Below, one piece after another: positions 1 to 64,000 of a DNA stretch of 64,000 nt. Position numbers and translations under genes: made by a program. Numbering within the stretch: the stretch's first letter is position 1; each line of letters begins with the position of its first letter. The notes under the pieces are model-generated. The model was not told the DNA's origin. It made no database searches and saw only the letters and a list, made by a program, of their open reading frames with translations. This DNA is from Armatimonadota bacterium (lineage in GTDB: Bacteria > Armatimonadota > SYMT01): assembly GCA_041690135.1 (NCBI GenBank), contig JAWLHY010000014.1, positions 14,140 to 78,139 on the forward strand, in the 5' to 3' direction.

Positions 1-1932
1 CGCCGTCTTTCCCGCCGGCACCGCTACCCGGAAGCGGTACTCCGCGGGGGTGCGTTCGAAGGCCTTCTCCGGGCTCACCAGCTTGAAACCAGGCTCGATA
101 GCCTGCTGAACGAGCACAAGCTTCTCCCCGTCCGTCTTATTCCGGAAGGTGTAAGTGCGCACGCTCTGATGTTTCCGGGTAACGTGGAGGACGCCGCTCC
201 GGGCCGTGACGGAGAGGGTCTCGAGTCGGCTGGCTTCCGGACGACGCTCCGCCACCAGGTCGAGGTCCACCGCATAGGAGATCAGCCGCTCTTCTCCCGG
301 ACCCAGGTAAGCAATCTGCGCGTCGCCCGCATAGGTTCCGTCCCGGAACACCGTGATCGGTCCGCCGGCAAGGTGCAGCCCCGAGGTGTTCTTCAACCGG
401 AAACCGTGCAAGGCGTGCTCTTCCTGACCGCTGCCGTCAAAGATGGAGAGGCGCTCGCCTTCGACCGTTTCGCTGATGATCGGAACCATCGCCGCTTTGC
501 CGCGCGCGAGGGTCACCGGCTGGCGGATGGCGTACTCAAACAACTCGCCCTGGCGCACCCCCTGGGCCTGACTTGCCAGCCGGAATTGCTCCTGGTCGAC
601 GAATTCCGGCGGCGGGCCCTGCGCCTCCGGCGTACTTCCCAGCGCCGTGGGACTTTGCTGGCGCGTCTTGATCACGTAGACATCCCCCTCCTTCGACGAC
701 GTCAGTCCCGGAACGGAAGAGGCGGCCTGCCGGATGATGAGCCGGAGCGCCTGCTGGGGAGTAACATCCCGGAGCTGCAGGTCGATGGCGAGGTTCGGAA
801 TGTTCGGATCGACGGAGTACTGCAGTCCGGTACCGGCGAAGAGCCGGGCCAACGCCAGTCGCAGCGGGGTGCCTTGCAGGTTGAGGTTAATGCGGCGTTC
901 GGAGGCGGCCTCCGCGCCGGGATAGGCGGAGACCCCCGACACCCCGCCTCCACCGAAGCCACCCAGACCGCCGAAGCCGCCTCCCGGCGCTTCAGCCGGA
1001 GCAACCGCCGCCTCTCGTTCCAGCACTTCCCCGTATGTCTGGGGTAAAGGTGAGCCGACGACCTGTGCCTGGATCACGGGGCGGGGCACGAACAGCGGCT
1101 GGTAAAGCTCCTGAATGAAGCTGATCGGGCGACCGGAGACCAGTCCCAGGTGGACCTCCTTCCAGTCTTCGTCGGTCGTGTTCTCGACCTGCGCCCACCC
1201 CTGGAGATACGGTTTCTCGTTTCCGAGGACCAGGCGATAACTGGTCTTCCAGATCGGCATCTCCTGAAGGTAGGCCGCCCGCACTTCGCGGGGGGCATTT
1301 CCGGTGAACCGGAGCTCCACCCGCTTCCGCTGGTCGTCCAGGCCGGTCGCCAGCGCTTCCAGGCTCTCTCGCAACTCGCGATCGAGGGTCTCGTCCAACA
1401 GCCGGATCTGCGTGACCTGCTCCAGAGGGACCGCACGCAGACCCCCTTCGGTCAGTACATTCAACACCTCCGCCTGGAGCACCCCGGTGTCCTTTACGGG
1501 AACGGTCTTCAAACTCACGCTGACGATTCGTCCTTCCACCCCCTCCGCTCCCGTCTCCAGCCGGACCCGCGCACCCTGGAACCGGCGGAGCAGCACGCCG
1601 AGGCTCACCGTCCCGTCGATTCCCCGCCCAATCCCGTACAGGCGCCGCACGTGGGCATCCCGAGTGGTGTACGTCACGGGACGGACGGAGCCCTGAGGAT
1701 CGAAAAGGACCAGCGACTTGAGGATGTCGTTGATCTGTTCCGCGCGGAAACTGAGCTCCACCGCGGCATTGCCCTGTATCTGGGCGCTGCGTTCGAAGAA
1801 CCCGACTCCGCTGTTGAACAGGACCACTCGCTTCAGCGGAATGGCTTCATTCGCGTTCTGGGCCGTCGCAGACCCGGCGAGGGCGATCGCCCCCAGGGCC
1901 AGTAGGGAAAGGGGAACCGTTCGTGGCTGCAT
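1..1932 (-). CDS. DUF4139-family secreted protein with an internal STN-like insert (3' end runs off the window)
   Basis: Not in the ORF track; translated by hand from ATG 1932 (GAGGAG upstream). Signal peptide MQPRTVPLSLLALGAIALAGSATAQ, then LKRVVLFNSGVGFFER, INDILKSL, PIWKTSYRL, QGWAQVENTTDEDW, GELFEYAIRQPVTL, ISYAVDLD. The frame stays open to position 1. Confidence 0.85.
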   Translation of the reverse strand, partial: MQPRTVPLSLLALGAIALAGSATAQNANEAIPLKRVVLFNSGVGFFERSAQIQGNAAVELSFRAEQINDILKSLVLFDPQGSVRPVTYTTRDAHVRRLYGIGRGIDGTVSLGVLLRRFQGARVRLETGAEGVEGRIVSVSLKTVPVKDTGVLQAEVLNVLTEGGLRAVPLEQVTQIRLLDETLDRELRESLEALATGLDDQRKRVELRFTGNAPREVRAAYLQEMPIWKTSYRLVLGNEKPYLQGWAQVENTTDEDWKEVHLGLVSGRPISFIQELYQPLFVPRPVIQAQVVGSPLPQTYGEVLEREAAVAPAEAPGGGFGGLGGFGGGGVSGVSAYPGAEAASERRINLNLQGTPLRLALARLFAGTGLQYSVDPNIPNLAIDLQLRDVTPQQALRLIIRQAASSVPGLTSSKEGDVYVIKTRQQSPTALGSTPEAQGPPPEFVDQEQFRLASQAQGVRQGELFEYAIRQPVTLARGKAAMVPIISETVEGERLSIFDGSGQEEHALHGFRLKNTSGLHLAGGPITVFRDGTYAGDAQIAYLGPGEERLISYAVDLDLVAERRPEASRLETLSVTARSGVLHVTRKHQSVRTYTFRNKTDGEKLVLVQQAIEPGFKLVSPEKAFERTPAEYRFRVAVPAGKTA

Positions 1933-2116
1933 GGCACTCGCTCCTCACAGGTCTCCACCCGGCAGGCAATGAGCCGGATTGTCGCCAGTTAGAAGCGTTG
2001 GGGAGCTGAATAGTTGCCCGAACCCCACCGGCGATACGATAAGGAAGCCTGGACATAGACGCGCGGCCTGACCGGTGACGGCGGCCTTGGGTCCCGGCGA
2101 AAACGGGAGACACGGT

Positions 2117-2623
2117 TTGGCGGCGGGAGTGGACAACGGGAGTCCGGCAGGCGGCGCGACGGTATTGAAGCAGAGCCCGGCCCTTTACTGGCTGTTCTGG
2201 GCCGGGCCACCGCTGCTGCTGATGGCGGTCATCTTTGCCTCGGGAGGGGACCGGGGTGCTTCCGGCGAGACCCAGGGGATGATCGCCTCGCTGTTGGGCC
2301 GGCTCGCTCCCTGGCTCCAGGCCCGGCTCTCCGCCTCGGAACTGGAGCTTATCAACGTGGTGTTCCGGAAGTCGGTCCACTTCGGGGTGTATGGGGTGCT
2401 GGCCCTGCTGGACGCGCGGGCGCTCTACGGGGCGCTCGGGGTATTCACCCGGCGGGAGGCCGGGATCAGCTTCGCCGCGGCGGTCGGCTGGGCCGCCGTG
2501 GATGAGTTCCAGCAGTCCTTCTACCCCAGCCGCGGCGGTAGTCCCTATGATGTACTTCTCGATGCGACCGGCGCGGTAGCCGGCGTGCTGACCTACCTCT
2601 ACTGGATCCGGCGGTCCTCATGA
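2117..2623 (+). CDS. VanZ-like family membrane protein
   Basis: RKSVHFGVYGVL and DEFQQSFYPSRGGSPYDVLLD motifs with several TM segments. Start uncertain (TTG 2117 or GTG 2129). Confidence 0.85.
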   Translation: MAAGVDNGSPAGGATVLKQSPALYWLFWAGPPLLLMAVIFASGGDRGASGETQGMIASLLGRLAPWLQARLSASELELINVVFRKSVHFGVYGVLALLDARALYGALGVFTRREAGISFAAAVGWAAVDEFQQSFYPSRGGSPYDVLLDATGAVAGVLTYLYWIRRSS

Positions 2624-3402
2624 AACACCTGATCTCCCGAAGCGTGGCCCCCATGCACCTCCGGCCGGATGCCTGCACCGAGCAGGTATCCCAGGCTCTC
2701 CTGGGAATGCCGGTGGAGGTGCAGGCGCAGGATGGGAACTGGTCGCGGGTGCGCACCCCGGACGGGTACGAGGGCTGGGTGGAAGTGGGGAGTTACACCC
2801 AGCCGCCCGCTGCCTGGGAGGGGCCCTGGGGCGAGATCGAGGAGCTGTGGGCCAACCTCCGGCCGGAAGCGGACTACCGTCTGGCGGCACACGTCCACGC
2901 CCCCATCGGGGTTCGGCTTCACCTGGTGGAGCGGGACGAGAAATGGACCGGTCTCCGTCTTCCGGACGGCCGGACCCTCTGGACCGAGTCGCATCGCGTT
3001 CGCGTGGTGGACCGCGACCCCCTCCGTCCCGCCTCTCCCCGCGCGCTGGCCCGCACCGCCCGCCGGTTTCTGGGCGTGCCCTATCTCTGGGGCGGCTGTT
3101 CGCCCCTGGGGATCGATTGCTCCGGGTTCGTCCAGCTCGTGATGCGCCTGCACGGCATCGAGCTACTCCGGGATGCCTACCTCCAGGGCGAGCAGGGGAA
3201 CCCGGTCGAGCGGCCCGGCGCCGCGGATCTCGTCTTCTTCGGTCCGGCCGACGGGGCGGACCGGATCACCCACGTCGGGATGATGCTGGACGAACGCCGG
3301 TTCATCCACGCCAAGGGCAGCGAGTGCGTGCGGATCGACGTGCTGGAGACGCACCGCGCCCACACCTTCCGCTTCGCGCGGCGTGTGCTTCCACGAGGTT
3401 AG
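2620..3402 (+). CDS. SH3 + NlpC/P60 (C40) peptidase, YkfC/dipeptidyl-peptidase VI-like
   Basis: Two SH3b-like segments (SQALLG...DGYEGWV), then FLGVPYLWGG, DCSG, HVGM, FIHA. ATGA overlap with the upstream gene. Confidence 0.9.
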   Translation: MKHLISRSVAPMHLRPDACTEQVSQALLGMPVEVQAQDGNWSRVRTPDGYEGWVEVGSYTQPPAAWEGPWGEIEELWANLRPEADYRLAAHVHAPIGVRLHLVERDEKWTGLRLPDGRTLWTESHRVRVVDRDPLRPASPRALARTARRFLGVPYLWGGCSPLGIDCSGFVQLVMRLHGIELLRDAYLQGEQGNPVERPGAADLVFFGPADGADRITHVGMMLDERRFIHAKGSECVRIDVLETHRAHTFRFARRVLPRG

Positions 3403-3403
3403 C

Positions 3404-3790
3404 GTGCCGGTCGAGATCGAGGGTTTCACCGGCGAGGAACTGCTGGCGCTGCCGGATGAGGAGGTGGCCGCGCTGCTCTTCTGCGGAGAGCCGGTGCTCT
3501 TCCGGGTCGGGACCGCCGAGGTTCTGGGGGAATTCCGGTGCGACGCGGAGACCCTCACCGTGGAGCTCGCGCAGATCGAGGGCGGTGGGGAGGGCGTGCT
3601 GCTTACCCTCTGGAGTCTCGCCCGGAAATATGCGGCGCAGCGGGGCCTCCGGCGAGTGGAGTGGATCGTCCACGCCCTGACGTGTCTCCGGCCGAACCCC
3701 AGGCTGCGGCCGGTGCTGGAACGCCGGGGCTTCACCATCCAGGAAGTTCCCGGTCGCGGCTCCGTCTACCGCTATGTCGACGAGCTCTGA
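3404..3790 (+). CDS. hypothetical protein, possibly GNAT-like fold
   Basis: GTG 1 nt after the previous stop, with GAGG upstream. GGGEGV...[13 protein letters not shown] resembles the C-terminal half of a GNAT domain. Confidence 0.6.
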   Translation: MPVEIEGFTGEELLALPDEEVAALLFCGEPVLFRVGTAEVLGEFRCDAETLTVELAQIEGGGEGVLLTLWSLARKYAAQRGLRRVEWIVHALTCLRPNPRLRPVLERRGFTIQEVPGRGSVYRYVDEL

Positions 3791-4224
3791 GCCGCGTCTC
3801 CCCCGGCCAGTTCCTCTTTCAACTCCCGTTCCCGGCGCTGCAGATAACGCGTTACCGGACGCGTGACCCTTATATAGAGGATCAGCATCAGAACGAACAC
3901 GCCGACATAGCGCAGGAGCCAGAGCGGCAGCCACCACGGGCTGTCCGCAGGTAACCCGAGCTCCGTCTCCCTCACCAACTGCAGTAAGGGCCCAAACAGA
4001 GCCACCATCAGCCCACCACCCAGGCCCGGCACCAGCATCTGCAGGCCTTCCATCCGGCGCAGTGCCGTTTGCACTTCGGCTCTATGTCTCTCCCGCCAGG
4101 CGTGATCCTCGGCCCGTGCATGCTCCAGGGCCTGTGCCGCGGCCGGTTCGGATGGGTTGGCTCCCGTAACCGAATGCAGCCCATCCGTGGCGCTCAACTC
4201 GATTGGGTCTTGGGAAAGGTGCAT
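3772..4224 (-). CDS. hypothetical 2-TM protein, paralogue of 48282-48719 and 48780-49244
   Basis: LEHARAEDHAWR motif, two hydrophobic segments, C-terminal LKEELA. Confidence 0.7.
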   Translation of the reverse strand: MHLSQDPIELSATDGLHSVTGANPSEPAAAQALEHARAEDHAWRERHRAEVQTALRRMEGLQMLVPGLGGGLMVALFGPLLQLVRETELGLPADSPWWLPLWLLRYVGVFVLMLILYIRVTRPVTRYLQRRERELKEELAGGDAAQSSST

Positions 4225-4328
4225 GGTTCCACGTGCAAAGGGTCTGTGCTTACCATTCCTCTCCCGGACCGCCGCCACCTGCCCGGAATGGGTAGGATCA
4301 ACTGGAACGCATACCGGGGGGAAGTGTT

Positions 4329-5195
4329 GTGGAGATCCATCCCGTTCTGGACCTGATCGGCGGCCCGCTGCTGGGCGCCTTGTTCCTACTGCTGCTCTGG
4401 CGGGAGCGGAAGCGGCCCCTGCGGCAGCGGGTCCAGGGGTGGTGGGACCGCCTGCTGATCAATGGCGGAATAGCAGCGACCGCGGCCCTGACGGTGCGGT
4501 TGACGGTGATTCCGGTCGTGGTGGCCGTGGCACACTGGGCGGAGCGCGCGGATTTCGGCCTCGTCCGCTGGCTGCCGCTCTCCGAGCCGGTGCAGTGGGG
4601 TCTTGCTTTTCTGCTGCTGGATTACACCGTCTACATATGGCACCGGCTGAATCACGTGGTGCCGTTCCTCTGGCGTTTCCACCACGTGCACCACACCGAC
4701 CTGGACCTGGACGTGTCGACCGCCTTCCGTTTCCACTTCGGAGAGCTGCTGCTGTCGGTGATCTGGCGTTCGGCGCAGGTGGCGTTGATCGGTGTCCCGG
4801 TGCTGCTGGCGCTCCTGTTCGAGGTCGTCCTGGAAGGCGCGACCGAGTTCCACCACAGCAACTGGCGCCTGCCGGTCATGTGGGAGCGGCGCCTCGCCTG
4901 GGTCTTCGTGACGCCCCGGATGCACGGGATCCACCACTCCATCGTGGAGCGGGAGACGAACTCGAATTGGTCGGTCATCTTCTCCGCGTGGGACCGCCTC
5001 CACCGCACCCTCCGGCTGGATATTCCCCAACACCAGATTGTGATCGGCGTACCGGCCTACCGCGATCCTCAGGAGCTCGGCTTTCTCAGCCTGCTGCGCA
5101 TGCCGTTCCGTCGCCAGCGCCCCACCTGGGTACTCCCCTCCGGCGCCCAGCCGGAACGGGAACCCGCCGGGGAGACGGACCGCATGGCCGCCTGA
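4329..5195 (+). CDS. sterol desaturase / fatty acid hydroxylase family protein
   Basis: His boxes WHRLNH, FHHVHH, FHH, HGIHH; NSNWS...WDRL; TM segments. Confidence 0.9.
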   Translation: MEIHPVLDLIGGPLLGALFLLLLWRERKRPLRQRVQGWWDRLLINGGIAATAALTVRLTVIPVVVAVAHWAERADFGLVRWLPLSEPVQWGLAFLLLDYTVYIWHRLNHVVPFLWRFHHVHHTDLDLDVSTAFRFHFGELLLSVIWRSAQVALIGVPVLLALLFEVVLEGATEFHHSNWRLPVMWERRLAWVFVTPRMHGIHHSIVERETNSNWSVIFSAWDRLHRTLRLDIPQHQIVIGVPAYRDPQELGFLSLLRMPFRRQRPTWVLPSGAQPEREPAGETDRMAA

Positions 5196-5223
5196 TCTTA
5201 CCGGCCGGATTAGATCCTCCACG

Positions 5224-5691
5224 CCCCGGCCTTGAATGGCCGGGCTCTAGTAATGCACGTTGCCCACCTCGGTGGGCACTCGTTCCGTATTCAAAGTGGC
5301 GGCTGGACTTTTGGTTGGGGTGGGGGGGCGTGTGTGCCTGTCAGGATGATTTGTGCGTGGAACGTGCCCGCGGCGGCGGGGACGGTGCGGTTCCGGAGCG
5401 CGGAGGTTTAGCTCCGCGTGGTTCGGGTGCCGTGCCGGCTCCGCCCCGGCTCCGCCCCGGCCCTGAACGGCCGGGCTCTGGAACTGCATGCTGCCCACCT
5501 CCGTGGGCGCCCGGTGGGTGTTCAGGACGGCGGGTTGGAGATCGGAACATGCGGGAGGGGCGTGGCCGAGCAACCGGATTATTGCGCAGCACATGGGCGT
5601 GCGACGTGCCCGCGGCGGTTTACGCCCCGAGGGGGTGCGGGGACCGTGCGGTTCCGGAGCGCGGAGGTTGAGCTCCGCGCGATCCGGGTGC
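5224..5691. repeat. tandem pair of composite REP-like palindromic units (BIME-like)
   Basis: GCCCCGGCC-TGAA-GGCCGGGCTCT and CCCACCTC(G/C)GTGGG at 5224 and 5454; GTGCCCGCGGCGG...TTCCGGAGCGCGGAGGTT-AGCTCCGCG at 5364 and 5606. Confidence 0.75.
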
Positions 5692-5731
5692 CCGCCGTGC
5701 TGTTTCTGATCTCCTGGCAGGCTTCCACCTT

Positions 5732-5950
5732 CTATGGTGGACCGACCCCAAAGGTTCTACGGACGGTCTCCGTGGTCTCCGCCTCCTGCCGGTTCAGGCG
5801 CACGCCGTTATCGACGAGCAGGGAGGCTTCCAGGGGATCTCGGGTGCGTTCCAAACGCTCCGCGAGCTTTCGCTCCCGGTACTGCCGCAGCCACGGAACC
5901 ACGAACACCAGTACCACCACGCCCGCGAACAACGCCAGGTCAACCAACAT
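5732..5950 (-). CDS. small single-TM hypothetical protein
   Basis: GGAGGAGG before ATG 5950; N-terminal TM followed by a basic stretch. Confidence 0.55.
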   Translation of the reverse strand: MLVDLALFAGVVVLVFVVPWLRQYRERKLAERLERTRDPLEASLLVDNGVRLNRQEAETTETVRRTFGVGPP

Positions 5951-5994
5951 CGCCTCCTCCATTCGAAACTTTTTGCTTCAAACGGAGTTCTGGC

Positions 5995-6453
5995 TCAAGG
6001 GTTGCGCGCGGAAAGCCGCCCAGGTCGTTTGCGTTGTTTTCGCTGGTTGTTTCTTGCGGCGCGAAGAAGCTCAAAGATCCGGACCCCTTCCGGGTCCTTG
6101 CGGCGGGCCGCGTCATCAAGGGCGGTAACTCCCATGAATCCGGGAAGGGCCGGATCGGCGCCGGCCTCAATCAGGATCTTCGCTACCTCGTAAGTGCAAT
6201 CAGAGGCCACATCGCCCAGGGGAGTTGGCCCATAGGGTGGATTCTCCTGGGCGTTTACGTCGGCGCCGGCCGCCAGGAGGCGGCGCATCACCTCGACCTG
6301 TCCGGCATCCGCTGCGAGGTGCAGCGGCGTCCGTCGCAGAGAGTCGAATTGGTGCACGGAGTCCCCAGCGGTCAGGAATTCCTCCACCTTCCGGAGGTTC
6401 CCCGCCGCTGCGGCCTCATGTAGGCGCTCACTGGAATGTCGGTCTCCACTCAT
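5995..6453 (-). CDS. ankyrin repeat protein
   Basis: LHEAAAAGN, TPLHLAADAGQVEVMRRLLAAGADVN, TPLGDVA, TALDDAA. Confidence 0.9.
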   Translation of the reverse strand: MSGDRHSSERLHEAAAAGNLRKVEEFLTAGDSVHQFDSLRRTPLHLAADAGQVEVMRRLLAAGADVNAQENPPYGPTPLGDVASDCTYEVAKILIEAGADPALPGFMGVTALDDAARRKDPEGVRIFELLRAARNNQRKQRKRPGRLSARNP

Positions 6454-6755
6454 CTCAATACCCGACTGTCACTCGCGCTCAGCGCCATGCATGAGCGCGA
6501 TACACCTGGATTGCACCATGCCCGTAACAGGCACCCCGCGGTCAGGTCAGGTAACGGTCCACCGAAGGAAGTTACCGCGACCAACACTGGCTTGCCGTGA
6601 TCGGAGACAGGATCGTTATTCCACAGGTTCGTACTTTGCCCAACGGGCATCACCCACGAGTGGGTACCCGCCCTGTGCTACCTTCCGTCATCCATTTCTC
6701 TCCGTGGGATTCTCCGTGTCTCTGTGTCTCCGTGGTAAGATCCCGGTCCCGAAAG

Positions 6756-9700
6756 TCAGTTTGCTTTGCCGGCGACGCGGGGGAGCTTCTGGAGGATCAC
6801 CTCAACGGCCTTCTCCAACTGGGGGTCCCGGCCCGCCTGAATGGCCATGGGATCGTAGGGTACGGGGATGTCTGGCTGGCGGCCGCGGAGGTCCATATCC
6901 TCCCCGGAGGCGGTGAAGACGCCGGCGTTCGGCAGGCGAATGGTGCCGCCGTCCAGGAAGGTCCAGCCGGTGGTGGCGATCACCGCGCCCATGGTCGGAA
7001 CGCCGACGCAAGGGCCGATCCCCAGCGAACGGAAGCCCTCCGCCATCATCTCGGAGTTGCTGGCGGAGTCCTGGTTGATGAGCAGGGCGGCCGGCTTGCC
7101 CCACAGGTAGTCCGGGTACCAGTCGGAGATCACTTCCTGGCCCAGGGAGCGCGGCACGAACTTCACGTAGGGCTTCTTGCGCAGGATGTCCAGCAGCCGG
7201 TGGGCCACGTTCCCGCCGCCGTTGTACCGCACGTCGACCAGCATCCCGTCCTTGCCGGTGCCCTCGCTGATCAGCTCCTCTTTGAACTTGAGCTCCGAAG
7301 GCCGGTTCATCCCTTCGATGTGGAGGTAGGCAATCCGCCCGCCGCTGAGGTCGCGCACGAGCCGGCGGCGCTCCCGCACCCAGGCGTGGTACTCCAGGTC
7401 GCTGCCCGCGTTGGGCGCCAGCGGCTTGAGGGCCACCTCGCGGGCGCCGTCGGGGGTCGGCTGGGCATTGACCGTAAGCACGACCTTCTTCCCGGCCATC
7501 CGGTCCAGCAGCTCGTCGAAGGTGACCTTCTGGCCCAATGCCTGGCCGTTGACCGCCAGGACGTACTCGCCGGGGCTAAGGCGGCTCCATTTGGATTCGG
7601 CGGGACTGCCGGGGGTGACCCGCGCGATCCGGTACTTCCCTTCGCGATCCAGGGTCGCCCAGTCGGGTTCGATCCCGAGGTAGGCCGTGCTGGTGGAGGT
7701 GGGCGCGCTGTAATCGGAGGGACCGCTCACCCCCAGGTGGCTGCCGCGCAGCTCCTGGACCATCTCGGCCATCAGGTCGTAGAGGTCGTCCTTGTAGGGC
7801 GCGTGGGGGAGCAGCGCCTCGTACTTGGCCCGCACCGCTTTCCAGTCCACCCCGTTGAGCCGCTCGTTGTAGAAGGTGCGGTCCATCAGCCACCAGGCCT
7901 CGCTGAAGACCTGCCGGTTATCGGCCGCCAGGTCGATCTCCACGGTGGCCTTGAAGGAGGTGGTGCGCCGATCCCGCGCCGCCAGCCCCACCGACTGCAC
8001 CTGTCCGCCGCTGAAGAAGAAGACCCGGCTGCCGTCGCGCGGGAGTTCTACTCCGTTAGCGTTGTCCGCGAAGGCGGCGCCGGAGCCGTTCTCTTCGGTC
8101 GCGGAGATCATCCGGATCCCGCCGCCCGTGTCCAACAGAAAGGCGCTGCCGTTCGGGTGGAGCACCGCGTCGCTGACGCCGCCCGTGGAGGTCACCCGGC
8201 GGAGGCGCTCCTGCACGTGGTCCCAGGCGATGTTCACCACCGGCGGTCCGGCCGCGACCTGGGTCGCCTGCCGCGGTTGGTCGAGCCGGTCGAGGGCATC
8301 CTCCTCGAACTCCGGCTTCGGTTCTTCCCCCAGATCGACGGCGTAGAGGTTGCGGCTATCGACCGCGATGGCGGTGAAGTAAAGCATGTCGGCGCGGGGC
8401 GACCAGCGCGGCGTGCCCGCGTCCCGGAAGAAGCGGGTCGCGCGGCGCGGCTGGGGGTCCTCGACGGAGGCCACGTACACGGCGTCCTCGAGCTGCGAGC
8501 CCGTCATCTTGAAGGCGAGGCTCTTGTTGTCCGGCGCCCAGCTAAACCGGGGGGAACTCCCGCGGGCTACCTCGTAGAAGCTCCCCGAGATGGTGGCCGC
8601 GGGATCTCCGCCGTCGGCCGGGATCACCACCAGGCTCTTCTCGCCCCGGTGGAAGGCGATCCACTTTCCGTCGGGGGAGGGCTGACCGTAAAACTCATCT
8701 TCCGGGGTGACCGCCAGCGCCTTCCGGTCCGAGCCGTCGATGCCGATGCGGAAGAGGTCCTTCTGCCCGTTCACGTCCGAGGTGAAGAGAAGCGTCTTGC
8801 TGTCCGGCATCCAGGCGACGTGGCTCTCACGGCTCGCGCCTCCCGCCAGCCGCCGCGCCGTACCGCCGCTGGCGGGGACCACGAACAGGTCGCCGCGCAC
8901 GATCAGGGCCACCTTGCGCCCGTCCGGGGAGACGGTGTACTCCGTCGGGTTCGCGGTGATGGTCGTCTCGGAGGTCAGGTTCCGGCGCTCGTCGGTCCGC
9001 ACCTCGATCGGCACGGCGGCGGACTTGCCGCTCTTCAGGTCGAGGAGCCAGATCTCGGAGTTGTACTCGTAGGCGATCTTCTCGCCCAGGGGGGCATAGC
9101 TCGGAATACGCGCCCCGTCGGTGGTGTGGAAGGTCAACTGCCGCTGGGCGCCGCCCTTCAGGTCCATGCTCCAGAGGTTGACCTGCCCCTTGCGATCGGA
9201 GACGTAGTAGATCCGGCTGCCGTCGCGGGAGAAGAAGGGCCGGAAATCGTCCGAGGGGTTCGTGGTGATCCGCTGGAGATTGGAGAAGGGCGTGGTGAAG
9301 TCCGCCACCCACACGTCCGCGTTGTAACTGCCCACGTAGCCCCGCCGCCGCCAGCTTCCGGGGCTGGAGTTGTGGTTGAAGAGGATGCGGCGACCGTCCG
9401 GCGAGACGTCGCCGAAGTACTCCCGCTCGTGGCGGTCCCAGGTCAGCCGGATCGGCTCCCCGCCGTTCGTCCGCACCTTGTAGATGTCCGTGGACCCGTA
9501 GGCCCCGCCGTAGAAGAGCACCCACTGCCCGTCCGGCGTGAACCCACTGGGGAACTCCGAGCTGCTATGGAAGGTCAGCCGCCGCGCGGGTCCCCCTTCG
9601 GCGGGCATCAGGAACAGGTCGTAGCCACCGTGCCGGTTGGAAGAGAAGAGGATCGACTTACCGTCCGGGCTGTAGGTCGGCTGCACTTCCCGCGCGATGT

Positions 9701-9932
9701 GCGACGTGAGCCGGACCGCCCGCCCACCCTGCGACGGCACGCTCCAGAGGTCTCCCTGGTACGTGAAGGCGATCGTCCGCCCGTCCGGAGAGAGCGCGGG
9801 GTAGCGCGTGCGTTTGGCGGCCTCCACGGGCGGCGTGCTGGCGGTGGGGGAGGCCCCGGCCGCCAGCCCGGTGAGCAGTGCGGCCGGGCCGGCGGCAAAC
9901 AGTACGGAAAGCAGAAGACGGCGGTTGTTCAT
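6756..9932 (-). CDS. tricorn-like S41 protease (PD40 beta-propellers, PDZ, S41 domain)
   Basis: Signal peptide, many SPDG repeats, NGVDWKAVRAKY, GSHLG, DVRYNGGG, INQDSASNSE, GVPTMGAVI, DPQLEKAVE. Confidence 0.92.
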   Translation of the reverse strand: MNNRRLLLSVLFAAGPAALLTGLAAGASPTASTPPVEAAKRTRYPALSPDGRTIAFTYQGDLWSVPSQGGRAVRLTSHIAREVQPTYSPDGKSILFSSNRHGGYDLFLMPAEGGPARRLTFHSSSEFPSGFTPDGQWVLFYGGAYGSTDIYKVRTNGGEPIRLTWDRHEREYFGDVSPDGRRILFNHNSSPGSWRRRGYVGSYNADVWVADFTTPFSNLQRITTNPSDDFRPFFSRDGSRIYYVSDRKGQVNLWSMDLKGGAQRQLTFHTTDGARIPSYAPLGEKIAYEYNSEIWLLDLKSGKSAAVPIEVRTDERRNLTSETTITANPTEYTVSPDGRKVALIVRGDLFVVPASGGTARRLAGGASRESHVAWMPDSKTLLFTSDVNGQKDLFRIGIDGSDRKALAVTPEDEFYGQPSPDGKWIAFHRGEKSLVVIPADGGDPAATISGSFYEVARGSSPRFSWAPDNKSLAFKMTGSQLEDAVYVASVEDPQPRRATRFFRDAGTPRWSPRADMLYFTAIAVDSRNLYAVDLGEEPKPEFEEDALDRLDQPRQATQVAAGPPVVNIAWDHVQERLRRVTSTGGVSDAVLHPNGSAFLLDTGGGIRMISATEENGSGAAFADNANGVELPRDGSRVFFFSGGQVQSVGLAARDRRTTSFKATVEIDLAADNRQVFSEAWWLMDRTFYNERLNGVDWKAVRAKYEALLPHAPYKDDLYDLMAEMVQELRGSHLGVSGPSDYSAPTSTSTAYLGIEPDWATLDREGKYRIARVTPGSPAESKWSRLSPGEYVLAVNGQALGQKVTFDELLDRMAGKKVVLTVNAQPTPDGAREVALKPLAPNAGSDLEYHAWVRERRRLVRDLSGGRIAYLHIEGMNRPSELKFKEELISEGTGKDGMLVDVRYNGGGNVAHRLLDILRKKPYVKFVPRSLGQEVISDWYPDYLWGKPAALLINQDSASNSEMMAEGFRSLGIGPCVGVPTMGAVIATTGWTFLDGGTIRLPNAGVFTASGEDMDLRGRQPDIPVPYDPMAIQAGRDPQLEKAVEVILQKLPRVAGKAN

Positions 9933-10081
9933 GAGATCCCGGTTCGAGGGCCGCTTACGGTGCGACCGGGCAGCGCCATGGGTGGTGCCACTTAAACCTA
10001 TGCTGCGCCATCTCTAAGGATGTGCATGTATGAGGATACGTTACGATAATCTGAGAGATTTCCGCCGCTCCAGAACGGGTC

Positions 10082-10990
10082 TCAATCCGTACGGTGGTCT
10101 CGCAGGAACTTGACGTGGCCGTCCAGGAAGAGGCGGTTTCGGCCCCCGAAGTGGACCGCCTTCCCCCGGATGGTGGCGGGGATGCTGGGGATGGTCCGCG
10201 GGAAGTAGGGGTCTACGGCCAGCTCCGCGTCGGCGGGCCCGTCCGGCCGGCCGGCGATGGGATTGTTGGCGGCACGGAGGTCATCCACGGCCTGGAGCTC
10301 CGTCTTGCCCCAGAAGTTGTCCAGCGGCACCGGCCAATCCGGGCGGTCGAAGCGCCACAGCCAGTACCGGGAGGCGGGGGCGTTGGCTGCCGCGCTGGTG
10401 GCTTGGTAGACCTCCACCGCCTGCCCCACCGTGGTGTGCGCCGTGCTGGGGCAGGACCACAGGCTGTTGTTCTTGGTGTAGGGCTCCAGCACCAGGATCG
10501 CCCAGCCCCCGCGCGGGTCGGAGGGCGGCCACCCGCTCCACGGCTTCCACCCGCCCGGCAGCAGCGTCTTCAGGTCCCGGCGGTCCGGCAGCAGCTCGTC
10601 GTAGTCCTGCGTGTACATCTGGAAGGCGGTCCCGATCTGCCGCAGGTTGGAGCTGCAGCTTGCCTTGCGGGCCGCCTCCCGCGCCTGGGCGAACACCGGG
10701 AACAGGATGGCGGCGAGGATGGCGATGATCGCTATGACGACGAGGAGCTCGATGAGCGTGAACGCCCGGCGAGATCGATAAAGATAACGATAAGGATAAA
10801 GAGAGGAGCGGGGGGGAGCGGGTGGATAAGGATAAGGATGATGGAGATAAGGACCGGGCTGCTTGGGGAGGCGAGAGCCCGAGTGCGGCCGGCGGGAGAA
10901 TGTTGCTGACGCTAGTGGGTTAGGCGCCGGGTTCGCGCTCCCGCTGCCACTCCCGGTTTTGCCGCTACTCCGCATCCGGATCCTCATCAT
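10082..10990 (-). CDS. prepilin-type N-terminal cleavage / DUF1559 protein with H-X9-DG motif
   Basis: [47 protein letters not shown]; C-terminal [13 protein letters not shown]. The only in-frame ATGs are about 70 codons upstream of the cleavage site, so the start is uncertain. Confidence 0.88.
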
Positions 10991-11150
10991 CAACCTCGTC
11001 CTTCCTTATCCTTATCCACCCGCCTCTTTATCCTTATCTCCATCTTCACTCACCGGGTTCCGGCCATCCGCAAATCACCCTCATCCTCCAAATTTTCATC
11101 CTCATCCACCGGGTTCCGGCCATCCTTATCCTTATCTTTGTCCTTATCCT
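10789..11150. repeat. GGATAA/TTATCC repeat region with a 21-bp perfect inverted repeat and a 19-bp direct repeat
   Basis: 10818-10838 is the reverse complement of 11003-11023; CACCGGGTTCCGGCCATCC occurs at 11051 and 11107. Confidence 0.85.
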
Positions 11151-11168
11151 CCCGGAGGGGGTTCCTCG

Positions 11169-12641
11169 ATGAAGGCTGTGTTTATTGTACTGGATACGGT
11201 CCGGCGGGATTACCTGGAGGCGTACGGCAGCTCCTGGGTGAAGACGCCGAACCTGGCCCGCCTCTCCCGCGCGGGTGTGACCTTCGATAACCACTGGGTG
11301 GGGTCGCTGCCCTGCATGCCGGCGCGGCGGGAGTTCATGACGGGCCGGCACAACTTCCTCTACCGGGGCTGGGGGCCCATCGAGCCGTACGACGACGTGC
11401 TGCCGGCTGAGCTCCGGAAGGCCGGGGTGTTCACGCACCTGCTAACGGACCACTTCCATTACTTCGAACTGGGTGGGGAGAACTACCACACCGCGTTTAA
11501 CACCTGGGAGTTCTTCCGCGGTACAGAGTACGATCCCTGGGTCTCTCTCGTGGATGCCATGGCTCTCCCGGAGCACCTGGGGCGCCTGACCGCCCAGAAC
11601 TGGCACAACCGGCAGCGCCAGCAGCAGGAAGAGGACTTTTCCGGGCCCCGCACGGCCGCCGCCGCCGTGGAGTGGCTCCACGCGAACCGGAACGCCGACC
11701 AGTGGTTCCTGCAGGTGGAGATCTTCGACCCGCACGAGCCGTTCTACTGCACGGACCAGTACCGGGAGATGTACGGCGATACGTGGGACGGCCCCCTCTA
11801 CGACTGGCCGAAGTACGAGGCGGTCCAGGACTCGCCGGAAGCGATCGAGCATATCCGCAAATGCTACGCGGGCCTGCTGACGATGACGGACCACTGGGTC
11901 GGAAAGGTGCTGGATACGCTGGAAGAGCTGGGCCTGTGGGACGAAACGCTGATCGTGTTCACCACCGATCACGGCACCATGCTGGGCGAACATCAATACT
12001 GGATGAAGAACTACATGCCGGTCTACAACGAGATCGCCTGCCTCCCGCTGGTGATGAAGCTGCCGGGCGGAGAGCGTGCCGGCCGCCGGAGCGCCGCCCT
12101 GACGCAAACGATCGACCTGATGCCGACCTTCCTCGACTACTTCGGCTGTCCGGCGCCGCCGCACGTCTACGGCCACTCCCTGCGGTCCGCCCTGGACGGC
12201 ACGAGCTCCCGGCGGGACTGCATCTTCGGCTACTTCGGCAAGGCGATGAACATCACGGACGGGCAGCACGTTTACTTCCGCAACCCGGTGAACGCGGACG
12301 GCGGTCCGCTGTACGCCTACACCGCCATGCCGACCGGAGGGTTGAACCGCTGGTACCCGCGGGAAGATTACCCGCGCTGGGAGATGGGCCGCTACTTCGG
12401 CCACACCTACAACATGCCGCTCTACCGGATCCCGGAAGCCGGGCAGGTGCCCGAAGCCGTTCCAGGGGAAGAGAGCTTCGCCGGCCGCCACTTCCTGTAC
12501 GACCTCCGGGAGGACCCCCGGCAGGAGAACCCGCTGCAGGATCCCGCCCTGGAGGCCCACTTCGTGGACCGGATCGTCGCCCACCTCCAGGCCTGCGAGG
12601 CCCCCGCGGAGCAGTACACCCGGCTTGGCTTCGCGGATTAG
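11169..12641 (+). CDS. sulfatase (Cys-type, no signal peptide)
   Basis: MKAVFIVLDTVRRD, CMPAR, FDPHEP, TTDHG. GGAGG before ATG 11169; the ORF-track extension upstream is repeat DNA. Confidence 0.92.
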   Translation: MKAVFIVLDTVRRDYLEAYGSSWVKTPNLARLSRAGVTFDNHWVGSLPCMPARREFMTGRHNFLYRGWGPIEPYDDVLPAELRKAGVFTHLLTDHFHYFELGGENYHTAFNTWEFFRGTEYDPWVSLVDAMALPEHLGRLTAQNWHNRQRQQQEEDFSGPRTAAAAVEWLHANRNADQWFLQVEIFDPHEPFYCTDQYREMYGDTWDGPLYDWPKYEAVQDSPEAIEHIRKCYAGLLTMTDHWVGKVLDTLEELGLWDETLIVFTTDHGTMLGEHQYWMKNYMPVYNEIACLPLVMKLPGGERAGRRSAALTQTIDLMPTFLDYFGCPAPPHVYGHSLRSALDGTSSRRDCIFGYFGKAMNITDGQHVYFRNPVNADGGPLYAYTAMPTGGLNRWYPREDYPRWEMGRYFGHTYNMPLYRIPEAGQVPEAVPGEESFAGRHFLYDLREDPRQENPLQDPALEAHFVDRIVAHLQACEAPAEQYTRLGFAD

Positions 12642-12762
12642 GACGGCGGGTGGATAAGGAAACGGCAGGATAAGGATAAAGAGGGCGAGGATAAAGAAAA
12701 GAAGGGTGTAAACACCCCTCGGGGTGTAAACCTTCGCGGACTCTACACACATTTGGGGAACT

Positions 12763-15700
12763 ATGGCGCCGGGGGATTTGCTGCGGGAACTGGATAGCCT
12801 GCCGTTTTCGGGCCGGATGGCGCGGATGGTGGAGATCGGGCGCGCCTCGCTCGAGGACGCCGGTCTTCGCGAACTCCTGGCGGAATGGGAGCAGGGGGAG
12901 TGGTACGAGCGGTTCCTCTCGCTCCAGGCCTGTTACGGCAGCGGCAATGGGGCGCGGGTGCTGCGCTCCGTGGGCGATCCTTCGCGCGGCATCCGGGGGC
13001 TCGCTCTCAAGCTCGCCGGACACGTGTGCGATGACGAACAGGTCCTGGCGGCGCTCCGGCAGCTTCCGAAGGCCGCGCGGCAGGCCCTGCTCCGCCAGCT
13101 TGTGAAGGTAGGGCGCCGGAATGCCGTCGATCCGTACCTCGCTTCCCTGGCCGCCGGGCGAGATCCCGAGCTGGGCCGGTATCTCGCCTATGGGAGCGCG
13201 GAGACCGCGGAGGCCCACCTGGAGCAGGTGGCGGAGGCCGCCAGTGATACGGACTGGCAGCGGGTGGCCCGCCATCATCCCCGGATCGCCGCCGCGCACC
13301 TTCTCTCGCGCGCCCGGGCGGAGAGCGGTCCGAACCCGCGCCTCCGGTGGCAGGCGAATGCCGTGCTGGACCGCCTGGCCCGGTTCTGCCCGGACCAGGC
13401 GCTGACACTCGTTGAGCAGTTGCTGCAGCACTCGCCGCCGGATCAAATCGCGTTAGAAGGCCTCTCCCGCCGCCGGCCCACGAAACTGGTGGACCTGCTG
13501 CTAACCATGGAGGGGCGGGCACGCCTCAACCTTGCGCCGGTCGCCCACCGGCTCGACCCGGCGCGCCTCCTCGCGGTGCTGGAACATCGTTTGCAGTTGC
13601 TGCCGGACCCCGTTTACTGGTTCGGTCGCCTGGCTCCTGGGTCGCGGGCGGAGGTGTACCGGCAGATGGAGTACCGGTGGCGCTGGAAGGACGGCACGTT
13701 CCCGCTGGAGCTGGCGGCGGACCTGCCGGGAGTAGCCCGCGCGGCGGAAGGGCGCCGCCACCTGTCGCTTCCCGAGCTCGCCACCCGGGAGGCGGAGCGG
13801 ATCGAGTATACATGCCTGCTGCCGTGGGACGAGGCGACTCCGGTCCTGAAGCCGTACCTGGGCAACCCCGACCCCAACCTGCGGGCCGTGGCCCTTTCCG
13901 CCCGCATCCGATCGGCGCGGTACCAGCGGGAACGGCTTCCGGACGTGCTGGCCCTGGTCCGCGCTCGCCCCTTCGAGCAGGACCCGGTGCGGAACGCCAT
14001 GCTGGGGGCGCTGGCGGATCTCCCGCCGGCACGCTGGCAGGCGGAGCGCCTGGAGGACCTCTCCGCGATCCTGCGGGCGATGCTCGATGCCGCCGACCTC
14101 TCCCAGGCGACGGCTGCCCATGCCGAGCGGCTGATTCTGGCGCTGCTGCCGTTCCACCCGGAGTGGGCCGCCGGTTGGCTGGGCACCCTGGTGCAGGAGC
14201 GGGGACGGATCAGCTTCGGCGACCTGGAAGACCGGATCTCCGACCGCACGGCCCGCCAGATCGCCCCGGCCTTGCTGCCAGTGCTGGAAGAATGGGAGGC
14301 CCGCGAGCGGCAGCAGCACCTCATCGCCGCCGCCCGGAGCCTGGGCCGCCGCCTGAAAGTGCTGCCGGAGTTGGTGGAGATTCTGGAGCGAGTGATCGGG
14401 AGCACGCGGGAGCGCTGGGTCGCCGCGACCGGATTGATCCTGATCCAGCAGCACCGTCCCCAACGGGCGGCCGAGCTGATCCCGGAGCTGCTGCACGCGG
14501 ACCCGAGCTGGATCACGCAGTCGCCGGTCTACGAACACCTTCACCTCCGGCGGCAGGACCTGCTGGGGCCTTTCCTGGGGCGACAGGCGTACGGCGGCCG
14601 GTTCAGCACGGGGAAGACGGCCTTCGTGCTGCCGGTCCGGGACGGCTTCGGGCGCTGGACGCCCGCGCAGCAGGAAACCTTCGCGGAAACCCTCTACGCC
14701 GTGATCCGCGACAGCGGACGGGACTCGCCCTCCATCTTCTTCAGCCTCTCGCGCCTGGCGGAGCTGCCCGCCATATCCCCGCGATTCCTGCTCCGGCTCG
14801 CGCGGGTGGAGAACCGGAAGACGGCGGTCCGCGATATCGCACTGCGTGCCCTCGGGCGGCTCGATGCCGGCCAGGGGGTGCCGCACCTGGTGGAAGCGCT
14901 GGAGGATGAGCGGGCGCGGGTCGCCATCTACGCCCTGCGGCAGGCGCTGCTGGAGATGCCTGCGCCGCAGGCCCTCGCTTTCCTGCGGGCGGTGCCGCGA
15001 GAGAAGGTCACGGTCGCCAAAGAGGTGGTCCGGCTCCTGGGCGATTTGCCGGGGGAGGAGGCGTACCGTGCGCTACTGGCGTTCAACGAGGAAGAGCTGC
15101 ACCGGGACGTGCGGGTGGCGCTGCTGCGCGCCCTGTGGGAGCACCTGGAGCGAGAGGAAACCTGGCCCCTGCTGGAACAGGCGGCGACCTCGCCCGACGC
15201 GGCCCTGGCCACGGCGGTGAGCCGGGTCCCCGCCACGCGCCTCTCCCCGGCCGCGGGTCGCCGGTTGTGTCAGCTCCTGACGCGGCTGTTACAGCACCCG
15301 GACCCGGCGGTCCGGAGCGCCGCGCTGCAGCGGTGTAACGACCTGCCCGTGGCGGACCCCGAGCGGGTGCTGCTCGCCCCTATCCTGGCCTGCCTCGACT
15401 CGCCGGTCCCGCCCCTCCAACGGAACGCCTCCCAGGCGTTGCTGGCGACCTATCACGGTAAGGACGACCCGGCCATCGCGGAGGCGCTGCGGGGGATGCT
15501 GGGAAACCGGCGCGCGGTCCACACCCTGATCTTGCTGGTGGAGACGCGGGCTATCTGGGAGGCGGGCCGGCAGCGCCCCCTGGCCCGGAAGCTGCTCCCG
15601 GTGCTGGAGAGCGATCCGCTCACCGTTGCGCTGCAGCTCCAACTGGCCCTCTCCGCCCTGCCCTGGAAGGAAGGGGGAGCCCTCCTGACCCGCCTGGCGG

Positions 15701-15990
15701 ACGCCGGTCTGCTCCACGCGGATGCTATCGCCACCGCCGCCGGCAAGCTGGCGCAGTCGGACTACCGGTCGGACAGCGCCGAGCTCGCGGCCCTGGAGCG
15801 CTCTCTCGCGGCCAGCGACGACGAGCGTCTCCGGCGCCTCGGCCTTGCCGCTCTCCTGGGGTGCGTGGACCGCACCGGCTGGACCGCGGAACAACGCGAG
15901 CGGCTCGAAGCCTACCGGCGAGATCCCTCGCCCCTCGTGGCCGGCGCCGCGCAGTTCACTTTCCTGCCGGATGAGGGGAGTGAAACGTGA
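12763..15990 (+). CDS. large HEAT/ARM-repeat protein
   Basis: 1075 aa, Leu/Ala/Arg-rich helical repeats (DPNLRAVAL, HRDVRVALLRAL, DPAVRSAAL). Confidence 0.8.
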   Translation: MAPGDLLRELDSLPFSGRMARMVEIGRASLEDAGLRELLAEWEQGEWYERFLSLQACYGSGNGARVLRSVGDPSRGIRGLALKLAGHVCDDEQVLAALRQLPKAARQALLRQLVKVGRRNAVDPYLASLAAGRDPELGRYLAYGSAETAEAHLEQVAEAASDTDWQRVARHHPRIAAAHLLSRARAESGPNPRLRWQANAVLDRLARFCPDQALTLVEQLLQHSPPDQIALEGLSRRRPTKLVDLLLTMEGRARLNLAPVAHRLDPARLLAVLEHRLQLLPDPVYWFGRLAPGSRAEVYRQMEYRWRWKDGTFPLELAADLPGVARAAEGRRHLSLPELATREAERIEYTCLLPWDEATPVLKPYLGNPDPNLRAVALSARIRSARYQRERLPDVLALVRARPFEQDPVRNAMLGALADLPPARWQAERLEDLSAILRAMLDAADLSQATAAHAERLILALLPFHPEWAAGWLGTLVQERGRISFGDLEDRISDRTARQIAPALLPVLEEWEARERQQHLIAAARSLGRRLKVLPELVEILERVIGSTRERWVAATGLILIQQHRPQRAAELIPELLHADPSWITQSPVYEHLHLRRQDLLGPFLGRQAYGGRFSTGKTAFVLPVRDGFGRWTPAQQETFAETLYAVIRDSGRDSPSIFFSLSRLAELPAISPRFLLRLARVENRKTAVRDIALRALGRLDAGQGVPHLVEALEDERARVAIYALRQALLEMPAPQALAFLRAVPREKVTVAKEVVRLLGDLPGEEAYRALLAFNEEELHRDVRVALLRALWEHLEREETWPLLEQAATSPDAALATAVSRVPATRLSPAAGRRLCQLLTRLLQHPDPAVRSAALQRCNDLPVADPERVLLAPILACLDSPVPPLQRNASQALLATYHGKDDPAIAEALRGMLGNRRAVHTLILLVETRAIWEAGRQRPLARKLLPVLESDPLTVALQLQLALSALPWKEGGALLTRLADAGLLHADAIATAAGKLAQSDYRSDSAELAALERSLAASDDERLRRLGLAALLGCVDRTGWTAEQRERLEAYRRDPSPLVAGAAQFTFLPDEGSET

Positions 15991-16137
15991 GGCGTGAGGC
16001 GTGAAACGTGAGGTCAGGGGCAGGAGTTCGGTTGGTTTGGTACTGGTCGGTTCTGGTGCGTTACACGTGAGGCTTGGGGTGGGATGGGAGTGGGATCGGC
16101 ATAGTTGAGTGGAGCTTCCGGTAGAGCCCACAGGCTA

Positions 16138-17229
16138 TCAGAGCTTGACCACGCGGCCTTCATCGGCGGCCTGTCGCGCTTTGAGCACGATCTCTGTGCC
16201 CCGGAACACCTCCTCCGGGCGGATCAGGTGCGTCTTCCCGAGGTAGAGCGACTCGAGGAAGTCGAGGAGCAGCGAGCGCTCCGGTGGGAGCTCGGTGACG
16301 GTGCGCGGTTTCTCGGAGCCGGTCATCAGGGTCACGCCCGTGGCCCCCTGATACTCCACGATTCCCCGGCTGCCGGCGATCCGCAGGCGGTCGTCGCCGT
16401 GAGTCGACGCGGTGGAGGGGCGCAGGTAATCGATCCGGAGCGTGGCGGTGCCGCGGTTCTGCATCCGGAAGACGACCGCGGCCGTGTTCTCCATCTCTTC
16501 GATCGCCGGGTTTGCGACATTGGCGTGGAAGCCGCCGGCCTCCGTGAACTCGCCCCCGCCGATCCACCGCATCAGGTCCACCATGTGGATGCCGACGTAA
16601 GGAATGATGCCGCCAAGCCGCTCCCGGCGTTTCATCCAGTCCGGGCGGACCCCCAGCTTGTACGATTTTTGCGCATCAATGGCGATGACGTCCCCAATGG
16701 CCCCGCTCCGGACCACCCTCTCCATCGCCTGGTAGTGCGGGTAGAACCGCATCGGGAGCAGCATGGTCAGGGGCACGCGATGTTTGGTCACGGTCGCCCG
16801 GACCGCCTGGAGCTCATCGAGCGTCCGCGTAAGCGGCTTCTCCGCAACGATCGGCAGCTTTCGTGCGGCGCACGCCTGTAACACCTCCGCTCGGCCTCCG
16901 GTTTCGCCGCACACCGCGACTACATCCAACCGCTCCCGCTCGAGCAGGGGCCGGTAGTTCTCGTAAAACCGCGCCTGTCGGTAAGCCGGGCTGGTGCGGG
17001 CGCGTTGGAGAAGTGGGGGCTTGCCTTCGGCTACGGCCGCTATCACCAGTCCCGGTACGCTCCGGGCCGCCCCCGTGATCTCGGAGACGTGGCCGTCCAG
17101 GCCGATGATTCCCACGCGGATCGAATCCGGCCACCGGGCTCCGGCTCCCGGTTCATCACCCCGGCAAGCACGGGAAGCAGTCGCCGCCGTCAACACACCC
17201 GCCTGCCCGAGGAGGGTCCGCCGGGTCAT
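16138..17229 (-). CDS. Gfo/Idh/MocA oxidoreductase with Tat signal
   Basis: MTRRTLL Tat motif, IRVGIIG, EKP, GIHMVD. Confidence 0.88.
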   Translation of the reverse strand: MTRRTLLGQAGVLTAATASRACRGDEPGAGARWPDSIRVGIIGLDGHVSEITGAARSVPGLVIAAVAEGKPPLLQRARTSPAYRQARFYENYRPLLERERLDVVAVCGETGGRAEVLQACAARKLPIVAEKPLTRTLDELQAVRATVTKHRVPLTMLLPMRFYPHYQAMERVVRSGAIGDVIAIDAQKSYKLGVRPDWMKRRERLGGIIPYVGIHMVDLMRWIGGGEFTEAGGFHANVANPAIEEMENTAAVVFRMQNRGTATLRIDYLRPSTASTHGDDRLRIAGSRGIVEYQGATGVTLMTGSEKPRTVTELPPERSLLLDFLESLYLGKTHLIRPEEVFRGTEIVLKARQAADEGRVVKL

Positions 17230-17242
17230 TGGGAGTTCCCCT

Positions 17243-17845
17243 TTATCCGCCACTTCCGTCCCTCCCATCCAGTCGCACCGGCCCTACCGGATGAACCGAA
17301 GGGTGGGCCAGCACCTCTTCCAGGGCCTCCAGGTACCCGTCGCCCAGGGTTACCCGCGTGATCTCGGCGAGCCGGAACCGCTCCGTCTCCACCCACCGGC
17401 CCTGGGGATCAACCTCCCGGAGGGACACCCGGCTGCGGGTCAACTTCCGGACCTCCCCCACGTAGCCGCAATCCGGCCGCCGGCCCTCGCACGCCAGCCA
17501 CACCAGGGGATAGCTTTCCCGCGCGCTCGCCAGCAAGGTGGCCCAGTCCGTGAGGTCCAGCCGCTCCGGCCGCACGGGCGTCCGTCCCAGCAGCTTCAGC
17601 GCCCGGGGAATGAACGACCGGGGCGCCGAGACGGCCCGCAGGTCTTTCAGCCGCACCGCCGTGTAGCCGTTTAAGGTGAGCGTGTGGCCGTCCACCACGT
17701 GCAGCAGCACGCGCCTGTCGCTCACACCGACGACGAACCCTTCCAGCAGGTGCGCGTCCAGCGGCCGCCGGTCCAGGCTCACGTATTTTTCTCGCTCCAT
17801 CAGTCGTTCCAGGACCTTCCGGAGCTTGCGCTTGGATTTCTTCAT
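17243..17845 (-). CDS. hypothetical protein with two similar beta-rich domains
   Basis: LEGFVVGVSDRRVLLHVVD and YVGEVRKLTRSRVSLREVD halves. Confidence 0.65.
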   Translation of the reverse strand: MKKSKRKLRKVLERLMEREKYVSLDRRPLDAHLLEGFVVGVSDRRVLLHVVDGHTLTLNGYTAVRLKDLRAVSAPRSFIPRALKLLGRTPVRPERLDLTDWATLLASARESYPLVWLACEGRRPDCGYVGEVRKLTRSRVSLREVDPQGRWVETERFRLAEITRVTLGDGYLEALEEVLAHPSVHPVGPVRLDGRDGSGG

Positions 17846-17928
17846 CGTCAGGGTACCCGTAACCAATCGCCTGTGTGTTTCTACCGTTAGCCCCCAGGGG
17901 CGATGGAAGCCCGTGATCGCCTTTCTAC

Positions 17929-17979
17929 GGATTGAAATCCGTGGCTGACTGACCGAAGTCCGCCGTCACGGACTCGGAA
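17929..17979. repeat. REP-like palindrome (GGATTGAAATCC family)
   Basis: GGATTGAAATCCG-GGCTGACTGACCGAAGTCCGC...CGGACTCGGAA; near-identical to 35431-35500. Confidence 0.75.
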
Positions 17980-18093
17980 CGGGCCGAACTCAGAGGTGCG
18001 TCTTTTGGTTAATCTCCATACCCCTGTCCCCACCGGGGGCCGAATCAGTCAACTCCTGGCCACCGAGATGGCTTCCATGCTCATCCTTCATCC

Positions 18094-20715
18094 TTACCAC
18101 GGGATGCCGGTCGCCGCGTTTCCGAGCCGGCTGAGCGCCCGGATCACCGCCACGCGGACGCGCGGGTCGGGGTCTTTCAGGAGGCGCTGGAGCCGGGGCG
18201 CCGCCTCTGGCCCGGCCAGTTCTCCGAGCGCGAAGACCGCCAGCCGGCGAACGCGGGGGTCCGGGTCGTCCAGGGCTGTTTCCAGGGCGGCGCGTGCGGG
18301 CTCTCCCAGGCGGACCAGTCCCCCGGCGGCCTCGCGGCGTACCGGTCCACACGGGTCGTGGAGGGCGGCGAGGAGCGGGGTTACCGCCTCGGGGCTGCCG
18401 GTGGCGCCCAGCGCCCGGGCGGCGAGCTGGCGGAGAGCGCGCTCCGGGCGGGATAGCTCCCCGGCCAGCACCTCGGCCACTTCCTCGGTAGCGGTAGTGG
18501 TGAGGGCCTTCAGGAGAAAGCGCCGGGTCTCGGGATCGGCTTCCGGAAGGCGGCGGGCGAGGGGCACGGCGGCTCGCGGGTTGCCGATCCGTCCCAGCGC
18601 GCCGGCGGCGAGGCGGACCAGGATAACCTGCGGGTCGTCGAGCGCCCGGATCAGCGGCTCCGTCGCACGGGGGTCGCCGATTTTTCCCAGGGCGACGGCC
18701 GCGGCTTCCCGTGCGGGAAGATACGGCGCCGCGAGGGCTTCCAGAAGCGCCGGCACGGCCCGGCGGTCGGGCAACTTGCCCAATGCCTCGGCAGCGAACT
18801 GGACCGTCCCGAGATCGTCATTGCAGACCGAACGGTGCAGCTCCTCGATGAGGGCCGGTACGGTCGCCGGGTCCCGGAGTTCTCCCAGGGCCCAGGCCGC
18901 ATAACAGCGAGCCTCCGCGTCATCCCGCAGCGCCTGCAGGAGCGGCCCCACGGCGCGGGGGTCGCCGATCCGTCCGAGCGCCTGGGCCGCGGTGAAGCGG
19001 CGCCGCTTGCTCTGGTCCTCGAGCAGGGTGACCAACCCCTCGACCACGCTGGGGTCCGGGGACTGGTAGACGTGATGGACGACCGTACACCGGACCCACG
19101 GGTCGTCGTCCCGCAGCAGCGGCAGCAGGAGGGGCGCGCACGCTTCCCCCTGCAGCCGGGCCATGGCGAGGACCGCCGCCAGGCGCACCCAGGCATCCGG
19201 ATCGCGGAGAAGGGACGCCACGGCCTCCCCGGTGCTCCGGTCGCCGAGCCGCCCCAGGGCTTCCACTGCTTCCCGCCGGACCCGGGTCTCCGGGTCTTGC
19301 AGCAAGCGGACCAGGCCCTCCACGGCCCTCGCGCAGCTGGCTTCTCCCATCGCACGGGCGGTGGAGGCCCGCACGCCGGCATCGGGATCGTGGAGAAGCG
19401 GCAGGCCGGCCTCCGCCGCGTCCCCGCCGTCGATCCGGAACGCGCCCGTAACCGCCCACCGGCGCACCTCCGGCTCCGGGTCTTCCAGCGCCTGGAGGAG
19501 CGGGGCCAGCGCTTCCGGCTCCCGTCCCTCGGCCAGGCCGCGCGCGCCGGCAACCCGCGCCCGGGGCTCCTCCGACCGCAGGGCCGCAGTCCACGCCTCG
19601 CGCGCTCCGGCTCCCCGGATCCGGCACACCTCCTCCAGCAGTCGCTCCAGGTCGCCGTGGACCGCCGGAAGCGCGGCCACGATCGCCGGGATCGCCCGCG
19701 GGTCCCTGATCCGTCCGAGCGCGAACACCGCCGCCTCTCGCACGCGCGGCTCCGGATCCCGGGTCACCGGCAGGAGCGGCTCCACCGCCCCCGGGTCCCG
19801 GAGGTATCCCAGGACCTCCGCCGCCCACCCCCGCGTGATCGCGTCGGGATCGGAGAGGGCCGCGGCGATCGCCGGCAGCGCCCACGGTTTCGCCCGGTAA
19901 ACCAGCGCCCGGAAGCAGGCGCGCCGGACCACCGGCTCCGGGTCGGCGGCCCCGCGTTCCAGCAGGGCCTCCTGCACCGCGCGGTCCTCCTGCCAGCCCA
20001 GGGCCTCCGCGGCATCCCAGCGGACCCCCCGGTCGGGGTCATGCAGCGCCGCCAGCAGGAATTCGGTCGTCGTGGGGCTGCAGAACCAACCGAGTGCCCG
20101 GGTCGCGGCGCGCCGCCGGGTGGGATCGGGCTCGCGCAGGACCCCCACGAGGACGGGGACCGCCACGGCCACTCCCAGCTTCTGCAGCGCCTCCGCCGCT
20201 TCCGCGCGGAACTCCCCTCCCGGACGCACCAGCACGCCGGCCAGCGCCTCCGCGGCGCGGGGGTCGCGGAGGCAAGCCAGCGCCCGGCATGCCGCCCCGA
20301 CCGGCACGGCCTGGCCCGCTACGAGAGCTCGGATCAGCGGCTCCACGGCCCGCGGGTCGCCGAGCCTCCCCAGCGCTTCCGCCGCGCGTTCCCGCACCCG
20401 GTCTTTCCGCGCCGAAAGCGCCGCCAGCAGCGGCTCGACCGCGGCCGTCCCGATCCGCACCAGCGCCTGGGAGGCCCGGTTCGCCGTCAACGGCTCCGGG
20501 TCTCCCAGCGTCTCCACCAGCGCCGGAATCGCCCGCGGATCACCGATCCGGCCCAACACCCGGGAGGCATAGCCGCGGACCACCGGGTCTTCGTGCTTCA
20601 GCGCGACGCAGAGCGCCTCCACCGCTTCCGCGCCCAGGTCGCAGAGCCGGGTCACCGCCTCGCGCCGCTCCGGCTCCTCCCGGCCCAGCTCTTCGATCCA
20701 GTGTCGGATGCTCAC
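18094..20715 (-). CDS. PBS-lyase HEAT-like repeat protein
   Basis: Many ALGRIGDPRAV repeats. GTG 20715 follows GGAGGAG. Confidence 0.9.
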   Translation of the reverse strand: MSIRHWIEELGREEPERREAVTRLCDLGAEAVEALCVALKHEDPVVRGYASRVLGRIGDPRAIPALVETLGDPEPLTANRASQALVRIGTAAVEPLLAALSARKDRVRERAAEALGRLGDPRAVEPLIRALVAGQAVPVGAACRALACLRDPRAAEALAGVLVRPGGEFRAEAAEALQKLGVAVAVPVLVGVLREPDPTRRRAATRALGWFCSPTTTEFLLAALHDPDRGVRWDAAEALGWQEDRAVQEALLERGAADPEPVVRRACFRALVYRAKPWALPAIAAALSDPDAITRGWAAEVLGYLRDPGAVEPLLPVTRDPEPRVREAAVFALGRIRDPRAIPAIVAALPAVHGDLERLLEEVCRIRGAGAREAWTAALRSEEPRARVAGARGLAEGREPEALAPLLQALEDPEPEVRRWAVTGAFRIDGGDAAEAGLPLLHDPDAGVRASTARAMGEASCARAVEGLVRLLQDPETRVRREAVEALGRLGDRSTGEAVASLLRDPDAWVRLAAVLAMARLQGEACAPLLLPLLRDDDPWVRCTVVHHVYQSPDPSVVEGLVTLLEDQSKRRRFTAAQALGRIGDPRAVGPLLQALRDDAEARCYAAWALGELRDPATVPALIEELHRSVCNDDLGTVQFAAEALGKLPDRRAVPALLEALAAPYLPAREAAAVALGKIGDPRATEPLIRALDDPQVILVRLAAGALGRIGNPRAAVPLARRLPEADPETRRFLLKALTTTATEEVAEVLAGELSRPERALRQLAARALGATGSPEAVTPLLAALHDPCGPVRREAAGGLVRLGEPARAALETALDDPDPRVRRLAVFALGELAGPEAAPRLQRLLKDPDPRVRVAVIRALSRLGNAATGIPW

Positions 20716-20879
20716 CCTCTCCTCCACTTTCCGACTCACGACGGTACGGGACCCCACTCCGGGAAGTAACGACCCGGCGACTACTCTTTGGAAGACGGGA
20801 TCTCCGAGGGCGGAGTTGCGCCGACTTGCCCCTCTCCGGCTATAAAGACGTGATGCTTCCCGGCCCGACTCACGATCCC

Positions 20880-21581
20880 ATGACCGAACCCAGCAGCGCG
20901 CTCGCCCAGTCCGGTTTTGCCCTCATCCCCGCGGCGGTGGACGCCGATACCGTGCAGCGCCTGCTGCATGCCCTGGAGCGCGTGCCGCCCGAGGTGTGGC
21001 TGCGCCGCGAGGAGCGCCAGGGGTACGCCCTGCGCAACCTGCTTGCTCACGCCCCCAAGGTGGCGGAGTGGGCGGCCTCCGGGGAAGTCCGCGCCTGGGT
21101 TGAGGCGGTGCTCGGCCCCGCGGCGTTCCCGGTCCAGTCGCTGCTGTTCGACAAGCACCCAGAGGCCAACTGGAAGGTCCGCTGGCACCAGGACGTGATG
21201 ATCCCGGTCCGCGAGCGGCGGGAAACGCCGGGCTTCCGTTCCTGGTCCGTCAAGGCCGGCCAGGTCTACGTCCAGCCGCCCGCCGCGGTCCTGGAGCGGA
21301 TGCTGATCCTGCGGCTGCATCTCGACGACTGCCCCGCCGAGAACGGCGCCCTGCGGGTGATCCCGGGCTCTCACGCCCGCGGCCGGCTGGACACGGAGGC
21401 GGTGCAGGAGTGGCGCGCGCGGGTTCCGGAGGTCACCTGCGCCCTGCCCGCCGGCGGTCTCCTGCTGATGCGGCCGCTCCTGCTCCACGCTTCGGCGCCG
21501 GCGGTCCGGCCCGGTCACCGGCGCGTGATCCACCTCGAGTTCGCCGCCGACCCCCTTCCCGGCGGTCTTCAATGGCCATAG
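20880..21581 (+). CDS. phytanoyl-CoA dioxygenase (PhyH) family 2OG-Fe(II) enzyme
   Basis: WHQD, LHLDD..ENGALRVIPGSH, LLLHAS, RRVIHLEF. Confidence 0.9.
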   Translation: MTEPSSALAQSGFALIPAAVDADTVQRLLHALERVPPEVWLRREERQGYALRNLLAHAPKVAEWAASGEVRAWVEAVLGPAAFPVQSLLFDKHPEANWKVRWHQDVMIPVRERRETPGFRSWSVKAGQVYVQPPAAVLERMLILRLHLDDCPAENGALRVIPGSHARGRLDTEAVQEWRARVPEVTCALPAGGLLLMRPLLLHASAPAVRPGHRRVIHLEFAADPLPGGLQWP

Positions 21582-21756
21582 GGGCCACGGGTTAGCGGCG
21601 ATGGATCCTAACCCCGCACCCTGGGCCATCCCGAATTGAGGATCGAAGAAGGTCCTCCCGCCCCCGCCCTGGAAACGGACACCAGACCTTCGCCTTCAGC
21701 CTGACTCCGCCGGGGAGGGTGGGCGACCCCTATGCAACACGGAGCACGTATCGCGT

Positions 21757-23178
21757 ATGCGACGTCTTTCGCTCTCGGCCCTGATCTCGCTCTTGCTCAT
21801 CATGACCCTCGCGTCGATGGGGGTGGATGCCCACGAGATCACCCTGGAGACGAAACGGGTTACGCTGGGGGAAGCGGTCGAGGAGCTGCAAAAACAGACG
21901 GGGTTCGAGTACCGGGTCGCGGTCCCCAAGGAGATCGAACAGGCCCGGCGCGAACTTCAGTGGCGGCGGGCGCCGCTTTCCCGCGCGCTGAACGAGCTCT
22001 CCGAAGCATTCGGCTGCGACATCTTCAGCGTCGACTCCAGCGGCTTCTTCATCATCCCGGCGCAAAAGGTGGAGAAGAAGGAACTACCGGTCGGCCCCTA
22101 CCGCCTGCGCGCCGCGCCGCTGGTGCCGCTCAATGAAGAGGGGCAGGTGCAGTTGACCCTCGTCTTCGCCGCGCCGGACGACGAGCGGATGGAAGCCGTG
22201 GCCGGCCTGGCGGGCGACCTGCGGGTGCTCGACTCGTTCGGCCGTTCCCTGCTGCCCCCCAACCCGATGGGCATCCGTCGCACCACCGCCTCCCGGGTGC
22301 GGCTCACGGAGTACTGGCACCGCCTGCAGATCCCCCTGCGGGACGGTCGCGCCGCCCGGCTGCGCTCCGTCAGCGGCTCCCTGCTGCTCTACCGGAGAGT
22401 GGTGCCGCTCCGGTTCGAATTCCCGGTCGCGGGACCCCCGGACGCGGTTCGCCCGCAGCCGCTCAAACAGGAAGGGGTCGAAACCCGGCTCGAAAAATGG
22501 TCGGGCGAGGGGCGGGAGTTTGCCGCCACGACTCTACTGTCCTGGCAGGAGTCCGACACGCGAGAGCTCGTCGGCCGTGGCATCAGCCGGACACCTCAAC
22601 CTTATTTGATCGATGCGGGCGGGCGCGTCTACCGCGATTTCCGGGTGAACCGGGTCCGCCGTCAGGAGGTGGAAGGCCGGATGGTACAGGAGCAGTCGGT
22701 CCGCTTCGAGGGCGTGGAGGCCCCACCGGCTCGTCTCGTTTACGAGCTGTTCCTGCGGGAGGACCCCTCCGCCACCCTCCCGTTCCGGCTGACGGACCTG
22801 TCGCTCCCGAACGCCGCCACCACGCCCTTCAAACCGGAGCTGCGACCGTTTTTTGTCGAACCGGGCGGGGGCCTGGTCTTCCAGGTCCGCGACCGCAACG
22901 GAAAGCCGTTGGAAGGGGAAGTGGCCCTGGCCCTCTCCCGGCGGGAAGAGGAGGGTTGGTCCGGCTGGCGCTGGTTCGAAACAGTCACCACCGCCGACGG
23001 CACGCTGCGGATCGAGAACCTCCGCCCCGGCACCTACCGGGTGCGCCGGCTCTTCCGCTTCGAGCCATCGCGTCCTCCGGTCGCGCCCGTGGGAACCACC
23101 CTGACCGTTACGGTGGAGGCGCGCAAAGAAGCGGCGCTTCCCACTCTGCAGCTCCCGGTGGCCACGCCCGAGCCCTGA
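21757..23178 (+). CDS. secreted hypothetical protein; STN-like N-terminus, carboxypeptidase-regulatory-like C-terminus
   Basis: Signal peptide; ITLETKRVTLGEAVEELQKQTG; VRDRNGKPLEG...TTADGTLRIENLRPGTYRV. Confidence 0.7.
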   Translation: MRRLSLSALISLLLIMTLASMGVDAHEITLETKRVTLGEAVEELQKQTGFEYRVAVPKEIEQARRELQWRRAPLSRALNELSEAFGCDIFSVDSSGFFIIPAQKVEKKELPVGPYRLRAAPLVPLNEEGQVQLTLVFAAPDDERMEAVAGLAGDLRVLDSFGRSLLPPNPMGIRRTTASRVRLTEYWHRLQIPLRDGRAARLRSVSGSLLLYRRVVPLRFEFPVAGPPDAVRPQPLKQEGVETRLEKWSGEGREFAATTLLSWQESDTRELVGRGISRTPQPYLIDAGGRVYRDFRVNRVRRQEVEGRMVQEQSVRFEGVEAPPARLVYELFLREDPSATLPFRLTDLSLPNAATTPFKPELRPFFVEPGGGLVFQVRDRNGKPLEGEVALALSRREEEGWSGWRWFETVTTADGTLRIENLRPGTYRVRRLFRFEPSRPPVAPVGTTLTVTVEARKEAALPTLQLPVATPEP

Positions 23179-23301
23179 AAGATCCGAGGGAACCTGCGAC
23201 GCCTCAAAAGGGTCCGTAGGATTGGACGAACACCGCGATGGGTAGATTCGTTCGTTCCCGCCGGCACCGAGCAGATTCCGGCGGTGGGGAGAACTACGAA
23301 A

Positions 23302-23646
23302 ATGATGAAAACACGCTTTCTCACCGGCTCTCTGGCGGCGGTCATCCTGGCGGGCGGTCTCAGCTTTGCACCGCTAAGCGCCGCGCACGCCGCCAGCGGC
23401 CGGGAGAATCTTTATCGTATAGGCACTTACGTCGGAACGGCCGGGACCATCTACGCCCTCGCCAAGGGTGAAGATACCTGGGCCCTCGTCGGCGGCGCCG
23501 CCACGCTCCTTTCCTACTCGCAGTGGCGGAAGGAAATGAAGGGCCGGCACAAGGACGAGAGGGCGGCTTATCGCCGGTACCGCACCAATTGGCTGAAGAA
23601 GCACAAGGGCAAGCGGATCGTCCGGGTGAACGGTCGCCGTCGTTAG
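23302..23646 (+). CDS. small secreted/membrane basic protein
   Basis: Signal peptide ending AHA, Gly-rich hydrophobic segments, Lys/Arg-rich tail. Confidence 0.7.
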   Translation: MMKTRFLTGSLAAVILAGGLSFAPLSAAHAASGRENLYRIGTYVGTAGTIYALAKGEDTWALVGGAATLLSYSQWRKEMKGRHKDERAAYRRYRTNWLKKHKGKRIVRVNGRRR

Positions 23647-23723
23647 GAACGGACCGCCGGCTCCACGCCGCAGGTTTCTTACACCCTCCCGCCGGGAACG
23701 TAACCGGCGAGGAGGGTTGTTTT

Positions 23724-24023
23724 ATGGCACGTGACGTTTACTATCCGGCAGCGGTGGACGAGGAGACTCCCACTGCGCCGCTGCTCTTTGTCAGCCACAC
23801 CGGCTTTCTCCGGGCCACCGGCGAGGAACTCCGGTCCCCGGATCCCCAGGAGCGCATTGAGCGCCTGCGCCGCGGACTGGGCAAGCTCGACAACGATTTT
23901 CCGCAATGGCTGGAAGCGATCGAGTCCGAAACCGCGGACGGCTTGGTGCTCCGTTTCCGCGACATCGACGCGCTGCGCAACGTGGAAGTGGTAATGCGCA
24001 ACCACGGGATGCACCGTCGTTAG
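23724..24023 (+). CDS. hypothetical protein
   Basis: AGGAGG upstream of ATG 23724; normal protein composition. Confidence 0.65.
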   Translation: MARDVYYPAAVDEETPTAPLLFVSHTGFLRATGEELRSPDPQERIERLRRGLGKLDNDFPQWLEAIESETADGLVLRFRDIDALRNVEVVMRNHGMHRR

Positions 24024-24145
24024 TATTTTTTTCGAGTCCTCGCCAATACCCGGCGGCGCTGGTCAACTAAATTCATGACCGGCGCCGCCGCTTGCCGTTT
24101 CCGGCGTTGCCGCGCTCTGTAATGTCTCACCAACGCGAGGACCCG

Positions 24146-24544
24146 ATGGGCTGCCTGCACCCCGTCAAACCTGAATTCCCGGCCGGGATTCCCCTGGCTC
24201 GACCTTCTCACGATCTGGGTGCGTTGCTGCACCTGGTGGAAGGTGACTTGGAGCTGCTCCGCGACATGGTGCGCCTCTATCTCGACCTGGAACCGGAGGC
24301 GCTGCGGGACCTGGGAGGCGCGTTGCGCGATCGGAACGGGGAAGCCGTCGCCCGGCAGGCGCATGCGCTCAAGAGCGCCCTCAGCACCCTGCACGCTTCC
24401 GCGGGGGTCCGCGCCGTCGTCGAGCTGGAGAAGCACGTCCGTTCCGGCCGGATCGATTACGCGGAGCAGACCTGGAAACGCCTGGTGCGGGAGCTTTCGG
24501 GCCTCCGTCAGGAACTCGAGCCCCTCATTCGCACCCAGGCCTGA
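24146..24544 (+). CDS. stand-alone Hpt (histidine phosphotransfer) domain protein
   Basis: GDLELLRDMVRLYL...QAHALKSA motif. Confidence 0.85.
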   Translation: MGCLHPVKPEFPAGIPLARPSHDLGALLHLVEGDLELLRDMVRLYLDLEPEALRDLGGALRDRNGEAVARQAHALKSALSTLHASAGVRAVVELEKHVRSGRIDYAEQTWKRLVRELSGLRQELEPLIRTQA

Positions 24545-24673
24545 TCCAGACAACAAACCCCCACTAAAGGTTTAGAGGCAACGGGTCATTCGGGTAGAAC
24601 CTCCCGTGGTGGGGTGAATGACCGCTTACCAGGCGGCCAGGGCCAACTTTCCCCCACCGGTGGAGAGACGGCC

Positions 24674-24916
24674 ATGCTCGAACCGCGTGATATTCCCGCC
24701 CCCGACTACGAGAATCAGTTTGTCCTGCTTTCGGTTGCCGATGCTATCGCCAAGGCGGAAGCCGGTCGTTACGCCGATGGCTTTGCCTGCCTGCAGGCCG
24801 GCCTGGAACGCGCCTACGAGCATGTGCGGGCGGGCGAACCCTGGGGTGCCGCGCTGGTGGAACGCTGGGAGCGCTCGCTGGAGAACTTCTGCCGCACCTA
24901 TCCGGTTCTCGCCTGA
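24674..24916 (+). CDS. small hypothetical helical protein
   Basis: GGAGAG upstream of ATG 24674; plausible composition. Confidence 0.6.
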   Translation: MLEPRDIPAPDYENQFVLLSVADAIAKAEAGRYADGFACLQAGLERAYEHVRAGEPWGAALVERWERSLENFCRTYPVLA

Positions 24917-25125
24917 TCCGGTGGCAGAACGCGTGGCTTGAAGCCTTTGAAAAACTCCGGGCGGACCGGTTTGTGAAGGAGCGGTCCCGGGTAAGATCCA
25001 GCAGCCGGACATCTCCTCGCACGGGGAGGTGCAGTCCCACACCGGGCCTCCGGCGTTATGGACAGGGAAGCCGAAGGGGCACGCAAGTGCCCCTTCACCA
25101 TTTTCTGATCGGATTCCCCTCGGGT

Positions 25126-25998
25126 TCAACGCTTCAGAAAAGCCAGGAGAGCGCAGTTGACCTCCTCGGGAGCCTCATTCTGCACCCAGTGCCCGACGCT
25201 CGGAATGCGGTGGACGTGGATCCGAGGCACCACCTGCTCCAGCCCATCCAGCAGGCGCAGGTCGAGCGCCGGGTCCCGCTCCCCCCAGAGCACCAGCGTC
25301 TCCGCCTCCACCTGCGCACTGCGGGCGAGCTCCAACCCTCCGGGAGACAGCAACGCCGCCCGGTAGTAGTTCAAGGCCGCCGTCAGCGCGCCCGGTTGGG
25401 CCAGCGCCCGCACGTACTGCTCGATGTCTTCTTCGGAAAAGGCGTTGGAACGGGCGGATGCCCTCCGGAACATCTCGCGCACGGCGCGGAAGTCGCGTGC
25501 CGCCAGCACCCGCTCCGGGACGCGCGGCAGCAGGAAGAAGAGCACGTACCAGCTCCGGAACATCTGCGGAGAACGCCAGACTTTGTCCAGGTAGAGCCGC
25601 ACGTGCGGGGCGTTGAAGATGACGAGCCGCTCCAACAGCTCGGGGTGCGCGCCGGCGAAGGTCCACGCGATGATCCCGCCCCAGTCGTGCCCGCCGAGGT
25701 GAGCCCGGGGATAACCGGTCGCGCGGACCACGCAGGCGACGTCCTCCACGAGATATCGCAGGTGGTAGGCTTCCCGCCCGACCGGGCGCTCCGAAAGGTG
25801 GTAGCCGCGCAGGTCCGGCATCCAAACGGAATAACCCGCCGTGACCAGCGGTGCCACCTGCCGCCTCCACGAGATCCAGTGCTCAGGGAAACCATGGAGC
25901 AAGATCACCGGCGGGCCTTCGCCGGCCCGGGCCACATGGAGCTCGATCCTATCACCTCGAATTCTTTCGTGCTGTATTCCAGCCTCCAGATCCGCCAT
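25126..25998 (-). CDS. alpha/beta hydrolase, epoxide hydrolase-like
   Basis: HGFPE, DLRGY, GHDWGG, NYYRA, GHWVQ. Confidence 0.92.
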   Translation of the reverse strand: MADLEAGIQHERIRGDRIELHVARAGEGPPVILLHGFPEHWISWRRQVAPLVTAGYSVWMPDLRGYHLSERPVGREAYHLRYLVEDVACVVRATGYPRAHLGGHDWGGIIAWTFAGAHPELLERLVIFNAPHVRLYLDKVWRSPQMFRSWYVLFFLLPRVPERVLAARDFRAVREMFRRASARSNAFSEEDIEQYVRALAQPGALTAALNYYRAALLSPGGLELARSAQVEAETLVLWGERDPALDLRLLDGLEQVVPRIHVHRIPSVGHWVQNEAPEEVNCALLAFLKR

Positions 25999-26051
25999 GG
26001 GTTTACCAATCCTGTTCAAGAAGGCTCGCAGCACTCCCCAGGAAGGAGCGA

Positions 26052-26288
26052 ATGGCGATGAGCGCACGACGTGCCTGGACCTACGCCGCCGGGTTGTTTT
26101 CGGTCATCACCCTCATTACAGGATGCACGCTTCCGTTCCTGAAGTGGCATCCGCAGGCTTCTTTTGATGTGCTCGGCGTGGGTTGGCTCTTGACGAATTC
26201 TCCGAACCTGTTTCTCTGGGTGCTGTGTCTGTTCATGGCGGTCCTCGCTCTCTACTGCTGGGTCCGCACGGCGCTGGCGGAGGGATAG
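26052..26288 (+). CDS. small 2-TM membrane protein
   Basis: AAGGAG upstream; two hydrophobic segments. Confidence 0.55.
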   Translation: MAMSARRAWTYAAGLFSVITLITGCTLPFLKWHPQASFDVLGVGWLLTNSPNLFLWVLCLFMAVLALYCWVRTALAEG

Positions 26289-26409
26289 GGGCGCCGCAGT
26301 CGCGACACCGCCAGTGCCGCCACGACACTCTGGAAGGCAGGGCAGTGGAGTGCCCTCGGTGAATGTACGGGGACGCTGCTTCACCTATTCCCTTTCCCGG
26401 AGGTCGTTC

Positions 26410-28635
26410 ATGGAGAGTACCCTTAACCGCGTTCATCGCCGGTTTGTCGTCCCGGTACTCACGGTTCTGCTACTGACCGCGGGCTCGTTGGCCCGTGCCT
26501 CCGTCACCGCCCCTTCCGTTTCCGCGAGGGCCAATCCCCGGCCCAATATTCTGGTGATCCTCTCGGACGACATGGGCTACTCCGATATCGGGTGCTACGG
26601 GGGCGAGATCCGCACCCCCAACCTGGATCGCCTCGCAAAGAACGGGCTGCGGTTCACCCAGTTCTACAATACCGCTCGTTGCTGCCCCACCCGCGCCAGC
26701 CTCCTCAGCGGTCTCTACCCCCACCAGGCCGGCGTTGGGCACATGATGGACGACCGCGGCCACGACGGCTACCGGGGAGAGCTGAACCGGCGCAGCGTCA
26801 CGATCGCCGAAGCGCTGAAGCCTGCCGGCTACCGCACCTATATGACCGGCAAGTGGCACATCACCAAGGCGACCCGGCCGGAAGGTCCTAAGGACAACTG
26901 GCCCCGCCAGCGCGGCTTCGACCGGTTCTACGGCACGATCACCGGGGCCGGCAGCTTCTATGACCCGGGCACCCTCACCCGCGACAACACCGCCGTCTCC
27001 GCCTATGCGGACCCGGAGTACCGGCCGAAGCGGTACTACTACACGGACGCCATCAGCGATCACGCCATCCGCTACCTGCGGGAACACCGGCAATCCGACC
27101 CGGCGAACCCCTTCTTCATGTACGTCGCCTACACGGCGGCCCACTGGCCAATGCACGCGCTGGAGGAGGACATCGCCCGCTACCGCGGCCGGTACGACCA
27201 GGGCTACGCGCCGGTGCGCCGGGCCCGGTTCGAGCGCATGAAGAAGCTGGACCTGATCGACCGCAGCTCGCCGATGAGCGCCATCGTGGGCGAATGGAGC
27301 GGGGTGGACAACAAGGCGTGGGAAAGCCGCTGCATGGAGGTGTACGCCGCCATGGTGGATCGGATGGACCAAGGCATCGGGCGGATCGTGGAGACTCTGA
27401 AGGCGACCGGCCAACTCGAGAACACCCTCATCCTCTACATGCAGGACAACGGCGGCTGCGCCGAAACGGTCGGGCGCAGCGGTAACCAGGCCCGTGCGGA
27501 GCGGCCCACCCTCCCCGCCATGCGGCCCGAAGAGCTGATGGGCGGGATTCGACCCTCGCAGACCCGCAGCGGTTATCCGGTGCTCACCGGCACCGGCGTG
27601 ATGCCCGGCCCGGACGACACCTACATTGCCTACGGCGAGGGCTGGGCGAACGTCTCCAACACCCCCTTTCGCGAGTACAAGCACTGGGTCCACGAAGGCG
27701 GCATCTCCACCCCGCTGATTGCGCACTGGCCCCGCGGCATCCGCAAGGCCCAGCGGAACCGGCTGGTCACCGATCCCGGCCACCTCATCGACGTGATGGC
27801 GACCTGCATCGACCTCTCCGGGGTCGCTTATCCCCGGGAGCGCAATGGGCAGGCAATCACGCCACCGGAAGGGATCAGCCTGCGCCCGGCGTTCGAGGGC
27901 CGTCCGCTCTCCCGGCCAAAGCCGATCTTCTGGGAGCACGAGGGGAACCGGGCCGTCCGGGTGGGCTCCTGGAAGCTGGTAGCCAAAGGGGAAAAGGGCC
28001 CCTGGGAGCTGTATGACCTCACCACCGACCGCACCGAGCAGCAGGATCTGGCCGCGCGTCATCCGGAGCGGGTGAAGGAGATGGCCGCGCAGTGGCAGGC
28101 CTGGGCCGAGCGGTCTATGGTGCTGCCGCTCAACCCTCGCCCGGCGGGACGGGCAGCGGAAACCTTCAGCACCCGGAAACGGTTCGAGTTGAAGGGCGGG
28201 GACGAGCTGCCCCGCGAGCAAGCCCCCAACGTCAGGGGTAAAGGGTTCGCACTCACGCTCGAAATCACCGCACCGGGCGAAGAGGGGGTGCTGGTCGCGC
28301 AGGGTGGCTCGGCCGAAGGCTACGCGCTCTACGTCCAGGCGGGGAAGCCGGTGTTCGCCATGCGGCACGGCGGAAAGCTGACCCAACTGGCCGCGCCGGA
28401 CCGCCTGCCCGCGGGACCGGTCCGGCTCATCCTATCGCTCAATTCGGACGGCACGGTTAGCCTTCGCTCTGGGGACCGGGAGCTCGTTTCCGGGAAAGTG
28501 CCGGGCCCCCTCGGCCGGATGCCCGTCGACGGCCTCCAGGTCGGCCGCGACACGACGGGAGCGGTAGGCCCTTACACGGCCCCATTTCCCTTCACCGGGA
28601 GGATCGGCCGGGTAGTGCTGACAGTCACGGAATAG
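26410..28635 (+). CDS. secreted arylsulfatase with C-terminal LamG-like domain
   Basis: Signal peptide, DDMGYSD, CCPTR, GKWH, DNGG, HEGGISTP; C-terminal GVLVAQGG...PFPFTGRIGRV. Confidence 0.92.
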   Translation: MESTLNRVHRRFVVPVLTVLLLTAGSLARASVTAPSVSARANPRPNILVILSDDMGYSDIGCYGGEIRTPNLDRLAKNGLRFTQFYNTARCCPTRASLLSGLYPHQAGVGHMMDDRGHDGYRGELNRRSVTIAEALKPAGYRTYMTGKWHITKATRPEGPKDNWPRQRGFDRFYGTITGAGSFYDPGTLTRDNTAVSAYADPEYRPKRYYYTDAISDHAIRYLREHRQSDPANPFFMYVAYTAAHWPMHALEEDIARYRGRYDQGYAPVRRARFERMKKLDLIDRSSPMSAIVGEWSGVDNKAWESRCMEVYAAMVDRMDQGIGRIVETLKATGQLENTLILYMQDNGGCAETVGRSGNQARAERPTLPAMRPEELMGGIRPSQTRSGYPVLTGTGVMPGPDDTYIAYGEGWANVSNTPFREYKHWVHEGGISTPLIAHWPRGIRKAQRNRLVTDPGHLIDVMATCIDLSGVAYPRERNGQAITPPEGISLRPAFEGRPLSRPKPIFWEHEGNRAVRVGSWKLVAKGEKGPWELYDLTTDRTEQQDLAARHPERVKEMAAQWQAWAERSMVLPLNPRPAGRAAETFSTRKRFELKGGDELPREQAPNVRGKGFALTLEITAPGEEGVLVAQGGSAEGYALYVQAGKPVFAMRHGGKLTQLAAPDRLPAGPVRLILSLNSDGTVSLRSGDRELVSGKVPGPLGRMPVDGLQVGRDTTGAVGPYTAPFPFTGRIGRVVLTVTE

Positions 28636-28659
28636 GCCGGACGGCTCACACCCGGTCTA

Positions 28660-29146
28660 CTACGGGGAAGATCCCCCAGTTTCTTGCTGGGTTGTGTAGG
28701 CTTGCTCCGGGTGATTGGGTTCGTCCGGATAGCGGCGAATCAAGAGGCGATCCTGGACCATGGGGGTCAGGACCTTTTCACGCAGTTTCACAGGTTCGCG
28801 ACCCATCAGTTCCCCCAAGTCAGTTGCTGTGAGATAGCGCCCCTTGCAAAGATCAGTAATGACTGCACGAATCGAGGCGGGAGATAGGCGCGGGGATGTG
28901 CGAGCTGGATGGGCGAGTTGAAGTAATTTTTTCCATTCCAGGTCGTCTCGGGTTTCCGTAGGGGGGAGTTCCCGGCATTAGGGGGGAGGCCCCGGCGTTA
29001 GGGGGGACTCCCCGGCGTTAGGGGAGTCCCCGGCGTTAGGGGGAGTCCCTACGTGCTGGTACCGGCAATCTGTAGGAAGTGCCACGACCGTGGCCCTCTT
29101 TGCAGAGGAAGCTCCGGGCGACCAACCGCTGAAGCACCTGAGTTAG
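28660..29146 (-). pseudogene. 3' remnant of an ATP-binding/winged-helix regulator-like gene, frameshifted in a G-run repeat
   Basis: Hand translation gives LTQVLQRLVARSFLCKEGHGRGTSYRLP, then repeats, then in another frame EWKKLLQLA...LCKGRYLTATDLGELMGR...LREKVLTPMVQDRLLIRRYPDEPNHPEQAY. The 5' part is missing. Confidence 0.7.
28959..29049. repeat. tandem 18-20-bp G-rich repeat
   Basis: TAGGGGGGAG/AC..CCCGGCGT units of 20, 20, 20 and 18 bp plus a partial unit. Confidence 0.9.
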
Positions 29147-29186
29147 CGGGGACGGGCCCCCTCCTTATCCTTATCCGGCTCTTAAT

Positions 29187-30281
29187 CTATTCGGGTCTAG
29201 ATTCCAGGGCGGCGGTGAGCTTCCAATCCATCCACCGCCGCCGATGGGGATCGAAGCGCCAGTAGATGCCGTCGACGGCGCCGCGGAGGGTAGTTCGGGT
29301 GCCGTAGTCGAGGACCGCCTCGAAAGCGCCCTCGAAGAGGTCGTAGTCATTCTCGGTCTTTGCCATCTTGATCCGGCCGCTGAGGATCGCCTGCTGCTTC
29401 CCGGCGGGCTTCAGGGTGAGGGTGCCTTTGACGACGCCGAACGGATGGAGCTGCTCGTTGACGCCGGGCGGGAAACAGAGGCGGAGCCAGCGCGACAGGC
29501 GGGAAGCCTCGACCTTGCGGGGCGACTCGGGAAAGGCGAGGGTCTTCCACTCCTCCTGGTTCTCGACGGTTTCGACGACCGGGTAACCATAGGCGCCCTC
29601 GCGACCAGGCACACGGATGAAGAGGCGAACGCCGTCTTTCACCTCCGGCAGCTTCAGGGCGGGCACCACCCTTGGCAGCTTGAGCCCGGCGACGCCGCGG
29701 GCGATCTCACCGGTGAAGTACTCCACGTAAGCGTCCGGCGAGAAGCCGAGCGGGTTGCCGGCGTTGCCGGGGAAACCGTTGAAGCTATGCCGGAGGGTGC
29801 CGTCCGGACCCAGGATGAAGCAGCGGACGTTGGAGCCGCCGCGCTGCGAAGCCTGGTAGAGGGGTAGCAGGTCCGCGGGGATCGGCTCCTGGTTCGCCTG
29901 GCCCCAGAAGGCGACGATGAACGGCTTCAGGGCCTCCACGACCCGGGGTTGAGAGAGGGAACTCCCCCTCACGTGCATCGAGTTCGCTCAACAGTGACCG
30001 CCGCGTAAGTCGCCAGCGTCCTCCAGTTGGGTCGTGGCGACGAAAAGGACCGGACGGTTCTCCTTCGCGGCGCGGGTTTTCGCCTCTTTCAGGGAGCCGG
30101 CCCAGTCCAGCTTGAAGATCTGGAGATCGCGGTCCGCCGGGCGCGCGGACCGGTAGGCGGCTAAAACTCGCGCCACGTCCGGATGGGATGCGGTGGACGG
30201 CGGGGCGGGTGCAGCGGCGGTGGTGACCGCCGCGAGGGTGAGCAGCAAGGAGCCGACAAGCCGTGGCAGAGTTCTGGACAT
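29187..30281 (-). CDS. putative secreted thioredoxin-like selenoprotein (in-frame UGA at 29988-29990)
   Basis: Two track ORFs are in the same frame: GGC GGT CAC TGT TGA GCG AAC TCG ATG = GGHC-U-ANSM. Signal peptide; WAGSLKEAKTRAAKENRPVLFV thioredoxin-like start; GGAGG upstream of ATG 30281. Confidence 0.72.
29938..29987 (-). promoter_or_regulatory. candidate bacterial SECIS element
   Basis: Hairpin GAGGGG-GAGU-UCCCUC with a G-initiated loop about 23 nt after the UGA; possible lower stem GCGAACUCG/CGGGUCGU. Folded by eye. Confidence 0.55.
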
Positions 30282-30517
30282 GGACACCTCCCGTGTTCGC
30301 TATCCCCTAGACGGTGGCCGGAAGGGGGTAGTTCGGCGTGTTGCGCTACCAGCATCGGTCTCCTCCTGCCCTGGGTCCTCTCCCATCACGGCTCCGCCCC
30401 GGCGTTCGGCTCCGCCCCGTCGCCACGATCATTCAGGACGTTCTGAGTATCCTGATCTACTTTGGCGTCGTTCAACTACTACTGGGTTAACGGACGCCAC
30501 TGGCAAGAGTTAAGGAA

Positions 30518-31015
30518 ATGCGGATGCAGCGTTCGCATCTGATCATCGTGGGAACGACCGGTCTCCTGCTGCTCGGAGTGCTCCTGGAACTGGTGCGCCA
30601 CTTCCTCAATGGCGATGTGGCGGCCCTGGCGGGGGCATTATGCCTCGCCATAATTCCCCTTCTCGGCATGTCCGCCTACTGGTACTGGGACATGGAACAG
30701 AACCCGGTCGCCCAGGAGCTCTCGGACACGGATATGGACGCCTATGTCCACCAGTGGGTCTATCCGCGGGTCCGGCCCTACGTCGTTCCGGCGGTCTTCG
30801 GGCAGACCGTACTCATTGGGCTCTGGATCGGCGCGCATGCAAACCGGACGCTGCTGATTGCCGCTGTCTTCTATGCTGTGTGGTTCGCGATTGGCCGTGT
30901 CTTCAAAACTGGGCCAAGGCCGAATGTGGCAGCCCTTTCCCTTGCGACTCTCGCGGTGGCCGCGATGCTGGGGCGGGGCCTGGCACAGTGGCTGGGGGCG
31001 GCACCGGGGTACTAA
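30518..31015 (+). CDS. multi-pass membrane hypothetical protein
   Basis: About five hydrophobic segments; AAGGA upstream. Confidence 0.65.
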   Translation: MRMQRSHLIIVGTTGLLLLGVLLELVRHFLNGDVAALAGALCLAIIPLLGMSAYWYWDMEQNPVAQELSDTDMDAYVHQWVYPRVRPYVVPAVFGQTVLIGLWIGAHANRTLLIAAVFYAVWFAIGRVFKTGPRPNVAALSLATLAVAAMLGRGLAQWLGAAPGY

Positions 31016-31065
31016 AGGGTCCACCCACCGGCAGCCGTGGCTGCCGGTGGATGGGACCTTTGTTT
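31015..31065 (+). terminator. long hairpin between convergent genes (terminator or REP)
   Basis: GGTCC-ACCCACCGGCAGCC / GGCTGCCGGTGGATGGGACC followed by TTTGTTT. Confidence 0.55.
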
Positions 31066-31345
31066 ATCTGCAGGGCGCGCAAATGAGATCTACTATAGGT
31101 CCCCAAAAGTCCACCGTCTTGCACAACGGGATCAGCACCATGACAACGGAACGCTGCGGCGAGACGTTCCCTACCGTTTCGGCTCCCAGATCAACGTGCC
31201 GGCACCCATTGCCAGGGGGTGACCTGGGGTTCTCCTCCGGTAGGGAATGTGACGCTGTTCCATTCCGCAGTTTCCGAATCCGATCCCGCTCCGCCAAACC
31301 GTGTGAACTCCCGGACCTCAGACCTTACCGCACTGCGTGACGGGA

Positions 31346-33709
31346 TCAGCCCGAACCGCCAGCCGCGGTGACTCCACTCCGGGCGGACTCGAGCAGCAGG
31401 CGCTGTTCGGCGGCGGCGATGATCCGGCGGGTGCGGCCCAATACGTCCGGGTTGACCGAGATGGAGTTGATGCCCCACTGGACCAGCTTCTCGGTGATCT
31501 CGGGGTAGACGGAAGGCGCCTGCCCGCAGATGGAGCAGGTGATGCCGTGCTCCCGGCAGGACCGGATGATGTCGTGGATGGCGCCCATCACGGCGGGGTC
31601 CCGTTCGTCGAAGAGGGTCGCCAGGGTCTGGCTGTCCCGGTCCACGCCGAGCATCAACTGGGTGAGGTCGTTGGAACCGATGGAGACTCCCGTTACTCCT
31701 TCCTGCACGTACCGGGGCAGCCAGTAGAGGATCGACGGCACCTCCGCCATCACCCAGTAGCCGAAGTTGGGATCGTCCGTGAGCCCCACCTCGTCCATCA
31801 GCCGGCGACACGCGCGGAGTTCCGACAGGGTGCGCACGAACGGGAGCATCAGGATGAGGTTATAGAGGCCCTGTTCGTCGCGGACCTTCTTGAACGCTTC
31901 CAGCTCCAGGCGGAACAGGTCCGGCTCCCGGATGTACCGGTAGGCGCCGCGGTAGCCGATCATCGGGTTCGCCTCTTTCGGCTCGAACTCTGCCCCGCCG
32001 ACCATGTCGCGGTACTCGTTGGTCCGGAAATCCGTGGTCCGCGCGACGACGGGTCGCGGCGCGAAGGCGCGGGCGAAGCGGCCCAGGTGCTCGGCCAGCC
32101 CGTCCCGGAATTCCTGGCCGCGCCCCTCGTTGATCAGCTTGCGCGGGTGGGTGTTATTGGTGGCGGAGAGGACCAGGAACTCGATCCGCAGCAGGCCCAC
32201 GCCGTCCACATCTTCTCGCGCGACCTTGTCCGCCAGCTCGGGCTGCCCGAGATTGACGTATAGCCGCGTAGCGGTGACCGGCGCCGGTGCCGCGGCGGCG
32301 CCGACCGGCGCGGCGGGTTCGGCAGCCCGCTGGGAACCCGCGAGGCGACCCCGGTAGACCACGCCTTCCGCGGCATCCACGGTGATGACCTCTCCGTCCG
32401 GAATCCGCCGCGTGCCTTCCTGCGTCCCCACGACGCAGGGAATCCCCAGCTCCCGGGAGACGATCGCCGCGTGCGCCGTCATCCCGCCTTCGTCGGTGAC
32501 GATGGCGGAGGCCTTCTTCATCAGGGGCACCCAGTCCGGCTCCGTCTTGCGGGTGATGAGCACATCGCCCGGCTGCAGCCGCTCGCTGTCGGCAAGGGAT
32601 TGCAGCAGGCGCGCCGTGCCGCCGGCCAGGCCCGGAGAGGCGCCGAGCCCTCGCACCAGGACTTCCGCTTCTTCCCGTTCCACTTCCGCCTGGGCGCCGC
32701 CCACCGCGGTGACGGGCCGGGACTGCACGATGGAGATCCGACCGTCCACCACCGCCCACTCGATATCCTGGGGGCAGCCGTAATGCGCTTCGATCTGCTT
32801 TCCGAACCCGGCGATTTTGCGGACCAGCTCCTCCGTGAGGCAGGGGCGCCGCGCTTCCTCTCCGGCCACCTCGCGCCGCTGGTTCTCCCCGCGCTCGTCC
32901 CGGTAGGCGATGACGTGCTTCTCGGCCAGCCGCTCCCGGGTGAGGTGGAGCGTGTTCTTATCGACTTCCCAGTGGTCCGGGCTCACCGCGCCGCTGACCA
33001 CGGTATCTCCCAGCCCGAAGGCGCCCTCGATCACCAGGGTCTTGCGGTCGCCGTTTGCGGGGTTTACGGTAAACATCACCCCGGCGGACTCGGAGTCGAC
33101 CATCGCCTGGACGACCACCGCGATTGCGATCTTCTCCTCCGGAATGCCCTGCTTCCGGCGGTAGAAGAGCACCCGCGCGCCGTAAAGGGATTTCCAGCAA
33201 TCCCGGACCGCCTCCAGCAGGGCTTCCTCGCCGCGCACGTTCAGGATCGTCTCGTTCATCCCCGCGAACGAGGTGCCCGGCATATCCTCGGCCGTGGCGC
33301 TCGACCGCACCGCGACGAATGGCTCGTTGACTTCACAGCGCTTACCCAGCTCCCGGTACGCCCCGAGGAGGGCCTTCCGGATCTCTTCCGGGAAGGGCGC
33401 CCCCGCAACGCTCTCCTGAAGCTCGAGCGCCGTCCTGGAGAGGGCCGGTGTGTGGTCCACGTCCAACTGCTCGACCGTTTCGAGAATGCGGTCCCGGAGG
33501 CCGGCCTCCGCGAGGAAGGTGCGGAACGCCTCCGCCGTGGCCACGAACGCGGGGGGGACCGGCATCCCGAACGACAGCAACTCGCCCAGGTTCGCGCCTT
33601 TCCCACCGACGAGGTCCGTATCACCGGCGGAGAGCTCCTCCAGCCAGCGGACGCCGGTATCGGCCAGGACTTCGCGGGATCGATCCAGGGAAAGGGTGGG
33701 AGTGCTCAT
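31346..33709 (-). CDS. ppsA: phosphoenolpyruvate synthase
   Basis: VGGKGANLGEL, AVRSSATAED, PQDIEW, GGMTAHAAIVSRE, EANPMIGYRG, SIGSNDLTQ, ICGQAPS. Confidence 0.95.
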   Translation of the reverse strand: MSTPTLSLDRSREVLADTGVRWLEELSAGDTDLVGGKGANLGELLSFGMPVPPAFVATAEAFRTFLAEAGLRDRILETVEQLDVDHTPALSRTALELQESVAGAPFPEEIRKALLGAYRELGKRCEVNEPFVAVRSSATAEDMPGTSFAGMNETILNVRGEEALLEAVRDCWKSLYGARVLFYRRKQGIPEEKIAIAVVVQAMVDSESAGVMFTVNPANGDRKTLVIEGAFGLGDTVVSGAVSPDHWEVDKNTLHLTRERLAEKHVIAYRDERGENQRREVAGEEARRPCLTEELVRKIAGFGKQIEAHYGCPQDIEWAVVDGRISIVQSRPVTAVGGAQAEVEREEAEVLVRGLGASPGLAGGTARLLQSLADSERLQPGDVLITRKTEPDWVPLMKKASAIVTDEGGMTAHAAIVSRELGIPCVVGTQEGTRRIPDGEVITVDAAEGVVYRGRLAGSQRAAEPAAPVGAAAAPAPVTATRLYVNLGQPELADKVAREDVDGVGLLRIEFLVLSATNNTHPRKLINEGRGQEFRDGLAEHLGRFARAFAPRPVVARTTDFRTNEYRDMVGGAEFEPKEANPMIGYRGAYRYIREPDLFRLELEAFKKVRDEQGLYNLILMLPFVRTLSELRACRRLMDEVGLTDDPNFGYWVMAEVPSILYWLPRYVQEGVTGVSIGSNDLTQLMLGVDRDSQTLATLFDERDPAVMGAIHDIIRSCREHGITCSICGQAPSVYPEITEKLVQWGINSISVNPDVLGRTRRIIAAAEQRLLLESARSGVTAAGGSG

Positions 33710-33821
33710 CGGGGTACCTCCATCACGCACAGGGTCGGACCGGTTCTGAAACTTGCGGAACGGCCGCGCCGTTCCAGAACCAGCGTTCCCCGCCCCTGCG
33801 GAGGTGAACCGATGACTTTTG

Positions 33822-35312
33822 CTATGCCAGGATGTCGCGGATGACGTGGCCGTGGACGTCCGTGAGGCGGCGCTGGATGCCGTTGTGGTAGTAGGTCAGC
33901 TTCTCGTGGTCGAAGCCGAGGAGGTGGAGCACGGTGGCGTGGAAGTCGTACAGGGTGGTGACGTTTTCCACGGCGCGGTGGCCGAACTCGTCCGTAGCGC
34001 CGTAGCTCATCCCCGGCTTGAGTCCCGCGCCGGACATGAAAACGGTGAAACCGAGCTGGTTGTGATCTCGGCCCGGCTTCCCCTTGCCCTGGCTGAAGGG
34101 GGTACGGCCAAACTCCGTGACCCAGAGGAACAGGGTGTCCTCCAGCATGCCCCGCTGCTTCAGGTCGCGGATGAGGGCCGCGACGGGCTGGTCCATGATC
34201 CGGGCTTCCTGGGTGTGGTTCTGCAGCACGTTCTCGTGGGCGTCCCAATTGACCCGGGGCTTCATGGCGCTGCCGCCCTGGTAGAGCTGCACGAACTTGA
34301 CGCCTCGCTCCAGTAGGCGGCGGGCCAGCAGGCAGTTCCTGGCGAACGGTCCGCTGATCGGGTCGTCGAGGCCGTAGAGCCGCTGCGTGGCGGGCGACTC
34401 GCGGGAGAAGTCGATCGCCTCCGGCACGCTCGACTGCATCCGGGCGGCGAGCTCGTAGGCGGCGATCCGGGCGCGCAGGTCGGAGTTGCCGGGTCGCCGC
34501 TGGCTGTGGCTCTCGTTCAGAACCCGCAGCAGGGAGAGGGCTTCTCCCTGCTCATCCGGGGTGATCCCTTGCGGCGGGAAGAGATCCACCACGGGCGCTC
34601 CCTTCGTACGGAGGGCGGTTCCCTGGTGGCGCGCCGGTAGAAAACCGGAGCTCCAGTTGGTGGCGCCTCCCGCCGGGACACCGCGCGGATCCGGGAGCAC
34701 TACGAAGAACGGCAGGTTCTCGGAAGCGTGCCCCAGCGCGTAGGAGAACCAGGCACCCAGGCAGGGATAGCCGTTGCGGATGAAGCCGCTGTTCATCTGG
34801 AACTGGGCGGGACCGTGGTTGGCGCTCTTCGCCGTCATCCCGTGCAGGAAGGTGAGGTCGTCCACGCACTCCGCCAGGTGCGGCAGCAACGAGCTGCAGT
34901 AGAGGCCGCTCTTCCCGTGGCGCCGGAACTCCCACGGGCTCTTCATCAGGTTGCCGACCTTGCCGTTGAAGGTGTCGATGCGGTCCCCGCCTGGCATCTC
35001 CTCCCCGTGCCGCTTCCACAGCTCCGGCTTGTAGTCGAAGGTGTCCACCTGGCTCGCCCCGCCGGTGAGGAAGACCTGTACCACCCGCTTTGCCTGGGGG
35101 CGGTGGTGGAGGGGGGAAGGGGGAGAGGGGAGGGTGGAGGGTGGAGAGGAGAGGGGGGAGGGTGTGGAGGGGGCGGCGTGGGATTCCTGGGCCAGGAGGC
35201 AGGGGATCACCGTTCCGAGCAGGCCCAGGCCCGCCTCGGACAGCAGATCCCGCCGGGAGCGTGTCGTGGCTCCGGTCTTCTCGCTCAGCTCTGATTTGCC
35301 TCGGTTTTTCAT
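33822..35312 (-). CDS. DUF1501 family protein (Tat-like N-terminus)
   Basis: SRRDLL, GGASQVDTFDYKP, YELAARMQ, LLARRLLERGV, WDAH, EFGRTP, GRDHN. ATG 35312 follows GGAG. Confidence 0.92.
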   Translation of the reverse strand: MKNRGKSELSEKTGATTRSRRDLLSEAGLGLLGTVIPCLLAQESHAAPSTPSPLSSPPSTLPSPPSPLHHRPQAKRVVQVFLTGGASQVDTFDYKPELWKRHGEEMPGGDRIDTFNGKVGNLMKSPWEFRRHGKSGLYCSSLLPHLAECVDDLTFLHGMTAKSANHGPAQFQMNSGFIRNGYPCLGAWFSYALGHASENLPFFVVLPDPRGVPAGGATNWSSGFLPARHQGTALRTKGAPVVDLFPPQGITPDEQGEALSLLRVLNESHSQRRPGNSDLRARIAAYELAARMQSSVPEAIDFSRESPATQRLYGLDDPISGPFARNCLLARRLLERGVKFVQLYQGGSAMKPRVNWDAHENVLQNHTQEARIMDQPVAALIRDLKQRGMLEDTLFLWVTEFGRTPFSQGKGKPGRDHNQLGFTVFMSGAGLKPGMSYGATDEFGHRAVENVTTLYDFHATVLHLLGFDHEKLTYYHNGIQRRLTDVHGHVIRDILA

Positions 35313-35327
35313 CTCCACCCGTCTCCT

Positions 35328-35500
35328 CCCCGGATTGAAATCCGGGGCTGACTGACGCAGCCGGCCCCGTTCTCCTCCCCGAATCAAAACGCGGGGTAGC
35401 GCGACCAAAGTCCGTCGCCGTCCCGTCCCCGGATTGAAATCCGGGGCTGACTGACCGAAGTCCGCACCCCCTCGGGGCGTAAACCTGCGCGGACTCGGAA
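35328..35500. repeat. two REP-like CCCGGATTGAAATCCGGGGCTGACTGAC copies
   Basis: Direct copies at 35328 and 35428; the second carries a 19-bp insert at 35465-35483. Confidence 0.8.
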
Positions 35501-35654
35501 TGTCCATTGTGAGGCCCGGTTCCCGGCTGGGAAGAGCCTCGCCGAATACGGCTGTCAGCCCTGCTTCGCCGGGACTGGACGCCAGTCCGGCACCCCTTGC
35601 GATCACCGCCTCAGAACCCGCTGCTGGAAATCGGAAGGGATATCCGAGCCCTCA

Positions 35655-35807
35655 CGGAGTCCCGTCCTCAGACGGTGATTTGCGAAGACCGTGACGGGAC
35701 CCCGACACCGGTTAACAAACGCTGTCCATGGCCATGGAAGTTTGCGGTCGGTGCTGGCGGGTCGCGTCTACAGGCTCGCGAGCCTACCGTCTGAAGACGG
35801 GACTCCG
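35655..35807. mobile_element. REPIN/MITE-like element with 22-bp terminal inverted repeats
   Basis: CGGAGTCCCGTCCTCAGACGGT (35655-35676) and ACCGTCTGAAGACGGGACTCCG (35786-35807), one mismatch. Confidence 0.6.
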
Positions 35808-35956
35808 AGCGCGCGCCGCGTTGTTTAGCTACTGTGAAACAGCGTCCACGCATTCCACCATCGCCATGGGAGCGACTCCACAGCCCTCAACCTGCCAACT
35901 TTCCAACCTGCAAACCTGCCAACTCAGCACCCACTTCCGCCAAACAGGCCCTACCC

Positions 35957-38302
35957 TTAATCCAGGTACAGGAATTCATTCGTATTGAACAGCACCCGGC
36001 ACCAGGCTTTCAGGCCGCGGCCGTGGACGAAGGGGAGCACGCGCTCCAGCTCGTCCGGGCGGGGCTCCCGGTTGAACACGAGGCGGTAGGAGAGCCGGAC
36101 CTGCTCCATCGGGTCCTTTCCGGCTTCCCGCCGCAGGCGCTCCGCCAGCGAGCCGCTGTGGCGGTCCACGAAGCTGTTGTTCAGCAGGCTCAGGGCCTGG
36201 GTGGCCGTGGTGGTGGCGGCACGCCGGGGCGTGGTGTTGGAGGGGTCGGGGCAGTCCAGGTTCGTAAGGAGCGGGTCTTCGGCGCCGCGGACCACCATCC
36301 GGTAGATCGCGCGCCGGCAGTACTCCTCGCCTTCCGGATCGACCGGCTGGTAGAGTGCTCCCGCGTTCTCCTGGAAGGTGAAGAGCCGGAAGCCGGGCCC
36401 GCCTCGCTGCGGGTTCAGGCGGCCCGCCACGGCGAGGATCGTATCGCGCACCTCCTCGGACTCCAGCCGCCGGGACTCGTGCCGCCACAACAGCCGGTTG
36501 CCGGAGTCCACCGCCGCCGCCTTCGGGTTCCACGCGGAGCTCTGCCGGTAGGTGGTGGAAAGGACGAGGGTGCGGATGAGACGCTTGAGGCTCCAGGGGT
36601 ATTGCGTATTGCGTATTGCGTACTTCGAACCCCCGGAATCAGAACCTGCTGCGGTCAACAGGGTTCCTCTCCCCCTTTCTCCCTGCCCCCTTGCTCCCCT
36701 GCGTTCTGCCAGACCGTACCTGCCTTGTGGAACCGGCTCCCCGGCGACGAAGGAGCTTGCCAGGAAGTCCAGCAGTTCCGGGTGCGAGGGGCGGTCGCCG
36801 TTGAAGCCGAAATCGTTGGGGGTGGCGACGAGGCCCTGGCCGAAGAGCCAGCCCCAGACCCGGTTCACGGCCACGCGCGGGGTGAGCGGGTTGCGGGGAT
36901 CGGTGAGCCACTCGGCCAGCTTACGACGGCGGGCGGGGTCGCTGTCCGCTTGCGGTGCGAGATCCGCGGGGAGCATCCGGAGGGCGGAAAGGGCGCCGGG
37001 GGTCACTTCCGCACCGGGAGCGAGGACGCTGCCGCGCTGCAGCAGGCGGGTAACAGCGGGCTTCTCCGAACGGACCGCGTAGTACTGGCTCTTCCCCTTG
37101 GGTCCGTAGTGCCGCGCCCCGGCGAGGGCGGCGGAGATCCGGTAGTACTCCTTCTGGGAGATCGGGTCGAACTTGTGGTCGTGGCAGCGGGCGCACTGGG
37201 CCGTCATGCCCAGGAAGACCTGCATGGTGGTCCCGATCATGTCTTCCAGCTCATCCTGCCGGACCTCGGAGCGCATGATCTCGGACGAGACGTTGGCGCC
37301 CACCGAGTCGTGTCCCCCGGCAACGAGGAAGGCCGTGGGGATTACGGCATCCGGGTCGTCCGGGTGGAACGCATCTCCGGCGAGTTGTTCGCGAACGAAC
37401 TGGTCATAGGGCAGGTCCCGGTTGAATGCTTCGATCACCCAGTCGCGGTAGGGCCAGGCGTTGGCGCGGGGCAGGTCGTGCTCGTAGCCGTCGCTCTCCG
37501 CGAAGCGGACGGCATCCAGCCACCGGCGCGCCATCCGCTCCCCGTACCGGGGAGAGCTCAGAAGGCGGTCCACCAGCCGCTCGTAGTCGCCCGGCGCGCG
37601 GTCACGGACGAACGCCTCCACCTCTTGCGGCGTGGGGGGCAGGCCGTGAAGATCGAAGGTGACGCGCCGGATGTAGACCTCCCGCGGCGCCTCCGGGGCG
37701 AAGCGGAGACCGGCCTGTTTGAGCTTCCGGCCCACGAAGCGGTCCACCGCCCGGCTGTGCCAGGGAATATCTGGGGACAGCGGCAGGCTCTTTGCCTCAC
37801 CCGGCGGAGAGACCCGCTTCAGCGGCTGGAGCGACCACCAGTCCAGCCCGGCCCGCTCGCTGGTGGTGGCGGTTACCGGTTTGAGGCGCTCGCCCTCCCA
37901 GGGGGCGCCCGCTTCCACCCAGGCCCGGATCGCCTCCACCTCCGCCGTGGGCAGTTTTCCCTTCGGGGGCATCGTGCCGTCCGCGACCCGCTGCACCAGC
38001 CGGCTTATGGCGGCCTTACCGGGGATCAACACGGGGCCCGTGCCGGAGCCCTTCAGCAGGGTCTCACGGGTGCCCAGGTCCAGGCCGGCCAGGGGAGAAG
38101 CCTCGCCGTGGCACCCCAGGCAGCGGCCGACGAGGATGGGGCGGACCTTCTCCCGGAAGTAGCGCGCATCCACCGCCGGGGCCGCACCCAGGCCGGGAGC
38201 CGCCGCCGGTGGGTTGCCCTCCGTGCGCCCCTGCGTTGCGCACCACAGCCCCGTCCCCAGCAGCAGTCCCCCCATCCCCAGCCGTGTCAGCCGTCGCAAC
38301 AC
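35957..38302 (-). CDS. planctomycete-type cytochrome c + DUF1549 + DUF1553 protein
   Basis: CLGCHG, MPP, YGERMARRWLD, CARCHDHKFDP, NPLTPRVAVNRVW, PSHPELLD, NTNEFLY. Confidence 0.92.
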   Translation of the reverse strand: MLRRLTRLGMGGLLLGTGLWCATQGRTEGNPPAAAPGLGAAPAVDARYFREKVRPILVGRCLGCHGEASPLAGLDLGTRETLLKGSGTGPVLIPGKAAISRLVQRVADGTMPPKGKLPTAEVEAIRAWVEAGAPWEGERLKPVTATTSERAGLDWWSLQPLKRVSPPGEAKSLPLSPDIPWHSRAVDRFVGRKLKQAGLRFAPEAPREVYIRRVTFDLHGLPPTPQEVEAFVRDRAPGDYERLVDRLLSSPRYGERMARRWLDAVRFAESDGYEHDLPRANAWPYRDWVIEAFNRDLPYDQFVREQLAGDAFHPDDPDAVIPTAFLVAGGHDSVGANVSSEIMRSEVRQDELEDMIGTTMQVFLGMTAQCARCHDHKFDPISQKEYYRISAALAGARHYGPKGKSQYYAVRSEKPAVTRLLQRGSVLAPGAEVTPGALSALRMLPADLAPQADSDPARRRKLAEWLTDPRNPLTPRVAVNRVWGWLFGQGLVATPNDFGFNGDRPSHPELLDFLASSFVAGEPVPQGRYGLAERRGARGQGERGRGTLLTAAGSDSGGSKYAIRNTQYPWSLKRLIRTLVLSTTYRQSSAWNPKAAAVDSGNRLLWRHESRRLESEEVRDTILAVAGRLNPQRGGPGFRLFTFQENAGALYQPVDPEGEEYCRRAIYRMVVRGAEDPLLTNLDCPDPSNTTPRRAATTTATQALSLLNNSFVDRHSGSLAERLRREAGKDPMEQVRLSYRLVFNREPRPDELERVLPFVHGRGLKAWCRVLFNTNEFLYLD

Positions 38303-38785
38303 CCCATTCTCCTCTTCAGCATCCCAATTGCGCTTGAATTCCCGCGGCGAATAGTTCTAAATAATACGCTATGCCGCCGCAGGCTCGGCGGGTAATCCCA
38401 CCCGAACCCCTGTTGCCGAACCAAAGGCGCCCCGACACCTTGCCTGACTCCTTCACACTCTTGCACAACGCGCAAGTTAACAGGGGCACAAAGCAGTGCT
38501 CGTTTTCACGCAGTAACCTCATCCCCCGCCACCCGCACGCGGGTACCCGGCCTTCTCCGACACAGAGAAGGGGGCTATCGGTGCGTCACCACGACAGCGG
38601 TAGAGTTGCCAGCAACTTGCGCAGTGCGAAACCCCCGGGATCTCTGGAGCACCGCCACTGAATTAGGAAACCCTCCTGGATGCCAGGTTTCGGCATCCCA
38701 GTGGCCGCTGAGATTCCCCGAGGAGGCCCTCTTCGCTTTTCTCCTCTTTGCGGCTTTGCGTCTTTGGGCGAGATAAGAACAGTGA

Positions 38786-40192
38786 TCAATAGTCCCGGAA
38801 CGGCCCTCGCGGTGGGGCGGCGTCCATCTCCCGGCGCCAGGTGTCGAAGCGGGCGCGGACGCGGGCCAGGACTTCCGGATTCTCCGCGGAGAGGTCCCGC
38901 TGCTCGCCGGGGTCCGTGGTCAGATCGAACAGGCCTTTTCCTTTGGCGGAGTCGATCCACTTGTAGTTGCCAACCCGCGCGGCGCGGTCGCTGCGGCGCT
39001 GCCAGAACATCTCCGTCCGGCGGGAGGGCCGCACCCCCTGCAGGACGGGTGTGAGGTTGAAGCCGTCCAGGTGGACGCCTTTCGGCGCTTTCGCGCGCGC
39101 CGCGGCCAGGCAGGTCGGCAGGATCTCCAGAGAGGTGAGGAACTCGTCCGTCACGCGGCCCGCCGGCAGCCGCCGCGGCCACCGGGCGAGGAACGGCACC
39201 CGCAGGCCCCCCTCGAACATCTGCGCCTTGGTTCCGCGCAGGCCGCCGTTATCGGCCGGGCCGCCCCCGCCGTTGTCCGAATGGAAAAGGACGAGGGTGT
39301 CCTCTTCCAGGTCATGCCGGCGCAGGGTATCCAGCAGCTCCCCGATCGCCTCGTCCATGCAGGTGACCATCGCCATGTATTTGGTCCGGTTTGCCTTCGG
39401 GTCGTGGTTCGGGTACTGCTTGAGGTATTTCTCGGGGACCTGGTAGCGGTCTTTCTCCAGGTTGGAGGCGCTGTGCGGCGCGTTGAACGGGACGTAGAGA
39501 AAGAAGGGACGGCGAGCGTTCTCCTCGATGAACCGGACGACCTCGCGGCGGAAGAGGTCCGTGGCGTACCCCTCTTCCTTCACCCGCTCGTTGCCGCGGT
39601 ACATCGAGGGCACGCCGTACCGCTCGTGGGTCCAGTAGTCGATACCGGTGTTCGCGAAGCCGTAGAAGAAGTCGAAGCCCCGCTGGAGCGGGAGGAACCG
39701 CCGCGCCCGACCGCTGTCCCACTTCCCGACCACGCCCGTGCGGTAGCCCTTCGCCTGGAGCATCTCCCCGAGCGTCTTCTCCTGGACGTCGAGGCCCAGG
39801 GTCATCTCGGGGGAGACGGCATACTCCTCCTCCGTGAGCCGGTGGCCGTAATTGGTGACGTCGTTCCGGATCATGTCGTAGAGGCCGTTGCGCTGGGGGT
39901 AGCGCCCCGTGAGGAGACTGCCCCGCGACGGGGTGCACGCCGGCCAGGAGACGTAGAAGTTCGTGGCGCGGACCCCTTCCCGCGCGAGGCGGTCCAGGTT
40001 CGGCGTGCGGATCTCCTTCCCGCCGAAACAGCCGCCGTCCCCGTAGCCCTGGTCGTCCGACACGATGAGCAGGATGTTCGGCGCCCGTCGCCGCTCCGCC
40101 GCCTGCCCGATGCCCTGCCCTACGCCCACGCCGCCGGCCAGCAGCAGGAGCAGCAGGATCCCCGCTCGATTTCTCACCCGGTTCCGCATCAT
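38786..40192 (-). CDS. secreted sulfatase
   Basis: Signal peptide, PNILLIVSDDQGYGD, CTPSR, GKWD, NAPH, SDNG, EGGLRVP. Confidence 0.92.
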   Translation of the reverse strand: MMRNRVRNRAGILLLLLLAGGVGVGQGIGQAAERRRAPNILLIVSDDQGYGDGGCFGGKEIRTPNLDRLAREGVRATNFYVSWPACTPSRGSLLTGRYPQRNGLYDMIRNDVTNYGHRLTEEEYAVSPEMTLGLDVQEKTLGEMLQAKGYRTGVVGKWDSGRARRFLPLQRGFDFFYGFANTGIDYWTHERYGVPSMYRGNERVKEEGYATDLFRREVVRFIEENARRPFFLYVPFNAPHSASNLEKDRYQVPEKYLKQYPNHDPKANRTKYMAMVTCMDEAIGELLDTLRRHDLEEDTLVLFHSDNGGGGPADNGGLRGTKAQMFEGGLRVPFLARWPRRLPAGRVTDEFLTSLEILPTCLAAARAKAPKGVHLDGFNLTPVLQGVRPSRRTEMFWQRRSDRAARVGNYKWIDSAKGKGLFDLTTDPGEQRDLSAENPEVLARVRARFDTWRREMDAAPPRGPFRDY

Positions 40193-40544
40193 CGTCTCCC
40201 CGTCCGTTGTCTCCTGACTGGGTTCGCGAACGGGGGCGGTCGTTCCTGTTGTGGGGTGCGGTTTTCGACACAGAGAAACGCAGAGGAGGACGAGAAGGGA
40301 CACAGAGGGTCGGAAAGGGCCGGACACGGATAACACGGATCGGACGGATGGGTACGGAACGCTTCGCTCGAGAGGGGACGAGGGCCGTGGTCGATATGGA
40401 CGTGTGGACCGGGCTTGGTGTTGGAACCCATGGCGGACCAACCGTAGGGAGACAGTTTGGCGAAACAGTGGAGGGTCCTCGGGGGTCAGTCCAAGCGTAG
40501 GGGTTCTGTTGGTGCACCCTCCGGGTGGGTCTCGAGGAGATGGG

Positions 40545-43346
40545 ATGGGCTCCCGAACGGTTTCTATCGCCGCCGCACTGATGGTCACGGCCCTGTGGGG
40601 CGGGACGCTGGCGGCACAGGAGCGGGTCGATTACCTGAAGCAGGTCAAGCCGGTGCTCACGGCCCGGTGCGTCTCCTGCCATGGGGTGCTCCGGCAGAAC
40701 GGGGGCCTGCGCCTGGACACGGCGGCCTTTGCACGGAAGGGTGGGGACAGCGGTCCCGCCCTCCTTCCCGGAAACCCCGGGGCCAGCCCCCTGCTGCAGC
40801 GGGTCACGGCCGCGGAGCACGAGGGGCGCATGCCGCCGGAGGGGGAGCCGCTGAAGCCGGAGGAGATCCGGGCGCTGCGGGCCTGGATCCAGGCGAAGGC
40901 GCCGGCGCCCGCGAACGAGGCGCCGGAGCAGGACCCGCGCGACCACTGGGCGTTCCGTCCTGTTGTCAAGCCGCCCGTCCCCAAGGTCGCCAACACGAAA
41001 TGGGTGCGTAACCCGATCGATGCCTTCCTCGCGCAGCGCCACCAGGAGAAGGGACTGAAGCCCCAGCCGGAAGCGCCTCGACTGGTGCTGATCCGCCGCC
41101 TCTACCTCGACCTGCTTGGCGTCCCGCCCACCCCGGAAGAGCTCGCGCTGGCGGAGCGGGAGCTGGTGGCGGTGGAGGGGAGAGAGCGGAGGGGGGAGGG
41201 GGACGGAGTAAGAGTAGGAGTAAGAGTAAGAGTAGGAGTAGGAGTAGGAGTGAGGGGGGTGGCCCCTCCTAATCCTCATCTTAATCGTAATCCTAATCCT
41301 CCCACGGGGGCTTACCATCGCTTGGTGGAGCGGCTGCTGGCGGACCCGCGGTATGGGGAGCGGTGGGCGCGGCACTGGATGGATATCTGGCGCTACAGCG
41401 ACTGGTGGGGGCTGGGGGAGCAGCTTCGCAACAGTCAGCCGCATATCTGGCACTGGCGCGACTGGATGATCGAGGCGCTGAACGCGGACACCCCTTACGA
41501 CGAGATGGTCCGGCAGATGCTGGCCGCGGACGAACTGTATCCGAAGGACCTCCAGCGGCTGCGGGCGACGGGGTTCCTGGCGCGGAACTACTTCCTCTTC
41601 AACCGCCATCAGTGGATGGAAGAGACGGTCGAGCACGTGAGCAAGGGGCTGCTGGGGCTGACCGTCAACTGCGCCAAATGCCACGACCACAAGTACGACC
41701 CGATCAAGCAGGCCGACTTTTACAAGCTGCGCGCCTTCTTCGAGCCGTATCACGTGCGCCTGGACGTGGCGCCCGGCGAGCCGGACCTGGCCCGGAACGG
41801 CATCCCGCGCGTCTTCGACGGCCAGCTCGATACGCCCACCTACCTCTTCATCCGGGGCCAGGAGACGCAGCCGGATAAGTCCACGCCGATCGCTCCCGGC
41901 GTCCCGGCGCTGCTGGCGTTCAAGCCATTAAAGATCCAGCCGGTGAACCTCCCTGCGGAAGCCTGGCAGCCGGAGCGGCAACCGTGGGTGCTGGAGACCC
42001 ACCTCGAAGCGGCCCGGAAAGGGGTCGCGGCGGCTCGGGCGACGCTGGAGAAGGCCCAGAACTGCGGCGAGGATTCCGCGAAGGGCAAAGCCGAGCTGGC
42101 CCTGGAAGTGGCCCAGGCGGAGTTGACCCGGGTGGAGCGGGTGGCGGAGGCGATGCGGGCTGGTTGGGCTGGGGACGGTGCTGGAGTAGGAGTAGGAGTA
42201 GGAGTAAGAAGCTCGGCGGAGGAGTTGCGCGCGGCGGCGGTGTGGGCGGAGCGGGAGGTGGCGGCGGCGCGGGCGCGGCTGACGGTGGCCGAGGCGGAGG
42301 AGAAGGTCCGGAAGGCGGACGCCAGGCAGAAGGCGGCGCGGGAGAAGGAGTTGGCGGCGGCGCGGGCAGCCCTGGAGAAGGCGGTCCAGCGACTGGCCGC
42401 CCCCGTGGGCCCGGACGAACGCTACACGCCGCTGACCGGTGCCCGGTGGACGCCCACCCGCTTCCAGTTCTCCGGTAAGGACGACCCTCCCGTGGCGTTC
42501 AGCCCGCGCAGCAGCGGACGGCGGACGGCGCTGGCGGACTGGATCACGGACCGGCGCAACCCGCTGACGGCCCGGGTGGCGGTGAACCACCTCTGGACCC
42601 GGCACATGGGGACGCCGCTGGTCGCGACGACGTTCGACTTCGGTCGCAAAGGCGCCGCGCCGACCCATCCGGAGTTGCTCGACTGGCTGGCGGCGGAGTT
42701 CATGGAGCAGGGGTGGAGCATGAAGCATGTCCACCGGCTCATCGTCACCTCCGCGGCCTACCGGATGTCGTCTTCCCAGCGGGGCGCGGAGGCCAATCGC
42801 GCGAAAGACCCGGATAACGTGTACCTCTGGCGGCGCGAGCCGATCCGGGTCGAGGCGGAAGTGGTGCGGGACTCCCTCCTCGCGCTGGCCGGCACGCTCG
42901 ACCCGACCCGCGGCGGCCCTCCGGTCCCCGCGGCGGAGCAGGCGGCCTCGCGGCGGCGGAGCCTCTACTTCTTCCATTCGGACATCAACCGGAACCTGTT
43001 CCTCACCACCTTCGACGGCGCCGCCGTGCGGGAGTGTTACCGCCGGGAGCAGAGCATCGTGCCGCAGCAGGCCCTGGCGCTCACGAACAGCGACCTGGTT
43101 CTGGAGACCGCCGGGAAGATCGCGGAACGGCTGTCCCAGGGAGCGGCCGGAGCGGCGCCGCTGGACGACCGCGCCTTCATCCGGCGGGCGTTCGCCCTGA
43201 TGCTGGGAACAGAGGCCGGGGAGGCGGAGGTCGCCGCCAGCCTGCGGGCGCTGGAAGCCTGGCGGGGCCAGGGGCAGGAGTCTTCGGCGCGCGCGCACTT
43301 TATCTGGGTGATGATCAACCACAATGACTTCGTGACGCTGCGTTAG
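40545..43346 (+). CDS. planctomycete-type cytochrome c + DUF1549 + DUF1553 protein
   Basis: CVSCHG, NPIDAF, YGERWARHWMD, CAKCHDHKYDP, PTHPELLDWLA, PQQALAL. AGGAG upstream of ATG 40545. Confidence 0.92.
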   Translation: MGSRTVSIAAALMVTALWGGTLAAQERVDYLKQVKPVLTARCVSCHGVLRQNGGLRLDTAAFARKGGDSGPALLPGNPGASPLLQRVTAAEHEGRMPPEGEPLKPEEIRALRAWIQAKAPAPANEAPEQDPRDHWAFRPVVKPPVPKVANTKWVRNPIDAFLAQRHQEKGLKPQPEAPRLVLIRRLYLDLLGVPPTPEELALAERELVAVEGRERRGEGDGVRVGVRVRVGVGVGVRGVAPPNPHLNRNPNPPTGAYHRLVERLLADPRYGERWARHWMDIWRYSDWWGLGEQLRNSQPHIWHWRDWMIEALNADTPYDEMVRQMLAADELYPKDLQRLRATGFLARNYFLFNRHQWMEETVEHVSKGLLGLTVNCAKCHDHKYDPIKQADFYKLRAFFEPYHVRLDVAPGEPDLARNGIPRVFDGQLDTPTYLFIRGQETQPDKSTPIAPGVPALLAFKPLKIQPVNLPAEAWQPERQPWVLETHLEAARKGVAAARATLEKAQNCGEDSAKGKAELALEVAQAELTRVERVAEAMRAGWAGDGAGVGVGVGVRSSAEELRAAAVWAEREVAAARARLTVAEAEEKVRKADARQKAAREKELAAARAALEKAVQRLAAPVGPDERYTPLTGARWTPTRFQFSGKDDPPVAFSPRSSGRRTALADWITDRRNPLTARVAVNHLWTRHMGTPLVATTFDFGRKGAAPTHPELLDWLAAEFMEQGWSMKHVHRLIVTSAAYRMSSSQRGAEANRAKDPDNVYLWRREPIRVEAEVVRDSLLALAGTLDPTRGGPPVPAAEQAASRRRSLYFFHSDINRNLFLTTFDGAAVRECYRREQSIVPQQALALTNSDLVLETAGKIAERLSQGAAGAAPLDDRAFIRRAFALMLGTEAGEAEVAASLRALEAWRGQGQESSARAHFIWVMINHNDFVTLR

Positions 43347-43742
43347 CCACAGATTTCACAGATTATGGGAAGAGGATGAGCGGATCGGACCGGGAGGGCT
43401 AGCTGTCCACAGATGACGCAGATGGGAAAGATGGGAAAGCCGAATAGGCGAAGATGGGCTTGAAAGGTCAACCGCTACTGGCAACAGTCTCCAGTCGCCG
43501 GGGCTGTTGAAGTCGTCAGAGTGAGCATGCCGGAGTGCCGAGCTTGCTCGGCTGGTAGGTGTTGTGGTTGACAGGTATTCGTTATGGGACGTACCACACC
43601 GGCCCTCCCCCGGAGTGTGGCAACATCACCTTCCGAAGAGTCTTGAAACGGCTGACGGACCGGGTGAGCAGGGACGGAGTGGAGAGGTAGGGGTGAAATG
43701 ATGGGTGGGCGTAATCCCTGGGGGCCGGAAGGAAAGAGCGGT

Positions 43743-45194
43743 ATGGACCCTTGCTACTGTACGGGGCGGAGGAGCCGGCGGACGTTTCTGACGGATATGG
43801 GGATGGGGTTTACGGGCCTGGCGCTGGCGGCAATGCTCCAGCGGGACGGGTATGCCGCGACCTCTACCTGGACGCCGCCCAACGGGCAGCCGCATTTCAC
43901 GCCGAAGGCGAAGAGCGTCATCTGGTTGTTCATGAACGGGGGCGTGAGTCACCTGGAGAGCTTCGATCCCAAGCCGATGGTGACGAAATACGCCGGCAAG
44001 ACGATCGCCGAGACCCCTTTCGCGGACGCGCAGGACCCCAAGAAGCTGGCGATCGAGCGGGCAGTGGTCCCCGACGCCAACGGCAACCAGCGCAATACCC
44101 TGTTCCCGCTGCAGACCGGCTTCCGCAAGCACGGGCAGAGCGGCATCGAGATCAGCGACTGGTTCCCGCACATCGCCCGGCACGCCGACCGGCTGGCCGT
44201 GATCCGCTCTCTCTGGACTACCGACAGCAACCACGGGGCGCAGACCGAGTTCCACAGCGGCCGGAACCGGCTGGACGGGGATTTCCCCACCCTCGGCGCG
44301 TGGGTCCACTACGGTCTCGGCACCCTGAATGAAAACCTGCCCCAGTTCATCTCCCTCGGCTTCCGCGAGTACTGGAACAAGCGGGACGGGCACTACCTGG
44401 GACCGGTCCACGATGCCGTGCCGCTGCGGATCGATCCGAAGAACCCGCTCGACTTCGGGCGCCCGGCGCGCCATTTCCCCACCGAGGCCCACGCGACGGG
44501 CGTGGATCTCCTCCGGGAGCTGAACCGGCTGCGCGGCATCGAGTACCCGGACGACCCGGCACTCTCGGCCCGGATCGCCTCGTATGAGCTCGCCTTCCGG
44601 ATGCAGCGCTCGATCCCGGAGGTGCTGGACTTCTCCAAGGAGTCCGAGAAGACCCGGGAGCTCTATGGTCTGAACCTGCCCCACTGCCGGGACTTCGGCT
44701 CCCAGCTCCTGGCCGCCCGCCGCTTCGTGGAGCGGGGGGTGCGCTTCATCCAGATCCAGCACGGCGGGGGCGGCGCGGGCGCCTGGGACTCGCACAGCGG
44801 CCTGAAGGCGAGCCATTCCCGCCTGGCCCTGGCCGTGGACCAGCCGATCGGCGCGCTGCTGGAAGACCTCCACCAGCGCGGGTTACTGGACGAGACGCTG
44901 GTCGTGTTCGCCACCGAGTTCGGTCGCACGCCCGGCTCCCAGGGCTCCGACGGCCGCGACCACCACATCTTCGGCTTCAGCGCCTGGATGGCGGGCGGGG
45001 GGTTGAAGGGCGGCATCGCCCACGGCGCCACGGACGAGATCGGGTTCCACGCCGTGGAGAATCGCCACTACGTCACCGACCTCCACGCCACCCTCCTGCA
45101 CCAGCTCGGCCTCGACTCCCGCAAGCTGGAGATCCCCGGCCGCAAGCGCCTGGAGATCGATCACGGCCAGCCGATCCGGGAAATCATTGCGTGA
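43743..45194 (+). CDS. DUF1501 family protein
   Basis: SRRTFL Tat motif, [36 protein letters not shown]. Confidence 0.92.
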
Positions 45195-45394
45195 CCGGAC
45201 CGAACCTTCACCACGGAGACACGGAGACTCAGAGGGCACACGGAGAGGGGAACGAGAGGGAAGGGAGAGTGGGTTGCCACTCTCTGATTTGCGCTAACGC
45301 CTGAACCTGTCGGTCCATATACGATCTATTTGGATCCAGTTTTCGCTTTCCTTTTCTTCCCCTTTGCGCCTTTGCGGCTTGGCGCGAGATGCCT

Positions 45395-46474
45395 TCAATT
45401 CTCCAGCCAGTCTTCGAGACGGCGGAGGGGCATGTCGGCCAGGAAGTGCCGCACGCTCTGCGCTTTTCCGGAGCGGAGGGCGAAGAGGGCGCCGGAGTAC
45501 GGATAGGGGAGTGCCGCCGCGGCGAAGGCCCGCTGGTCCGTGATCGGGCTTAGCTCGGCGTAGGTGGCCTCGATGCGCCGGACGAACGCCTCGTAGCGGT
45601 GCTTCTGCCCGTCATACGCCTGCCGCAGCTCCGGAAAATAGGCCAGGAACTCCGCCTCTTCGTTGAGGCGGACCAGGTCCAGCAGGCCCCGCTCCGTAAC
45701 GCTCTCCTTCAGGTGCGCCAGGGTCACGTACCGGGTCCCCTTGATCTTCACCCGGTGGAAGCGGTGGTCGCAGACCACTACCCCTTCACTCTGCATGGGG
45801 TCGAGCGCGCCCGTATGCGCCAGCACCCGTTCCAGGGCGTCGAGGGCATGGCGGTCGATGCACTCCCAGCCGTACCGCTCCGCGTAGGTCTCCGGCCGCT
45901 CTTCCTGGAACGTGCGCGCGCAGCGGACCCCGTGGAGCACGAGGCGCCGGTCCTGATAGGGCACCACCACCCGGTTGAAGGGGGTGCACAGCTCGAACAT
46001 GAAGGTGTGGCCCGTCTCCTCCGGGAGCGAATAGCCCAGGCTGTTCCACGTTTCCCAGAACACCTCGGCGAACGTGCGGCTGATGCCGGGCGTGGGGCCG
46101 GAAGCATCCGGGAGTCCGGACGAGGCCACGCGCCATTCGTCCGCATAGTGGTAGAGGCACATGAGGGAGCCGTCCAGCTTTTCGTAGACGGTGGCGGTGC
46201 TCCAGTCGATCGGCGCCGCGTGCGGCTCGCCGTGGTTGAAGAACTTGAAGTAGGGCACGGCCACCGCTTCCCACTCGCGCGCCTCATCCACGATCAGGCC
46301 GCGGCACTGCTGGACCACGACCTCGGCCATCGGGCTCTCGATCTGGGAGTACTTGAGCAGCACGAGGTGCGGGAACAGCCCGTGCCGCCGGGCGGAGACC
46401 GCGTAACTCCGGCACAGGTGGTCCAAACCATGGTCGCGCAGGTGCTGCTGCACCGCCAGTGTGACCCTCGACAT
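45395..46474 (-). CDS. T4 Rnl1-like RNA ligase
   Basis: CRGLI, KFFN, motif I EKLDGS, FELC, EGVVV, RVKIK. Confidence 0.85.
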   Translation of the reverse strand: MSRVTLAVQQHLRDHGLDHLCRSYAVSARRHGLFPHLVLLKYSQIESPMAEVVVQQCRGLIVDEAREWEAVAVPYFKFFNHGEPHAAPIDWSTATVYEKLDGSLMCLYHYADEWRVASSGLPDASGPTPGISRTFAEVFWETWNSLGYSLPEETGHTFMFELCTPFNRVVVPYQDRRLVLHGVRCARTFQEERPETYAERYGWECIDRHALDALERVLAHTGALDPMQSEGVVVCDHRFHRVKIKGTRYVTLAHLKESVTERGLLDLVRLNEEAEFLAYFPELRQAYDGQKHRYEAFVRRIEATYAELSPITDQRAFAAAALPYPYSGALFALRSGKAQSVRHFLADMPLRRLEDWLEN

Positions 46475-46753
46475 GCGTCCGCCCTCCTCGCTCCCGGCCG
46501 CTCCCCGATTCCTCGACCGGGCTGCCGGCCCTCATCCTACCGCACCGCGCGAGGACATGGAAAGGCGTGTTACTGTAATGGTGGACATGTACGCGGATAG
46601 CCTGTCGAGTAGGTCTCGGTCGCACCCGCAGCGAACTGGAATATAATCGTTTTAGAATGAACTAGCCTGAAAGTAACCGTTTTGGTACAGCGGTAAGCGA
46701 TTTGGTACGGTAGCCACCGCTGATAACCCTCCCCATCCGAACCCGAGATCCCC

Positions 46754-48295
46754 ATGACGTATTCCACACGTGCCGTCTCTACACCCGTGGGTCAACTGGC
46801 GCTCCACATGGATTTCGGCCTGAGCTGTCCGTTCCCTGCCGTGCAGAGTTACATCATTGCCGGCGCGAGGCGGACGCGGGAGGGGGAGACCCACACCCAG
46901 GAGTACTACCCGCCCCACTACAGCACGGATGGGACAGCAATCGGCAACTTGCGATTCGCTCTCAGACATGAGCCGCTCGATCTCGGTGTCATCCATAGAT
47001 CCCTGCAAGCAATCGGTCCGGCCGGAATCGAGGCGTGGGTGCGGGCCGAGCCCACGGGTGAGTTCAGCCGGCGCGCCTGGTTCCTGTACGAAACGCTGAC
47101 GGGAGAGACCCTCGACCTGGACCCCGTCCGCACGGGAAACTACGTCAACGCGCTTGATGAGAAGCGGCACTTCGTCGCCTCTTCGCGCAACTCCAGCCGG
47201 CACCGGGTGCGGGACAACCTCCTGGGAACCCGGCTCCTGTGCCCGACGATCCGGCGCACTCCAAAGCTGGAGGCGATGATCCGGGAACAGCTCTCCGAGG
47301 AGGTGAAGGCCCTCACGACCCACTACGCGCCCGAAGCCCTCGCGCGGGCGGTCAGCTTTCTCTATACGAAGGAAACCCGGTCCTCGTTCGCGATCGAAGG
47401 CGAAGCGCCCAGCGCCCAGCGCGAGGAGCGGTTCATCCAGGCGCTTCAGCGCATCGCCTCCTTTGACTCCGGCGACAAGGCCGCACTGATCCAACTCCAG
47501 CAGAGCATCGTTGACCCGCGCTACGCCGCGGACGACTGGCGGACCAACCAGAACTTCGTCGCCGAGACCACGCGCCACTTCGGCCAGCACGTGCACTTCA
47601 TCTGCCCGCGCCCCCAGGACGTGCCTTCGCTGATGGAGGGCTGGATGGCGCTTACGGGACGGGTCCTGAGTGACCCCCTCGACCCGGTGCTCGCGGCAGC
47701 CGTCAGCGCTTTCGCCTTTGTCTTCATCCACCCGTTCGAAGACGGCAACGGGCGCATCCACCGGTTCGTGATCCACGACGTTCTTGCCAAGCGGGGCTTC
47801 AGCCCGCCGGGGGTGATCTTCCCGGTGAGCGCCGCCATCCTGCGCCAGCGACATCTCTACGACCAGGCCCTGGATGCATTCTCCCGGCCCCTGCTGCCGG
47901 CGATCGAGTGGCGCTGGACACCCCAAAGTGAAATCGTGGTCGAGAACGACACCCTCGACCTCTACCGGTTTTTCGATGCAACCGTGCAGGCCGAGTACCT
48001 GTACGATCGTGTTGCCGAGACGATTCGGGTGGATCTGAAGGAAGAACTGGAGTTCCTGGAGGTCTACGATGCCGCATACCAGGCCGTAGTCGCCATTGTG
48101 GACATGCCGAACCGACGCGCGGCGCTCCTGGTAAAGATGCTCCTGCAGAACGGGGGCCGCCTGTCGAAGAACAAACGGAAGCAGTTCGCGGAACTCACGG
48201 ATGAGGAGATCGAGCGGATGGAGAATGCCATCCAAGAGATCCTCCGCACGTCGTCCGAAAACTCTCCGTCGCGCCACCCTCATGCAGCAACTTGA
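46754..48295 (+). CDS. Fic family protein
   Basis: Canonical HPFEDGNGRIHR motif; ETRSSFAIEGE; YRFFDAT. Confidence 0.92.
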   Translation: MTYSTRAVSTPVGQLALHMDFGLSCPFPAVQSYIIAGARRTREGETHTQEYYPPHYSTDGTAIGNLRFALRHEPLDLGVIHRSLQAIGPAGIEAWVRAEPTGEFSRRAWFLYETLTGETLDLDPVRTGNYVNALDEKRHFVASSRNSSRHRVRDNLLGTRLLCPTIRRTPKLEAMIREQLSEEVKALTTHYAPEALARAVSFLYTKETRSSFAIEGEAPSAQREERFIQALQRIASFDSGDKAALIQLQQSIVDPRYAADDWRTNQNFVAETTRHFGQHVHFICPRPQDVPSLMEGWMALTGRVLSDPLDPVLAAAVSAFAFVFIHPFEDGNGRIHRFVIHDVLAKRGFSPPGVIFPVSAAILRQRHLYDQALDAFSRPLLPAIEWRWTPQSEIVVENDTLDLYRFFDATVQAEYLYDRVAETIRVDLKEELEFLEVYDAAYQAVVAIVDMPNRRAALLVKMLLQNGGRLSKNKRKQFAELTDEEIERMENAIQEILRTSSENSPSRHPHAAT

Positions 48296-48719
48296 CCAGA
48301 CGCTTTCGCAGGGTGCAATCGAGGAACGCACCGGTTGTACCGCTTCTCCAGGCGTTGCGGATGCGCGGCTGAGTGCGCTGGAGCGGGCGCGGGAGGCAGA
48401 TCGCGCGTGGCGGGCGGAACACGTTGAGCGGCTTCGGAAGAGGATCGCCAGAGCCCCCACATTCGCAGGGGCCATCGGTATATTGGTCTCCGCTGGGATG
48501 TTGCTCGGGTACATCTGCACGGATATCGGGCGGGGCGTTCCCGGCGGGGGCGTTACGCTATGGCAGTTTCTCTTCCACTTCTCGATCTTACCGATTCAGA
48601 TTACGGTAAGTGTGGGCGGTACTCTCTGGCAAGACAGGTTGAAGAAGGAGTTGGCGCAGTTTGAGGAGCATCCGCATCCTCACCCCGCGGAGCCGCACCT
48701 CGACCCACCAGTCGCTTAA
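48282..48719 (+). CDS. hypothetical 2-TM protein (family member 2)
   Basis: LERAREADRAWR, two TM segments, RLKKELA. The start overlaps the end of the Fic gene by 14 nt. Confidence 0.7.
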   Translation: MQQLDQTLSQGAIEERTGCTASPGVADARLSALERAREADRAWRAEHVERLRKRIARAPTFAGAIGILVSAGMLLGYICTDIGRGVPGGGVTLWQFLFHFSILPIQITVSVGGTLWQDRLKKELAQFEEHPHPHPAEPHLDPPVA

Positions 48720-48779
48720 CCCCCAGCGTGGACGGCCCTCATTGGATGGCTGGTCCGGACGTTGGAGCCCCCGGTCCCG

Positions 48780-49244
48780 ATGCAACAGCACGAATCACTC
48801 CACGAGCCGGACGCGGTCATCAACCTGGGGTTAGACCCTCCGGCAAGGGGCACGGTCGAAGCTTCGCGGGGTGATCGCCTGGAGGATGCCCGTGCCAGGG
48901 ACCGGCTCTGGCGGAAGCAGCAACGGACCCGTCTGGAGAAGCGGATCCGGCGGACCACCAGGATCTACATGCCCTCCATCAGCATCCTGGTCTATGGACT
49001 GGTTTCCATGGGTTTCCGGTGGTTCGACCTGGATGTTCTGGGAGGGTATGGCTTTCCATTCACACTCGCCAATCCCGTGCGCGATGCCACCGACTTCACG
49101 AGATCCGTGCTACTTTTGGGCGGCTACATCCTGGTGGCCGGGCTGGGCAACTGGATCGTCCTGGAGCTTGTGCTGCACTGGAGCGGGCGCCTGGAGCGGG
49201 AACTGGCGGAGTACGAGGACCCGGAAGAGGCTGCCGAATCTTGA
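48780..49244 (+). CDS. hypothetical 2-TM protein (family member 3)
   Basis: LEDARARDRLWR, two TM segments, RLERELA. Confidence 0.7.
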   Translation: MQQHESLHEPDAVINLGLDPPARGTVEASRGDRLEDARARDRLWRKQQRTRLEKRIRRTTRIYMPSISILVYGLVSMGFRWFDLDVLGGYGFPFTLANPVRDATDFTRSVLLLGGYILVAGLGNWIVLELVLHWSGRLERELAEYEDPEEAAES

Positions 49245-49804
49245 AGCGCCCTCCGGCATCTATAGTGAACATGTTGCGGGCCTGTTACGTCAGGGAGTAC
49301 GCAGGCCGAGAGGCAGAAGGCAGAAGGCAGTCGGCGGTAAGCAGCGAGGCTCATCCCAGGGCGGGATGGATTGGGGTGAGGATAAGGATAACGAAGAGGA
49401 TAAGGATAAGGATCCCGCGTAAGGACGGCTTCCCTGACCAGGGGGCGAGTGGATTAGGACGAGGATAAGGATAAGGAGTCCCGGTCCAGGACGGGTGCCC
49501 TGACCAGGGGGCTTGCCGCGTCGCTCACAGGATCAAGACAATACAGAGGCACTTCGACGAAAGGCTCATCTGGGCTGAGAAGTTGGATCCGGTACACCGC
49601 TCCTCGCAATGACGATCTTGGGCATTGCCCGAATGCCTGACCGCCCGGCCCTCTGAAACAGCACCCCATCCCGCCCCACACCTTTACGCAACACGCAATA
49701 CGCATCACGTTTCACGTTTCACGCATCAATGCGAGGCGCCCCTTCTGCCCCGGCACCAACCCCTCGCACGTACGCTTACGCATCACGTACCACGCACTAC
49801 GCCT

Positions 49805-51250
49805 ATGTTCACCCACAAGCTCCGTTCCGCAGCCGCGCCCTTCTTGTTGCTGGGCAGCCTGACGTTGGGCGCGGTGGCCGCGCAGCAGCGGCCCGCCGCG
49901 GCCCAGGACAAGCCGGCCCGGCCCAACGTGCTGTTCATCGCCGTGGATGACCTCAACCATTGGGTCCGGCACCTGGGCCGGAACCCGCAGGTCATCACGC
50001 CGAACCTGGACCGCCTGGCGAAGCGCGGGGTCACGTTCACGCGTGCCTACTGCGCCGCTCCCGCCTGCAACCCATCGCGGGCGGCGCTGATGTCCGGGCT
50101 ACGACCCTCGACCTCGGGGGTGTACGTCAACGCCACGGACTGGCGTCCCCATATCCCCGAGGCGTTGACCCTGCCCACGCACTTCCGCAAGCAGGGCTAC
50201 TGGGTAGCCGGCGGAGGCAAGATCTATCACGGCGGCTACGACCGTGCTGGCGAGTGGGACGACTACTTCAAGCCGATGGGCGGCGACCCGAAGCCGGCGG
50301 GGACGGACCGCGGGGTCGGCGGCATCGCGTTCGCACCGCTGGATTGTCGCGACGAGGACCTGGCGGATTACCGGATCGCGAGCTGGGCCGTGGAGCAGCT
50401 CGGCAAGACGCACGACAAGCCATTCTTCCTGGCGTGCGGGCTGCACAAGCCGCACATGCCGTGGAGCGTGCCGCGGAAGTATTACGACCTCTACCCCCTG
50501 GACAAGATCCAGCTCCCACCGACGCGGGAGAAGGACCTGGACGACGTGCCGGCGGCCGGGGTGAAGATGGCCGGTCCCCAGGGCGACCACGCGCGGATCC
50601 TGATGTCCGGGCGGTGGAAAGAGGCGGTCCAGGCCTACCTCGCCGCCATCACTTACACCGATATGAACGTGGGACGGGTGCTCGATGCGCTGGAGAAGAG
50701 CCCGCACGCGAAGAACACGATCGTGGTCCTGTGGGGCGACCACGGCTGGCACCTGGGAGAGAAGGAACACTGGCGCAAGTTCGCGCTGTGGGAGGAGGCG
50801 ACCCGCTCTCCCTTGATCTGGAGCGTGCCCGGCGTGACCCGGCCCGGCACCGTGTGCGACCGGACCGTAGACTTCATGAGCCTCTACCCGACGCTCACCG
50901 ATCTCTGCGGCCTGCCCACCCCCGCGCAGGTGGAAGGCGCCAGCATCCGGAAGCTGCTGGCCGACCCCAAAACCGCCTGGAGCACCCCTGCGCTGACGAC
51001 GCATGGCTTCGGCAACCACGCGGTCCGTACGGAGAAATGGCGCTACATCCGCTACCAGGACGGCAACGAAGAGCTTTATGACGAGGCGAAAGACCCCTAC
51101 GAGTGGACCAACCTCGCGCGCTCTTCCGAGACCGCCTCCGTCCGCGCGGAGCTGGCGAAGCACCTGCCCCAGGTCAACAAGCCGTCGCCACCGTTTACGG
51201 GCAACGGCAACGGCGGCATGCGGCGCCGCCGGCGGATGCAGATGAAATAG
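49805..51250 (+). CDS. secreted sulfatase (iduronate-2-sulfatase-like)
   Basis: PNVLFIAVDDLN, CNPSR, GKIYH, KPHMPW, GDHGWHLGEK. Confidence 0.92.
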   Translation: MFTHKLRSAAAPFLLLGSLTLGAVAAQQRPAAAQDKPARPNVLFIAVDDLNHWVRHLGRNPQVITPNLDRLAKRGVTFTRAYCAAPACNPSRAALMSGLRPSTSGVYVNATDWRPHIPEALTLPTHFRKQGYWVAGGGKIYHGGYDRAGEWDDYFKPMGGDPKPAGTDRGVGGIAFAPLDCRDEDLADYRIASWAVEQLGKTHDKPFFLACGLHKPHMPWSVPRKYYDLYPLDKIQLPPTREKDLDDVPAAGVKMAGPQGDHARILMSGRWKEAVQAYLAAITYTDMNVGRVLDALEKSPHAKNTIVVLWGDHGWHLGEKEHWRKFALWEEATRSPLIWSVPGVTRPGTVCDRTVDFMSLYPTLTDLCGLPTPAQVEGASIRKLLADPKTAWSTPALTTHGFGNHAVRTEKWRYIRYQDGNEELYDEAKDPYEWTNLARSSETASVRAELAKHLPQVNKPSPPFTGNGNGGMRRRRRMQMK

Positions 51251-51423
51251 CCGCGAAAATCGCTACTGGATCGAGGGCTTCTTGGGAAAGAGGATACTCG
51301 TCGGCTAAGCACCCAATCACCGCCTTCCCGGCCGACCGCCGGGGGTGGTGATTGGGGTTCCCCACCGGCCTGGATCCCCCGGCGCTGCTCCCTGTTCGCG
51401 GCGTCGATCCCAGGAGCAGCGCC

Positions 51424-53331
51424 ATGAAATACTGGAGTCTCGCGACTCTCGCCTTCACCGCCTCGGGAGGGTGCCTCTCGGCGGCCCTCGCCCCGGCGGA
51501 GCCCCGCCTGCCGGACGGCACCGGCGCCGTGACGATTACCGGCGACCGGCGGCAGTGGCACAAGATCACCCTCACCCTGGACGGCCCGTTCGCAGCGGAG
51601 TCCGACCGGGACCCCAACCCATTCCGGGACTACCGGATGACCGTGACGTTCCGGCACGTCTCCGGGAGCTCGGAGTACCAGGTGCCCGGTTATTTCGCCG
51701 CCGATGGAAATGCCGCCCACTCCTCCGCAGAGGCGGGCACGCGCTGGCGGGCGCACCTCTCACCGGACCGGCCGGGGCGGTGGACCTACCAGGTCTCCTT
51801 CGTGCAGGGGGACGACGTCGCCCTCGACCCCGGTAACGGAGGCTTGCCGCTGACTCCTTTCGATGGCCAGTCGGGGGCCTTTGTGGTCCGGCCGGCCAAC
51901 CGGCGGAGCCGTGGTTTCCACGGCCGGGGGCGCCTGCAGTACGTGGGCCGGCACCATCTCCGGTTCGCGGGCACCGGCGAGTACTTCCTGAAAGCCGGGG
52001 CGGATGCTCCCGAGACCCTGCTGGCGTACGCGGACTTTGACGGCACGGAAGCTCGAAGGCCCCAGGTTCCGCTCAAGACCTGGCAGCCGCACCTCCGCGA
52101 CTGGCGCCGCGGCGACCCGACCTGGAAAGGGGGAAAGGGCCGGGGGCTCATCGGCGCTCTCAACTACCTGGCCGGCAAGGGCTGCAACGCCTTCTCCTTC
52201 CTGACCTATAATGCGGGGGGCGACGGCGACAACGTCTGGCCGTTCACCAGTCGCGACGACAAATTCCACTACGACTGCTCCAAGCTGGACCAGTGGGGCC
52301 TTGTGTTCGACCACGCTCAGCAGTTGGGTCTCTACCTGCACTTCAAGCTGCAGGAGACCGAGAACGACGATCACCGGGTAGGCAAGGGGAACCCGGGCCA
52401 CGTGCCCACCTCCCTGGACGGCGGTGACCTGGGGCCGGAGCGGCGGCTCTATCTCCGGGAGTTGATCGCCCGGTTCGGCCACGCGCTGGCCCTCAACTGG
52501 AACCTGGGCGAGGAGAATACCCAATCACCGGAGCAGCAGCGCGAGATGGCCGCGTACCTCCGCGCCGTGGACCCTTACGACCACCCGATCGTGGTCCACA
52601 GCTACCCGGACCGGCAGGATCAGGTCTATCCCCCCCTGCTGGGCAATCAATCGGTGCTAACCGGCGCTTCCCTGCAGAACGGTTGGCATCACACGCACGA
52701 GCGGACCCTGAAGTGGTTGCGCGAATCGGCCGGGGCGGGCCGGCCGTGGGTAGTGGCCAATGATGAGCAGGGCAGTTCCGAAACCGGTGTGCCCCCGGAC
52801 CCCGGCTACGCGGGCTTCGACGGGAGGGCTCCCCACGGCAGCGGATTCTATGACCTGCACGACATCCGCAAGTACACGCTCTGGGGCAACCTGATGGCGG
52901 GCGGGGCCGGCGTGGAGTACTACTTCGGCTACCGGCTGCTCCAGAACGACCTGGTGTGCGAGGACTTCCGCAGCCGCGATCGGAGCTGGGATTACTGCCG
53001 GATCGCCCTGGACTTCTTCCGCCGCTACCGCGTTCCCTTCTGGGAAATGACCAGCGGCAACGCACTCGTGGGCAACCCCGGCGGCACGAATAGCCGCTTT
53101 TGCCTCGCCCTTCCCGGCCAACTCTACCTGATCTATCTCCCCGAGGGAGGTTCCACCGAGCTCGACCTTTCCGCCGCTCGCGGCCGGTTCCGGGTGAGCT
53201 GGTTCAATCCCCGGCAGGGCGGTCCTCTGCGGGCCGGCACCGTCCGCCGGGTGACGGGCGGCCAGCGCATTGCCCTGGGCCACCCTCCTGTCGAGCGCGA
53301 CGAAGACTGGCTGGCAGTGGTGCGGAGGTAA
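51424..53331 (+). CDS. DUF5060 domain protein, probable glycoside hydrolase-like, with C-terminal beta domain
   Basis: Signal peptide, NPFRDYR, VPGYFAADG, WNLGEEN, DPYDHP, NDEQG, WFNPRQGG. Confidence 0.8.
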   Translation: MKYWSLATLAFTASGGCLSAALAPAEPRLPDGTGAVTITGDRRQWHKITLTLDGPFAAESDRDPNPFRDYRMTVTFRHVSGSSEYQVPGYFAADGNAAHSSAEAGTRWRAHLSPDRPGRWTYQVSFVQGDDVALDPGNGGLPLTPFDGQSGAFVVRPANRRSRGFHGRGRLQYVGRHHLRFAGTGEYFLKAGADAPETLLAYADFDGTEARRPQVPLKTWQPHLRDWRRGDPTWKGGKGRGLIGALNYLAGKGCNAFSFLTYNAGGDGDNVWPFTSRDDKFHYDCSKLDQWGLVFDHAQQLGLYLHFKLQETENDDHRVGKGNPGHVPTSLDGGDLGPERRLYLRELIARFGHALALNWNLGEENTQSPEQQREMAAYLRAVDPYDHPIVVHSYPDRQDQVYPPLLGNQSVLTGASLQNGWHHTHERTLKWLRESAGAGRPWVVANDEQGSSETGVPPDPGYAGFDGRAPHGSGFYDLHDIRKYTLWGNLMAGGAGVEYYFGYRLLQNDLVCEDFRSRDRSWDYCRIALDFFRRYRVPFWEMTSGNALVGNPGGTNSRFCLALPGQLYLIYLPEGGSTELDLSAARGRFRVSWFNPRQGGPLRAGTVRRVTGGQRIALGHPPVERDEDWLAVVRR

Positions 53332-53385
53332 CCCCCGCTTCCCGGATCACCGAAGTATTTCGTCATACGCAGTACGCACGACGCA

Positions 53386-54423
53386 CTATGCCGGCTTCGG
53401 CTTCATCCCCGCCCAGGGTACCCGGCCCTGGGGGATCTGGGGCGGGGCGCCGCCCGCCAGGCGGCCGTAGGCGACGTGCTTCAGGAAGAACTGCCGCTCG
53501 TTCGGCACCGGCTCCCAGGCCTTGCCGTCTCGGCTCTGGCGGATCTTCGACGGCGGCCACGACCACCCGAAGAGGCGGTCGCCCGCACGGACCACGGCCC
53601 GCGGCACGTCGCCCTCCCGCCGGGTCCACTCCACGCCGTCGGGCGAGGTATAGGCGGCCTTCTGGTGGGTGGTGGCCAGGAACTCGCGGCCGGTCCAGAC
53701 CACCGAGGTGATGGTCCCGCGCTCCGGGTGGACCTCGTTATTGCGCCACTCCACGCCGTCCCGGCTGGTCGCGAGCAGGCCATCCTGCCCGCCGACCACG
53801 AACACGCCGCTGCCGAACGCCACGCGCTTGAGCCCCGCCTGTTTCTCGACCTGCCCGGCCATCTGGGTGACGATGATCTTGCCGGTCCGCGGGTCGAACG
53901 CCATGGCCGGGCCGAAGTCGCCGGACCCCACCAGGACTCCGTTACCGGTGGCCGTGCCACGGATCCAGTGGGTGCGGGTCGGCATCTCCGCGCGGCCCAC
54001 CGACTCGAACGCTTCGCCGTCCCGGCTGCGGTAGACCTGCCCCCGGAGATCGACGGCGTAGAGGGTGTCGTCCAGCACTTCCAGGCCGAAGATCGGGCCG
54101 CCCTTCGGCAGCACCCCGTCGCACCAGGCCTTGCCGTCACGGGTTGCCGTCATCCGGGCGATGCTGTAGCCGCCGCCCACGTAGGCCGCGCCGCGGAAGA
54201 AGACGGCCACGTTCAGGTCGTTCTGGTCGTGCTTCGGCTCGCCCCAGGCGATGTGCCCTTCCCAGCTCTTCCCGTCATGGGAGAACATCCGCTGCCCGCC
54301 GGGGCCCACCGCCAGGAACACCTCTCCCGGCTGCACGCCCCCTTCCTGCGCCGCCAACAGGGGCCGCACCCCCGCCCCGCACAGCACCCCCGCCGCCAAC
54401 CCCAACAAATCCCTTCGATCCAT
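53386..54423 (-). CDS. Tat-exported BNR/Asp-box repeat protein
   Basis: MDRRDLL; repeated S-x-D-G-x-x-W boxes. Confidence 0.8.
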   Translation of the reverse strand: MDRRDLLGLAAGVLCGAGVRPLLAAQEGGVQPGEVFLAVGPGGQRMFSHDGKSWEGHIAWGEPKHDQNDLNVAVFFRGAAYVGGGYSIARMTATRDGKAWCDGVLPKGGPIFGLEVLDDTLYAVDLRGQVYRSRDGEAFESVGRAEMPTRTHWIRGTATGNGVLVGSGDFGPAMAFDPRTGKIIVTQMAGQVEKQAGLKRVAFGSGVFVVGGQDGLLATSRDGVEWRNNEVHPERGTITSVVWTGREFLATTHQKAAYTSPDGVEWTRREGDVPRAVVRAGDRLFGWSWPPSKIRQSRDGKAWEPVPNERQFFLKHVAYGRLAGGAPPQIPQGRVPWAGMKPKPA

Positions 54424-54515
54424 CTCTGTCCTCTATCCTGGCGAAGTCAGAACCAAAAGGAAGACGGTGTCATCCATACGGACTTGCAGTTGCGAAGGAG
54501 CCTTAGCGACCCTAC

Positions 54516-54580
54516 GCCCTATGCTTCGCCGGGTGTACTTCGCCGGGCAGGCTTGCGAGTTTACCCGGCGAAGCTAGGGC
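54516..54580. repeat. long imperfect palindrome
   Basis: GCCCTA-TGCTTCGCCGGGT ... ACCCGGCGAAGC-TAGGGC. Confidence 0.7.
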
Positions 54581-54822
54581 AATCCCCCTGCCTTCCGTGT
54601 CGCCACCTTTGCCGCCGTCCGCCGGTATTGCAGATCCTACTGCGGAGTCGGAGGCCGATGGACAACCTCTCGGAATCACTTGCCCATCTCTTGCCTCTCA
54701 CTCGTGCTCAGTCCGCACTGACGCCGCTTGCCGGATCTATCTTTCTTCTCTTCTTCTCTTCTTTGCGGCTTTGCGTCTTGGCGCGAGTCCCTTCCCCTTC
54801 TGCGGCTCCGTGGTGAGAAAAT

Positions 54823-55497
54823 TCACAGAGAGCGGAGGCGGATCCCCCGATAGGCCGCGGAGGTCTTGTAGGTACACAGCCCCAGCGGCGTCGACTGGCT
54901 GATGCTGCCGGGGCGCAGGCTGACCTTCCGGCCCTTGATCTCCTGGTCCACGACCTGCTTGCCGTCCAGCCAGGCTTCCAGCTTGTCGGGCGTGACCCGC
55001 AGGCGGACCCGGTACCACTGGTCCGTCTTGAACGTCATGTACCGGGTGGTGGGGTTCTCCGAGGCGTCCGAATTGTCGATGCTCGAGATGCCGACCACGG
55101 AGCCGCCCCAGCCGCCGAGGATCAAGCTGGCGTGCGAGTCGCCCACCGGAAAGGTGAGGCCGCACATGAAGTCTTCGCCCTGGATCTTCAGCGTCTCCAG
55201 TTCGATCTCGTAGTTCGTCTTCGGTACCTCGCCGGTCCAGTTGAACCCGCTGAGGCTTTCGCCCGCGTCCACCACGATGGCGGCCGGCCCGTTCCGGAAC
55301 GACTTCTCCACCCGCACCTCGCCACCCGCGGCGAACTCCGTGCGCTTCCAGCCGGCCAGCGTCTTGCCGTCGAACAGCGGCTTCCAGGCCTTCGCACCGG
55401 CCTTTGGGGTCTCTGCGGCGACAGCTTCCGTGAACGGCAACAGCGCCAGGCCGCCCAGAGCGGCGAGCACGGCGCGGCGGGGGGTCTTATCGGACAT
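54823..55497 (-). CDS. DUF1080 (3-keto-disaccharide hydrolase-like) protein with Tat signal
   Basis: PRRAVL, WKPLFDGKTLAGW, LGGWGG, YRGIRLR. Confidence 0.88.
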   Translation of the reverse strand: MSDKTPRRAVLAALGGLALLPFTEAVAAETPKAGAKAWKPLFDGKTLAGWKRTEFAAGGEVRVEKSFRNGPAAIVVDAGESLSGFNWTGEVPKTNYEIELETLKIQGEDFMCGLTFPVGDSHASLILGGWGGSVVGISSIDNSDASENPTTRYMTFKTDQWYRVRLRVTPDKLEAWLDGKQVVDQEIKGRKVSLRPGSISQSTPLGLCTYKTSAAYRGIRLRSL

Positions 55498-55655
55498 TTG
55501 GGGCTCCCTTCTCCGGGCGGGGTGAATACGTACTTGACTCTGGGATTCTTCGTACGCCCTCCGGAACTCCTGCCTGCTCTTGCGGCACCGGTTCGGAAGG
55601 CCGCCGGTCCCGAGATCCTGTTCCGGCCCTTCGGGATCGGACCCGGTCGTTCCGC

Positions 55656-56141
55656 CTAGCGCCGGGCGTAGACGGCAAGCAACGCCGTCACGCTCTGCCA
55701 TTCCGCGTCGTCCGCAAACATCGAGCGGTGCAGCGGAAACGCGGCCACGGGAGTTGCGTAGAGGAGCGCCGCACGCTCGTTCAGCTTGATCGCGATAAGG
55801 GAAGACCAGGGATACGGCTCCGGTTCACTGCCCCATCGGATCCCCTCGGGGGTGATCTCTCCCGAGAGAGTGGGGCCGGAGTCCCTCACCAGGCGAGGCC
55901 ACCACCAGGCCCACCACAGGCGTGGCAGTGCGAAGCCCAGGATAAAGAAAGTGAGCCCCGCGAGCACGAAGAGGAAGTGGTCCACGCCTTCGGTCCGCCC
56001 GCCCAGATAGAAGCCGAGTCCAAGCATCACCGTGCCCATCGTGCCATAGGCGATCGGAAAGAGCGGCTTTCGCTGCAGGTAAAGGATGCGGGCATCGGCG
56101 GTGATCTCCGCATCTAGCAGGGATCGGAACGGGATTCTCAT
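55656..56141 (-). CDS. YcxB-like membrane protein
   Basis: Two TM segments, then EITPEGI...YPWSS...PLHRSMF. Confidence 0.7.
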   Translation of the reverse strand: MRIPFRSLLDAEITADARILYLQRKPLFPIAYGTMGTVMLGLGFYLGGRTEGVDHFLFVLAGLTFFILGFALPRLWWAWWWPRLVRDSGPTLSGEITPEGIRWGSEPEPYPWSSLIAIKLNERAALLYATPVAAFPLHRSMFADDAEWQSVTALLAVYARR

Positions 56142-56272
56142 GGCTGCGCTGTTCTGAGTCGATACGATCCTGGCACGGGCACGAACGGTTGAGCCGGGGG
56201 CATGTTATCATGCTAACACGGTGGATGGGGCCAGGGAGCGGTGATGCTTATCCACCCGTCGTGGGGGTTAAG

Positions 56273-56785
56273 ATGCAGAAGGGATTGCCGGTCGGTCTGC
56301 TCATCGCGTTCGGACTGGTGCTCGTGGGGTGCTTCCTTCCCTGGGGGACGATCTCCTTCGACTGGTCCGACGCCAAAGTGAGCATTGGTGGCATACCCGT
56401 GGAAGGGCAGCCCCTGGGTAACCTGGCCGAGGCAATCCCTGGTCTTGCCGGCGCCGCCAAGGGGACTTTGCCCGTCTCTCCCTGGGCCGGTTATGCGACT
56501 CTGTTGGGTCTCCAACTGCCGAACTGGCTGGTACTCGCCGCAGCCGCCTTTCTCGCCGCCTTTGGGGTGATGGAGTGCTTTCCCCATACCCGGGTGCCGG
56601 TTCTCGCGCGGGCGAGCTTCTGTCTCTATGGAGTGGTGCATCTCGGCGCACTGGGGTCGGACTTCGTCCAGGGTGGGAAGGCCGACACGGGATTCTTCCT
56701 CACCGCAGCGGCATTCGCGGTCCTCACGATTCTCACTCTACGGGAGAGCCGGCAGCGTCCCGTGCTTCTGACGCCCACACCGTGA
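56273..56785 (+). CDS. multi-pass membrane hypothetical protein
   Basis: GCFLPW motif and about four TM segments. Confidence 0.7.
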   Translation: MQKGLPVGLLIAFGLVLVGCFLPWGTISFDWSDAKVSIGGIPVEGQPLGNLAEAIPGLAGAAKGTLPVSPWAGYATLLGLQLPNWLVLAAAAFLAAFGVMECFPHTRVPVLARASFCLYGVVHLGALGSDFVQGGKADTGFFLTAAAFAVLTILTLRESRQRPVLLTPTP

Positions 56786-57259
56786 AGCTGAGTAATGCGT
56801 ATTCCGTAATGCGTAACTCGAACCCGCTCCATAATGCGTATTGCGTAACTCCGAACCCCGGGTATCTGCACTGGCTACATCTTCCCTTCGCTGCGTTCCG
56901 GCGTCGCTCCCTCGCTGCGTCGTCCGGGAACTGCTTCGCTCCCTCACTGCGTCCCCCGAGTTCCCCTCCAACCTCTCTGGGTTTTCTCACCCGACCTGCT
57001 GCGTATCCCTCTCCTTTACCTTCTTCGCTTCTTCCTTTGCGGCTTCGCGCACCCCCCCCCCGCGGGGCGCAAACCTTTGCGAGAGACCTTCTTTTCCTTC
57101 TCTTGGCGTTCTTGGCGTCCCCTACGGGCCGAATGGCTTGGCGGTGAAATCGGCAGCCCACCCGGCTCCCGCATCTGCAGGGTCCGCATCTGGCGACGGT
57201 GAATCACCGTTTGCATAGTTAGCGCCGGGCCAGGAAACGGCGGAGGGGAGGGCACTGGA

Positions 57260-60200
57260 ATGTCACGGCTTTTGCGGCGCTTCGCCGGAATCCCGCTGCT
57301 GTTCGTCGCGCTGGGGCTCATGGGCTCCCACCCGGCCGCGGCCCAGGGATATCCACGGTTCACCGGGAAACGGATCTACCTTTCCGGCGTGCCCGACACC
57401 GGCTATTCCCGGGTGCAGCGCACCATCGCGGAAGTGGAGCGGACCGCTCCGGAAACGTACTACCTGGTGGTGACCCGCTCCACCGGTTCCGGCAGTTGGG
57501 CGACGCGCGATTATACGGACGCGCTCTACCAGCGGTGGCGCTCCGACGCGCGCTCGCGGGGCCTCCGGCTCGACCCGGACCGCCACGTGCTGATCGTTCT
57601 CGGGGTGGAGAACCGGCAGCTCTCCGTCCATGCCGGGGTGCGGCTCCAGAACGACCTTCGCTTTACGGGGTCCACCATCGACCGGGAGGTGGTCCAGCCG
57701 ATCTTCATTCCCTACGCGAAGGCCGGGGACTTTCCGGAAGGGGTCGCGGCCCTGGTCCCCGGGATTCACCGCTGGCTCCGTCGCGCCGAAGCGGCCCAGG
57801 CGGCCCAGCGCCGGCGTCGCGAAGCGGAGCAGCGCCGGCAGAAGGCGGAGCTCCTGGCCGGCATCCGGACGGAGCGGACGAAACTGACCGCTCTCCAGGC
57901 GCGCATCGTAAAGGAGGGGCGCGAGGGGCTGGCCACCGGCAACCTGGAGAAGCAACGGGAAGGGGCGGTCGCCTTGCTCCAGCAGGCGGAGAACCTGGCG
58001 GGCCATCCCGCATCCGGGCTGGAGAAGCTCCGGGCCGCCCAGGTGGCGCGCTCCCGGGTCGAACAGAGGCTCACCGGTCTGCGCCAGGCCCGGGAGGCGG
58101 CTCGCCAGGGATCCGAACGCGCCCGGACCGCTCTCGCCCACGCCGAAAGTGAGCTGGAGCGGGTCCGAGCCACCGGTCTCCCACCTGGAGATCCGGAGCG
58201 GAGGCTCGGCGAAGGCCGCGAGGCCCTCGCCCGCGCGGAGGCCCTGCTGACCTCCGACTATGACGGCGCCCTCACCCAGGCCCGTGCCGCCGAAGGCCAT
58301 GCCGCCTGGGTAACGGAGGCGGTCCGGTACGATCAGCTCCTCAAGGCGGCCGCGCGCCGCCGGCATCACTTCCTCACCCGCACCCTGCCGACCGCCGCGG
58401 GCCTGGTGCTGCTGGTCGCGCTCCTCATCACCGCCATCGTCTTGCGGGTCCGGCACCTGCGCCTGAAACGAGAGGTGCAGGAGCACCTGGCCGCGCTCCT
58501 CAAGGCGCTGGTCCAGCAGATGGAGCGCATGGAGGCCCTCACGGAGCGGCACAAGCGGCTGCTGGGCACCGACCCGGACTTCATCGTGCCGATGGCGGGG
58601 CGCACCCTGGCTCTGTATGAGGAGACGGAAGCGACACATCAGCGGGCATGGTCGCTCTGGGGCGACGTGGTGGCCTCCCGGGAGCAGATCGAGAAGCTGA
58701 TCGGCGAAGAGCATCCTCTCGCGCGCCGCGGCCTGCAGACGGCGAAGGACCGCCTGCAGGAGCTGGCCCGTGATGGGGAGTTGAGCACACTGCTCGATAC
58801 CGTCAAGGATCATCTCGACTGCCTCAACCAGGCCCACGAGGTGGCCCGGGACGCCGCAGCCGAGCTCCAGGCCCGGCGCGACACCGCCGAGGCACTCCTG
58901 CAAAAGGTGGCGGCCGAGGCGCTTCCGGTCGAGCCGTACCAGACCGCGCGCCAGGCCGCGGAAGCGGGAGCCGTCGAGGCGACGGGGTTGCTGGACGCCG
59001 ACCCCCTGGCCGCGACGGAGGTGACGAACCAGACCGCCGCCGGGGCCGCGGAGTTGATCGGCTGGCTGGAGCGCGTCCTCGCCGCCGCCACGGAACGTCG
59101 CGACCTGCTGGAGCGTGCGGACCGCCTTCAGGCCCTCGCCGCGGACCGTCGGGCCGAGGGTTACCTCCTCACGGAGGCGGGTGGCAACCCCGACCCCCCG
59201 CTCGCGGAAGCGCGCGACCTGCTCGAACGCACCTGGGAACACCTGCAGACGGCAGCCGACGGGCCCGCCCGGGAATGCCTGACCGCCGCCGCGGAGCAAC
59301 TCGCCTCCGGGGAGGCCGCCGTAGAGGCGCAGGTGGTTGGTCGCGCCTTCTGCGCGCAGGACCTGCCCACCCGCCGCGCCGAGACGCAACGCCTCACAGA
59401 ACACCTACAACGTGCCGCGGCGGCCCGCGCCGACCTCGTCCGGGAGTTCGCCGCCTCCTGCTGGCCCGCGGTGGCGAACCACTGTCTGGAAGCCGAGGTC
59501 GCGCTGGCCGGTTTCTCCCAGACCTGCACCCGCGCGGAGAGCCTGGCCGACCTGCGCACGCAGCGTTATCTGAGCGCCCGCGCGCTCCTGGAAGAGGTCG
59601 CCCGGGGCCAGGCGCAGACGGAAGCCGCGCTCTCCGCCGTGGAGCAGACCCTGGCCACCCTCCGGGCCATCCGGGGTCGGGTGCAAACGGACCTCCCGCG
59701 CGTCCGGGAAGCCGCTGCCGGGGTAGAAGCGTTCTTCCAGGCTCACCCCGCCAGCCCCCGCCCGCATGCCCATCAGCAGCGGGCCGCCGGACGAACGGCA
59801 CTGCAAACAGCGGAGGCGGCCGCCGACCTCCAGCCGCCGGACTGGGTCACCGCGGCAAAGGAGATGCAGTTGGCGGAGGGCCTCCTGACCGCCTCCCTTA
59901 ACGACGCGCGCCAGGACGTGGAGGCACATCGTCGGGTGGTGGAACGTCTCGCCGCCGCCGAGCGCGCCTGCGCGGGGGCGGCCGAGTTCCTCCACCGGGA
60001 AACCGCGGATCGTCCCGCTGCCGCCCTCCGGCTGGGGGAGGGAGTTCGGCTGTTGGAACAGGCGCGGCAGGAAGTGCAGACTTCCGGCGCGGACTGGCCC
60101 GCCCTGGAGGTCCTGTTGGGGCAGGCTATTGAGTACGCCGATGGCGCTCTCCAGATGGCGAAGGAAGACGTCCGGCTGCAGAGCCAGGCCCAGTCCGAGA

Positions 60201-60604
60201 TCTTCGCTGCCGAGCGCGCCACGAACGCGGTGGACCGCTACTTCGGGCACGGCATCCGCGGGGACGTGAGCAGCGCGCGTTCAGCTCTCGGCAGCGCCTC
60301 CTCCGCCCTGGCATCCCAGCGTTACGAGGAGGCGATTCGCCTTGCCGAAGAAGCCATCGCCTACGCCCGTGCCGCCGAGCGAGCCGCCCGCGCCCAGGTA
60401 TCCCGGATCGAGGATGAGATCCGCCGCCGTCGGGAGGCCGAAGAGCGCGCACGTCGTGAAGCGGAAGAGGCCGCCGAACGCGCTCGCCGGGCCGCGGCCA
60501 GCAGCAGTTCTTCCAGTTGGTCCAGCGGCTCCAGCTCCAGCAGCTTCTCTTCCGGTTCCTCTTCCTCCAGCTACGACAGCGGCACCAGTCAGAGTAGTTG
60601 GTAG
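57260..60604 (+). CDS. TPM-domain protein with long helical/coiled-coil regions and Ser-rich tail
   Basis: Signal peptide, VLIVLGVENRQLSV...FIPYAKAGDFPEGV, one central TM, tail SSSSSSWSSGSS...SSW. Confidence 0.8.
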   Translation: MSRLLRRFAGIPLLFVALGLMGSHPAAAQGYPRFTGKRIYLSGVPDTGYSRVQRTIAEVERTAPETYYLVVTRSTGSGSWATRDYTDALYQRWRSDARSRGLRLDPDRHVLIVLGVENRQLSVHAGVRLQNDLRFTGSTIDREVVQPIFIPYAKAGDFPEGVAALVPGIHRWLRRAEAAQAAQRRRREAEQRRQKAELLAGIRTERTKLTALQARIVKEGREGLATGNLEKQREGAVALLQQAENLAGHPASGLEKLRAAQVARSRVEQRLTGLRQAREAARQGSERARTALAHAESELERVRATGLPPGDPERRLGEGREALARAEALLTSDYDGALTQARAAEGHAAWVTEAVRYDQLLKAAARRRHHFLTRTLPTAAGLVLLVALLITAIVLRVRHLRLKREVQEHLAALLKALVQQMERMEALTERHKRLLGTDPDFIVPMAGRTLALYEETEATHQRAWSLWGDVVASREQIEKLIGEEHPLARRGLQTAKDRLQELARDGELSTLLDTVKDHLDCLNQAHEVARDAAAELQARRDTAEALLQKVAAEALPVEPYQTARQAAEAGAVEATGLLDADPLAATEVTNQTAAGAAELIGWLERVLAAATERRDLLERADRLQALAADRRAEGYLLTEAGGNPDPPLAEARDLLERTWEHLQTAADGPARECLTAAAEQLASGEAAVEAQVVGRAFCAQDLPTRRAETQRLTEHLQRAAAARADLVREFAASCWPAVANHCLEAEVALAGFSQTCTRAESLADLRTQRYLSARALLEEVARGQAQTEAALSAVEQTLATLRAIRGRVQTDLPRVREAAAGVEAFFQAHPASPRPHAHQQRAAGRTALQTAEAAADLQPPDWVTAAKEMQLAEGLLTASLNDARQDVEAHRRVVERLAAAERACAGAAEFLHRETADRPAAALRLGEGVRLLEQARQEVQTSGADWPALEVLLGQAIEYADGALQMAKEDVRLQSQAQSEIFAAERATNAVDRYFGHGIRGDVSSARSALGSASSALASQRYEEAIRLAEEAIAYARAAERAARAQVSRIEDEIRRRREAEERARREAEEAAERARRAAASSSSSSWSSGSSSSSFSSGSSSSSYDSGTSQSSW

Positions 60605-60833
60605 GGGACCAGGTATTCGGGTATTCGGGTGTTCAGGCAGCCGGCCCCCCTGTGAGGGCGAACGTTCGGAGGTTCCGAAGGAGCGCAGGGGTCCCCTCTG
60701 CCTGTCTCACCTCCACGTTCATTTCAAGTACCGCACGGTTGTTGCGTCCGTGAGGACGCTCGGATTAGCGAGGCGACATCCAGTCCCTCGCGCCGACCAT
60801 GCCGTTCGCGGGGTTCGTGGTACTAGCCGGGGA

Positions 60834-61970
60834 TCACTCCCAACGGGTGCCTACCCTATTCCGCAGCAGTTCCACAACCGTCTCCACCGGCAGCCGCTCC
60901 AGCACCATCCCGCCGCGACCCTGGGTCGTTTCGGCGCAGAAGAGGGCGTCGTAGACCGACTCTTCCACCGCCTCACAGGCCGCCAGGAAGAACGGATCGA
61001 GCCGGGCATCCGGGAGACATGAACCCGGTCCGTTCGAGCTCTCGCCCTCCAGGCCGGCCCGCGACGTAGAGAAAGCCACGGCGTAGTCACCGCTCCCGTG
61101 GGCCATCACTGCTCCCACGACCGCCAGTCCGAGGAGGGACCGTCGCGCCACCCGTTTCAACTGTCGTGCCGTCAGCGGCGCGTCCGTGGCCAGCACGATC
61201 ATGCAGGAGCCGTCCGGAGCCGTTGGAAGCAGGGTGAGAGGGGTAGGGGAGAGGACCGAAGCGGTCGGAGCGGCCGGAGCGGGGAGGAAGCGGTCGAAGC
61301 TGGTGCTCCCCAGGAGCTGCCCCACCGGCACCCCCATGATTCGCAGCGCCCCGCCGAAGTTCGCCTGGACCAGCACTCCCACCGTAAAGCACGCCTCTCC
61401 CACTGGTACCCGGCGCGAAGCGGAGCCGATGCCGCCCTTCCAGGAGAAGGCCCGCGTTCCCGTTCCCGCCCCCACGCATCCCAGGGCCGGCCAGTCCGTC
61501 CGCGCCTCGTAGGCCAGTTCCACGTCCGCGGGGCCGACCACGTCCCGGTGGATCGCATTGAGGAGCCCGTCGTTCGTCTCTCCCACCACCGCGTTGATCG
61601 TCTCCGCCGGCTGGAGGTCGGGGGTATGGGCGAGGGTCAGGTTCACCAGCCCGCGCATCACGGGCCCGACCGCCAGCGTGTTCGTGAGCGCGACCGGCGT
61701 CTCCAGGGTGCCCAGCTCCTCCACCTGGGTGTAGCCCGCCAGTTTCCCGAACCCATTGCCCACGGCAATCGCCGCAGGCAGCTTCCGCCGGAACAGCTCC
61801 GGCACCCCCGGATCGACGACCGTCACCCCGGTCCGGACCTCTTCCCCCTCGCGGATCGTCCGGTGCCCCACCCGCACCCCCGCCACGTCCGTAATCAGGT
61901 TCCGCGGGCCCGGGTTCAACAGCCCCGGCGCAAACCCATACTCCCGAAACCGCTTCGGTGGTGTCTCCAT
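60834..61970 (-). CDS. DmpA-like aminopeptidase (P1/S58 family)
   Basis: NLITDVAGVRVGH, NGFGKLAG, VGETNDG, GAGTG..KGGIGSASR, ANFG, DGS autoprocessing site, HGSGD. Confidence 0.92.
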   Translation of the reverse strand: METPPKRFREYGFAPGLLNPGPRNLITDVAGVRVGHRTIREGEEVRTGVTVVDPGVPELFRRKLPAAIAVGNGFGKLAGYTQVEELGTLETPVALTNTLAVGPVMRGLVNLTLAHTPDLQPAETINAVVGETNDGLLNAIHRDVVGPADVELAYEARTDWPALGCVGAGTGTRAFSWKGGIGSASRRVPVGEACFTVGVLVQANFGGALRIMGVPVGQLLGSTSFDRFLPAPAAPTASVLSPTPLTLLPTAPDGSCMIVLATDAPLTARQLKRVARRSLLGLAVVGAVMAHGSGDYAVAFSTSRAGLEGESSNGPGSCLPDARLDPFFLAACEAVEESVYDALFCAETTQGRGGMVLERLPVETVVELLRNRVGTRWE

Positions 61971-62521
61971 TGCGTGCCTTCCTCCGTTCCCCCTTTTCGC
62001 GATTTCGCTCTTTCGTGATTTCGTGTTGGCCCGCGCAGCGCTCCGAATGGATAGAGCCTCTGCTGTGCCAGCCCGCAGAAGTCGCTGCACAGTTGGCTGA
62101 CAGATGCGCCTCCACGATCTCGGGAAGGGACAGCCCTAACTCCGCCGGGTGTACGACCATTCCCCTACATTGCCTCGCGCCCTGACCTCTGGTGCGAACT
62201 CGCTACCCCTTTGACTGACACTGCCCGACCAACCCTCTTTTTCTGCTGTTCTCTCCCCTTCACATCAACCACGCAATGATCCGCCCGGCATCTTCGTATC
62301 CTATCCACCCTGCCATTCTGTTCCCTCCCGGTTCCCCTTTCCGCGTCATTCCGTGTGTTCCCATACGGGCAAGCTCGCGGGCAACCCCTTCCCTTTCCCC
62401 TTTGCGTCTTTGCGCCTTTGCGCCTTTGCGAGAGCATAACCGGTTCCCACTCGGCGTCCTCTGCGTCCGTCGTTGAGATAAAATCAACCCTGCCGGGCAC
62501 ACGTTTTTCAGGAGCACACCG

Positions 62522-63913
62522 TTGAGCTACCGCACCGAAACCGACAGCATGGGGGCCATCCAGGTACCCAACGACCGTTACTACGGCGCGCAGACGGCGC
62601 GCTCCCTCATCCACTTCAACATCGGCGGCGAGACCTTTCCCCGCGAGATGATCCGGGCGCTGGGCATCCTCAAGAAGGCTGCGGCCCTGGTGAACCAGGA
62701 GCTGGGTCTTCTCCCGGCCGAGAAGGCGGAGCTGATCGTCCGGGCCGCGGACGAGGTCATCGAGGGCCGGCTGGACGAGCACTTCCCCCTCCGTGTCTGG
62801 CAGACCGGTTCCGGCACCCAGACGAACATGAACGCCAACGAGGTGATCTCCAACCGCGCCATCGAGCTCGCGGGCGGAGAGATGGGGTCCAAGAAGCCGG
62901 TCCACCCGAATGACGACGTGAACAAGGCGCAGTCCTCGAACGACACCTTCCCCACCGCCATGCACATCGCCGCGGCGGAGCAGGTGGTCCATCGCCTCCT
63001 CCCGGCCGTCACCCAGCTTCGCGACACCCTCGCCCACAAGGCGGATGAGTTCCGGGACATCATCAAGATCGGCCGCACCCACCTGATGGACGCCACGCCC
63101 CTCACGCTGGGGCAGGAGTTCTCCGGCTACGCCACGCAGCTCACCAACGATCTCAAGCGGATCGAACGGGCGCTGGACTCCGTCTACGAGCTGGCCCTGG
63201 GCGGGACGGCGGTCGGCACCGGGCTCAACACCCATCCCCGGTTCGCGGAGCGCTCCGCCGCCGTGATTGCGGACCTCACCAGCCTGCCGTTCCGGACCGC
63301 CCCCAACAAGTTCGAGTCGCTCGCCGCGCACGATGCCCTGGTCGAGCTGCACGGCATGCTGAAGACGCTGGCGGCCTCGCTGAACAAGATCGCCAACGAC
63401 GTCCGCTGGCTCGCCTCGGGGCCCCGCTGCGGCATCGGCGAGATCACCATTCCGGAGAATGAGCCGGGCAGCTCCATCATGCCGGGCAAGGTCAACCCCA
63501 CCCAGTCCGAGGCCATGACCATGGTCTGCGCCCAGGTGATGGGCAACGACGTGGCGGTGAACATCGGCGGCATGTCCGGCAACTTCGAGCTGAACGTCTT
63601 CAAGCCGGTGATCATCTACAACGTCCTGCAGTCGGTCCGCCTCCTCTCGGACGCCTGCGTTTCCTTCAACGAGCACTGCGCCGAGGGGATCCAGCCGAAC
63701 CGCGCCAGCATCGACAAGCACCTCCGCGAGTCGCTGATGCTGGTCACCGCGCTCAACCCGCACATCGGCTACGACAACGCCGCGAAGGTCGCGAAGAAAG
63801 CCCACCAGGAGAACACCACCCTTAAGGAAGCGGCGGTAGCGCTGGGTCTGCTCACCGCCGAGGAGTTCGACCGCTTCGTCCGGCCGGAGCAGATGATCGC
63901 TCCCAAGGGGTAG
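62522..63913 (+). CDS. fumC: class II fumarate hydratase
   Basis: [46 protein letters not shown] start after AGGAG. Confidence 0.97.
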
Positions 63914-63941
63914 GGACGTCTTCGCTAATCCTTAACCGTCA

Positions 63942-63977
63942 CGCGGGGCGCGCCCGCAAGGTGCGGGGCGCCCCGCG
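63942..63977 (+). terminator. GC-rich hairpin downstream of fumC
   Basis: CGCGGGGCGC...GCGCCCCGCG; no U-tract. Confidence 0.35.
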
Positions 63978-64000
63978 GCGGGCCCCGGTCCCTGGAAACG

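Follow-up and report, generated by a model that had tools for sequence, protein, structure and literature searches.

The described thioredoxin-fold proteins closest to the locus reported here are those of the Thioredoxin_7/DsbH/DsbD-gamma/AGR-ERp18 branch (PF13899; structures 2ju5, 3f9u, 1vrs, 3ph9 and 1sen), with the lead-in W...A..A.....P[IV]L and an active residue at the N-terminus of the first helix. DsbH, DsbD-gamma and AGR work outside the cytoplasm. The sole selenoprotein family catalogued under Thioredoxin_7, as listed in PMC9312934 and in Table 1 of PMC13188914, is the Trx7/PDZ (seleno)protein (NF041199), in which selenocysteine (Sec) comes last in a CxxU motif and which also contains a PDZ domain. 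VPGUxxT types 1 and 2 (NF041382 and NF041383; 'hypothetical protein OS_HP5') are also bacterial thioredoxin-like selenoproteins, and their lengths (349 and 287 positions) are similar to that of the protein described below. Furthermore, the S9 table of PMC4807772 gives, by IMG identifiers only, Sec candidates from two planctomycetes that are split into a 'thiol-disulfide isomerase-like thioredoxin' and a 'hypothetical' part; from these identifiers they could not be mapped to the present family.

The locus was found in the window (the whole stretch of 64,000 nucleotides that was analysed), where two minus-strand open reading frames, 29988-30287 and 29187-29978, share one frame and are divided only by TGA 29988-29990. 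This TGA is followed by the sense codons Ala-Asn-Ser (29979-29987) and then, in unchanged frame, by ATG 29976-29978 of the second open reading frame. When the TGA is read as U, translation yields 364 residues (...DAGDLRGGHC-U-ANSMHVRGSSLSQPRVVEALKPFIVAFW...), and apart from this codon the read-through frame is free of stops and frameshifts. The initial annotation had proposed this layout, with a TGA and three sense codons between the frames and a 364-aa read-through product containing Cys97-Sec98, and translation reproduced it. It had also noted that the second open reading frame has no evident ribosome-binding site; indeed, no sequence comparable to a Shine-Dalgarno element was seen upstream of ATG 29976-29978, and a GGGAGG precedes the first ATG instead. 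A search of the genome with the read-through protein returned the same 364-residue match, with one TGA, at contig 14, 43329-44420. The following features were assigned.

29187..30281, minus strand: whole selenoprotein gene (ATG 30279-30281, Sec-TGA 29988-29990, stop TAG 29187-29189; 364 aa)
30287..30292, minus strand: Shine-Dalgarno-like GGGAGG, 5 nt before ATG 30279-30281, read from the sequence
30207..30281, minus strand: putative Sec-type signal peptide, about residues 1-25 (MSRTLPR / LVGSLLLTLAAV / TTAAA), read by eye
29682..30182, minus strand: thioredoxin-fold domain, residues 34-200, of DsbH/DsbD-gamma/AGR (Thioredoxin_7-like) type, from AF2, Foldseek, VIA-align and profile comparison with the PDB
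29988..29990, minus strand: in-frame TGA, selenocysteine 98 in the motif G-H-C-U-A-N-S, from column conservation
29953..29970, minus strand: SECIS-like hairpin with a 7-bp stem GAGGGGG/CCCUCUC, from pairing, frozen codons and comparative data
29190..29639, minus strand: predicted small antiparallel beta-barrel at the C-terminus, residues 215-364, from AF2 of the domain alone

With a probability of about 0.9, we read 29187-30281 on the minus strand as one gene in which UGA is predicted to be translated as Sec98 with the aid of a SECIS element inside the coding sequence, and which encodes a signal-like segment, a thioredoxin fold and a beta-barrel. On comparative sequence and fold analysis we judge the read-through gene to be a real selenoprotein gene; its biochemical role we can only infer.

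Each of the 20 related loci (19 of them distinct, with 31-69% identity) contains exactly one TGA inside the match, in the identical column, and the flanks are conserved on both sides of it (...RP[IV]FF...GHC-U-ANSMHVRGSSLS...). The 24 more distant, paralog-type loci, which are raw six-frame matches in unannotated genomes, have TGA at the column in 19 cases and Cys (TGC) in five, so that Sec and Cys are paired at one column across homologues, the pattern by which bacterial selenoprotein genes are recognised. The TGA column is one of just two invariant columns in alignment A4. The initial annotation had predicted TGA or Cys here, and only these were encountered, never TAA, TAG or another residue; occurrence of the two halves as separate genes, which it had named as counter-evidence, was not seen, every sufficiently long locus keeping both halves in a single frame. 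At least four paralog-type subgroups (RCUGG, FCU[TA]N, HCUQNG and single outliers) have the Sec column together with the hairpin at the same offset, and no Cys form was seen among the listed representatives of the orthologous group. In the orthologue alignment His96-Cys97-Sec98 is invariant or nearly so; the paralog groups do not retain His96 and show R, F, P, W or S-type contexts. Among named relatives, Verrucomicrobiota MAGs come closest, and with this protein as query no paralog was detected in the same genome at E <= 0.001.

For bacterial SECIS elements, published constraints are a loop of 3-9 nt, a stem of 4-16 bp, a distance of 16-37 nt from the UGA to the loop, a G within the first two loop positions and a minimum free energy of -7.5 kcal/mol or lower (PMC13188914, legend of Fig. 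2). The present hairpin consists of a 5' arm GAGGGGG (29964-29970), a loop AGUU (29960-29963) and a 3' arm CCCUCUC (29953-29959), beginning 17 nt past the UGA. With a 4-nt loop, a 7-bp stem, a loop that begins 24 nt past the UGA and a predicted energy of -12.2 kcal/mol it falls within all four published limits on size, spacing and stability, and the loop has G in second position, followed by U. The hairpin with a 'G-initiated' loop about 23 nt downstream that had been described earlier is the same structure with the last G-C pair open. Fold energy alone is no evidence, since shuffled sequences fold just as well as the 60 nt downstream of the UGA (z = 0.01); the 28-nt hairpin window is among the best 3.9% of windows in its own open reading frame, and in the paralog groups it is not unusually stable for a GC-rich open reading frame (fraction of windows as stable 0.005-0.37). 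It is the comparative sequence data, namely conservation, covariation and frozen codons, that raise the candidate hairpin above chance. Across 20 sequences 97.9% of 140 cells are paired, and the stem shows one compensatory pair, A-U to C-G in four sequences, which may represent just one or two events. Codons within the hairpin are frozen (GGG 13/14, AGT 12/12, TCC 12/12, CTC 14/14), compared with the use of about 3.5 codons at conserved G, S and L columns outside it. All 33 Sec genes have a predicted hairpin at this offset, with stem sequences that differ among paralog groups, and for none of the five Cys genes does prediction give a hairpin of comparable stability. A search of Rfam gave no match to a SECIS model and two chance-level hits to unrelated families, a result that was not counted against the hairpin.

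The thioredoxin-like fold proposed in the initial annotation is supported by the agreement of the AF2 model with fold searches. Foldseek hits on the model ranged from E = 3.5e-4 to 6e-3 at a probability of 1.00 (1sen, 3.5e-4; 2ju5, 1.2e-3), and VIA-align gave Z scores of 9.9-11.1 over 110-139 residues, led by 2ju5 (11.1), 3f9u (10.5) and 3ph9 (10.1). In the model beta1 lies before the TGA, and the active-site helix, which starts at residue 97, and the remainder of the domain come after it, which means that one thioredoxin fold spans the TGA; the loop 94-99 has pLDDT <50. Alignment of profiles with PDB sequences places Sec opposite the first Cys in the CVNC motif of 3f9u and the Cys in CQYS of AGR3, and one of the three alignments (3ira) sets it opposite the second, not the first, Cys of CHWC. 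As judged from these alignments, the redox motif is C-U-x-x-S, with Sec98 where CxxC has its first Cys, Cys97 as an extra, vicinal residue, and Ser101. The earlier proposal that the UGA falls at the redox site thus holds for its position, and the motif had to be refined, Cys97 being an addition to it. Over residues 34-200 the protein shares with the Thioredoxin_7/DsbH branch the fold, the lead-in and the location of the active residue, U-A-N-S corresponding to C-V-N-C of 3f9u and C-Q-Y-S of AGR3. It differs from that branch in having Sec for Cys, Ser at the resolving position, an additional vicinal Cys before Sec, a 13-residue loop between beta1 and the active site, and a beta-barrel domain fused to the thioredoxin domain. 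By analogy with DsbH, DsbD-gamma and AGR, it probably works outside the cytoplasm.

At the N-terminus, AF2 assigns pLDDT <50 to residues 1-30. Eleven of 14 full-length relatives, and N-fragments as well, begin with a hydrophobic stretch similar to the putative signal peptide, and the other three (L012-L014) do not. The earlier description of the protein as secreted has in its favour the signal-like segment seen by eye and the 11 relatives, and against it the three full-length relatives that have no such segment. The C-terminal domain, which had been left as unrecognised, was modelled by itself with high confidence (pLDDT 94.6, pTM 0.88). Foldseek found no match in the PDB with E <= 0.001, and with VIA-align the best score (Z 8.3) was to a designed barrel, with OmpW, NspA and similar proteins next (Z 7-8). 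Scores against 8-stranded outer-membrane barrels (OmpW, NspA, PagL; Z 7.4-8.3) are in the range typical of models that have no true match. The barrel matches of the model show a generic arrangement only and no family is assigned to the domain; the earlier statement stands in this respect, with the refinement that a small antiparallel beta-barrel is predicted.

Wherever the family is found in databases it is split into two 'hypothetical proteins', an N-fragment of about 60-130 aa, or more if the open frame extends upstream, and a roughly 265-aa C-fragment. In a set of 5.8 billion proteins all 47 matches cover just the C-terminal 57-72% of the protein. An exhaustive HMMER search of a 1.84-billion-protein library gave 260 matches, which are representative clusters with N- and C-fragments counted separately; among the 150 of these that were listed, none spans profile positions 85-87, N-fragments stop at position 84 (one at 83), and C-fragments start at position 88 or later. 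Six inspected N-fragments end in ...GHC or ...GHT. In the ESM Atlas the C-terminal open reading frame retrieved nothing but unnamed clusters of Planctomycetota and Verrucomicrobiota, at 0.87-0.88 (lead level 0.9). Since the family is split wherever it occurs, a model for it would put right the annotation of many genomes.

No Pfam or NCBIfam model, including those of known thioredoxin-type selenoproteins, matches this protein, and Thioredoxin_7 (PF13899) gives no hit to it at E <= 1. PF13899 matches five of 22 scanned relatives at 19.6-22.4 bits, all below the gathering score of 27, and none of the scanned members of the wider family reaches a Pfam or NCBIfam cut-off. With the VPGUxxT families the protein has in common that Sec heads a UxxT or UxxS motif; the motif itself is GHCUANS here as opposed to VPGUxxT. 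Paralog-type relatives match the N-terminal part of NF041382 and NF041383 weakly (E 5e-5 to 0.07), and the scores of relatives with these models are 12-27 bits against cut-offs of 350 and 275, respectively. Neither model hits this protein or six of its orthologues (seven proteins scanned in all), and searches of the genome with both did not retrieve the locus even at E <= 1. Compared with NF041199, Sec comes first (UxxS) instead of last, and a beta-barrel is present, with no PDZ domain in the Pfam scan; that model does not hit the protein, and two paralogs score 12-14 bits against a cut-off of 300. The family was also not recognised in the table of 119 selenoprotein families of a 2026 review (PMC13188914, Table 1). 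As far as Pfam, NCBIfam and that table reach, the suggestion of an undescribed family stands, and it probably is one of the PVC group (Planctomycetota-Verrucomicrobiota-Chlamydiota). In the searched text of two selenoproteome reviews (including PMC9312934) the phyla of the family are not mentioned by name. The protein would add a family, and probably a superfamily, to the prokaryotic selenoproteome. We give an even chance to the wider proposal that it is the type member of an uncatalogued PVC selenoprotein superfamily, mostly apparently exported, with a Cys-Sec motif (C-U-x-x-S/G/A) in a thioredoxin fold and family-specific C-terminal domains; the motif would then amount to a redox pair like that of thioredoxin reductase, placed inside a thioredoxin active site.

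The genome has the selA/selB/selC/selD genes required for SelB/SECIS-dependent recoding of UGA, for which a check had been advised: selA (481 bits), selD (370 bits; itself carrying one TGA), SelB, of which the wing domain was matched at 82 bits, and a tRNA-Sec(tca) gene that adjoins selA and selD. SelA is present in all five genomes that carry TGA-form full-length relatives and in one of five that carry Cys forms (completeness 86-97%). SelB with Sec-tRNA(Sec) would bind the hairpin in the coding sequence, leading to insertion of Sec at UGA 29988-29990, and the Sec pathway may then export the protein, which we envisage as a cell-envelope oxidoreductase that works through a selenol. Sec98 could attack an oxidised substrate (disulfide, sulfenate or peroxide), vicinal Cys97 could resolve the adduct as a Cys-Sec selenenylsulfide, and the beta-barrel might hold the substrate or a ligand. 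In mammalian thioredoxin reductase the adjacent Cys-Sec of the C-terminal Gly-Cys-Sec-Gly (GCUG) can form a selenenylsulfide, and this may serve as a model for the proposed resolving step, although there the pair is located in the flexible C-terminal tail of a flavoenzyme, and here it belongs to the active site of a thioredoxin fold in a protein that stands alone and is probably exported. Because this natural thioredoxin fold combines Sec as the attacking residue with a neighbouring Cys, lacks a resolving Cys at +3 and showed no Cys-form orthologue, it is a useful test case for the retention of selenium over sulfur. If the protein is exported, this would point to selenium-dependent redox chemistry in the envelope of PVC bacteria from soil and water.

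Different explanations of the interrupted frame can be considered. If there were two genes, one for a 99-aa exported protein ending at the TGA and one for a 263-aa protein starting at ATG 29976-29978, the split made by every gene caller would be correct and the conservation of Met after the TGA in most close relatives would be accounted for. However, a single thioredoxin fold would be cut in two, Cys-form homologues run continuously through the column, all 20 loci preserve the frame and the spacing, with a stop that is never TAA or TAG, and the second ATG lacks a Shine-Dalgarno sequence; moreover, L048, L050 and L011-L015 have Leu, Asp, Asn or Ala in its place, so that no start is possible there. 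We consider this arrangement highly improbable. The chance that a thioredoxin-like gene was killed by a nonsense mutation of Cys (TGT/TGC) to TGA appears negligible: a single base change suffices for TGC to TGA and distant relatives include Cys forms, but 39 loci, spread over many genomes and metagenomes, share this TGA and conserve the sequence of both halves, identities of 31-69% exclude that the relatives are copies of a single assembled sequence, the TGA is followed by a dedicated hairpin whose synonymous sites are frozen, and further stops or frameshifts are absent. Decoding of UGA as Trp, Gly or Cys, by genome-wide or local reassignment or by leaky read-through, deserves mention since UGA-to-Trp reassignment has been reported for some Verrucomicrobiota (PMC13462651), the phylum of the closest named relatives. 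It is very unlikely here, as TGA is the commonest stop in the genome (ending 1107 of 2572 stop-free frames >=1500 nt), the only tRNA with a tca anticodon is tRNA-Sec (tRNA-Trp has cca), homologues show Cys and not Trp at the column, the set of sel genes is full, and SelA tracks the TGA forms.

A rival of another kind accepts the selenoprotein and concerns its function: the Cys-Sec pair could bind a metal or metalloid (Hg, Cu, As, Se) as a carrier or chaperone rather than catalyse thiol-disulfide or peroxide reactions. Several families with a 'CU' motif that are listed in Table 1 of PMC13188914 (HgcA, MerB-like SaoL, MbdU and SaoB, the latter with CUxxT) are metal- or organometal-related, His96-Cys97-Sec98 provides adjacent potential ligands that are nearly invariant in orthologues, and the beta-barrel could be a ligand pocket. 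We nevertheless judge such a function unlikely, given that the paralog groups do not retain His96, that the fold relatives are all thiol-disulfide oxidoreductases, and that metal-resistance or transport genes do not recur as neighbours; a selenol-based oxidoreductase is preferred.

Comparison of the gene neighbourhoods of 11 related loci and the window revealed no conserved operon, and therefore no particular substrate is supported. Four sequencing runs contain 4-6% of the sampled words, and no RNA run is listed. A MacB-type ABC pair is located upstream in L037 and L045; L013 and L014 have an S9 peptidase gene immediately upstream, and L038 has an S9-like gene as a neighbour. In the window, in L038 and in L039 a neighbouring gene encodes a sulfatase. 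Since the genome contains at least 73 sulfatase matches, this adjacency may be due to chance or to sulfatase-rich islands; as a lead only, its occurrence at three loci gives a hint that the protein takes part in the envelope biology of PVC bacteria rich in sulfatases.

The gene at window positions 29187-30281 (minus strand) is, with a probability of about 0.9, a real selenoprotein gene that has gone unannotated. Two ORFs in the same frame, split by a TGA and three sense codons as described in the initial annotation, are found both in the ORF listing and in the raw sequence around the TGA (...GGT CAC TGT TGA GCG AAC TCG ATG CAC GTG AGG GGG AGT TCC CTC TCT...), and the hairpin claimed downstream of the TGA is present as well:

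29988-30287, minus strand: upstream ORF of 99 aa, ending at TGA 29988-29990
29187-29978, minus strand: downstream ORF of 263 aa, starting at ATG 29976-29978
29953-29970, minus strand: hairpin of 18 nt, with a 7-bp stem, a 4-nt loop (A-G-U-U) and a spacing of 24 nt from the UGA to the loop

With the TGA translated as U, the product has 364 residues and contains Cys97-Sec98. By direct reading of the sequence, GGGAGG lies 5 nt upstream of ATG 30279-30281 and nothing like it precedes the second ATG, in agreement with the earlier statement that the second ORF lacks an evident ribosome-binding site. The sequence features reported in the initial annotation are thus all confirmed.

The TGA column was compared in related sequences, for which the initial annotation had proposed a search for TGA or Cys and for conservation on both sides. 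Among 5.8 billion predicted proteins, a word-seeded search gave 47 homologues of 208-285 aa, all limited to the C-terminal 57-72% of the query and most of them beginning at the Met three codons past the TGA, which is the pattern that systematic mis-calling would produce. A six-frame search of 401 genomes, 25 of which contained any match, yielded four full-length matches in other genomes of the phylum and a fifth (locus L015) shortened by a contig end, each with exactly one TGA, and pattern scans of genomes and metagenomes added 15 loci. In all 20 related loci (19 distinct, since L040 and L048 have the same sequence) TGA occupies the same column, flanked by ...GHC and ANSMHVRGSSLS.... Among 24 more distant loci, which have only the N-terminal domain in common, the column is TGA in 19 and TGC (Cys) in five, and in a 29-sequence domain alignment the only invariant columns are one Trp and the Sec/Cys position. 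The full-length profile was also run exhaustively with HMMER against 1.84 billion representatives and retrieved 260 proteins at E <= 0.001. None of the 150 listed crosses the Sec column: N-side matches stop at profile position 84 (one at 83), which is the C-terminus of the protein, C-side matches begin at position 88 or later, usually with the first residues of the protein, and the six N-fragments inspected end in ...GHC or ...GHT. Thus, no Cys-containing orthologue was seen among these 150 matches. SelA is encoded in five of five genomes with TGA-form full-length relatives and was found in one of five genomes (86-97% complete) with Cys-form distant homologues.

Bacterial SECIS elements are described as having a loop of 3-9 nt on a stem of 4-16 bp (Fig. 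2 legend of PMC13188914), with a G among the first two nucleotides of the loop, in most cases preceding a G or U, a UGA-to-loop distance of 16-37 nt and an MFE of at most -7.5 kcal/mol. The hairpin at 29953-29970 agrees with all four constraints as given there; its 28-nt window has an MFE of -12.2 kcal/mol. RNAalifold, applied to the window and 19 orthologous sequences, returned exactly the same helix, with 97.9% of 140 cells paired as compared to 60.7-87.9% in slid controls; one pair changes from A-U to C-G in four sequences and another alternates between A-U and G-U. Because the helix falls in codons for a conserved R-G-S-S-L-S, synonymous sites were examined. Codon use is nearly frozen at Gly106 (GGG, 13/14), Ser107 (AGT, 12/12), Ser108 (TCC, 12/12) and Leu109 (CTC, 14/14). 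In the rest of the gene, conserved columns of G, S and L draw on about 3.5 codons, with the most frequent one at about 0.55. The contrast amounts to constraint at the RNA level. The paralog groups encode different peptides at this site (RAVSLS, RQFVWT, DRSFLS, RERSLS), and in every group a hairpin is still predicted at the same offset (its loops include CGUGUC, GUU and GGUC); none comparable was predicted there in the five Cys forms. Thermodynamic stability is less distinctive: the 60 nt downstream of the UGA are no stabler than shuffles (z = 0.01). The fraction of equally stable windows in the own GC-rich ORF is 0.006-0.081 for the 14 full-length orthologues, 0.005-0.37 for the paralogs, which is not exceptional for such an ORF, and 0.41-0.78 for the Cys forms. 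No Rfam model matched the hairpin.

The source assembly (9.1 Mb, 25 contigs, 65% G+C) encodes the complete set of selenium genes that the initial annotation had proposed to look for. Besides selA (481 bits), selD and tRNA-Sec, a SelB winged-helix domain lies inside a 644-aa open frame at C8:53083, away from the compact cluster formed by the other three:

G000 C1:1149693-1152363, outside the window (loci L001, L005): selA, then selD directly after it, then tRNA-Sec (anticodon tca) about 460 nt beyond selD

One in-frame TGA occurs within selD, and SelD is therefore probably itself a selenoprotein. Genome-wide reassignment of UGA can be excluded, since TGA is the commonest stop, closing 1107 of 2572 frames that run stop-free for at least 1500 nt, and apart from tRNA-Sec the relevant tRNAs are limited to Trp(cca) and Cys(gca). 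Further thioredoxin-like frames in this genome, at C5:53377-53580 (L053/L059), C7:132250-132474 (L058), C19:87772-88014 (L061) and C1:169894-170091 (L062), have one in-frame TGA each and weak matches to VPGUxxT selenoprotein models, and are candidates for further selenoproteins.

The read-through protein has no match in Pfam or NCBIfam. An AlphaFold2 model from a 14-sequence alignment (pLDDT 81.4, pTM 0.77; low confidence for residues 1-30 and loop 94-99) and structure comparison identify residues 34-200 as a thioredoxin fold, closest to DsbH (2ju5, Z 11.1), followed by a Bacteroides DsbD-gamma-like domain (3f9u, Z 10.5), AGR3 (3ph9, Z 10.1) and DsbD-gamma (1vrs, Z 9.9); ERp19 (1sen) was found by Foldseek (E = 3.5e-4). 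In alignments of the domain profile to PDB sequences, the Sec column coincides in 3f9u (E = 9e-4) with the first Cys of C-V-N-C and in AGR3 with the Cys of C-Q-Y-S, Ser101 being aligned to the second Cys or Ser of these motifs; a third, weaker alignment (3ira) places Sec on the second Cys of C-H-W-C. The proposed thioredoxin-like fold with the UGA at its redox site is thus well supported. On the basis of the 3f9u and AGR3 alignments, the site is read as C-U-x-x-S: Sec occupies the attacking position, a resolving Cys is absent from +3, and a vicinal Cys lies at -1. Of 39 aligned loci, 37 (the window and 36 of its 38 relatives) have this vicinal Cys before the Sec codon; L011 has HTU and L010 NWU instead. 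In all five Cys forms the residue is Ser.

Residues 215-364, modelled alone from 60 sequences (pLDDT 94.6), form an up-and-down antiparallel beta-barrel, for which Foldseek gave no match at E <= 0.001 and VIA-align only generic small barrels (Z <= 8.3). The BLASTP alignment with the RCUGG-type paralog L017 reaches query residue 306, and this group therefore has at least part of the C-terminal domain. The N-terminus (MSRTLPR-LVGSLLLTLAAV-TTAAA) reads by eye as a putative Sec-type signal peptide. A comparable segment occurs in 11 of 14 full-length relatives and is missing from the other three, L012-L014, which qualifies the earlier description as a secreted protein.

A single gene combines a conserved UGA with a SECIS-type hairpin, in a genome with Sec machinery, and its product has a thioredoxin fold in which the UGA falls at the column of the active site. 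Insertion of Sec would be SelB-dependent and the protein would be exported. As to function, we infer a redox cycle in which Sec98 would attack and Cys97 would resolve through a selenenylsulfide, with the beta-barrel as a possible substrate or ligand module. The GCUG end of thioredoxin reductase offers a likeness for the selenenylsulfide step. Binding of a metal or metalloid is a viable alternative to this redox cycle, as several of the 'CU' selenoproteins in Table 1 of PMC13188914 are metal-related.

Thioredoxin-fold selenoproteins as a kind are already known and the recoding mechanism is standard; what is unusual is the active-site arrangement, the lack of a Cys orthologue among the matches listed, and the fused barrel. 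Table 1 of the same review (May 2026) catalogues 119 families and subfamilies of prokaryotic selenoproteins and gives an InterPro-type model for each; the nearest are the VPGUxxT thioredoxin-like families (NF041382, NF041383) and the Trx7/PDZ family (NF041199). Against these models, with cut-offs of 275-350, some of the paralog-type relatives score 12-27 bits, and the window protein and six orthologues (seven scanned) gave no match; neither VPGUxxT model found the window locus in the source genome at E <= 1. The Trx7/PDZ family, as catalogued there, carries Sec at the opposite end of the motif (CxxU), whereas the window protein has UxxS. The one named database member of the family is a 265-aa 'hypothetical protein' corresponding to the C-terminal fragment, and full-text literature searches found no published description. 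Split planctomycete thioredoxin-like Sec candidates (PMC4807772, 2016) are given by IMG id only and are not mappable to this family; 'Hypothetical protein GOS_A', which appears in a 2022 review (PMC9312934) with neither model nor accession, may be the same family. Very probably, the window protein is the first member to be recognised of a family not yet described, which belongs to a broader group, likewise without a model, of C-U-type thioredoxin-fold selenoproteins of Planctomycetota-Verrucomicrobiota-Chlamydiota (PVC) bacteria.

At least four further groups (L008-L010, L016-L036) occur in other genomes of the phylum, having the Sec column and the same-offset hairpin in common and differing in motif and C-terminus:

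R-C-U-G-G-A-F: L009, L017, L018, L020-L022, L033-L036
F-C-U-[TA]-N: L008, L016, L019; Cys counterparts E-Y-S-C-A-N-S in L024, L026, L027, L030, L032
H/G-C-U-Q-N-G: L023, L025, L028, L029
P-C-U-A-G-G: single outlier L031, with a long hydrophobic N-terminal region
N-W-U-P-G-K: single outlier L010

None of the scanned members reached a Pfam or NCBIfam cut-off. Two proteins give a hint that fused and perhaps double-Sec variants exist in the window protein's family: P0195, an N-fragment ending in ...GHC whose first ~300 residues appear by eye to be ECF sigma/anti-sigma-like with a membrane segment, and P0115, a C-fragment followed by a second thioredoxin-like lead-in ending in ...ARC.

The neighbouring genes gave no consistent pointer to function. 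A sulfatase gene adjoins the selenoprotein gene in the window, where it (26314-28635) converges on it, and in L038 and L039; sulfatase matches number at least 73 in the source genome and include four within the window:

11178-12146, 26542-27825, 39098-40081 and 49922-50911: sulfatase-domain matches

In one clade (L013:3-1472, L014:2-1474) the selenoprotein gene is preceded on its own strand, at a distance of 8-9 nt, by the end of an S9 prolyl-oligopeptidase-type gene; two close relatives (L037:864-2916, L045:2-1367) have a pair consisting of a MacB-type permease and an ABC ATPase immediately upstream. At 28959-29049, some 140 nt beyond the stop codon of the window gene, 4.7 copies of a 20-nt unit (consensus TAGGGGGGAGTCCCCGGCGT, 87% matches) form a tandem repeat, and each unit is partly palindromic.
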